Part shown: positions 1 through 64,000 of the stretch, piece by piece
Position numbering within the stretch: the stretch's first letter is position 1
Layout of the letters: the number at the start of each line of letters is the position of its first letter
DNA from: Octopus vulgaris
Taxonomy: Eukaryota
Direction of reading: 5' to 3'
DNA length: 64,000 nucleotides
NCBI GenBank assembly: GCA_951406725.2
Contig: OX597814.1
Coordinates: 131,750,001 to 131,814,000 of the forward strand
Program-made: the position numbers and the translations under genes
The notes under the pieces: model-generated
Told to the model about the DNA's origin: nothing
Databases searched by the model: none
Seen by the model: only the letters and a program-made list of their open reading frames with translations

Positions 1-82
1 CTCGACTAAAGGCGTTGCTCCAGCATGGCCACAGTCAAATGACTGAAACAAGTAAAAGAGATAAAAAAAGAGAAAAGAGAGA
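1..82 (+). mobile_element. 3' tail of tRNA-derived SINE (family also at 772-1470 and 38539-38950)
   Basis: AAAGGCGTTGCTCCAGCATGGCCACAGTCAAATGACTGAAACAAGTAAAAGAG matches the tail of the complete copy at ~38883-38947. Confidence 0.7.
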
Positions 83-282
83 AATATATATATACATATA
101 TTAGAAAAAAACCCACCTTTTATCAATTCAAAATGAGCAATTATATTACACGATCTAGAAAATTACATACAATAGAAATATTAAATTAAAATAATAATAA
201 AGTAAATTGCAAAAAAAAAAATTGAATTAGTATTTCTAAATCGAATTTTTTCCCTGTAAGTTATGATTAATTTTCGCTCAAA

Positions 283-346
<64 letters not shown>

Positions 347-417
347 ATCCAAACAAGAAAACAGAAAAAAACACAGAAAAAAACACAGCAACGCGAGGAC
401 GTGGAACAATTAAAGTA

Positions 418-486
418 TTATTTGACGCTCAGGAAAGAAGGGAAGGCGGGTTTAACGTTTCGAGCGGAGCTCTTCGTCGGAAACAA
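418..486 (-). ncRNA. Type I hammerhead-ribozyme-like motif, probably from a Penelope-like element remnant
   Basis: Minus strand reads TTGTTT-CCGACGA-A-GAGC(TCC)GCTC-GAAA-CGTT...AGCG-TC-AAATAA. Stems I, II and III can be drawn with a GUC cleavage triplet. The core has CCGACGA instead of CUGANGA. Confidence 0.5.
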
Positions 487-535
487 GGAGAAGGAAAGAT
501 CCCGAGAAGGGAAGACAGAGGAAAAAATATTTTTG

Positions 536-590
<55 letters not shown>

Positions 591-771
591 ATTTCGGGAT
601 GGTCATTTTTTCTTTTGGGCCAAATTAACACACACACTATACATTCACAGATGTGAGGCGAAAAATTTCCGGACAGTGGACATGAGATAGAATAAGTTCA
701 GTAATAAACAAGTAAAGAAGGAATATGTAGTGTTTATTTCGGAAAAAATGAAATTTACAAAAATGACCATA

Positions 772-1034
772 GGCGCAGGCGTGGCTATGTGGAAGGAAAG
801 CTTGCTCCCCAACCTCATGGTTCCGGACTCAGCTCCACTGCGTGGTACCTTGGGCAAGTGTCTTCTACTATAGCCTGGGGCCGACAAGAACCTTGTGAGT
901 GGATTTGGTAGACGGTAACTGAAAAAAGCACGTCGTATATATATATATATGTACTTTATTTAAAGCATATTACTCTACCACTGGTATTTGAGTACTCTTT
1001 TTTCCACCTTGTTTCACATTTATGTGTTTACTCC

Positions 1035-1109
<75 letters not shown>

Positions 1110-1470
1110 ATGTGTGTGTGTATGTGATATATATACCAGAGTAAGCATATAAATGTGAAACAAGGTGGAAAAAAGAGTACTCAACTACCAGAGGTAGAGT
1201 TACATGCTTTATTTAAAAGCAGTAGAAATATAACAAAAGTATATATATATACACACACACACATACTTATATGTATATATTTGTGTGTCTGTGGTTCTCC
1301 CCCACCATCGCTTGGCAACCGACGTTGATGTGTTTACGTCCCCGTCAAAAGAGACCTATAGAATAAGCACTAGGCCTACAAAGAATAAGTTCTGGAGTAG
1401 ATTTGCTTCATTAAAGGGGGTGCTCCAGCTTAGCGTTAGTCAAATAACTGAAACTAATAAAAGAAAAAAA
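772..1470 (+). mobile_element. tRNA-derived SINE interrupted by microsatellites and an inverted repeat
   Basis: Head GGCGCAGGCGTGGCTATGTGG...GGTTCCGGACTCAGCTCCAC at 772-935 and tail at ~1285-1470. Both are colinear with the copy at 38539-38950. Confidence 0.7.
962..1210. repeat. Inverted repeat with ~76-bp arms around a (TA)n/(TG)n spacer
   Basis: 962-1038 (AAAGCATATTACTCTACC...TTTACTCCGGTA) is the reverse complement of 1133-1210 (TACCAGAGTAAGC...GTTACATGCTTT), with a few mismatches. Confidence 0.8.
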
Positions 1471-1544
1471 TGGATCCCGAAATGCAACAATATCTGCTTT
1501 ACCGCGCGACTTCACATCAGGAATCTTGTAACAGATTCATAAAT

Positions 1545-1637
<93 letters not shown>

Positions 1638-1709
1638 ATATTTTGTGAAATTTGATTTACTATTTCTAAATTGAATTTTTCCCTGTAAGTTTGGAATAAT
1701 ATTCCCTCA

Positions 1710-1779
<70 letters not shown>

Positions 1780-1835
1780 TAGTTTTATTTTTATAGCGTG
1801 CTTTCACTTCACTACCGAGTGAATAATACCAAGAC

Positions 1836-1895
<60 letters not shown>

Positions 1896-2153
1896 CAATA
1901 TATATATATACATATATATATATATATTTAAGTAGGTGAATGAATTATCCTATGTTTATCGTCAGCATGGAAAATTCGTTTAACCGAAACCTGGGTCGCA
2001 AATTCACGTCAGAAACACGGTTTAAGCGACCTGTCAAGGGTAGAAACTCCGGGTTCATGTGTAGAAATTTGTGTGTTGTATATGAATAAATGAAAGAATA
2101 AAGTCGGACGAAAAGTAAAGGAATTTTGTTAATATCTTCGACTCTATTCTTTC

Positions 2154-2219
<66 letters not shown>

Positions 2220-2267
2220 CTTAAAATTAACGTAGAAAGCTAATTGAAAATATTAATTTTATTACAG

Positions 2268-2801
2268 GATCTCTCTCAAGCTGTAATCTTTCTCTTCTTG
2301 AACTTCATCTTGATTGTGTCTTCGGCATCAATTCCAACTCAATGTAAAATACCAACAGACTTGAAAGTCCGCTACGACGGCTTGTCCAAAGCAGACGTTG
2401 ACAATCGATTTTTTCTGCCAGCTGAAATGGCCCCAGCCGAAAGTAACCAGACAACACTGACCGATGGTGATAAAAAGTGCCCAGCATCGCCTGCATCTAT
2501 TGGTAAAATCCGCGAACGTTCCACTTGTCCTTGGTACTTGAACATTATTAATGATTCAACAATTTTCCCTCCATCACGCAGTGAAGCGGTATGTCGCTGT
2601 AGAAAGTGTTTAGAATCTAACAGCACCAAGCAGCAATGTTCGACTGTATATACTAAAATGACTGTCCTGAAACGTACAGGTGAATGTGTTGATGGACTGT
2701 ATGTTTATGAGCCACATGTGATTGATGTAGCCACAGCCTGTGTGTGTGTACGGAAGGTTGATGGCATTGCAGATAGAAATGGAGACGGCTATGAGACGTA
2801 A
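2268..2801 (+). CDS. IL17: Interleukin-17-like protein, copy 1, coding exon 2 (exon 1 with the ATG not seen, presumably upstream of the window)
   Basis: Acceptor TTTTATTACAG ends at 2267. The exon encodes a hydrophobic signal peptide ([15 protein letters not shown]) and the IL-17 cystine-knot pattern RSTCPW...EAVCRCRKC...C..V...LKR...C..G...VATACVC. It is 534 nt long, like the four paralogs. Confidence 0.92.
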   Translation, partial: DLSQAVIFLFLNFILIVSSASIPTQCKIPTDLKVRYDGLSKADVDNRFFLPAEMAPAESNQTTLTDGDKKCPASPASIGKIRERSTCPWYLNIINDSTIFPPSRSEAVCRCRKCLESNSTKQQCSTVYTKMTVLKRTGECVDGLYVYEPHVIDVATACVCVRKVDGIADRNGDGYET

Positions 2802-2828
2802 AAATCGACCAACTGCCAAAATGTTCAC

Positions 2829-2890
2829 TGCGTGTAACGCAAAAGTTATTCATAGTATCATGGAAAAACAAGTTGACCACCGTGTGGTTA
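2829..2890 (+). promoter_or_regulatory. Proximal 3'UTR hairpins of copy 1, including a CDE-like triloop stem
   Basis: TGCGT-GTA-ACGCA (2829-2841) and TGACCAC-CGT-GTGGTTA (2874-2890). Both stems are identical in all five copies. Confidence 0.6.
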
Positions 2891-2940
2891 TTATTATAGT
2901 TGGTATTATTATCATATTTATTATTATTATTATTATTATT

Positions 2941-3470
2941 GAGTGAGAGAGCAGTTCATGCCATCAAAGTGACACTGGGGTAAAATATACGAAGCCCAAT
3001 ATACCCATCATGACTACCCGTCTGATAAAGGTACACCAGGCACATGCATCACAACCATATGTGCGCGACATGGGGATCTCATATCAAGATAAACAGCACA
3101 TGACCTTGCAGGTGGGGCCCAGTTAGAATTTTCTTCAGGTTGAGTAGCCCATCCCGCTCAAAAGGTCCCTGAATAAGGGTTGTTTAAGGATGTTGAAAGA
3201 ACCACCCATGTTTCCAGAGGTGAACTATTCAAACCCCAAAGAATCCCTCTCAACACATGGCTTTGATGCTCCCCCACTACTTCTGCTCGTGATCAGAGAT
3301 GCACATATCGTCAGCCACCAAGGGACATGCTCAACTGGTTAAGGTCAAACAACTGACAAGCAAATCTGTAGTATTGAGCAGAATATTTGCTGTAGCCCAT
3401 CTTTTATACCAAGACAAAACAATGTACATGATAACACTTCCAATCAGTTAAGATCAGAAGTCACGAGAGC
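2941..3470. mobile_element. ~530-bp interspersed repeat embedded in (TTA)n in the 3' region of copy 1
   Basis: Higher-complexity block bounded on both sides by (TTA)n and absent from copies 2-5. It is possibly a fragment of a (TAA)n-associated non-LTR element; the family is not established. Confidence 0.55.
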
Positions 3471-3471
3471 C

Positions 3472-3725
<254 letters not shown>

Positions 3726-4092
3726 CACGCAAATTCACAGATAAAATATATATTTCAAAATTAATAAATAAATAAATTCATATATATATATATATACACA
3801 CACACACATATATATATATACACACATATATATATACATACACACACACACACACATATATGTATATATATGTGTATATATATCAAACTTGCTGGAATGA
3901 AAACAAATGTAGATTATTCATTAATACGTTAAAAGGAAAGGCTCCATTTTGCAGCACTCCGACTTTGTCGTTTCTAACCATTAGATTGTGAAACTCGCTC
4001 ACTTTCTTTTGCGTATTCACAGTCGAAAGATTTTTATTATTGCTGGATATCGTTCATAGATACATACATATAAATACATGTGTTGAAATATA

Positions 4093-4222
<130 letters not shown>

Positions 4223-4266
4223 TATAAATATAAATATATGTATATATATATAATATTTATATATAG

Positions 4267-4364
<98 letters not shown>

Positions 4365-4422
4365 TATAAATATAAATATATGTATATATATATAATATTT
4401 ATATATAGTTATATATATATTT

Positions 4423-4464
<42 letters not shown>

Positions 4465-4471
4465 GTATATA

Positions 4472-4512
<41 letters not shown>

Positions 4513-4516
4513 GATA

Positions 4517-4578
<62 letters not shown>

Positions 4579-4595
4579 ATATATATTTATACATT

Positions 4596-4649
<54 letters not shown>

Positions 4650-4688
4650 TATATTTATACACACATATATAGATACATAAATGTAGAA

Positions 4689-4747
<59 letters not shown>

Positions 4748-4764
4748 CATATATACATATATAC

Positions 4765-4818
<54 letters not shown>

Positions 4819-5049
4819 ACATGCGTATATCCTAAATAAATTTAAATTAAAGAAATATTTACACGCATGTATAACAATATAGAATATTTATATTCCTTAT
4901 ACATTTTCAATATGCAATATACAACGAATTTCATAGTTTGTACATAATTTCATATGCTTTTATAATAATATCTTTGTAAATGAGAATTTTGTATATTTTT
5001 ATAAGAATTTATTTCTCAATAATATTATGTTTAATATAATTTAATATAA

Positions 5050-5149
5050 TCCTATTCTATATATTTCATAAATAAAGGGAGCAAGGAGCGACCAGTTTAT
5101 ATCGTGTATAAATTATAATTGTAATATAAAATTGCATTCAACGAATAAA
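5050..5149 (+). terminator. Distal 3'UTR stem-loop and poly(A) signal, copy 1
   Basis: Core TATTT-CAT-AAATA within 5050-5086 and AATAAA at 5144-5149. They lie in an AT-rich block conserved after all five genes. Confidence 0.6.
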
Positions 5150-5909
5150 ATATAATGTAATCTTAAATGTTCCACCTTTTTATTTGTTTCTTATGTATTA
5201 TACTCTTGCCTAAAGTAAATCATATATTCTTTGGATACAGTTGTGGACAGCTGGATGTCCCATTCAAATCTTTTATCCGTGTTTTTTTTCTGCGGCTTTT
5301 TTTATACCACTTTTGTTTTGTTAGTGTACTCGGTTATTAGTTGGAGGTAAAGGGATTTTTGAACAGTGTCTGTTCTGTATATACATATATTATGTCGAGA
5401 TGAAGTCTCAGCCGCCTTATTTATAGTGAGTGTATATACATAAAAGTATGAGCAACGAGAGACATATCACTTCGTGTGTTTCTTTCTCTCTGAATCCACT
5501 GCTTTAAAATTATTTAATGGAAGAGTATGCGTACATCTGTGGAAATACCTATTTCGCGATTCAATATCAAGTACGATGAACTCTTTGGTGCCACCTGATC
5601 ATCCACAGACGAAAATAACTATTTTGCTCTTTCGAAATTGTGTAAAGAAATATTGGGTTGTCAGGAAAGTTTGTGCCGATTTATAGTAGCTTACATTTCG
5701 ACTTATTTTAGAACATGGTTGAGTTCATAAAATAGGATTTGACTACACCTCCATTTAGAGCACAGTTTAAAATATCTTTTCATGGAAGAAGGTTTATGTT
5801 GCTATAACCTGTGTTAATTCTGTAACTCTTTAAAATGGAAGATAAGAAAGTTAATTTTCGGCACTTGATGCTTTGGGAACCAGACAAATTGCTGCAGCTC
5901 GGCTGTGAT

Positions 5910-6070
5910 GCTTCACTTATTGGACTGCGAGCATACAGAGGCATCACCTTGAAGAGTTATAGTTGAACAAAGCCACATCATCACTTATGGTTAGCTTTAT
6001 CTACTTAAGCCTGTTAAGTATTCTATCGGTATCTTTTATGCAGTCACTAATCTGCCGTGACGTAAGTAAT
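5910..6070 (-). mobile_element. Old degenerate SINE fragment, paralogous to ~46948-47117 and ~61410-61570
   Basis: TTCACTTATTGGACTGCGAGCATAC...TATTCTATCGGTATCTT...GTGACGTAAG resembles the reverse complement of the SINE tail and aligns with the sequence preceding the LINEs in units 4 and 5. Confidence 0.5.
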
Positions 6071-6084
6071 GCATACATACATAC

Positions 6085-9000
6085 ACACCAACAAACCAGC
6101 CCAACCAAACAACACCACCACCAGCGCCACCAAGAACAACACCATCATCACCACCACCACCACCAACAACCCAAAAGGTAGAAGAGAAAACCAAAAAGAC
6201 TTATACCCCACCCCCAAAATCCCATACACCACATCTCAACTGATACAAACCAGCACCAACACCACCAACAACAAAATCATCATACTCAGAAATAGCCCTC
6301 AATACCCTACCCTTCTCATCTTCTGATTCTTCCGACATGTCTTCAGATGAAGACGACACAGAAGATTGGCAAGCGGCCACAGGGAGAAGGAGAAAAAGGG
6401 GGTAAAAAAGAATAGAGAAGCAGACAAACAAAGCAGGGTGGTTTACCACTCCCGAAACCAAAACACCCGCAGAAAACAAAAGCGTCAAAAACACACTAAC
6501 ACCAAACCCCACAACAATGTTGGCAGCTATAAACATCAACGATCCAGACCTAATGGAATACATTAGGTCAAACACCAAAATAACGGAAAATGATACCAAA
6601 ACAAAGAATCACCCACGCACAACACATTAAAATCGTACACATAACACAAAACACACACAGTACACTAAAATCTCTCTACCCGGATGCAGTAGGGAGATTT
6701 CAAAAATACCTGTCTAAAAAACTATACAAAAACCTTCTGGGAAAAAAATCTTAATGCTCAAAATAGGTAGTATAAATGTACGTGGCTTGGGTCGCCTTGG
6801 TAACAAGGCCACCTGTTAAATGACATCAAGTCACAGAATCTGCATATCATAGCCATCGGCGAGACCAGACTCCACAACTCGAGGGCTCTCCAGCACATGT
6901 TCGGTGAACATTTTGTTTTTTTTTCTCCATGTTTGCCGAGAATGGGCGGAGGTAGCACCGCGGTGCTTCTTCGGAAGAGTCTCGACCTCAAAATAAGAGC
7001 AATTTTCCTAAACCCGGAGGATAGGCTGGTCGTCTTGGATGGCGATGGCAGTAATGGGTGTGATTTTCGACTGATAACAGTTTATGCACCGTCGTTTACA
7101 GGTCGGCCAGATTTCTTTCGACGTCTAGAAGTTTTCCTCGGAACATCTCGACCTTTACTTTTAGTGGGGGATTGGAATGCTACCCTGGATACGCATCTAG
7201 ACTACATGAGCAGAGTTAGTAATAGGAGGGGATGTAAATGCCTCAAAGACCTGCTCAGAGGTTTCAAACTGTCTAACAAATACCGACTGGACCACCCGTA
7301 TGTGCTAATGTGGTCATAGAGTAACCGCATCGGGTCGTCCAGGCTTACAGGGACCGGATTAGTGCTATCGTCAACAATAGATGGTGGTATGCCCTAAAGA
7401 AAGCAATTAAAACAGAATCGGTTAGGTACAGTAAGGCCCTAGCATTAAACCGAAATAGAATAGAGAGAGACTTAGTGAAGAAATTAGGAGAGGCACTTAG
7501 AACTAGCATCACATCCAACGTACTGGCAGTGAAGTTGGCCCTCGACCAACATTTCAACGCCAAACACGAAGGATGCGTACTCTGAGGAACGAAGGAGTTG
7601 GAGTCGCCCGAGAGGCCCGAGTGGCGGAGGCGCACGAAGCAACAAAGTCACCATTAGATCTCTGACAGATGAACAGGGGTGCGAATTACTCGAACCTGAA
7701 AGGATGTGTGACGCCTTTCAACAACACTTTGCCCGACTATTCGGGACAACTGGTGGGTCAGAACGCAGAGTGGACTTTAGTGCCTGTCTGCATAGTCTGC
7801 CACGACTCTCGGCAAGAGAAGCGGAGTGTTATGAAAGACCCATCACAGTCGCGGATGTACGGGATGCGATGGCAGGCTGCACGGGAGACAAGTCGCCAGG
7901 CTTGAATGGTCTGCCCTACGAACTTTATTGTCATATGCCTGACTTGTTTGGAGGCGTCTTGGCAGCTCTGTACTGCAACTGGCCGCAAAACGGGAGTATC
8001 CTCGTCTCTGTAAAGCGAGGAGCGGTGGCACTGCTAAAGAAAGATCCAAACAAGGGGAACGTCATAGATAACTTCAGGCCCATCATTCTGCTCAATGCAG
8101 ATTTGAAGATTTTGGCCAAGGTGTTAGCCGAGAGGTTGCGCTTGTCATCGACAAACTGATCGACAAGGCGCAAACGTGCGCTGTGACGGATATGAGTATC
8201 CATGACAACCTCCTTAAGGAACCAGGAATAGGTGGGACGCTGATCAATTTGGATCAATCAAAAACTTTCGATAGGGTAGACCATCACTACTTGGAGGCTG
8301 TCCTTAGAGCGGCTGGTTTCGATCCCGTCTTCCGCGGTTGGATCGCTGCCTTATGTAGCGGCATCTGCTCGGTAGTTCGCGTAAACAGTCATCTATCCAG
8401 ACCATTTAACATCACGCGTTCGATACGTCAAGGATGCCCACTCTCGTCACTTCCGTACGTATTGACTATTGAGCCACTACTGCGGAAGCTGGCGACGCTG
8501 AGGGGCATCCCGCGAGAGCTGGGATGCTGGGGTAGCGTGTCCGCATACGCGGACGATGTTCACGTCATAGTGTCGAGCCACAGGTATATCGAGCTGGTCG
8601 GCGAAACATTTAAGAATACGAAGCATTCTGGAGCAAAATTTAACCGGGAAAAGTCAGTGGGCTCACGGCTCGGCACCTGGAGAAGCAAACTCATGCCGTC
8701 AAACAGCATCTCCATCGTGGTGGGACGCTGGACCGATGGACCGGTTAAATTGCTCGGAGTCTGGTTCGGTCTGGACCTCCAAATGGAGAAGAACTAGGGC
8801 GAGATAATGACTAGGGTGGCCACTCTCATCCAGCAATGGGCCGAGCGGAAGCTATTCCTAAAAGGTCGGGCGGAGGTGGCGAACGCTTACATCGCATCCG
8901 TCATCGATTACCGTCTGACCGTCGTGCCTTGTCCCGACCCTACCTTCACCAAATTGGAACGTATACTCTTCCGCTTTTTGTGGATGGGAATCGTTCCGAT

Positions 9001-10177
9001 GGTTAGGCGATCAATTTGCTGTCAACACCCACTAAAAGGAGGGAGGGGCATACCATGATTGGTGATGTGCAGACATGCGCTGAGTCTGCGACATCTCCGG
9101 CGATTGATAGACGACGGTGAATAGGTGTGGCCGCCGTTTGTGCAACGCGCTTTCCCGCACATCGTGTCTGTCCGAACTCTGGATCAAACAGAGACAGAGG
9201 CTAGGCGAATGGCACCACGAGTGCCGCCTTGTTTCAAGCAACTCTGCCGTCCGAGACCAAACTTGTGCGACTTCAATTCCACAAAGTCATTCTGTCGAGG
9301 ATTAGTAGAGGGGAGGAGCGACGACGTTCTCGGGCAGAATCTGGGCGTTGACGAGGAACACCTGACCCGCCTGTTCAGGACAACTTTCGGGCTGGGACCT
9401 ATGGACAATCACCAGAGATCCCTGACCTGGCAGTGCTATCGAGAAGCATTACCTGTTCGGGATAAGCTCTACAAGCATGGTTCGAGACACACCGGACTGA
9501 CTTGCCCGAGATGCGGTCAGAGCGATGAAACCGTTCCGCACGCACTCGTGCAGTGTCCAACCGTTTCGAACCTGTGGGCTTATGCCGAACAGGTGCTGTA
9601 ACGTGTGGGACGAGTTCGCTAGTCGGCCGAGTCTATCGTGAAAATTGCTCCGACATCTTCCCGTAACCGTGAAGGCAAGGCAGTCTTCATCGTACAGGTG
9701 GCCATGGTGAAAGAATGTGTGAAGTGGACTCGAGCGAAAGGTTTAGAGACAAACACTTTCCTCTCTGGCCAATTGCTCATCAACGTTTTCAAGTACCACT
9801 TGAAAAGGAAGGTGAGAATAGAGAAACAAGTTTTGTCTCGCGAAAGTTTCAATAAAAGGTGGGTGAATGTAGCAAAGATGATACGTGCAAATGACGAAAC
9901 TACATTGAGCATGATCTGTAAACCGAAAAAAAAGAGAAAGAAAGCACTTTGCAGTCATGTGTTTATTCCCTTCCTGCCTGAGGTTACCGTGGTCTTTTTC
10001 GTAGGCTTTTCTTTCCAAGGATAAACCTAATACACGAGCCCTTTTGATCGCTTTTTTTTCCTCAAGATCCTTTTTGATCGGAATTATATTTTTCTCCTCA
10101 TATCTATTTTCGAAAAGAAAAGCTCCACATTGTATTTTGTCCCTCTGTGTTCGGCTCTGTGTGGCTAATAAAGAAAC

Positions 10178-10179
<2 letters not shown>
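6085..10179 (+). mobile_element. 5'-truncated, decayed Tx1/L1-clade LINE, subfamily A
   Basis: Contains an ORF1 C-terminal remnant, an APE endonuclease (VYAPS...LVGDWNA, 6897-7319), RT (FRPIILLNADLKILAK, RQGCPLS, AYADD) and a C-terminal CPRCG...HALVQC zinc finger. It has many stops and frameshifts, and ends AATAAAGAAACTTA followed by (TCTA)n. Confidence 0.9.
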
Positions 10180-10271
<92 letters not shown>

Positions 10272-10766
10272 GCGTATCTTGCGAGGGTGCCATGACGACG
10301 GCGGTTGTGTGGGACACAATGGTGGAATGCTCGAGGGACAAATCGCCGGGTTTGGATGGTCTGCTCTGCGAGCTTTACAGTTGTATGCCAGACTTGCTTG
10401 GAGACGTCTTGGCAGCTCTGTACTGCCACAGGCAGCAAAACGGGAGCATCTCCGGTTTTGTGAGCCGAGGAGCTGCAACGCTGCTGACGAAAGATCCAAA
10501 CAAGGGGGACGTCATAGACAACTTTAGGCCTATCATTCTGCTCAATGCAGATTTGAAAATTTTGGCCAAGGTGTTAGCCAAGAGGTTGGCGCTTGTCATC
10601 GAGAAACTGGTCGACAAGGCGCAAACGTGCGCCGTGCCGGGCCGGAGCTTCCATGACAACCTCCATCAGGGTGGTTAAGGAACCTGGCATGGGTAGGACG
10701 TTGATCATTTTCGATCAATCCAAAGCTTTCTATAGGGTACACCATCGATACTTGGAGGCTGTCCTC
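10272..10766 (+). mobile_element. Internal RT fragment of a related Tx1/L1-clade LINE
   Basis: Encodes KSPGLDGLLCELY...FRPIILLNADLKILAKVLA...DQSKAF. It starts after (TCTA)n and ends abruptly at the upstream region of copy 2. Confidence 0.85.
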
Positions 10767-11153
10767 AAATCATTATCGTTGTTTATTCCAATGCAATAGA
10801 AAGTAAATTCTCCTATTATAGATGTGTACAGTAATGATACAATTAGAATCGACGTACGCTTAAAGTGGATTACTCTCTGCACAACAGTCACTGGACAAAA
10901 ATTTATAATACTATGTTAAAATAAGACAAAGTAGGCGAAACAGCGTATATCGCAGTTTAGATGACTCTGTATCATTGAGATCTACAATAACACTTACTGG
11001 ACTGGGTCATTATAGTAACGAAATTCTATAAATAATTTAAAAATTACACACAAAGTCCGCATTCACTAGGAAACAGGATGTATCCTCTTCCTTAGAGTTT
11101 GGAGTTCCACCAGTTAATATTTTTACATCAAATATTAACTGAACTACATTATA

Positions 11154-11220
11154 TGGAAATCCCATTTGTGGTTTTTACAACTGTATATATTCAGCATATT
11201 CAAGACAGTCGATGTCATTT
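11154..11220 (+). promoter_or_regulatory. Core promoter of IL-17 copy 2 (kB-like site, TATA box, Inr)
   Basis: TGGAAATCCC at 11154-11163 (GGGATTTCCA on the minus strand), TATATA at 11184 and TCATTT at 11215-11220. The predicted TSS is ~11217. Confidence 0.6.
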
Positions 11221-11346
11221 CAAAGCAAATCATTTTAAGAAACGAGTAAAATTTGTTACTGTCTCAGTGATTTTCTGACTTACAGCCGTACTGCTCTCAT
11301 CTTGCTTTCTATTTCGAAGAGAACAAACATTACAGTAAACAAAACG

Positions 11347-15397
<4,051 letters not shown>

Positions 15398-15424
15398 AAA
15401 TCGACCAACTGCTAAATTGTTCAA

Positions 15425-15486
15425 TGCGTGTTACGCAAAAGTTATTCATAGTATCATGGAACAACAAGTTGACCACTGTGTGGTTA
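15425..15486 (+). promoter_or_regulatory. Proximal 3'UTR hairpins of copy 2
   Basis: TGCGT-GTT-ACGCA (15425-15437) and TGACCAC-TGT-GTGGTTA (15470-15486), the latter with a UGU triloop. Confidence 0.6.
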
Positions 15487-15522
15487 TTATTATTACATTT
15501 ATTATTACATTTATTATTATAA

Positions 15523-15623
15523 TTCTTCTTCTTCTTCTTCTTCTTCTTCTTCTTCTTCTTCTTCTTCTTCTTCTTCTTCTTCTTCTTCTTCTTCTTCTTC
15601 TTCTTCTTCTTCTTCTTCTTCTT
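15523..15623. repeat. (TTC)n microsatellite in the 3'UTR of copy 2
   Basis: Perfect TTC run, not present at this position in the other copies. Confidence 0.9.
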
Positions 15624-16138
15624 GTTATTATATGAACCGATATGGAACTGACCGAAATTACGCATGCATTCGCGAATTGGAGGGTAACGTTCATGCGGCC
15701 AAATGAATGGAACGTATATATGTGTGTACGTCTTCATATATGCACATTCTGTCCTTTCTATATATTTTATTTCATTATATTCCAGTATATATACATATAC
15801 ATATATATTAATAATAATAATATGGCAATAAAAAGAATGAATGAGACCTCAATATTACATAAATAGAGGAATTTACCTATAAATATATTATGTGACAATT
15901 AGTTGGTTGTCATAATAAAACTCAGAATTTCGGATGCTGTGGCTGAAATCTGCTCCGGCTTCTCATCAGTTATTAAGACAAATAAGAACGCTATGAAAAA
16001 AAAAAAAAAAACGTTGAATAAAGTGAAATTACTCCAATAGGCGTGAGGAAAGTAAAACTGCGTTCCTAGAATCTGCATATGTATACATGTACACATATAC
16101 ATTCACGTACGCACACACACACATGTTTATATATATAT

Positions 16139-16171
<33 letters not shown>

Positions 16172-16328
16172 CACGCGTGTGCATATACATACAAACACAG
16201 ATATATATGTCTATACATACATACATACAATACACACATACACGCACATACGTATATATTCCCATGCACGCACATACACATTAAATATATACTACGCGCG
16301 TATATAGTCCGCTTAGCTCGAAGTAAGG

Positions 16329-16376
<48 letters not shown>

Positions 16377-16759
16377 TACAAACGTACATATATATATATA
16401 TATATAGATAGATATATAGATTTGTACGTAGGGCTAGCAATCTGGTGATACGTGTACCCCTTAACGTAGTTCTCGGGGAGATTCAACTTGACACAGTGTG
16501 TGACAAGGCTGGCCCATGTACATGCACACTGAAAAAACACTCGTATATACTGAATAAATTTAAATTAAAGACATATTTACACGCATGTATTGTTCCCTAT
16601 AGAATATTTTATATTCCATATACATTTTCAATATGCAATATATAATTAATTTCATAGTTTGTACATAATTTCATATTTTTATAATAATATCTTTGTAAAT
16701 AAGAATTTTGTATATTTTCATAAAAAAATTACTTCTCAACAATATTATGCTTAAAATAA

Positions 16760-16859
16760 TCTTGCTCTATATATTTAATACATATGGGGAGCAAGGACTT
16801 GCCAATTTATACCGTGTATAAATTATAATTGTAATATATTATTGCATTCAACGAATAAA
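16760..16859 (+). terminator. Distal 3'UTR stem-loop and poly(A) signal, copy 2
   Basis: Outer stem CTTGCTC...GAGCAAG within 16760-16796 and AATAAA at 16854-16859. Confidence 0.6.
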
Positions 16860-18179
16860 ATATAATGTAAGCATATCTGTTTCTCCTTTTTTATTTTGCT
16901 ATGTATTATATGATTTCCTGAGAAAATATGATTTTTGCATAAAGTATTGGACATTGAAATCCTGGTGTTTTTTATTCTGCGGCTCTTGTTATACCACTTT
17001 TGTATTTTTAGCTTACTTGGTTATTAGTTAGAGGTAAAAGAATTTTGTGAACAGTGCCTGTACTATGCTAACATTATGTCGAGATGAACTCGACATAATG
17101 AGCAGCGAGAGACATATCACTTGCTGTGTTTGTTTCTCTCTGAACATCAGTGCTTTAAAATTATTTAATGGAAGGGTATGCGTAATACCTGTTTAGCGAT
17201 ACAACAAAAAGTACGATGAACTCTTTGGTGCCGCTTGATCATCCCCAGACGAAAATAACTATTTTGCACTTTTGAAATTGTGTAAAGAAATATTTCGAAA
17301 AACTTGTTCAGGAAAACTTTAAAATGCAAATCTAGAATCATCGCGAAAAATGTAATGTAATCACTCTTTATCTGTTCTGAAACAATGATGGCGAAATTGC
17401 ATATCTTGATTTTTACATTTGCATCTAAATTGCAGCGTCTGATTTTCATTGAGATTTCTTGTTAAATTTGTGTACTTCCTCATTAAGCTTGAATGCAGGT
17501 TATTGTAAATGTATCTGACGTTGTTCATATATCATAAAATATAGAAAAGCCTTTTCTTTGTAGATGAAATTTTTCAAATATTTGTATACTCTGCCTTACT
17601 ACGCCAGCCGAAAATTGTTATATCCCTCTTCAAAGAACGACCAGGCAGCTACTGAAAAATTCATCGTTTCCTCTTTTTACACTCTTTATCTTTTAGCATA
17701 AATCAGGTGTTTGAAGCCCATTACTAAACATTTTTCATTAATAATTTATAAATAGTGAGTTCAGATATGAATAAGAGAGAAAAATGTTTAGGAGGTAATT
17801 TTTCCATCGTTTCTCATAGCGAGTGTATTATTAGACACAGCACTTCAGTAACAAGCTCGCTCACGGGCTTTCAACTTTCTAAAGGTGAAGTAAATAAAAA
17901 AAATACCCACCGCCATTGCCGTTGCACTGCCAAACATATACTGTTACGCTTGCAAAATATATTCACAACCCCACGCAATAAATATAGTAGCAAAGGATTC
18001 AGGAGCTGGTGAAGAAACAATACAAAGATTAACGTTAACAGCAGTATCAGTAATAATAGCAACACTAATATGATGAACAAAATCTTATATGCTATACTCA
18101 GTTGGTTCTGGAATTCCCATATTGTCGCATCTGATACCTGAAACAGAGCTTGAACTTTACATGATAGAAGCAAATGTAG

Positions 18180-19410
18180 ATATTTTGATTTTGCAAATGC
18201 TTTTGACAAAGTGGATCATGGTATGATATGCCACAAACTGCCTGATCTCGACATAGCTGGAAAATTTGGAGAATGGTTACATGACTTTCTGAAAGATAGA
18301 AGTCAGGCAGTAGTGGCCAATGGATCCACTTCTATGAACACACAAATGGTGAGCGGTGTTTCACAGAGCACTGTCTTGGGACCACTGCTTTTCATAGTGG
18401 TCCTCTCAGATATACCCCCAACTGCCCAGATAGCCACCCTTGCTAGCTACGCAGACGATGCTGAAGTCTCGCAGAAAATACAGAACCCCAGCGATGTTGC
18501 ACATCTGCAGCAGGAGTTGGACTCAATTTACAGATGAGCTGGGGATAATAATATGCAGGTTAATGCTGAAAAATTCCAAGCCCTGCGCCACCAGCGTTCA
18601 AAACTGAATATGAAACTTACAGGGTACACTGGTTGACAGAGAATTACAATCCAAGAGCCTAAATTAGTGAGGGAATCGGTATCGACATGAGTGATGATAC
18701 CTCTTTCCATCAAGATGGCGACAAAGTGCAGACGACTGGATGGATGGATGGATCCTGAGAACATTCAGAACCAGAGATAAGGAAACCATGATGGTCCTCT
18801 GGAGGACATTCATCCTCAGCCTCCTGGATTACTGCTCCCATCTATGGTCACCCAACAGTGTAAAATTAACAGCGGACCTTGAAGCAATTCAGCGAAGCTT
18901 CACCAAGAAGCTCGTCTCTTTGCAACAGCTTAGCTACTGGGAAAGGTTGAAACAGCTAAGACTCTACTCCCTGGAGCGAAGGCGGGAGAGGTATGCAGTA
19001 ATATACATCTGGAAGATCATGGAAGGAACTGTGCCAAATTTTGGCATTGAAAGCTACACCAATGCCAGAACGGGTCGACATTGCACAGTGCCAAAGGTCC
19101 CAGCAATGCTATCGCGCTTCAGGACCAGTTACTGCAACAGCATGGGTTTCAGGAGACCACAGCTTTTTAATATTCTCCCAAAGAGCCTGAGGAACCTGCG
19201 TAAAGTAGGTGTTTTTAAATTAAGGCTGGACCTCTTCCTGTCGTGAGTCCCAGACTAACCTACCTCACGGCAAGAGGTGCAAATGAGGGCAGCTACATCA
19301 AATTTCATTCTACCCCAAGTGCCACATATTAGAGTAGGATCTCATGAATAACAGTGTAGCAAAACGGTGGTGCTCCATCATGGCCAGAGCTCTGATCTGA
19401 AACTGCAAAA
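18180..19410 (+). mobile_element. 5'-truncated, decayed CR1/L2-group LINE
   Basis: Encodes DFANAFDKVDHG...SGVSQSTVLGPLLF...YADD...LDYCSHLWSP...LYSLERRRER. The 3' end is GGTGGTGCTCCATCATGGCC...CTGAAACTGCAAAA. Confidence 0.85.
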
Positions 19411-19457
19411 AAATTTATATATGTATATATCTATATTTATATCTATATCTATATCTG

Positions 19458-19523
<66 letters not shown>

Positions 19524-20024
19524 ATATATATATTTATATATATATAATTATACATATCTATATATTTATATATATATAATTATACATATCTATATATTTA
19601 TATATATATAATTATACATATCTATACATATCTATATATTTATATATATATAATTATACATATCTATATATTTATATTCATATATTTGATATATATTATA
19701 TATATATTTATATATGTAATTATATATGTATAGTTATATGTGTGTGTATGTATATATGTGTGTATATACATATGCATATATATAGAGAGAGATATACATC
19801 CGTAATGCAAAACAAACATCTCAAGTCATATACGTCATTATGATTGGAAAAATTCAAAATCTTATGGTTGTTTCTGGGATATCCCAGAGTATGGGATATT
19901 CCGTCATCTGAGACAAATAGGAAAAATGAGAAGGATATAGATTAATGAAATGACGACATAGACTGACAGGAGTATAGGAATAAGGAACTGAAGAAAATGA
20001 ATATATATACAGATATATATATAT

Positions 20025-20173
<149 letters not shown>

Positions 20174-20235
20174 TATTCACATATATATATATACATATAT
20201 ATTTACACACACACATATAACATATATATATATAC

Positions 20236-20319
<84 letters not shown>

Positions 20320-20326
20320 AAATATA

Positions 20327-21376
20327 AGTGTGCTGGGCCCACTTCTTTTCATCATTTACATTAATGACATTAAGGACATCATCAAGCACAGCAACATAAA
20401 AATTTTTGCAGATGATTCCAAGCTACAGAAGGTCATAAATGAGGCGAGTGACCGGACATGCCTTCAGTCAGATCTACTGGCTGTTATCCAATGGGCAGAA
20501 AAAAACAATATGCTGCTGAACGAGGATAAATTTGAGTTAATCCACTTTGGAAAAGAGGATGCCCTGAAACTCCCATACTCCCTTCCTTCAGGTGAAACTC
20601 TCGCGGCGTCCAACAACATCAGAGACTTGGGAGTAATTGTGGACAACAACATAAGCTGGGCCACTCGTATAAACACCAAAGTTGACATGGCCCGCAGAAT
20701 GAGTTCCTGGATTCTCAGAACTTTCCAGTCAAGAGATATCCACACCATTATCCTTCTCTTCTCCACTTTTGCCCGACCCCACCTTGAATACTGTTGTCCA
20801 CTGTGGTCTCCCCACACAATACAAGGTATCATAAAAGTTGAAGCACCTCAAAGGGCAATCACAAAAAAGATAGATGGCATGACAGGCCTCGACTATTGGG
20901 GTCGACTAGAAAAGCTAAAACTTTATTCTCTCCAACGTCGTCGTGAGCGCTACATCATCTGCATGATGTGGAAAATATTCCATCAGCATTGCCCAAATGA
21001 TGTTGGCATCACCTTTAAGGTACATCCAAGGCTTGGGCCCCGTGCCATCCGCCCAAAACAAAAATCGCACTCTCATCTCATAACAACAATACGGCACAAT
21101 TATTTCACTTCAATTGGCCCCGCTCTCTTTAACCAAAACACATTAAAACAGAAACTGACCCTATAGGGTTCAAGAAGTCTTTGGACAGATTCCTTCAAGA
21201 AATCCCGGATAAACCCCCTACACCCGGATATGTCTCTGTAAACAATAACTCTCTACTTGAGTGGGCCATAGTGCCCAAATTCTGACTTGAAAGACTTCAC
21301 CAGGTGGTGCTATTAAGTTGGACATGGCCTGGGCTAATAATGGCCGAAACCTATCAAAGTATCAAAGTATCAAAGT
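20327..21376 (+). mobile_element. 5'-truncated CR1-group LINE, younger copy
   Basis: Open frame [14 protein letters not shown]...FADDSK...[13 protein letters not shown]...[10 protein letters not shown]. The tail consists of tandem TATCAAAG units (21352-21376), and the element sits within (TA)n. Confidence 0.88.
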
Positions 21377-21399
21377 ATATATGTATATATATATATATG

Positions 21400-21610
<211 letters not shown>

Positions 21611-21620
21611 AGATAGATAT

Positions 21621-22252
<632 letters not shown>

Positions 22253-23027
22253 CTTTGACAAATACAAATCCCTGACCAGATCATTAAATTCATGACATTT
22301 CCGACCACAACTGACATCAATATCATTAACATTATGAATACAAAGAAGTTGCTTTTATTTTATGACGATCCTTTGCCTCTTCTGAGGTAAGAGAAGCGGA
22401 AATAAATATAGGCATTTACGATAGAACTGTGACTTGGATTTTAACATCTCATACACACAGGAAATAAAACAGGATCAACTAGTGCATGGTTAATATTGCT
22501 ATAAAATTATATGAACAATATAAAAAACCCAGAAAATACAAACGCCCATTTAACATTATATTTTTAAAAAAAATGATTTAATGGATTTGATTTTGCAATA
22601 AACGAAAATCCGAAAACTTAAATTTCCTCGATAACTGAAAAGCTAAAATGGAGATAAAATATATAAAACAGTAAATTGCCGTGTACATTAAGCATGGCGC
22701 GAATCTCAATCAAGAATTTCTATTATGGAAAATAATTTAGAGAAAAATATAATGTATTTATTCATTCTTAATACCTTCTAGTAGATTGGAACAGGAATAT
22801 CTAAACGCCGTTGTGTTTCGTCATCGGAAACATCTCACTTTATAATATGTGTGTTCGTTCACAACAGTCACAATTCACCGGTGTAAGGGACTTTGTGATT
22901 CCGCACAGTTTTGGGATCGTGTTGTGCGAAAACTATCCTGCTTGATCAATAAATCTGTCAAGTAAATCTGTCTATAAGAATCAGCAATTTATATGCTGAC
23001 GCATGCTGAAATCTACCAAGCAAATAA

Positions 23028-23657
23028 CACTCGTTAACAAAATAGTGTATTCTCTGGCGTTAAATCTTAAAATTGTTTTAGACTAATTTTGGGGTGCTGA
23101 TTGTAAAACTGACATCAGATTTGCCCTACCACATCAAATTTTTATGTCACTGGTATATAACTTAACTTACTTGGATTACACCAAAAATTAACTTTACAAC
23201 ATATTGTGGTGTTAGTTATGATTGGATTGCAATATTAATTTTGAATAATGTGTTGAAGCAGAATTTTGCTTAAAAATCATTTCACTCCTTTTCAGATGTG
23301 AAGTGAACTACTGTGATATAATTATGGATACAACATAAAAAAAGAGAAGTGGTATAATAACCCCGATATCTTCTGTTTCATATGTGGAAAATTTACACCA
23401 GAGGCTCAAAGGCGCAACGTTAATAACTTTGCCGTGAAGATGTATCTTACCTAATTTAAAGTTGGTACTTGGAGTCCAAGACAAACCTGGGCTCCCTACA
23501 AAGTTTGAAGAAGCTGTGTCGAACCTTTGCGCTCATAGTCTAAAGGAAAGAATGCGAAGCTCAAGTTTGGTTTGCCAATGGTTTGGAGAGAACCAGCAAT
23601 CCATGTGGATAACTCATATTGCCGCCTTGTTAAAGTAAAATGGTTCAATACGGAAAC
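23028..23657 (+). mobile_element. 5' part of a decayed DNA transposon, probably Chapaev3-like (CMC)
   Basis: Begins CACTCGTTAACAAAA, with subterminal GGGGTGCTGATTGTAAAACTGACATCAGATTTGCCCTA. The pseudo-ORF reads NNPDIFCFICGKF...WAPYKV*RSCVEPLR...KFGLPMVWREPAIH, a Cys/His-rich transposase N-terminus. The family call is from memory. Confidence 0.5.
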
Positions 23658-26600
23658 CAATTCTGGACCATGGAATATCGGTTTTGGGCCAAGGCTGAAA
23701 ATTCATAAGTGGTGATTTCTGCTGCCAGGGCATCTCTGCAGGATTTTGTCGACTTCTCGATATCTAGATACATTTTTGGCCAGTAAGCATAACTCCTCAA
23801 AAGCGACTTCATTCTAGAAATTCCTGGATGTTTAGACTGGAATTCCTTTAACATTTGACCTTGTTGTGAGGTAAGCATTACGACCCTCTGTGCATGCATA
23901 AGCATATTATTACATATCGAATACAAATTGGAAACTGTGTTATGTCCAGCCACAGGTATTTTTGTATTTGTTTCTTCTGATCACTATTTTTTTCATTTTT
24001 ATGATAAACTCGTCCGTCTCTGCCTTAATTTTTACTTCCTCTAATGACACAGGTAATACACACACAACATTGCACGATACATTTTTTTTGTCAACAGCTC
24101 TATCGTTCCATCACTGCTTATATCTTTTTGAGATATTTAGAAATTTAATATTTCTATTTTTGGTGATCAGTGAATTTACTTCACTGAAATTATATATATA
24201 TGTATATTTTTATAAAGTCTAGACAGGTATCTTCAGCTAGCAGGCCATGCTACTCCAGACTGATGACGAGCAAAGACTCATAAAAATGTCTCTGGATGCA
24301 GGCTTAGCTGGATGGGGGTGCTTGTCTCCCCTTTGTAAACACAGGGATACAAGAAATGTGTTAAGGCCGACAGGAAGCGTTGATGCTTCCTAGGGCTAAA
24401 TAGCGGTGGTGTGATTCCCTTTATGGGACTGTTACGTTAAGTTAACAGTATACAACTGCTCTTTTTTTATTTCATTTTAACGCCGCTATCACTATGTCTT
24501 CTTATGGTTCACAGTACTTTGGTATTAATCTTGACAAACCATCCGCATGTCGCAATATTTTCGATGGCAAATACTCCATCTTGAACTCGTAATTCAGGTG
24601 GATCGTTCCCCAGCGCTGCAATCTGTTGGCTGCTAAGACGTTTTTAATTACTTCAAAGGCTTTTTAGCATTTTTCCGACCAGTTCCACTTATCGTCTTTT
24701 TTTAACAAGTTATTCAGGAGTGGTCTTAAACCCTGCATATTCAGTATGTATACTTGGGAGTAATTTACAAGCCCCTAAATTGCTTGTAAAGTTTTAATGT
24801 TTGTTGGGGGAGGCATATTTTGTATTGCACTCGCCCTAGACGGGTCTGGTCTGCATCCATTTTTATCAATAATCTGCCCAAGATATTTTATTCTTTGCAT
24901 AAAAATTTCACAGGTTTCCAGGTTGAGCTTAAGACCATACTTTTTTATTGTTTTATTGGAAGACCTTTTTAACCTGCTCAGCAGGTTGACCTCGAGATTC
25001 ACTTTTTATGAAGAATGTTGTCAAGGTAAGTTACAGCGAAATCCGAACCTGCGAGATGTCCATTATTTGTTGGAAAATGCCAGGTGCTACCTTTATACTA
25101 AAGGGGAGTTAATTAAATTTATACAACCCTTTATGAGTATTTATTGTCAAATATGCTTCAGATAGGTTCAAGTTTGAAAAAAGAATTTCTCCATTCAACT
25201 TCGCGAAAATTTCCCCCGGACGTGGCATCAGACATTGGTCTAATCCCGTTGGTAAATCAACAGACACACGGATTTTATTATTTTTTTTGTCATTAACTGT
25301 TGGGGCGCCTATTTTGAGTAATCAATTTTTTCAGTAACGCCAAGCTTTCGATGTCTATTCAATTCTTCGTTGATTTGTTTCTTTTTGGTTTAAATAGAGG
25401 TATAGCGAGGTATGGAGCAAAGACCCAGTTCTTCAGAAAAAATTTCAGGAAAAATTTGTTTTAATTCTTTTTTTTTTAATCCTCCGACACCTTATTTGTA
25501 CTGGTTCACATTTTTACAAAAAAAAAAAATATTTATGGATAGGTCCCATAAGTTAAATAGTTCCATCCAGCCTGTTCCAAATAAACTTAATGCATTTTTC
25601 GACACTAAAATTTAGGCTTTCAAAGTTTTCTACGAAATGTAACATCACTTATTATTTTGCACATAAAATGCAATTTTTTTTCCTGAAACACCTCGCGTAA
25701 TTTTCCTTTAATCTAGGTTTCCCTATTTTTCTCCATGTATCTGTATTAATTATCGTGATGTCACAGCCTGTATATAATTGTAACTTGATATTTACATTAT
25801 TCATTTCTATGGAGACACATTTTATTTTCTGTGTCGCGCTTACATTTTTTTTTAACAATACATTCTTTCTAGAATTTTTTTGTTAGACCCATTTTTAGTT
25901 TCGCCATACAATGTGAGATTTTATGTCCAGTTTATTTTTAAATGTAAACCTCTACAATCATAGTGTAGATTTGGTCTTGACCTTCGTTTTCCTTTTTTCT
26001 TATCCGTTTGAAGTCGACATGCATGTGTCTTCAATTTTATCCGCGTCATTTCTCAAATATATAATCCTCTGTAGAGTAAATTTTTGGCCCTGTTCTAATT
26101 TTGTTAATATACAGGAACGTATATCAGCATCTGTTCTTGTTGTTAACCCTTGAACAAAACTTAGACATTTGAACAAATCTGGGGTTAATTAATTTGATTT
26201 GAATTTTTCATTCTCTTTTAACGGCCACAATATAGAGGGCTAACTCTTCATTATCATTTTTAACTAAATTTAGATATTGCCAACGAGTAATGAACAAGGA
26301 ACTTCTTTCGCTGAAAATTCTCGATAACAAATTAACTGTTTCATCGGAACAAATCTCACCTGGTTTTCTCGGCAGAATAGAGTAACAGTATTTTTCGTGT
26401 TCGGCAGGGGCTAACTTTCTTAAAAGTAGTCTACCTTCTCATCATTCCAATTTTTACATTCTTCTTTGAAGATCTCTTCGTATCTTCTAAAATATGCAGA
26501 AAAAAAGTATTATCTTCTTTCTGGGTTATAAATAAATTCTCCAGTTGAATTTGCTATGCTGCCTGACGAGAACGAACCTGAAGTATTTTCAGATTTCTTC

Positions 26601-27220
26601 AACACTACTTTCAGTAATCCTTGGTATCGTTGATTTTGCTGTTGTTGTAACTGCTGTTGTTGCTGTAGTAGTTGTTGTTGTAACTACTGTTCTTATTTCT
26701 TTACTACCCACAAGGGGCTAAACATAAAGAGGACAAACAAGGACAGACAAACGGATTAAGTCGATTACATCGATCCCAGTGCGTAACTGGTACTTAATTT
26801 ATCGACCCCGAAAGGATGAAAGGCAAAGTCGACCTCGGCGGAATTTGAACTCAGAACGTAACGGCAGACGAAATACTTATTTCTTTACTACCCACAAGGG
26901 TCTAAACACAGAGAGGACAAACAAGGACAGACAAACGGATTAAGTCGATTATATCGACCCCAGTGCGTAACTGGTACTCATTTAATCGACACCGAAAGGA
27001 TGAAAGGCAAAGTCGACCTCGGCGGAATTTGAACCCAGAACGTAGCGGCAGCCGAAATACTGCTAAGTATTTCGCCCGGCGTGCTAACGTTTCTGCCAGC
27101 TCGCCCACCTTGCTTGTAACCACTGTTCTTGTCGTCATTGTTGCTGTTGAAGCTGTACCACGCGAGCCAACAAATCGTCCATGTTAATGATTTTTGTTTT
27201 GTGGGGTTTCGTACCAAAAA
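23658..27220 (-). mobile_element. Decayed Ty3/Gypsy LTR retrotransposon, internal region
   Basis: Minus-strand order: gag-like region with polyQ (~27200-26100), protease LQLYTGCDITII (25858-25652), RT IKYLGQIIDKNGCRPDP (25002-24775) and integrase zinc finger HPGISRMKSLLRSYAYWP (23953-23658). Confidence 0.85.
26695..27113 (-). mobile_element. tRNA-derived SINE with an internally duplicated 3' part and 17-bp TSD
   Basis: Minus-strand head GGCGAGCTGGCAGAAACG...GGGTTCAAATTCC has A and B boxes. The ~184-bp body and tail occur twice. The TSD TTGTAACYACTGTTCTT lies at 26678-26694 and 27114-27130. Confidence 0.85.
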
Positions 27221-27920
27221 CTATTTCAGCGTCCGACGCAAGCTTCGAAGATTTCGTCTCCACTTTTATATCATTGACACACTTTGGATATATAAAATTC
27301 CACAGCGGACGTTTAATCAATGTATTCACACGACATACTTTGCGAGACTAAACAAACACTCTCCCTTTTTCAAACCTTATTGGGTTCTCATCAGAGCCAT
27401 CCACATCATTCTGACAGTCTCAATAAACGCTCTCCCGCTCGTCTCTCATCAACCTCTAGACATTATAAGAGTTCGATTAATTCATTCTTCCAATCACCCG
27501 GGGATGTCAATGACTCTCGCCACAATAGATAGACAAAATCTGAAGCCAGTTTTGGACTCAATACCCTTAAATTATCTAAAAACCATTGATAAATCTTGTA
27601 GCAGAAAACATACTGTCGGGTGTAATAATTCTGGAGTGCACACAGATCAGTGAGAATCCAAATAAAAACATATTCTACGTTAACGAAAATTAACAGCGAT
27701 TAAGAATGTGCAAAGAATGGATAGATAAATTATTGCTAAGATCCTAGCTTTTGTGCATGCACCCCATAGAGTAGGAAATATTTTTGGAAATTAAGAGATA
27801 AAATATTTGTAATCTCCGCTGTTAGAGCATTGCTTGTTACACTTATTTAGGTATTACTCAATTTTGCAGTTACGTCGAGTCATAATCCTTCGTACCGTTT
27901 ATATATTTGTAAATTAATGA

Positions 27921-28185
27921 AATAAAATAAAAATAAATGCGCCCTTTTAAAGCCTAGCCAGGCCCATGGGCCCGGTTTCTCAGTTTCTATGGCCTATGTG
28001 TTCCCCAGCTGGACGGGACGCCAGTCCATCGCAGCGTTACTCATTTTTGCCAGCTGAGTGGACTGGAGCAACGTGAAATGAAGTGTTTTGCTCAAGAACA
28101 CTGCGTATCGCCCGGTCCAGAAATCGAAACCACAATCTTACGATCATGATGCTGACACTCTAACCACTAAGCCACGCGCCTCCAC
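27921..28185 (-). mobile_element. tRNA-derived SINE with 10-bp TSD
   Basis: Minus-strand head GTGGAGGCGCGTGGCTTAGTGG...GGTTTCGATT. The TSD AAATTAATGA lies at 27911-27920 and 28186-28195. Confidence 0.85.
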
Positions 28186-28764
28186 AAATTAATGACATAG
28201 TGATGTAAATTTCGTGATGACAGTACAAGGTATATTAAGTGATAAACCTGCGACGTTATATATGTTTAAAATTCTGATTGTGTAGTTGCTCTGAAACATT
28301 TGGAGAGAGTAATCTAAGAGGCAGAAAATTTTCTTTGAAGGAATTATATAGCATAGTCAAACTTACTATATAAAATAATATTTGAAATCATTATCGTTGT
28401 TTATTCCAATATTTATTACAGATACGTACAGTTATGATACAAATAGAATCGACGTACGCTTAAAGTAGATTTCTCTCTGCACAACAGTGATAGAACAAAA
28501 ATTTATAATACTATGTTAAAATAAAACAAAGCAGGCGAAACAGCATATATCACAGTTTAGATGACTCTGTATCATTGAGATCTAAAATAACACCGACTAG
28601 ATCGTGCCAAGATAGTAGTGAAATTCTATAAATTCTTAAAAAACACTACACAAAGTCCGGATTACTTATACAACCGGATGAAAGCTCTTCCGTAAAGTTT
28701 GGAGTTCTACAACTTGATATTTTTAAATCAAATATTTTGTTATTGTATTATGAACAACAATATA

Positions 28765-28832
28765 TGGAAATCCCATAAGTGATTTTCACAACGGTATATA
28801 TTCAGCAAAATTCAAGACAGTCGATGTCATTT
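28765..28832 (+). promoter_or_regulatory. Core promoter of IL-17 copy 3
   Basis: TGGAAATCCC at 28765-28774, TATATA at 28795 and TCATTT at 28827-28832. Confidence 0.6.
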
Positions 28833-28955
28833 AGAAGCGCCTCATATTAAGAAACGACTAAAAATCTTGCTTCCGTACTCCTCTCATCTTGATTCTGTAC
28901 TGCTTTCATCGTGCTTTCTAATTCAAAAACAACAAACATTACAGAGATAATAACG

Positions 28956-31307
<2,352 letters not shown>

Positions 31308-31327
31308 AAATCGACTAAACAGTTCAC

Positions 31328-31387
31328 TGCGTGTCACGCAAAAGTTATTCAGTGTCATGAAACGTCAAGTTGACCACCGTGTGGTTA
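31328..31387 (+). promoter_or_regulatory. Proximal 3'UTR hairpins of copy 3
   Basis: TGCGT-GTC-ACGCA (31328-31340) and TGACCAC-CGT-GTGGTTA (31371-31387). Confidence 0.6.
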
Positions 31388-31665
31388 TTATTTTGAGTCT
31401 CCTTATTTTGTTTTTGCTTTCTTGTTTTTATGTTCATCTGTGTGTAATTTTATCTTGCTACCTTGGACATTTCAATTATCAATGATATCATATGTATATG
31501 AGTCTCATGAACCGATATGCATCTAACCGAAATTACGCATGAATTCGCGAATTGGAGGCTAAGAGTCACACGGCCAAGGGAGTAAAAACGTGCATATGTG
31601 CGTACGTTTGTATATATGCAGACAGTCATTTGTATATATTTTATTATATTATATTCCAGTACGTG

Positions 31666-31718
<53 letters not shown>

Positions 31719-31744
31719 GTATGTGTATATGTATATATATGTGC

Positions 31745-31775
<31 letters not shown>

Positions 31776-31918
31776 CATATATGTGTATATATATGTATGT
31801 TTGTATGTATCTATCTGTCTATCTATACACACACACACACATATATATACATATATACACATATATTTATATATTTATTTATATATACACATATACATAG
31901 GCGTATGTATGTGCATGC

Positions 31919-31971
<53 letters not shown>

Positions 31972-32162
31972 TTCATACATACATACATACATACATACAT
32001 ACACACATATATATATACACGTGTCCATACAGTAATGTACGCATTTGTACATGCGTTTGTATATAGCGTGAAAGGAATCCTATGACGGATATCTCTTATG
32101 TGTTTAAATGTACATTGTATTTATATACATATATGTATATATATGTGTGTGTGTGTGTGTGC

Positions 32163-32193
<31 letters not shown>

Positions 32194-32694
32194 TGTTTGT
32201 GTGTGTGTATGTGTGTGTGTGTGTATGTGTGTATGTATTTCACCTTGCTCCAGTCCACTCACCTGGCAAAAATGAGTAATCCTGCGACGTCCCATCTAGG
32301 CCCACACAAGTCTGGTATGGCTCGAGAAGGAAATTTTTTTGTGTGTTTATATACATACATACATACATGTATATATTTATACATTTAACTTATATACATA
32401 CATACTTTTATATATGTACATATATATATTCATCTATGTACATGCACTCAGCAAACAACACATGTTTAAAGTAGCTGTACATACTGAATAAATTTAAATT
32501 AGTTACAGAAATATTTACTCACATATATTGTTCCCTATAAAATATTTATAGTCCATATACATTTTCAATATGCAATATACAATTAATTTTATAAATTGTA
32601 CAGAATTTCATATATTTTTATAATATGTTTGTAAATAAGAATTTTAAATATTTTTATAAGAATTTATTTCCCAATAACATTGTGTTTAATATAA

Positions 32695-32794
32695 TCTTGC
32701 TCCATATATTTCATGAATATAGGGAACAAGAACTGACCAGTTTATACCGTGTATAAATTATAATTGTAATATAAAATTGCATTCAACTAATAAA
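32695..32794 (+). terminator. Distal 3'UTR stem-loop and poly(A) signal, copy 3
   Basis: TCTTGCTCCATATATTT-CAT-GAATATAGGGAACAAGA (32695-32731) and AATAAA at 32789-32794. Confidence 0.6.
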
Positions 32795-32841
32795 ATATAA
32801 TGTAAGCACATCTGTTTCACCTTTGTTATTAAAAAAAAAAA

Positions 32842-35800
32842 AGTGAACATGTTAATATAAAAGAATCAACAACACCAGTAAATTTCGCTGGCACTCTGCG
32901 TCAGAAAAAAGAAATAGTAACATTTACGAATGAAGAGTTAATAGAAACGAGAGCACTCTTTACAACACAAGGGCAGGATTTAGTGCTGCATACACCCCAA
33001 CACATAAAGGAACAAATAGAAAATAAGACAATTATATATAAAATTATAAGAAAAAACAAAAAACAAAATGAACAGATTGCAAAAACGGACATAGAAAAGT
33101 GTTTAAAAAGCATAATGAACCAAAAAGAATATATAAACTGTGGTCCCCAGGTGGTCTGCTTCCCTAACCAGGAAGTGGCAAAAGCTCACTCTACGGAGAC
33201 TTTGCAAAATGATGAAATCATCATGGTACCATATTACAAAGGCCAGAGAGTGAGTAGAATTAGCATTAAAAATGTACCCCCGAGATAGCTAACAAATGGA
33301 TAACAGGGGCAATCTGTTACCATTTGAAAAAGATAAATATATTAGAAACCGCCGTGTACAAAAACGATAATTGGGGTGGTAAAACAATAGTAGTGACCAT
33401 CCAGATTGAGGGGTCCTCTATCGAGAACCTACCTGATAGGATCCATTTAGAAAATGGGCAAAGCCTATATGTTGTAGCAGAAGGCAAAAAGCCTAGATGC
33501 TACAACTGTGGTAGCCCAGAACATTTAATTGCCAAGTGCGCTCTGGCACAGAAAAAACAAGAAAGAACAAATCAGAAAACCCGTTACCAACACCAACACC
33601 AACACACTCAATTATGAAACAATGCCAAGAAAACAACAAACCAGCAAACAAACCCCAACATCACCAAGAAAAGAAACAGTACCAACACAATCACCGTTGA
33701 CGTCGCAACCAATTCAACATACTGAACCAAAAGATAGACCAACACCAACACCGAGGACGACAATTAAAAGGACAGAAAACAGTGACGAGAAGACAAATTC
33801 TACCCCTAACACCACAACAACACAAACACCGCACAAAACATCAACAATTTCTACAAGCATACATATTCACGCAAATGCTTTGCCTTTACCCCCGTCTGAT
33901 TCGTCGGACGACGAAAGTTCGACGGAATGGCAAATAGCTACAGGGGGTAAAAGGAAAAGATAAAAAAACCCCACCAAACAAGGAAGTAAAGCAGGGAGAT
34001 ATTTAACTCCGGACAGCACCCCCCAGGACAATCAAAGAAATTAATGAACCCGCAAAACCACACACAAAACTAACTGCAATAGACACAGACAATAAAAAAA
34101 TAAAGCATCCAACACGGACATCTGTGAAGATGACTTTAAGACAAAAAATCATCCGCGCACCACATTGTACACATAACACAAACACAACACCATACACTGA
34201 AAACAATATTTCCAAATGCGGTAGGCGGATTTCAACGATACCTCTCTAAAAAACTATACAAACACCTCATCAAAGACAGTACAAAAGAAGAAGAAAAAAA
34301 TGAAACTTTCGAAATGAGTAAGTGACCTTCCCTCTTGCCTCTTGTCTCTTCCAATGTAGTGTGTGAAACGTCAATTATGCTTAAATTAGGTTGTTGTGAA
34401 TGCGCGTGGCTTGGCGTCGGCTTGGAAGCAAAGTTACCTTCTAAACGACATCAAGTCACTGAACGTGGATATAGTAGCTATCAGTGAAACCAGACTCAGC
34501 AAGCCGCGGGCCCTTGCGTCCATGTTTGGCGATCAATTTGACATTTATTTTTCTCCCTGTCTGCCGAACATGGGTGATGGAGGTACCGCGGTGCTTTTTC
34601 GAAAGAGTATAAATGTAAAAGTAAGAACAATATTCGTAGACCCGGAGGGTAGGCTGGTTGTCTTGGACGTGGATGGCAAAAATGGGTGTGCATTCCGTCT
34701 GATGGCAGTTTATGCACCGTCCTTAACGGGTCGTGCGGATTTCTTCAGAAGTCTAGAGGTTTTCCTGGGTACGTCTAGACCTTTACTGTTAGTAGGGGAT
34801 TGGAACGCTTCCTTGGACACGCATCTAGATTATGTGGGAATGGATAGGAATAGAAGGGGGTGTAAGTGCCTCAAAGACCTACTCAGACGTTTCCATTTGT
34901 CTGACAGGTTCCGACTCGACCATCCGAACGTGCCAACGTGGACTTAGACAAACCGCGTCGGATCGTCGAGATCTTATCTAGATAGAATTCTATGCAGGAC
35001 AGCGGATAGGGATAGTGTAGGATGTCTACAATTTAAAATAGTCAGCTACACAGATCACAAATTTGTGACGTGTACGCTCGACATAGATAAGACATATAGA
35101 CAGGATCCCGGTTACTCTAAGCGCGACAGGTTTACAGGAACCGGATTAGCGAGTTAATTAAGAGGGCGCTGACGGGAGCCGTCGTTAACAACCGCTGGTG
35201 GTTCGCCCTGAAAATGGCAATAAAATCGGAATCAATTAGGTTTAGCAAGGAATTAGCGATAGATCGAAACAGAGTAGAGGGAGACCTAGTTAAGAAACTA
35301 GAAGAGGCACTTACCACTGGCAGCGCAACCAACGTACTGGCTGCGAGGATGGCCCTCGACCAACACCTCAACACCAAGCACGAAGGTTGCGTCGTCAGAG
35401 CTAAAATGCGTGCCTTAAGGAACGAAGGGATCGAAGCTGCGCGAGAGGCCCGGGTAGCGGAGGCGCAGCGTGGCAACAGAACCACCATTCGGTCTCTAAT
35501 AGATCAACAGGGATGCAGTTTACTCGAACCCGAAAGGATGTGTGAGGCCTTTCAACAGCACTTTGCTGGACTGTTTGGTGCGAGTGGTGGGTCGGAACGC
35601 GGGATGGATTTCAGTGCCTACCTGACCGACCTGCCGCAGCTCTCGGCAAGAGAAGCGGAGTGTTGGGAAAGTCCCATCACAGCCGCTGACGTGCGGGATT
35701 CGATGGCGGGCTGCGCGAGGGATAAGTCGCCTGGATTGGATGGTTTACCCTATGAGCTGTATTGTCAAATGCCAGACTTGTTTGGCGACCTCTTGGCATC

Positions 35801-38075
35801 AGTCTACTGCAACTGGCAACAGAACGGGAGAATTCCCGCTTTCGTGAGCCGAGGTGCAGTGACGTTGCTGAAGAAAGACCCAAAATAGGGGAATTTTATA
35901 GATAATTTCAGGACCATCACTCTGCTCAACGCAGATTTGAAAATTTTGGCCAAAGTAATAGCCGAGAGGTTGGCGCTTGTCATTGATAAACTGGTCGACA
36001 GGGCGCAAACATGCGCCGTGCCGGGCAGAACCATACTTAACAACCTCCATCTGATGCGCTACATTGTGGACAGGGTAGTTAAGGATCCTGGCATGGGTGG
36101 GGCGCTGATCAATTTGGATCAGTCTAAAGCCTTCGATAGGGTCGACCATCGGTACTTGGCGGCCGTCCTCAGGGCGGGTGGCTTCGGTCCCGTCTTCCGC
36201 GGTTGGATCGCTGCCTTGTATAGCGGCATCCGATCGGTGATTCAGGTGAACGGTCACCTGTCGAAACCGTTTGACATCACGCGTTCGGTCCGTCAGGGGT
36301 GTCCCCTGTCGGGGCTTCTGTATGTATTGACTCTCGAGCCGCTACTGCGGAAGCTGGCGACACTAAGCGGCATCCCACGGGAACTGGGTTGCGTAACGAG
36401 CGTGTCGGCATATGCAGACGATGTCACCGTCATAGTGTCGAGGGACAAACACATCCAGATGATAGGTGAGACACTAAGAAAATACGAAACGGTGACAGGA
36501 GCGAAGATTAACCTGGAAAAGTCAGTTGGTTTGCTACTCGGCACCTGGAGAAGCAAGCCCATGCCGTCCGACTGCAGCTCAGTAGTGGGACGCTGGACGG
36601 AAGGACCGGTTAAATTGCTCGAGGTCTGGTTCAGTCCGGACCTCCAAATGGATAAGAACTGGGACGAGATCACGAGTAGAGTGGTCGCTCTCAGCCAAAC
36701 ATGGGCCGAGAGAAAGCTGTCTCTAAAAGGCCGGGTGGAGGTGGCGAACGCGTACATCGCATCCGTCATCGATTACCGCCTGACCGTCGTACCTTGTCCC
36801 GACGCCACCATCACCAAACTGGAACGCATACTCTTCCGCTTCCTGTGGAAGGGTGGCGTTCTTATGGTGAGGAAATCCATTTGCTGTCAAGATCCGTTGA
36901 ATGGATGATTGGGCATGCCGTGGTTGATGATGTGCAGGCATGCGCTGAGACTGCGATATCTCTGGAACTTCATCGACGACGGTGAACAGGTGTGGGCGCC
37001 ATTTGTGAAGCGCGCTTTCCCGCAGCTTGTCTCACTGACCGAACTGCAAACGTGGATCAAGAAGAGACCGAAACTGAGCGATTGGCACCGAGAGTGTCGC
37101 CAAGCTCTACAGCAGCTCTGCCGACCGGGGTCAAACTTGTGCAACTTACAAACGACTAAAGCGTTCTATAGAGGACTAGTGGAGGGGTTGTCCGACGACA
37201 CACTCGGGGCAAACCTGGGCGTCGACGAGAAATTCCTAACCCGCCTGTTCAGGACGACGTTCGGGCCGGGGCCTATGGATAACTTTCAGAAATCCCTGGC
37301 TTGGCAGTGCTATCGAGACGCACTACCTGTTCGAGAGAAGAGCTACAGGTACGGTACGAAAACCATCACCGGACCGACCTAGCCGAGATGCGGTCAGAGT
37401 GACGAAACCGTTCTGCACGCACTCGTGCAGTGTCCAGATATTTCAGAGCTGTGGACCTTCGTCGAACAGCTGTTGTCACGTGTAGGTCGGGCCCGCCTAT
37501 CGGCCGAGTCTATCGTGAATATTGTTCCACCACCTTCCTTTAAACGGGAAGGGAAAACGGTTTTCGTTACGCTGATGGCTATGGCGAAATGTGTGGTGGA
37601 CGCGTTTGAAAGGATTGCAAACAAACACCTTCCTCTCTGGTCAGTCTCTCGTCAACTTTTTCAAGTACCACTTGAAAAGGAGGATGAGAATAGAGAGGAA
37701 GGCTTTGTCGAACGAATGTTTTAATAAAAAGTGGGTAACAGTGGCAAAAATGGTCAGTATGAAAGACGACACTATTTTAAGCATAAATCTGTAACCAAAA
37801 GAGACAACGAGAAGTAAGGCGACTTACTCATGTGTTCATTTTCGAACAGTCTGAGGTGACCTTGGTCTTTTTTGTAGGTTTTTCTTTCCAAGGCTACACC
37901 TAAACTGTGAACTTTATATATATATATTGCTTTTTTTATACACCACACAAACCACAGATCCCTATTGATCAAACGTTTTTTTGTGCCCCACCCATCCCAC
38001 CTCGAAAAGAAAAAATTCTACATTGTATTTCGTCCATTTTTATTGTGATTAGCCCTGTGTGGCTACAATAAAAAG

Positions 38076-38078
<3 letters not shown>
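32842..38078 (+). mobile_element. Tx1/L1-clade LINE, subfamily B, 5' end deleted, decayed
   Basis: ORF1 remnant with zinc knuckle CYNCGSPEHLIAKC. ORF2 has APE (NARGL, ISETR, GDWNA), RT (QGCPLS, YADD) and a C-terminal zinc finger. The 3' end AATAAAAAGTTA is followed by (TCTA)n. It is near-identical to 47857-53156. Confidence 0.92.
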
Positions 38079-38158
<80 letters not shown>

Positions 38159-38165
38159 CATGCAT

Positions 38166-38199
<34 letters not shown>

Positions 38200-38538
38200 G
38201 CACGCACGCGCACACACACATACACACACTCACACACACACACACACACACACATACACACACACACATATTACATCGAAAAATGCGAGCATGGAAAGTC
38301 ACATTCTTAAGATTATAAACATGGAAAAGTACAGGACGAGTTATTACACCTGTAAAAGTATAGGACAAGCTATTATTTCTAGTAAAGCAAAGAATAAGAA
38401 ACTTTTTATTTAAACTGCTGCAGCAAAGAATGCCAGTTCTTCTTATTTACCACTCTTTGCAGTTCTCATCTTTTTAATTTATTGTACAAAACTGTTCAGC
38501 TAATTTGTAGGCATTTAAATTTTAAAATTTTGAAGATA

Positions 38539-38950
38539 GGCGCAGGAGTGGCTGTGTGGTAAGTAGCTTGTCTACCAGCCACATGGTTCCGGGTTCAGTC
38601 CCACTTCGTGGCACCTTGGGAAAGTGTCTTCTACTATAGCCTCGGGCCGACCAAAGCCTTGTGAGTGGATTTGGTAGACGGAAACTGAAAGAAGCCCGTC
38701 GTATATATGTATATATATATATGCGTGTGTATGTTTGTGTGTCTGTGCTTGTCCCCTAGCATTGCTTGACTACCGATGTTGGTGTGTTTATGTCCCGTTT
38801 ACTTAGCGGTTCGGCAAAAGAGACCGATAGAATAAGTACTGGGCTTACAAAAGAATAAGTCCCGGGGTCAAGTTTTTCGATTAAAGGCGGTGCTCCAGCA
38901 TGGCCGCAGTGAAATGACTGAAACAAGTAAAAAAGAGTAAAAAGAGTGTA
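38539..38950 (+). mobile_element. Full-length tRNA-derived SINE present in one duplication unit only
   Basis: GGCGCAGGAGTGGCTGTGTGG...GGTTCCGGGTTCAGTCCC...GACTGAAACAAGTAAAAAAGAG, flanked by ATA. The paralogous site at ~53648-53660 is empty (GAAGATACCTATA). Confidence 0.88.
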
Positions 38951-39461
38951 ATACCTATATCGCTTTTTATAAGTTAAGTATGGCTATATAGGGGTACAAT
39001 TTAGGCTTATATAAAGGTAATTATAGAGTATTGAAAAAGATTAGGTAGAGTAGCAACATCATAGAAACGGATGTGAAAATAGCTTATTCACTATAGTCAT
39101 GATGAAATCCGTATCCAACTTAGTAACTTCGATAGATGAGATTTATGCAACTTATGCAATAATTCTAGAAATTACAAATTATTTACTCAATTAGTTTATG
39201 TTTTTAATCAGTGATACCTAGTGTTGACAAAAAATTAATGTTGCAGGGTGTGCTATTTATACAGTGATTTTAAAACTAAGAGGTATATTTTAAGAATTAA
39301 AAACTCACGATCAATAAAATGTTACTTTCTAAAATATTTGAAGGTACGGGTAGTACTATGTACACATGATACTCTAAGGTCTAATCGATTATTTACAAGG
39401 TTTACATTATCTTTATGTTTAAAAATTACATATTTTTCCATAGAGCAGAGCTCGCGCCCAT

Positions 39462-40711
39462 ATCATTTCACTCCTTTCCAGATATGAAGTGAACTACTGT
39501 GATATAATTATGGATACAACATATAAAAAGAGAAGTGGTATAATAACCCCGATATCTTCTGTTTCATATGTGGAAAATTTACACCAGAGGCTCAAAGGCG
39601 CAACGTTAATAACTTTGCCGTGAAGATGTATCTTACCTAATTTAAAGTTGGTACTTGGAGTCCAAGACAAACCTGGGCTCCCTACAAAGTTTGAAGAAGC
39701 TGTGTCGAACCTTTGCGCTCATGGTCTAAAGGAAGGAATGCGAAGCTCAAGTTTGGTTTGCCAATGTTATGGAGAGAACCAGCAATCCATGTGGATAACT
39801 CACATTGCCGCCTTGTTAAAGTAAAATGGTTCAATACGGAAACGAATTCTGGACTATGGAATATCGGTTTTGGGCCAAGGCTGAAAATTCATAAGTGGTG
39901 ATTTCTGCTGCCAGGGCATCTCTGCAGGATTTTGTCGACTTCTCGATACAGTTTTGGCCAGTAAACATAACTCCTCAAAAGCGACTTCATTCTAGAAATT
40001 CCCGGATGTTTAGACTGGAATTCCTTTAACATTTGACCTTGCTGTGAGGTAAGCATTACGACCCTCTGTGCATGCATAAGCACATTATCACATATCGAAT
40101 ACAAATTGGAAACTGTGTTATGTCCAGCCACAGGTATTTTTGTATTTGTTTCTTCTGATCACTATTTTTTTCATTTTTATGATAAACTCGTCCGTCTCTG
40201 CCTTAATTTTTACTTCCTCTAATGACACAGGTAATACACACACAACATTGCACAATACATTTTTTTTGTCAACAGCTCTATCGTTCCTCCACTGCTTATA
40301 TATTTTTGAGATATTTAGAAATTTAATATTTCTATTTTTGGTGATCAGTGAATTTACTTCACTGAAATTATATATATATATGTATATTTTTATAAAGTCT
40401 AGACAGGTATCTTCAGCTAGCAGGCCATGCTACTCCAGACTGATGACGAGCAAAGACTCATAAAAATGTCTCTGGATGCAGGCTTAGCTGGATCGGGTGC
40501 TTGTCTCCCCTTTGTAAACACAGGGACACAAGAAATGTGTTAAGGCCGACAGGAAGCGTTGATGCTTCCTAGGGCTAAATAGCGGTGGTGTGATTCCCTT
40601 TATGGGACTGTTACGTTAAGTTAACAGTATACAACTGCTCATTTTTATTTCATTTTAACGCCGCTATCACTATGTCTTCTTATGGTTCACAGTACTTTGG
40701 TATTAATCTTG
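39462..40711. mobile_element. Duplicated DNA-transposon fragment (+) and Gypsy integrase fragment (-)
   Basis: Near-identical to 23276-24533. Encodes KFGLPMLWREP on + and HPGISRMKSLLRSYVYWP on -. Confidence 0.8.
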
Positions 40712-40913
40712 GATAGATAAATTATGGCTTAGATCCTAGCTTTTGTGCATGCACCCCATAAAGAGGGAAATTTTTTTTGAAAATTAAGAGATGAAATATT
40801 TGTAATATCCGCTGTTAGAGCATTGCTTGTTACACTTATTTGGGTATTACTCAATTTTGCAGTTACGTCGAGTCATAATCCTTCGTACCGTTTATATATT
40901 TGTAAATTAATGA

Positions 40914-41178
40914 AATAAAATAAAAATAAATGTGCCCTTTTAAAGCCTAGCCAGGCTCATGGGCCCGTTTTCCCGGTTTCTATGGCGTATGTGTTCCCCA
41001 GCTGGATGGGACGCCAGTCCATCGCAGCGTTACTCATTTTTACCAGCTGAGTGGACTGGAGTAACGTGAAATGAAGTGTTTTGCTCAAGAACACTGCGCA
41101 TCGCCTGGTCCAGGAATCGAAACCACAATCTTACGATCATGATGCTGACACTCTAATCACTAAGCCACGCGCCTCCAC
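40914..41178 (-). mobile_element. SINE, paralog of 27921-28185
   Basis: Same sequence and the same AAATTAATGA TSD. Confidence 0.85.
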
Positions 41179-41757
41179 AAATTAATGACATAGTGATGTA
41201 AATTTCGTGATGACAGTACAAGGTATATCAAGTGATAAACCTGAGACGTTATATATGTTTAAAATTCTGATTGTGTAGTTGCTCTGAAACATTTGGAGAG
41301 AGTAATCTAAGAGGCAGAAAATTTCCTTTGAAGGAATTATATAATATAGTCAAACTTACTATATAAAATAATATCTGAAATCATTATCGTTGTTTATTCC
41401 AATATTTATTACAGATGCGTACAGTTATGATACAAATAGAATCGACGTACGCCTAAAGTAGATTTCTCTCTGCACAACAGTGACTGAACAAAAATTTATA
41501 ATACTATGTTAAAATCAAACAAAGCAGGCGAAACAGCATATATCACAGTTTAGATGACTCTGTATCATTGAGATCTAAAATAACACCGACTAGATCGTGC
41601 CAAGATAGTAGTGAAATTCTATAAATTCTTAAAAAACACTACACAAAGTCCGGATTACTTATACAACCGGATGAAAGCTCTTCCGTAAAGTTTGGAGTTC
41701 TACAACTTGATATTTTTAAATCAAATATTTTGTTATTGTATTGTGAACAACAATATA

Positions 41758-41825
41758 TGGAAATCCCATAAGTGGTTTTCACAACGGTATATATTCAGCA
41801 AATTTCAAGACAGTCGATGTCATTT
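41758..41825 (+). promoter_or_regulatory. Core promoter of IL-17 copy 4
   Basis: TGGAAATCCC at 41758-41767, TATATA at 41788 and TCATTT at 41820-41825. Confidence 0.6.
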
Positions 41826-41949
41826 AGAAGCGCATCATATTAAGAAACGACTAAAATATCTTGCTTCCGTACTCCTCTCATCTTGATTCTGTACTGCTTT
41901 CATCTTGCTTTCTAATTCAAAAGGAACAAACATTACAGTGAAAATAACG

Positions 41950-42224
41950 ATGGTAAGTAGACTTCAATTTATGTTTACTAGCGAATTTCTGCATGTTACT
42001 CCTTAACTATTTGAGTTTTCTGTATCATGGAAAACATCAGAATTTGTCTGCAATAATTTAATCTTATGTATGTATGTACGAATGTATGTATGTATGTATG
42101 TATGTATGTATGTATGTATGTATGTATGTATGTATGTATGTATATGTATGTATATATGTATATATATATGTATATGTATGTATATGTACGTATGTATGTA
42201 TGTATGTATGTATATGTATGTATG

Positions 42225-42256
<32 letters not shown>

Positions 42257-42298
42257 TGTATGTATGTATATATATGTATATATGTATGTATGTATATG

Positions 42299-42386
<88 letters not shown>

Positions 42387-43510
42387 ATATTCCCTCGCCA
42401 TTATATTATTATATAATAATATATATCGTTCATTATATTATTTAAGCTTAAGTCGATTTTTCCGTGGTGTTGTTTTGCATTTATAATAAAAGAAATACAT
42501 ACAAATTATAAAAATAATTAAAATAATTAATTCAAATGTTGTTTCTTTATACTATACAAAATCTTTTCCTCGTATAACAGTTGTTTACTTATGGTTTCAC
42601 ACATTTACTTCTATATTGGCATTCCTCCATTTAATACACTTATCCTTTGATTCATTGTCTCACGACCAATACACTTACTATAACTGCTATTTGAAGTATT
42701 ATCAAGTGAGGCAATCTATTGTGTATTTTCATAACGTAATCGCACTGTTTGTTACTTTTATTATTTATATTTCTTACCATTCAAAGGCGAAAGTAAAGTA
42801 AAATCTTGTGTCTAGTATTTACATGCATACATACATACATCACGTGATCACGTGAACGACCAGACCATCAGATGTTGTTACACATCGCTGGTCACAATGC
42901 GTTCGCATTGTTTTTGCCTTCGAATGACGCCACCCCGCTGGCTAAGGGAGCAGGACAACAGACGAAAGAGTGAGAGAAAGAGTGGTGAAAGAGTACAGCA
43001 GGGATCACCCCTCCTGCCGGAGCGTCGTGGAGCTTTTAGGTGTTTTCGCTCAATAAACACACACAAACGCCCGGTCTGGGAATCGAAACCGCGATCCTAC
43101 GACCGCGAGTCCACTGCCCTAACCACTGGGCCATTGCGCCTCCACACATACATACATACATACATACATACATACATAAATTTATGATACTTATAATCGG
43201 TGCTCTGAGATGTAATATGTCAGTGATGTTTATGGGGCTTAAAGACTTTTAGAGTTTTCGTCATCGGATCCCCTCTCCCACTTGATCCAATCGCAGTTGA
43301 TCAAGTCTTAGCTGGCATCACTATAACACTTAAACACTGGTCTGCCCTCACTCTTTCTTTTATCTTTCTTTCTTTTTACTCTCTCTCTCTCTGTATATAG
43401 TGTTGTGTCTAGGGAGAATTTTTATGCCAAAATTATTAACACACGCACTGATGCAACTCACTTGTTTGCATAATGAAACTTGAAAATCAGCTATAGAAAC
43501 GGTCTCTATC

Positions 43511-43603
<93 letters not shown>

Positions 43604-44200
43604 ATCTATATTTATACTAAAATTAAGGTAGAAGTTTTAATGAAAATATTTCTTATTTTATTACAGGATCTCTCTCAGGTAGTAATCTTTCTCTTCTTGA
43701 ACTTCATCTTGATTGTATCTTCGGCATCAATTCCAACCCAATGTAAAATACCAACAGACTTGAAAGTCCGCTACGACAGCTTGTCCAAAGCAGACGTTGA
43801 CAATCGATTTTTTCTGCCAGCTGAAATGGCCCCAGCCGAAAGTAACCGGACAACACTGACCGAAGGTGATAAAAGCTGCCCAACATCGCCTGTATCTAGT
43901 GATATCATCCGTGAACGTTCCACCTGTCCTTGGTACCTGAACATTATTAATGATTCAACAGTTTTCCCTCCATCACGCAGTGAAGCGGTATGTCGCTGTA
44001 GAAAGTGTTTAGAGTCTAAGAGCACCAAGCAGCAATGTTCGACTGTATACACTAAAATGACTGTCCTGAAACGAACAGGTGAATGTGTTGATGGACTCTA
44101 TGTTTATGAGCCACATGTGATTGATGTAGCCACAGCCTGTGTGTGTGCACGGAAGGTTGATGGCATTGCAGAGAGAAAAGGGGACGACTATGAGACGTAA
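41950..44200 (+). CDS. IL17: Interleukin-17-like protein, copy 4; join(41950..41952,43667..44200), 178 aa
   Basis: Donor ATG|GTAAGT at 41952/41953 and acceptor ending at 43666. The protein differs from copy 3 by one residue (KEDDYET versus KGDDYET). Confidence 0.92.
42840..43145 (-). mobile_element. Intronic SINE, paralog of 29885-30176
   Basis: Same sequence and position. Confidence 0.8.
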
Positions 44201-44207
44201 AAATCAC

Positions 44208-44267
44208 TGCGTGTAACGCAAAAGTTATTCAGTGTCATGAAACGTCAAGTTGACCACCGTGTGGTTA
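44208..44267 (+). promoter_or_regulatory. Proximal 3'UTR hairpins of copy 4
   Basis: TGCGT-GTA-ACGCA (44208-44220) and TGACCAC-CGT-GTGGTTA (44251-44267). An upstream deletion in this copy stops just short of the first stem. Confidence 0.6.
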
Positions 44268-44526
44268 TTATTTTGAGTCTCCTTATTTTGTTTTTGCTTT
44301 CTTGTTTTTATGTTCATCTTGCTACCTTGGACATTTCAATTATCAATGATATCATATGTATATGAGTCTCATGAACCGATATGCATCTAACCGAAATTAC
44401 GCATGAATTCGCGAATTGGAGGCTAAGAGTCATACGGCCAAGGGAGTAAAAACGTGCATATGTGCGTACGTATGTATATATGCAGACAGTCATTTGTATA
44501 TATTTTATTATATTATATTCCAGTAC

Positions 44527-44586
<60 letters not shown>

Positions 44587-44614
44587 ATGTATGTGTATAT
44601 GTATATATATGTGC

Positions 44615-44655
<41 letters not shown>

Positions 44656-44798
44656 TGTGTATATATATGTATGTTTGTATGTATGTATCTATATGTCTAT
44701 CACACACACACACATATATATATACATATATACACATATATTTATATATTTATTTATATATACACATGTACATGGGCGTATGTATGTGCATGCATATG

Positions 44799-44837
<39 letters not shown>

Positions 44838-45026
44838 GCATTCATACATACATACATACATACATACACACATATATATATACACGTGTCCATACAGTAA
44901 TGTAAGCATTTGTACATGCGTTTGTATATAGCGTGAAAGGAATCCTATGACGGATATCTCTTATGTGTTTAAACGTACATTGTATTTTTATACATATATA
45001 TATATATATATATATGTATGTGTCCA

Positions 45027-45098
<72 letters not shown>

Positions 45099-45561
45099 TA
45101 TGTATTTCACCTTGCTCCAGTCCACTCACCTGGCAAAAATGAGTAATCCTGCGACGTCCCATCTAGGCCCACACAAGTCTGGTATGGCTCGAGAAGGAAA
45201 TTTTTTTGTGTGTTTATATACATACATACATACATGTATATATTTATACATTTAACTTATATACATACATACTTTTATATATGTACATATATATATTCAT
45301 CTATGTACATGCACTCAGCAAACAACACATGTTTAAAGTAGCTGTACATACTGAATAAATTTAAATTAGTTACAGAAATATTTACTCACATATATTGTTC
45401 CCTATAAAATATTTATTGTCCATATACATTTTCAATATGCAATATACAATTAATTTTATAAATTGTACAGAATTTCATATATTTTTATAATATGTTTGTA
45501 AATAAGAATTTTAAATATTTTTATAAGAATTTATTTCCCAATAACATTGTGTTTAATATAA

Positions 45562-45661
45562 TCTTGCTCCATATATTTCATGAATATAGGGAACAAGAAC
45601 TGACCAGTTTATACCGTGTATAAATTATAATTGTAATATAAAATTGCATTCAACTAATAAA
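45562..45661 (+). terminator. Distal 3'UTR stem-loop and poly(A) signal, copy 4
   Basis: Hairpin at 45562-45598 and AATAAA at 45656-45661. Confidence 0.6.
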
Positions 45662-46376
45662 ATATAATGTAAGCACATCTGTTTCACCTTTGTTATTTCT
45701 TATGCATTATACTTTTGCTCTGGGTAAATCATATGATTTTTGGATAAAGAATTGGACAGCTGGATGTAGCATTCAAATCCTTTATCGGTGTTTTTTTCTG
45801 CAGTCATTTGTATATCACTTTTGTATTGTCAGAGTATTGGTTATCAATTAGAGATAAAATGATTTCTGTAAACAATGCCTGTACTATGCCAGTATTATAC
45901 AAAGCTGAAGTCTCAACAGCCTCCCTTATAATGAGTATGTATACATAAAGGTATGAGCAGTGAGAGACATATTACTTCCTGTGTTTGTTTCTCTCTGAAC
46001 TCACTACTTTAAAAATATTTAATGGAAGAGTATATGAACGGGTGTGGAAATACCTGTTCCGCGGTACAAAATGAAGTATGATGACCTCTTAGGTGCCACC
46101 TGATCATCCCTAGGCGAGAACAACAATTCTGGTTGTTGAAATTGACTAAGCAAATATTTCGAAAACTCATTAACGATAACTTTAGAAGGCAAGTCCAGAA
46201 TCATACTTAGTGTATTATTAAGCACAGAACTCCATTAAAAAGCTCGCCCATGGACTCTCATCTTTCTAAACATGAAGTAAATAAGAGAATACCCAACTGG
46301 ATTGCTGCCACACACGCGAACACACTCGCTCTGCTACAACCGATTAATATATTCACCGCCCCAAGCAATAAATATA

Positions 46377-46709
46377 TTGTTCTTTCATCCTTTAGAAGGA
46401 ACAGTGGTTTGTTCCTTCTCGAGCCACGCCTGGCTCATAAGGGCCGGTTTCCCGGTTTCCTTGGCGTATAGTTTCCCCACCTGGACGGGATGCCGGTCCG
46501 TTGCAGGTGACTTGCAAGATGCAGGAGGAAAGAGTGAGAGAAATTTGTGGCGAAAGAATCATCCGAAGTTTCGCCATTACTTTCTGCCGGAGCTGCGTGG
46601 AGCTTAGGTGTTTCGCTCATAAACACACACATCGCCCGATTTGAGATTCGAACCCGCGATCCCACGACCGCGTGTTCGCTGCTCTAACCACTAGGCCATG
46701 TGCCTCCAC
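46377..46709 (-). mobile_element. tRNA-derived SINE downstream of copy 4
   Basis: Minus-strand head GTGGAGGCACATGGCCTAGTGG...GGGTTCGAATC. AAGCAATAA flanks it at 46363-46371 and 46710-46718. The site after copy 2 (~17970) is empty. Confidence 0.8.
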
Positions 46710-47124
46710 AAGCAATAACTATAATAGCAAAGGATTCATGAGCTGATCAAGAAACAACAATACAAAAGACAACACTAATAACAATAACAGTAATAACAAC
46801 AACACTAATATGATGAAAAAGATGTTATATGCTATATTCAATTGGTTCTGGAATTCACATATTTTCGCATTTGATAAATGAAACGCAGCTTGACCTTTAC
46901 ATGATATAAACGGATACAGATATCTTTTATAATTCAACTGTTACATGTTTCACTCACTGGACTGCGACCATACTAAGGCACCTCCTTGAAGTGTTTTAGT
47001 CGAATAAATCCACTTCACTATTAATATCTGCCTTTATCTAAGTCTGTATCTTATACGGTATCTTATACGGTATCTTATACGGAATCAGTAACCACGGTGA
47101 CGTAAGCAAAGCAACATCTACTAC

Positions 47125-47314
<190 letters not shown>

Positions 47315-47529
47315 TTATCTATCTACGGACGTGCTGTCACCTCAGCTCCGAAGGTAATCGTTTATTTTGACTATTTATAGCCCATATTTTGTGTACAGTT
47401 TTGTAAATAAGGTGTGTAAGGCACCCAACTTTCGTTTGAGTGCTTTTCCAAGGGAGGAATTCGCCCCTAGGGGCAGTTTCAACCCTATTTATTTTGTGTA
47501 TTATTGTAGAACGCTGGTCGCGTTCCTTT

Positions 47530-48999
47530 ATGGACCAGCATTTTCCTAGTCTGGAAACGCTAGGAGAAAAAAAGAACTTATGCACGCAAAGTGCAAACCT
47601 GAGTGACGTGGTAGTGAACGCTGCAACCACTTGCGGTAACAGCCCTGTCACCACCACCACCACCACTAACAACAACAACAACAATAACGAGACTACTACT
47701 GCTACAACCACCATCTCCACCTCCACCACGACCACCACCACCACCACCACCACGACCAACATAAATGATAAAAATGAAAGTCACGCGAATATTATTAACG
47801 AAAACAACAACAAGAAGAACAACAATAAAAATGAAATAAATATCTTACTACCTAATAGTGAACATGTTAATATAAAAGAATCAACAACACCAGTAAATTT
47901 CGCTGGCTCTCTGCGTCAGAAAAAAGAAATAGTAACATTTACGAATGAAGAGTTAATAGAAACGAGAGCACTCTTTACAACACAAGGGCAGGATTTAGTG
48001 CTGCATACACCCCAACACATAAAGGAACAAATAGAAAATAAGACAATTATATATAAAATTATAAGAAGAAACAAAAAACAAAATGAACAGATTATAAAAA
48101 CGGACATAGAAAAGTGTTTAAAAAGCATAATGAACCAAAAAGAATATATAAACTGTGGTCACCAGTTTAATACAGTGGTGGTCTGCTTCCCTAACCAGGA
48201 AGTGGCAAAAGCTCACTCTACGGAGTCTTTGCAAAATGATGAAACCATCATGGTACCATATTACAAAGGCCAGAGAGTGAGTAGAATTAGCATTAAAAAT
48301 GTACCCTCCGAGATAGCTAACAAATGGATAACAGGGGCAATCTGTTACCATTTGAAAAAGATAAATATATTAGAAACCGCCGTGTACAAAAACGACAATT
48401 GGGGTGGTAAAACAATAGTAGTGACCATCCAGATTGAGGGGTCCTCTATCGAGAACCTACCTGATAGGATCCATTTAGAAAATGGGCAAAGCCTATATGT
48501 TGTAGCAGAAGGCAAAAAGCCTAGATGCTACAACTGTGGTAGCCCAGAACATTTAATTGCCAAGTGCGCTCTGGCACAGAAAAATAAGAAAGAACAAATC
48601 AGAAAATCCGTTGCCAACACCAACACCAACACCAACACACTCAATTATGGAACAATGCCAAGAAAGCAACAAACCAGCAAACAACCCCCAACAACATCAC
48701 CAAGAAAAGAAACAGTACCAACACAATCACCGTTGACGTCGCAACCAATTCAACATACTGAACCAAAAGATAGACCAACACCAACACCGAGGACGACAAT
48801 TAAAAAGACAGAAAACAGTGACGAGAAGACAAATTCTACCCCTAACACCACAACAACACAAACACCGCACAAAACATCAACAATTTCTACAAGCATACAT
48901 ATTAACGCAAATGCTTTGCCTTTACCCCCTTCTGATTCGTCGGACGACAAAAGTTCGACGGAAAGGCAAATAGCCACAAGGGGTAAAAGGAAAAGATAA
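47530..48999 (+). CDS. LINE ORF1 protein (gag-like, CCHC zinc knuckle), 489 aa from the first ATG
   Basis: Uninterrupted frame MDQHFPS...RGKRKR with CX2CX4HX4C (CYNCGSPEHLIAKC) and poly-Thr/poly-Asn tracts from (ACC)n/(AAC)n. Confidence 0.75.
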   Translation: MDQHFPSLETLGEKKNLCTQSANLSDVVVNAATTCGNSPVTTTTTTNNNNNNNETTTATTTISTSTTTTTTTTTTTNINDKNESHANIINENNNKKNNNKNEINILLPNSEHVNIKESTTPVNFAGSLRQKKEIVTFTNEELIETRALFTTQGQDLVLHTPQHIKEQIENKTIIYKIIRRNKKQNEQIIKTDIEKCLKSIMNQKEYINCGHQFNTVVVCFPNQEVAKAHSTESLQNDETIMVPYYKGQRVSRISIKNVPSEIANKWITGAICYHLKKINILETAVYKNDNWGGKTIVVTIQIEGSSIENLPDRIHLENGQSLYVVAEGKKPRCYNCGSPEHLIAKCALAQKNKKEQIRKSVANTNTNTNTLNYGTMPRKQQTSKQPPTTSPRKETVPTQSPLTSQPIQHTEPKDRPTPTPRTTIKKTENSDEKTNSTPNTTTTQTPHKTSTISTSIHINANALPLPPSDSSDDKSSTERQIATRGKRKR

Positions 49000-49436
49000 A
49001 AAAGCCCACCAAACAAGGAAGTAAAGCAGGGAGATATTTAACTCCGGACAGCATCCCCCAGGACAATCAAAGAAATCAATGAACCCGCAAAACCACACAC
49101 ACAACTAACTGCAATAGACACAGACAATAAAAAAATAATGGATTACATTGCATCCAACACGGACATCTGTGAAGATGACTTTAAGACAAAAAATCATCCG
49201 CGCACCACATTGTACACATAACACAAACACAACACCATACACTGAAAACAATAATTCCAAATGCGGTAGGCGGATTTCAACGATACCTCTCTAAAAAACT
49301 ATACAAACACCTCATCAAAGACACTACAAAAGAAGAAGAAAAAAATGAAACTTTCGAAATGAGTAAGTGACCTTACCTCTTGCCTCTTGTCTCTTTCAAT
49401 GTAGTGTGTGAAACAAAATTTTCGTAAACGTCAATT

Positions 49437-52400
49437 ATGCTTAAATTAGGTTGTGTGAATGCGCGTGGCTTGGCGTCGGCTTGGAAGCAAGGTTACCTTC
49501 TAAACGACATCAAGTCACTGAACGTGGATATAGTAGCTATCAGTGAAACCAGACTCAGCAAGCCGCGGGCCCTTGCATCCATGTTTGGCGATCAATTTGA
49601 CATTTATTTTTCTCCTTGTCTGCCGAACATGTGTGGTGGAGGTACCGCGGTGCTTTTTCGAATGAGTCTAAATGTAAAAGTAAGAACAATATTCGTAGAC
49701 CCGGAGGGTAGGCTGGTTGTCTTGGACGTGGATGGCAGAAATGGGTGTGCATTCCGTCTGATGGCAGTTTATGCACCGTCCTTAACGGGTCGGGCGGATT
49801 TCTTCAGACGTCTAGAGGTTTTCCTGGGTACGTCTAGACCTTTACTGTTAGTAGGGGATTGGAACGCTACCTTGGAACGCATCTAGATTATGTGGGAATG
49901 GATAGGAATAGAAGGGGGTGTAAGTGCCTCAAAGACCTACTCAGACGTTTCCATTTGTCTGACAGGTTCCGACTCGACCATCCGAACGTGCCAACGTTGA
50001 CTTGGACAAACCGCGTCGGATCGTCGAGATCTTATCTAGATAGAATTCTATGCAGGACAGCGGATAGGGATAGTGTAGGATGTCTACAATTTAAAATAGT
50101 CAGCTACACAGATCACAATTTTGTAACGTGTACGCTCGACTTAGATAAGACATATAGACAGGATCCCGGTTACTGGAAACTGAACACGAGGCTCTTAGCG
50201 CGACAGGTCTACAGGAACCGGATTAGCGAGTTAATTAAGAGGGCGCTTACGGGAGCCGTCGTTAACAACCGCTGGTGGTTCGCCCTGAAAATGGTAATAA
50301 AATCGGAATCAATTAGGTTTAGCAAGGAATTAGCGATAGATCGAAACAGAGTAGAGGGAGACCTAGTTAAGAAACTAGAAGAGGCACTTACCACTGGCAG
50401 TGCAACCAACGTACTGGCTGCGAGGACGGCCCTCGACCATCACCTCAACACCAAGCACGAAGGTTGCGTCGTCAGAGCTAAAATGCGTGCCTTAAGGAAC
50501 GAAGGGATCGAAGCTGCGCGAGAGGCCCGGGTAGCGGAGGCGCAGCGTGGCAACAGAGCCACCATTCGGTCTCTAATAGATCAACAGGGATGCAGTTTAC
50601 TCGAACCCGAAAGGATGTGTGAGGCCTTTCAACAGCAATTTGCTGGACTGTTTGGTGCGAGTGGTGGATCGGAACGCGGGATGGATTTCAGTGCCTACCT
50701 GACCGACCTGCCGCAGCTCTCGGCAAGAGAAGCGGAGTGTTGTGAAAGTCCCATCACAGCCGCTGACGTGCGGGATTCGATGGCGGGCTGCGCGAAAGAT
50801 AAGTCGCCTAGATTGGATGGTTTACCCTATGAGCTGTATTGTCAAATGCCAGACTTGTTTGGCGACCTCTTGGCATCAGTCTACTGCAACTGGCAACAAA
50901 ACGGGAGAATCCCCGGTTTCGTGAGCCGAGGTGCAGTGACGATGCTGAAGAAAGACCCAAACAAGGGGAATTTTATAGATAATTTCAGGCCCATCACTCT
51001 GCTCAACGCAGATTTGAAAATTTTGGCCAAAGTAATAGCCGAGAGGTTGGCGCTTGTCATTGGTAAACTGGTCGACAGGGCGCAAGCATGCGCTGTGCCG
51101 GGCAGAACCATACATGACAACCTCCATCTGATGCGCTACATTGTGGACAGGGTAGTTAAGGATCCTGGCATGGGTGGGGCGCTGATCAATATGGATCAGT
51201 CTAAAGCCTTCGATAGGGTCGACCATCGGTACTTGGCGGCCGTCCTCAGGGCGGCTGGCTTCGGTCCCGTCTTCCGCGGTTGGATCGCTGCCTTGTAGAG
51301 CGGCATCCGATCGGTGATTCAGGTGAACGGTCACCTGTCGAGACCGTTTGACATCACGCGTTCGGTCCGTCAGGGGTGTCCCCTGTCGGCGCTTCTGTAT
51401 GTATTGACTCTCGAGCCGCTACTGCGGAAGCTGGCGACACTGAGCGGCATCCCACGGGAACTGGGTTGCGTAACGAGCGTGTCGGCATATGCGGACGATG
51501 TCACCGTCATAGTGTCGAGCGACAAACACATCCAGATGATAGGCGAGACACTAAGAAAATACGAAACGGTGACAGGAGCGAAGATTAACCCGGAAAAGTC
51601 AGTGGGTTTGCTACTCGGCACCTGGAGAAGCAAGCCCATGCCGTCCGACTGCGGCTCAGTAGTGGGACGCTGGACGGACGGACCGGTTAAATTGCTCGGG
51701 GTCTGGTTCAGTACGGACCTCCAAATGGAGAAGAACTGGGACGAGATCACGAATAGAATGGTCGCTTTCAGCCAAACATGGGCCGAGAGAGAGCTGTCTC
51801 TAAAAGGCCGGGTGGAGGTGGCGAACGCGTACATCGCATCCGTCATCGATTACCACCTGACCGTCGTACCTTGTCCCGACGCTACCATCACCAAACTGGA
51901 ACGCATACTCTTCCGCTTCCTGTGGAAGGGTGGCGTTCCGATGGTGAGGAAGTCCATTTGCTGTCAACATCCGTCGAATGGATGATTGGGCATGCCGTGG
52001 TTGATGATGTGCAGGCATGCGCTGAGACTGCGATATCTCTGGAACTTCATCGACGACGGTGAACAGGTGTGGGCGCCATTTGTGAGGCGCGCCTTCCCGC
52101 AGCTCGTCTCACTGACCGAACTGCAAACGTGGATCAAGAAGAGACCGAAACTGAGCGATTGGCACCGAGAGTGTCGCCAAGCTCTACAACAGCTCTGCCG
52201 ACCGGGGTCAAACTTGTGCAACTTACAAACGACTAAAGCGTTCTATAGAGGACTAGTGGAGGGGAGGTCCGACGACACACTCGGGGCAAACCTGGGCGTC
52301 GACGAGAAATTCCTAACCCGCCTGTTCAGGACGACGTTCGGGCCGGGGCCTATGGATAACTTTCAGAAATCCCTGGCTTGGCAGTGCTATCGAGACGCAC

Positions 52401-52863
52401 TACCTGTTCGAGAGAAGAGCTACAGGCACCTTAGGAAAACCATCACCGGACCGACCTGCCCGAGATGCGGTTAGAGCGACGAAACCGTTCTGCACGCACT
52501 CGTGCAGTGTCCAGATATTTCAGAGCTGTGGACCTCCGTCGAACAGCTGTTGTCACGTGTAGGTCGGGCCCGCCTATCGGTCGAGTCTATCGTGAATATT
52601 GTTCCACCACCTTCCTTTAAACGGGAAGGGAAAACGGTTTTCGTTATGCCGATGGCTACGGCGAAATGTGTGGTGGATGCGTTTGAAAGGATTGCAAACA
52701 AACACCTTCCTCTCTGGTCAGTCTCTAGTCAACTTTTTCAAGTACCACTTGAAAAGGAGGATGAGAATAGAGAGGAAGGCTTTGTCGAACGAATGTTTTA
52801 ATAAAAAAGTGGGTAAAAGTGGCAAAAATGGTCAGTATGAAAGACGACACTATTTTAAGCATA
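49437..52863 (+). pseudogene. LINE ORF2 (APE endonuclease and reverse transcriptase), disrupted
   Basis: Starts MLKLGCVNARGL. Frameshift at ~49878, stops at 51296-51298, 51983-51985 and 52472-52474, and a further frameshift at ~52670. Confidence 0.88.
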
Positions 52864-53177
52864 AATCTGTAACCAAAAGAGACAACGAGAAGTAAGGCGA
52901 CTTACTCATGTGTACATTTTCGAACTGTCTGAGGTGACCTTGGTCTTTTTTGTAGGTTTTTCTTTCCAAGGCTACACCTAAACTGTGAACTTTATATATA
53001 TATATTGCTTTTTTATACACCACACAAACCACAGATCCCTATTGATCAAACGTTTTTTTTGTGCCCCACCCATCCCACCTCGAAAAGAAAAAATTCTACA
53101 TTGTATTTCGTCCATTTTTATTGTGTTTAGCCCTGTGTGGCTACAATAAAAAGTTATTTATCTATCTATCTATCTAA

Positions 53178-53300
<123 letters not shown>

Positions 53301-53308
53301 CATGCATG

Positions 53309-53339
<31 letters not shown>

Positions 53340-53342
53340 GCG

Positions 53343-53387
<45 letters not shown>

Positions 53388-54160
53388 TACATCGAAAAAT
53401 GCGAGCATGGAAAGTCACATTCTTAAGATTATAAACATGGAAAAGTACAGGACGAGTTATTACACCTGTAAAAGTATAGGACAAGCTATTATTTCTAGTA
53501 AAGCAAAGAATAAGAAACTTTTTTATTTAAACTGCTGCAGCAAAGAATGCCAGTTCTTCCAATTTATCACTCTTTGCAGTTCTCATCTTTTTAATTTATT
53601 GTACAAAACTGTTCAGCTAATTTGAGGGATATAAATTTTAAAATTTTGAAGATACCTATATCGTTTTTAATAAGTTAAGTATGGCTATATAGGGGTACAA
53701 TTTAGGCTTATATAAAGGTAATTATAGTATTGAAAAAGATTAGGTAGAGTAGCAATATCATTGAAACGGGTGTGAAAATAGCTTATTCACTATAGTCATG
53801 ATGAAATCCGTATCCAACTTAGTAACTTCGATAGATGAGATTTATGAAACTTATGCAATAATTCTAGAAATTACAAATTATTTACTCAATTAGTTTATGT
53901 TTTTAATCAGTGATACCTAGTGTTGACAAAAAATTAATGTTGCAGGGTGTGCTATTTATACAGTGATTTTAAAACTAAGAGGTATATTTTAAGAATTAAA
54001 AACTCACGATCAATAAAATGTTACTTTCTAAAATATTTGAAGGTACGGGTAGTACTATGTACACATGATACTCTAAGATCTAATCGATTATTTACCAGGT
54101 TTACATTATCTTTATGTTTAAAAATTACATAAATTTCCATAGAGCAGAGCTCGCGCCCAT

Positions 54161-55421
54161 ATCATTTCACTCCTTTCCAGATGTGAAGTGAACTACTGTG
54201 ATATAATTATGGATACAACATATAAAAAGAGAAGTGGTATAATAACCCCGATATCTTCTGTTTCATATGTGGAAAATTTACACCAGAGCCTCAAAGGCGC
54301 AACGTTAATAACTTTGCCGTGAAGATGTATCTTACCTGATTTAAAGTTGGTACTTGGAGTCCAAGACAAACCTGGGCTCCCTACAAAGTTTGAAGAAGCT
54401 GTGTCGAACCTTTGCGCTCATGGTCTAAAGGAAGGAATGCGAAGCTCAAGTTTGGTTTGCCAATGGTTTGGAGAGAACCAGCAATCCATGTGGATAACTC
54501 ATATTGCCGCCTTGTTAAAGTAAAATGGTTCAATACGGAAACCAATTCTGGACAATGGAATATCGGTTTTGGGCCAAGGCTGAAAATTCATAAGTGTTGA
54601 TTTCTGCTGCCAGGGCATCTCTGCAGGATTTTCTCGACTTCTCGATATCTAGATACATTTTTGGCCAGTAAACATAACTCCTCAAAAGTGACTTCATTCT
54701 AGAAATTCCCGGATGTTTAGACTGGAATTCCTTTAACATTTGACCTTGTTGTGAGGTAAGCATTACGACCCTCTGTGCATGCATAAGCACATTATCACAT
54801 ATCGAATACAAATTGGAAACTGTGTTATGTCCAGCCACAGGTATTTTTGTATTTGTTTCTTCTGATATCACTATATTTTTCATTTTTATGATAAGCTTGT
54901 CCGTCTCTGCCTTAATTTTTACTTCCTCTAATGACACAGGTAATACACACACAACATTGCACAATACATTTTTTTTGTCAACAGCTCTATCGTTCCTCCA
55001 CTGCTTATATATTTTTGAGATATTTAGAAATTTAATATTTCTATTTTTGGTGATCAGTGAATTTACTTCACTGAAATTATATATATATATGTATATTTTT
55101 ATAAAGTCTAGACAGGTATCTTCAGCTAGTAGGCCATGCTACTCCAGACTGATGACGAGCAAAGACTCATAAAAATGTCTCTGGATGCAGGCTTAGCTGG
55201 ATGGGGGTGCTTGTCTCCCCTTTGTAAACACAGGGACACAAGAAATGTGCTAAGGCCGACAGGAAGCGTTGATGCTTCCTAGGGCTAAATAGCGGTGGTG
55301 TGATTCCCTTTATGGGACTGTTACGTTAAGTTAACAGTATACAACTGCTCTTTTTTATTTCATTTTAACGCCGCTATCACTATGTCTTCTTATGGTTCAC
55401 AGTACTTTGGTATTAATCTTG
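54161..55421. mobile_element. Duplicated DNA-transposon fragment (+) and Gypsy integrase fragment (-)
   Basis: Near-identical to 39462-40711 and 23276-24533. Confidence 0.8.
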
Positions 55422-55622
55422 GATAGATAAATTATTGCTTAGATCCTAGCTTTTGTGCATGCACCCCATAGAGTGGGAAAATTTTTTGGAAATTAAGAGA
55501 TGAAATATTTGTAATCTCCACTGTTAGAGCATTGCTTGTTACATTTATTTGGGTATTACTCAATTTTGCAGTTACGTCGAGTCATAATTCTTCGTACCGT
55601 TTATATATTTGTAAATTAATAA

Positions 55623-55887
55623 AATAAAATAAAAATAAATGCGCCCTTTTAAAGCCTATCCAGGCTCATGGGCCCGGTTTCCCGGTTTCTATGGCGTATG
55701 TGTTCCCCAGCTGGACGGGACGCCAGTCCATCGCAGCGTTACTCATTTTTGCCAGCTGAGTGGACTGGAGTAACGTGAAATGAAGTGTTTTGCTCAAGAA
55801 CACTGCGTATCGCCCGGTCCAGGAATCGAAACCACAATCTTACGATCGTGATGCTGACACTCTAACCACTAAGCCACGCGCCTCCAC
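55623..55887 (-). mobile_element. SINE, paralog of 27921-28185
   Basis: Same sequence and position. Confidence 0.85.
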
Positions 55888-56466
55888 AAATTAATGAAAT
55901 ATTGATGTAAATTTCGTGATGACAGTACAAGGTATATTAAGTGATAAACCTGAGACGTTATATATGTTTAAAATTCTGATTGTGTAGTTGCTCTGAAACA
56001 TTTGGAGAGAGTAATCTAAGAGGCAGAAAATTTTCTTTGAAGGAATTATATAGTATAGTCAAACTTACTATATAAAATAATATTTGAAATCATTGTCGTT
56101 GTTTATTCCAATATTTATTACAGATGCGTACAGTTATGATACAAATAGAATCGACGTACGCTTAAAGTAGATTTCTCTCTGCACAACAGTGACTGAACAA
56201 AAATTTATAATACTATGTTAAAATAAAACAAAGCAGGCGAAACAGCATATATCACAGTTTAGATGACTCTGTATCATTGAGATCTAAAATAACACCGACT
56301 AGATCGTGCCAAGATAGTAGTGAAATTCTATAAATTCTTAAAAAACACTACACAAAGTCCGGATTACTTATACAACCGGATGAAAGCTCTTCCGTAAAGT
56401 TTGGAGTTCTACAACTTGATATTTTTAAATCAAATATTTTCTTATTGTATTATGAACAACAATATA

Positions 56467-56534
56467 TGGAAATCCCATAAGTGGTTTTCACAACGGTATA
56501 TATTCAGCAAAATTCAAGACAGTCGATGTCATTT
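56467..56534 (+). promoter_or_regulatory. Core promoter of IL-17 copy 5
   Basis: TGGAAATCCC at 56467-56476, TATATA at 56497 and TCATTT at 56529-56534. Confidence 0.6.
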
Positions 56535-56658
56535 AGAAGCGCCTCATATTAAGAAACGACTAAAATATCTTGCTTCCGTACTCCTCTCATCTTGATTCTG
56601 TACTGCTCTCATCTTGCTTTCTAATTCAGAAAGAACAAACATTACAGAGAAAATAACG

Positions 56659-56772
56659 ATGGTAAGTAGACTTCAATTTATGTTTACTAGCGAATTTCTG
56701 CATGTTACTCCTTAACTATTTGAGTTTTCTGTCTCATGGAAAACATCAGAATTTGTCTGCAATAATTTAATC

Positions 56773-56803
<31 letters not shown>

Positions 56804-56857
56804 TGTATGTATGTATGTATGTATGTATGTATGTATGTATGTATGTATGTATGTATG

Positions 56858-56919
<62 letters not shown>

Positions 56920-58166
56920 TGTATATATGTATGTATATGTATGTATGTATGTATATATATATATATATATGTATATGTAATATTATGCCCCCTCGCCATT
57001 ATATTATTATATAATAATATATTTCGCTCATTATATTATTTAAGCTTAAGTCGATTTTTCCGTGGTGTTGTTTTGTATTTATAATAAAAGAAATACATAC
57101 AAATTATAAAAATAATTAAAATAATTAATTCAAATGCTTTTTCTTTATACTATACAAAATCTTTTCCTCGTATAACAGTTGTTTACTTATGGTTTCACAC
57201 ATTTACTTCTATATTGGCAATCCTCTATTTAATACACTTATCCTTTGACTCATTGTCTGACGACCAATACACTTACTATAACTGCTATTTGAAGTATTAT
57301 CAAGTGTGGCAATCTATTGTGTATTTTCATAACGTAATCGCACTGTTTGTTACTTTTATTATTTATATTTCTTACCATTCAAAGGCGAAAGTAAAGTAAA
57401 ATCTTGTGTCTAGTATTTACATGCATACATACATACATCCATCACGTGATCACGTGACTGACCAGACCATCAGATGTTGTTACACATCGCTGGTCACAAT
57501 GCGTTCGTATTGTTTTAGCCTTCGAATGACGCCACCCCGCTGGCTAAGCGAGCAGGCCAACAGACGAAAGAGTGAGAGAAAGAGTGGTGAAAGAGTACAG
57601 CGGGGATCACCACCCCCTGCCGGAGCGTCGCGGAGCTTTTAGGTGTTTTCGCTCAATAAACACACACAACGCCCGGTCTGGGAATCGAAACCGCGATCCT
57701 ACGACCGCGAGTCCACTGCCCTAACCACTGGGCCATTGCGCCTCCACACATACATACATACATAAATTTATGATACTTATAATCGGTGCTCTGAGATGTA
57801 ATGTCAGTGATGTTTATGGGGCTTAAAGACTTTTAGAGTTTTCGTCATCGGATCCCCTCTCCCACTTGATCCAATCGCAGTTGATCAAGTCTTAGCTGGC
57901 ATCACTATAACACTTAAACACTGGTCTGCCCTTTGGAGTCAAAACCATATAATGGACTTCATCGCATCTTCTATCTCCCCAGCATTCCTCCTCTCTCTCT
58001 TCCTAGCTCACTCTTTCTTTTATCTTTCTTTCTTTTTACTCTCTCTCTCTGTGTATATAGTGTTGTGTCTAGGGAGAATTTTTATGTCAAAATTATTAAC
58101 ACACGCACTGATGCAACTCACTTGTTTGCATAATGAAACTTGAAAATCAGCTATAGAAACGGAATC

Positions 58167-58259
<93 letters not shown>

Positions 58260-58856
58260 ATCTATATTTATACTAAAATTAAGGTAGAAGTTTTAATGAA
58301 AATATTTCTTATTTTATTTCAGGATCTCCCTCAAGTTGTAATCTTTCTCTTCTTGAACTTCATCTTGATTGTATCTTCGGCATCAATTCCAACTCAATGT
58401 AAAATACCAACAGACTTAAAAGTCCGCTACGACGGCTTGTCCAAAGCAGACGTTGACAATCGATTTTTTCTGCCAGCTGAAATGGCCCCAGCCGAAAGTA
58501 ACCGGACAACACTGACCGATGGTGATAAAAGCTGCCCAACATCGCCTGTATCTAGTGATATCATCCGTGAACGTTCCACATGTCCTTGGTACCTGAACAT
58601 TATTAATGATTCAACAGTTTTCCCTCCATCACGCAGTGAAGCGGTATGTCGCTGTAGAAACTGTTTAGAATCTAACAGCACCAAGCAGCAATGTTCGACT
58701 GTATACACGAAAATGACTGTCCTGAAACGAACAGGTGAATGTGTTGACGGACTCTATATTTATGACCCACATGTGATTGATGTAGCCACAGCCTGTGTGT
58801 GTGCACGGAAGGTCGATGGCATTGCAGATAGAAAAGAGAACGACTATGAGACGTAA
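56659..58856 (+). CDS. IL17: Interleukin-17-like protein, copy 5; join(56659..56661,58323..58856), 178 aa
   Basis: Donor ATG|GTAAGT at 56661/56662 and acceptor TTTTATTTCAG ending at 58322. Signal peptide and IL-17 cysteine pattern are present. Confidence 0.92.
57442..57746 (-). mobile_element. Intronic SINE, paralog of 29885-30176
   Basis: Same sequence and position. Confidence 0.8.
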
Positions 58857-58876
58857 AAATCGATTAAACAGTTCAC

Positions 58877-58936
58877 TGCGTGTAACGCAAAAGTTATTCA
58901 GTGTGATGAAACATCAAGTTGACCACCGTGTGGTTA
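58877..58936 (+). promoter_or_regulatory. Proximal 3'UTR hairpins of copy 5
   Basis: TGCGT-GTA-ACGCA (58877-58889) and TGACCAC-CGT-GTGGTTA (58920-58936). Confidence 0.6.
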
Positions 58937-59215
58937 TTATTTTAAGTCACCTTATTTTGTTTTTGCTTTCTTGTTTTTATGTTCATCTGTGTGTAATTTT
59001 ATCTTGCTACCTTGGACATTTCAATTATCAATGATATCATATGTATATGAGTCTCATGAACCGATATGCATCTAACCGAAATTACGCATGAATTCGCGAA
59101 TTGGAGGCTAAGAGTCATACGGCCAAGGGAGTAAAAACGTGCATATGTGCGTACGTATGTATATATGCAGACAGTCATTTGTATATATTTTATTATATTA
59201 TATTCCAGTACGTGT

Positions 59216-59265
<50 letters not shown>

Positions 59266-59455
59266 ATGTGTATATGTATATATATGTGCATACGTGTGTA
59301 TATATATATACATATATGTGTATATATATATGTATATTTGTATGTATCTATCTGTCTATCCATACACACACACACATATATATATACATATATACACATA
59401 TAATTATATATTTATTTATATATACACATGTACATAGGCGTATGTATGTGTATGC

Positions 59456-59513
<58 letters not shown>

Positions 59514-60023
59514 GTGTGTGTGTGTGTGTTTGTGTGTGTGTGTTTGTGTGTGTATGTGTGTATGTATTTCACGTTGCTCCAGTCCACTCACCTGGCAAAA
59601 ATGAGTAATCCTGCGACGTCCCATCTAGGCCCACACAAGTCTGGTATGGCTCGAGAAGGAAATTTTTTTGTGTGTTTATATACATACATACATACATATA
59701 TATATTTATACATTTAACTTATATACATACATACTTTTATATATGTACATATATATATTCATCTATGTACATGCACTCAGCAAACAACACATGTTTAAAG
59801 TAGCTGTACATACTGAATAAATTTAAATTAGTTACAGAAATATTTACTCACATATATTGTTCCCTATAAAATATTTATTGTCCATATACATTTTCAATAT
59901 GCAATATACAATTAATTTTATAAATTGTACAGAATTTCATATATTTTTATAATATGTTTGTAAATAAGAATTTTAAATATTTTTATAAGAATTTATTTCC
60001 CAATAACATTGTGTTTAATATAA

Positions 60024-60123
60024 TCTTGCTCCATATATTTCATGAATATAGGGAACAAGAACTGACCAGTTTATACCGTGTATAAATTATAATTGTAATA
60101 TAAAATTGCATTCAACTAATAAA
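60024..60123 (+). terminator. Distal 3'UTR stem-loop and poly(A) signal, copy 5
   Basis: Hairpin at 60024-60060 and AATAAA at 60118-60123. Confidence 0.6.
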
Positions 60124-60837
60124 ATATAATGTAAGCACATCTGTTTCACCTTTGTTATTTCTTATGCATTATACTTTTGCTCTGGGTAAATCATATGATA
60201 TTTGGATAAAGATTTGGACAGCTGGATGTCGCATTCAAATCCTTTATAGGCGCTTTTGTCTACAGCGATTTGTATATCACTTTTGTATTGTCAGAGTATT
60301 GGTTATCAATTAGAGATAAAATGATTTTTGTAAACAATGCCTGTACTATGCCAGTATTATACAAAGCTGAAGTCTCAACAGCCTCCCTTATAATGAGTAT
60401 GTATACATAAAGGTATGAGCAGTGAGAGACATATTACTTCCTGTGTTTGTTTCTCTCTGAACTCACTACTTTAAAAATATTTAATGGAAGAGTATATGAA
60501 CGGGTGTGGAAATACCTGTTCCGCGGTACAAAATGAAGTATGATGACCTCTTAGGTGCTACCTGATCATCCCTAGGCGAGAACAACAATTCTGGTTGTTG
60601 AAATTGACTAAGCAAATATTTCGAAAACTCATTAACGATAACTTTCGAAGGCAAGTCCAGAATCATACCTAGTGTATTATTAAGCATAGAACTCCATTAA
60701 AAAGCTCACCCATGGACTCTCATCTTTCTAAACATGAAGTAAATAAGTGAATACCCAACTGGATTGCTGCCACACACGCGACCACACTCGCTCTGCTACA
60801 ACCGATTAATATATTCACCGCCCCAAGCACTAAATAT

Positions 60838-61171
60838 ATTGTTCTTTCATCCTTTAGAAGGAACAGTGGTTTGTTCCTTCTCGAGCCACGCCTGGCTCAT
60901 AAGGGCCGGTTTCCCGGTTTCCTTGGCGTATAGTTTCCCCACCTGGACGGGATGCCGGTCCGTTGCAGGTGACTTGCAAGATGCAGGAGGAAAGAGTGAG
61001 AGAAATTTGTGGCGAAAGAATCATCCGAAGTTTCGCCATTACCTTCTGCCGGAGCTGCGTGGAGCTTAGGTGTTTCGCTAATAAGCACAAACATCGCCCG
61101 ATTTGAGATTCGAAACCGCGATCCCACGACCGCGTGTTCGCTGCTCTAACCACTAGGCCATGTGCCTCCAC
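60838..61171 (-). mobile_element. SINE, paralog of 46377-46709
   Basis: Same sequence and position. Confidence 0.8.
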
Positions 61172-61577
61172 AAGCAATAACTATAATAGCAAAGGATTCA
61201 TGAGCTGATCAAGAAACAACAATACAAAAGACAACACTAATAACAATAACAGTAATAACAACAACACTAATATGATGAAAAAGATGTTATATGCTATATT
61301 CAATTGGTTCTGGAATTCACATATTTTCGCATTTGATAAATGAAACGCAGCTTGACCTTTACATGATATAAACGGATACAGATATCTTTTATAATTCAAC
61401 TGTTACATGTTTCACTCACTGGACTGCGACCATACTAAGGCACCTCCTTGAAGTGTTTTAGTCGAATAAATCCACTTCACTATTAATATCTGCCTTTATC
61501 TAAGCCTGTTACTTATTCTATTGGTATCTTATACGGAATCAGTAACCACGGTGACGTAAGCAAAGCAACATCTACTA

Positions 61578-61666
<89 letters not shown>

Positions 61667-61735
61667 GTCTGTCTGTCTGTCTGTCTGTCTTTCTGTCTGT
61701 CTGTCTGTCTATCTATCTATTTATCTATCTATCTA

Positions 61736-64000
61736 CGGACGTGCTGTCACCTCAGCTCCGAAGGTAATCGTTTATTTTGACTATTTATAGCCCATATTTT
61801 GTGTACATTTTTGTAAATAAGGTGTGTAAGGCACCCAACTTTCGTTTGAGTGCTTTTCCAAGGGAGGAATTCGCCCCTAGGGGCAGTTTCATCCCTATTT
61901 AATTTGTGTATTTTTCTTCTAGACATTAAAAAATGTCGAGAAATATCATTGTAGAACGCTGGTCGCGTTCCTTTATGGACCAGCATTTTCCTAGTCTGGA
62001 AACGCTAGGAGAAAAAAAGAACTTATGCACGCAAAGTGCAAACCTGAGTGACGTGTTAGTGAACGCTGCAACCACTTACGGTAACAGCCCTGTCACCACC
62101 ATCACCACCACTAACAACAACAACAACAAGACTACTACTGCTACAACCACCACCTCCACCTCTACCACCACCATCACCACCACCACCACCACCACCACCA
62201 CCACCACCACCACCACCACCATCACCACCACCACCACCACCAACATAAATGATAAAAATGAAACTCACACGAATACTGTTAACAAAAACAACAACAACAA
62301 GAACAATAATAAAAATGAAATAAATATCTTACTATCTAATAGTGAATATGTTAATATAAAAGAATCAACAACACCAGTAAATTTCGCTGGCACTCTGCGT
62401 CAGAAAAAAGAAATAGTAAAATTTACGAATGAAGAGTTAATAGAAACGAGAGCACTCTTTACAACACAAGGGCAGGATTTAGTGCTGCATACACCCCAAC
62501 ACATAAAGGAACAAATAGAAAATAAGACAATTATATATAAATTTATAAGAAAAAACAAAAAACAAAATGAACAGATTACAAAAACGGACATAGAAAAGTG
62601 TTTAAAAAGCATAATGAAAAAAAAAAAAGAATATATAAACTGGGGTCCCCAGTTTATTACAGTGGTGGTCCGCTCTACGGAGTCTTTGCAAAATGATGAA
62701 ATCATCATGGTACCATATTACAAAGGCCAGAGAGTGAGTAGAATTAGCATTAAAAATGTACCCCCCGAGATAGCTAACAAATGGATAACAAGGGCAATCT
62801 GTTACCATTTGAAAAAGATAAATATATTAGAAACCACCGTGTACAAAAACGACAATTGGGGTGGTAAAACAATAGTAGTGACCATCCAGATTGAGGGGTC
62901 CTCTATCGAGAACCTACCTGATAGGATCCATTTAGAAAATGGGCAAAGCCTATATGTTGTAGCAGAAGGCAAAAAGCCTAGATGCTACAACTGTGGTAGC
63001 CCAGAACATTTAATTGCCAAGTGTGCTCTGGCACAGAAAAAAGAAGAAAGAACAAATCAGAAAACCCGTTGCCAACACCAACACCAACACCAACACCAAC
63101 ACACTCAATTATGGAACAATGCCAAGAAAACAACAAACCAGCAAACAAACCCCAACAACATCACCAAGAAAAGAAACAGTACCAACACAATCACCGTTGA
63201 CGTCGCAACCAATTCAACATACTGAACCAAAAGGTAGACCAACACCAACACCGAGGATGATAATTAAAAAGACAGAAAACAGTGACGAGAAGACAAATTC
63301 TACCCCTAACACCACAACAACACAAACACCGCACAAAACATCAACAATTTCTACAAGCATACATATTAACGCAAATGCTTTGCCTTTACGCCCTTCTGAT
63401 TCGTCGGACGTCGAAATTTCGACGGAATGGCAAATAGCCACAGGGGGTAAAAGGAAAAGATAAACCCACCAAAACCCACCAAACAAGGAAGTAAAGCAGG
63501 GAGATATTTAACTGCCGAACATGGGTGGTAGAGGTACCGCGGTGCTTTTTCGAAAGAGTCTAAATGTAAAAGTAAGAACAATATTCCTAGACCCGGATGG
63601 TAGGCTGGTTGTCTTGGACGTGGATGGCAGAAATGGGTGTGCATTCCGTCTGATGGCAGTTTATGCACCGTCCTTACCGGGTGGGGCGGATTTCTTCAGA
63701 CGTCTAGAAGTTTTCCTGGGTACGTCTAGACTTTTACTGTTAGTAGGGGATTGGAACGCTACCTTGGACACGCATCTAGATTATGTGGGAATGGATAGGA
63801 ATAGAAGGGGGTGTAAGTGCCTCAAAGACCTACTCAGACGTTTCCATTTGTCTGACAGGTTCCGACTCGACCATCCGAACGTGCCAATGTGGACTTGGAC
63901 AAACCGCGTCGGATCGTCGAGATCTTATCTAGATAGAATTCTATGCAGGACAGCGGATAGGGATAGTGTAGGATGTCTACAATTTAAAATAATCAGCTAC
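61736..64000 (+). mobile_element. Tx1/L1-clade LINE, subfamily B, 5' part (runs off the window), with an internal deletion
   Basis: Same 5' junction as 47326, (TCTA)n-CGGACGTGCTGTC. ORF1 is frameshifted. A ~580-bp deletion at 63513 (equivalent to 49044-49621, CT microhomology) removes the spacer and the ORF2 start. Confidence 0.9.

Follow-up and report, generated by a model that had tools for sequence, protein, structure and literature searches.

IL-17 genes and the sequence behind their stop codons

The window, that is, the whole stretch of 64,000 nt of Octopus vulgaris DNA analysed here, contains five genes, and all five open reading frames encode IL-17. The product of gene 1 matches Pfam PF06083 (E 6.7e-14), and the products of genes 2-5 share 90-93% amino acid identity with it. 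Exon 1 is short and stops exactly at the ATG (11347-11351, 41950-41954), the remaining protein being encoded in exon 2; exon 1 of gene 1 was not found within the 64-kb window. The promoters of genes 2-5 carry an identical site (11154-11163, 28765-28774, 41758-41767 and 56467-56476), which we take to be kB-like by its consensus. It lies about 190 nt upstream of the exon-1 ATG, in a region where gene 2 shares no more than 77-79% identity with genes 3-5. Between the IL-17 genes lie broken, co-duplicated frames of LINE-type retroelements (6758-10700, 32800-37700, 47400-52800, 61900-63500).

Behind each stop codon lie two short hairpins, named H1 (the upstream GUA hairpin) and H3 (the downstream hairpin, which resembles a constitutive decay element, CDE) and listed in Table 1. 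As originally predicted, H3 occurs as TGACCAC-YGT-GTGGTTA in all five genes with 0 mismatches, and a search allowing up to two mismatches gave 5 matches against a shuffle mean of 0.02; the loop is CGU in four copies and UGU in one. Likewise, H1 recurs five times as TGCGT-GTN-ACGCA. H1 starts 8-28 nt and H3 51-73 nt after the stop, the latter in agreement with the spacing first noticed. The H3 stem has the proposed 7 bp and C-G closing pair but includes one G-U pair, while the second proposed stem, H1, is present but has only 5 bp and a loop beginning with G, and therefore does not belong to the YRY type. The invariance claimed for the stems holds among the five copies: 0 of 24 stem columns vary, compared with 14 of 47 in the flanks (p 0.0014 by Fisher's test, with the caveat that columns are interdependent and that these copies represent about two lineages). 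Given so few lineages and such similar proteins, the window copies alone say little.

Table 1. Positions of the IL-17 coding exons, the hairpins and the associated elements in the window.
Feature	Position	Strand	Remarks
IL-17 gene 1, coding exon 2	2268..2801	+	acceptor to stop
Gene 1 H1	2829..2841	+	5-bp stem, GUA triloop; covaries across the family
Gene 1 middle element	2845..2864	+	U-rich, UUCAU...AUGRA
Gene 1 H3	2874..2890	+	CDE-like; 7 bp (one G-U), C-G closing pair, CGU loop
Gene 2 5' region	11154..11349	+	kB-like site; exon 1 with ATG end before donor
IL-17 gene 2, coding exon 2	14864..15397	+	
Gene 2 H1	15425..15437	+	loop GUU
Gene 2 H3	15470..15486	+	loop UGU
IL-17 gene 3, coding exon 2	30774..31307	+	
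Gene 3 H1	31328..31340	+	loop GUC
Gene 3 H3	31371..31387	+	loop CGU; under the RNA-type contig 31240-31659
IL-17 gene 4, coding exon 2	43667..44200	+	
Gene 4 H1	44208..44220	+	loop GUA; retained despite deletion of the preceding spacer
Gene 4 H3	44251..44267	+	loop CGU
IL-17 gene 5, coding exon 2	58323..58856	+	
Gene 5 H1	58877..58889	+	loop GUA
Gene 5 H3	58920..58936	+	loop CGU

Sequencing run X1 yielded a 420-nt contig on gene 3 that runs from the end of the coding sequence across both hairpins, includes 350 nt of UTR, and differs from the genome at five positions, none of them within a stem. X1 was taken as RNA from a guessed label and a spliced junction, none of the listed runs being recorded as RNA. 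Its depth in the intron bin is zero, and the junction differs from the genomic intron of locus L047. Judged by RNA-type contigs, which indicate neither strand nor poly(A) site, H3 appears to lie, as supposed, inside the 3'UTR of the mRNA. At the spliced junction in X1, exon 1 does not end in ATG, so that L047 may start elsewhere or be non-coding.

Conservation of the hairpins across the IL-17 family

Searching the genome yielded 69 matches to IL-17, which were all retrieved as 67 loci. All but two matches (67 of 69) fall into two clusters on one contig (G000 C1, 14.75-15.02 Mb and 131.71-132.54 Mb), with members of a single young clade in each. For O. bimaculoides 31-36 IL-17 genes have been cited (PMC8353272, excerpt), about half the number of matches found here. 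All family evidence comes from this single genome. The tree comprises 62 rows, L063-L067 being left out as fragments or very distant sequences, and the UTR alignment comprises 57 rows, with sequence at H3 present in 55. Five loci (L045, L050, L053, L055, L056) have no alignable UTR or module, which counts against a CDE reading. As 28 rows form a single young clade, tests used either the tree or a set of 20 deep lineages chosen by the analysts. A metagenome scan with the IL-17 alignment gave two distant loci (32% identity), of which L076, inspected by eye, shows no such module in the roughly 860 nt that follow its stop.

In this genome the module is confined to the neighbourhood of IL-17 genes, where 12 of 12 DNA matches and 37 of 38 pattern matches lie; the arms of the one outside match are not complementary. 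This confinement excludes an origin of the module from a transposon. The 13-nt core of H3 taken by itself has 1359 matches genome-wide compared with 477 for a reversed control; its TAT-loop form is frequent, often paired at 150-500 bases, and probably belongs to a repeat family.

The core of H3 has changed slowly: its columns show 2.0 changes each on the tree, while the 44 four-fold degenerate sites show 4.7 (p 2e-4) and the flanking columns 6.3-7.3. Stems of 5 bp or more persist in 13 of the 20 deep lineages, whereas neutral simulation gives 2.3-3.8, and at neither of two rates did any of 5000 runs reach the observed value. One paralogue, L061 (G000 C1 131888094-131888690), encodes a strongly diverged protein that has lost several cysteines, and yet its UTR is 89% identical to that of gene 1; this may reflect fast protein change or conversion. 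Since coding branch lengths may for this reason overstate time, the test was redone with the UTR divergence of each lineage itself, and 13 intact lineages still stood against 3.8 expected (p 5e-5). The hairpin is therefore retained in distant paralogues beyond neutral expectation, as the original prediction implied. In the other 7 of the 20 lineages H3 is broken, in some beside an intact-looking protein, a finding that speaks against a CDE. Conserved cysteines are lost and H3 is broken or missing in L047, L048, L060, L050 and L045; counter-examples to this coincidence exist, and no statistics are attached to it.

Better proof of an RNA structure comes from H1. All five pairs are kept in 43 of 55 rows, and four of the five, the closing pair included, change on both sides. 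Five compensatory changes in four lineages were counted, compared with 0.9 expected at matched divergence (p about 0.003), and RNAalifold, run on 26 rows, predicted H1 as the only hairpin. Its stem columns show 3.6 changes, which sets them apart from the flanks (p 8e-4) more clearly than from four-fold sites (p 0.07), and it is intact in 11 of 18 lineages, compared with 2.1-3.4 under neutrality (p about 0.001 or lower). In H3 one compensatory change was found against 0.6 expected (p 0.44). Covariation, which had been looked for in the CDE-like stem, is thus not significant there and significant in its neighbour, and it is for this reason that H1 is the better-proven structure.

It could be argued that no selection has acted at all, and that the similarity stems from recent duplication and gene conversion. 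The near-identity of the window copies, the size of the young clade and the mismatch between protein and UTR in L061 are all of the kind that such a history would leave. Nevertheless, the stems evolve more slowly than four-fold sites and than adjacent UTR columns of shared history (8% divergence in the H3 core compared with 25% in the flank), and the module is not a dispersed repeat. Nor do the changes in H1 follow from local CpG hypermutability: CpG and GpC show the same frequency of transitions (4.7% each) across the 19 kb of duplicated flanking sequence, and CpG decay was rejected as the source of both the loop and the H1 changes. Neutrality is extremely improbable and already largely refuted; the 3'UTR module of the octopus IL-17 genes is real and is under selection.

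Two further sequences deserve mention. The U-rich UUCAU...AUGRA stretch between the hairpins can be drawn as a helix in which 92% of cells are paired, with one both-sided change and four breaks of the closing pair. It may be a weak third hairpin, or it may be like the linear element (LBE) of Roquin, which consists of CAU or CAC within U-rich sequence (PMC6145892, excerpt); it is given here as a lead only. It does not fit an ADE, whose hexaloop has U at both positions 2 and 3, its own loops being of the kind AGUAUC and AAUGUU. The second sequence is a different, perfect 7-bp C-UAY-G hairpin shared by three related paralogues, two of which have no H3. All 14 of its stem columns are invariant, compared with 42 of 66 flank columns. 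Its presence in paralogues without H3 suggests turnover of CDEs; against turnover, extra CDEs are not commoner than chance, with 2 independent cases compared with 1.0 in shuffles (16.8 kb). In L038, 183-250 nt past the stop, lie two more UAU-triloop hairpins and a 9-bp hairpin with a GUA triloop, and four of the incidental RYR-triloop hairpins in IL-17 UTRs have GUA loops.

How the changes are distributed over H3 bears on whether pairing is what is conserved. The two arms are conserved to the same degree, with 9 and 11 changes, whereas the loop varies freely (21 changes in 3 columns). Five copies have a single change in the core, and three of these retain a U-G pair. If linear RNA motifs such as microRNA seeds or single-strand protein sites were conserved and the pairing of H3 were a by-product, sequence conservation with almost zero covariation would be expected, as observed, and it would matter little that the largest clade often loses the predicted pairing to CA repeats. 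The conservation of two complementary arms around a freely varying loop and the preserved U-G pairs are not explained in this way, and we consider linear motifs highly improbable. A related proposal places the function in DNA: TGTGGT, a RUNX-type site, lies within the 3' half of H3, and H1 is a short palindrome. TGTGGT is found in 44 of 55 H3 copies, the third loop base that completes it usually being T, and the lack of significant covariation in H3 would fit as well. The 5' arm, which contains a RUNX site on neither strand, is however as conserved as the 3' arm; the changes in H1 are compensatory or are G-U wobbles of the sense strand; and the invariant C-UAY-G hairpin has no RUNX-type site. 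Binding sites in DNA are accordingly quite improbable as the function of the two hairpins.

Relation to hairpins read by Roquin and Regnase

In mammals, CDEs are known from the TNF, UCP3 and CSF3 mRNAs, where they are bound by Roquin-1/2 (PMC6294493, PMC11609897, excerpts). Among the 55 octopus UTRs, the H3 stem has 6 bp or more in 45 and 5 bp or more in 47. Its loops comprise UGU (28), CGU (9), CAU (4), UAU (3), AAU, CAA and UGA (2 each) and five singletons, so that the four commonest are the four YRU variants, which make up 44 of 55; a YRN loop on a stem of at least 6 bp is likewise found in 44 of 55. At 50 nM the ROQ domain enriched only these four YRU loops, AAU being weaker but active (PMC11609897, excerpt), and both octopus rows with an AAU loop have one stem mismatch. 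Loops with a middle G go with a Y-R closing pair, which matches the description in PMC6294493. The argument that loop changes preserve the YRY pattern was not supported: the change from CGU to UGU is a transition, and with transition bias taken into account neither YR loops (12 of 13 intact lineages, 9.8-10.5 expected, p 0.20-0.35) nor YRU loops (10 of 13, 7.8 expected, p 0.16) are retained above the neutral level.

The strict rule for CDE searches asks for a Watson-Crick-only stem, and a G-U pair is the one stem change that weakened the UCP3 CDEs (PMC6294493, excerpt). The window copies have such a pair, placed between five Watson-Crick pairs and one; in the largest clade six Watson-Crick pairs are found. 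The closing pair of H3 has a predicted probability of 0.94-0.98 in the five window genes; over the 55 genes the median is 0.26, with values above 0.5 in 24 and above the threshold of 0.05 set for CDEs in 37, and in the largest clade the predicted pairing is often lost to neighbouring CA repeats. Folding z-scores of the whole module are weak (-0.03 to -1.81), which counts against a CDE. A search of Rfam with positions 2790-2910 returned one chance-level match (E 1.5) and none above the gathering score.

Compared with the mammalian CDE, H3 is likewise a triloop hairpin of 6-7 bp in a cytokine 3'UTR, with a YRU loop and a C-G closing pair where the middle base is G, and a conserved ROQ domain is encoded in the octopus genome. 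It differs in its unrelated stem sequence, in lacking the 3' purine stack (which is not required), in the G-U pair of the window copies, in the covarying GUA hairpin upstream and in its mollusc host. Several mammalian Roquin targets combine elements, including the tandem CDE of UCP3, the CDE and ADE of Ox40, the six stem-loops of Nfkbid, and the LBE (PMC6294493, PMC5603727, PMC6145892, excerpts). The octopus module also packs several short elements into about 60 nt, and its linker is U-rich with CAU/CAC as in the LBE. Unlike the hairpins of those targets, H1 has a purine-initial GUA triloop on 5 bp and fits no Roquin consensus, being neither a YRU/AAU triloop nor an RUU-type hexaloop on 6-8 bp. 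A Roquin-bound GUA triloop in Ox40, considered as a precedent, has 0 occurrences in PMC5603727.

Among invertebrates, C. elegans RLE-1/Roquin acts via a stem-loop (ADE) in the ets-4 3'UTR, beside an element cleaved by REGE-1 (PMC9371910, excerpt). The octopus genes resemble ets-4 in their invertebrate host and in two neighbouring stem-loops within a short stretch of 3'UTR, and differ in that ets-4 encodes a transcription factor, carries a hexaloop Roquin site and requires a partner of the Regnase type, for which the searches in octopus gave no gene. Regnase-1 reads stem-loops with YRY triloops (PMC13732794, excerpt), the class to which the H3 loop belongs, although no ZC3H12-type gene was found in the octopus assembly, in contrast to Regnase-1 systems. 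The same source describes restraint of the IL-17 axis (Nfkbiz, Il6, Th17) by Regnase and Roquin and mentions no CDE in the IL17A mRNA, and our literature search gave no report of a stem-loop in the mammalian IL17A transcript. A word search of PMC9756803 gave no UTR or decay terms. No paper on a CDE in mollusc or octopus IL-17 was found among the matches listed, which cover few subscription journals; the nearest match of one search concerned zebrafish Roquin. A comparative paper of 2015 on bivalve IL-17 signalling reportedly may have scanned UTRs for destabilising elements.

The genome has one Roquin match, for which a full-length protein (P0046) was obtained. Its two ROQ exons are about 88% identical to Roquin-1, and the RNA-contact residues R219, K220, K239, T240, Y250, K259 and R260 are retained. 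An autoregulatory CDE was sought and not found: the 6 kb downstream of the Roquin stop contain no strict CDE or ADE bearing a YRU or RUU loop. Four kinds of search, with the Regnase Pfam models PF18561 and PF18039, a Regnase-type query and a CCCH pattern, found no ZC3H12-type gene; they were loose, scored few candidates and had no positive control, and for this reason do not prove absence. The gene may be absent from the genome or from the assembly. The only gene with PF11977 was excluded as Regnase, being N4BP1-like with a C-terminal N4BP1 UBA domain; located at G000 C20 7815377-7823049 (L071, L072), it is the sole Regnase-family RNase found. Of the two proteins originally named as readers, Roquin is thus supported as a candidate by the shape of H3, its conservation, the transcript-type contig and the presence of the gene, while for Regnase only the N4BP1-like relative turned up. 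Roquin is the better candidate.

A different factor could nevertheless read the module, for example an unfound Regnase, the N4BP1-like RNase or a protein specific for GUA hairpins, and could act on decay, translation or localisation, the likeness to CDEs being incidental or secondary. Such a reader would account for the true covariation residing in H1, whose RUN loop suits neither the triloops nor the ADE hexaloop of Roquin, and stems of 5 bp are weak for Roquin; the same YRY triloops are read by Regnase-1 (PMC13732794, excerpt), and a candidate RNase is at hand in the genome. The stem length, the closing pair and the range of loops of H3 obey the rules of Roquin, and Roquin is present and conserved whereas a Regnase-type gene was not found. 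A reader other than Roquin is, on balance, unlikely.

Proposed role of the module

The reading we favour, with reasonable but far from complete confidence, is that in most octopus IL-17 genes the first 90 nt past the stop contain a conserved two-hairpin module in which H3 is likely a CDE bound by Roquin that would shorten the life of the mRNA, and H1 is its partner hairpin. To judge by its sequence, H3 is probably a new member of the CDE class, situated on an invertebrate cytokine. The ROQ domain would bind the YRU triloop of H3, and Roquin would then recruit CCR4-NOT for deadenylation as well as decapping factors, as it does in mammals. With a kB-like site in four of the promoters, the IL-17 message might be induced in an NF-kB-type manner and then be cleared fast. 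H1 and the U-rich linker may serve as an accessory site, either a second and weaker contact of Roquin or the site of another protein, a role modelled on the multi-element Roquin targets of mammals.

In a wider and more tentative view, which we regard as doubtful, Roquin-dependent decay control either dates back to the divergence of molluscs and vertebrates or arose anew on IL-17; in octopus it works without Regnase and is accompanied by a new class of covarying GUA hairpins with a reader of their own, the keeping, loss or replacement of hairpins tuning the output of some 60 paralogues.

Control of cytokine mRNAs by Roquin and CDEs is a mammalian paradigm, and the invertebrate case concerns a worm transcription factor (PMC9371910, excerpt). 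If a CDE does operate in this mollusc cytokine family, the paradigm would be extended to invertebrate immunity. H3 is a 17-nt element and directly testable, and the roughly 60 paralogues, in which it is kept, weakened, lost or replaced, constitute a natural mutagenesis series. H1 adds a well-supported RNA structure in the form of a covarying GUA hairpin. Should the lack of Regnase hold, the octopus would offer a clean system for Roquin-only decay.
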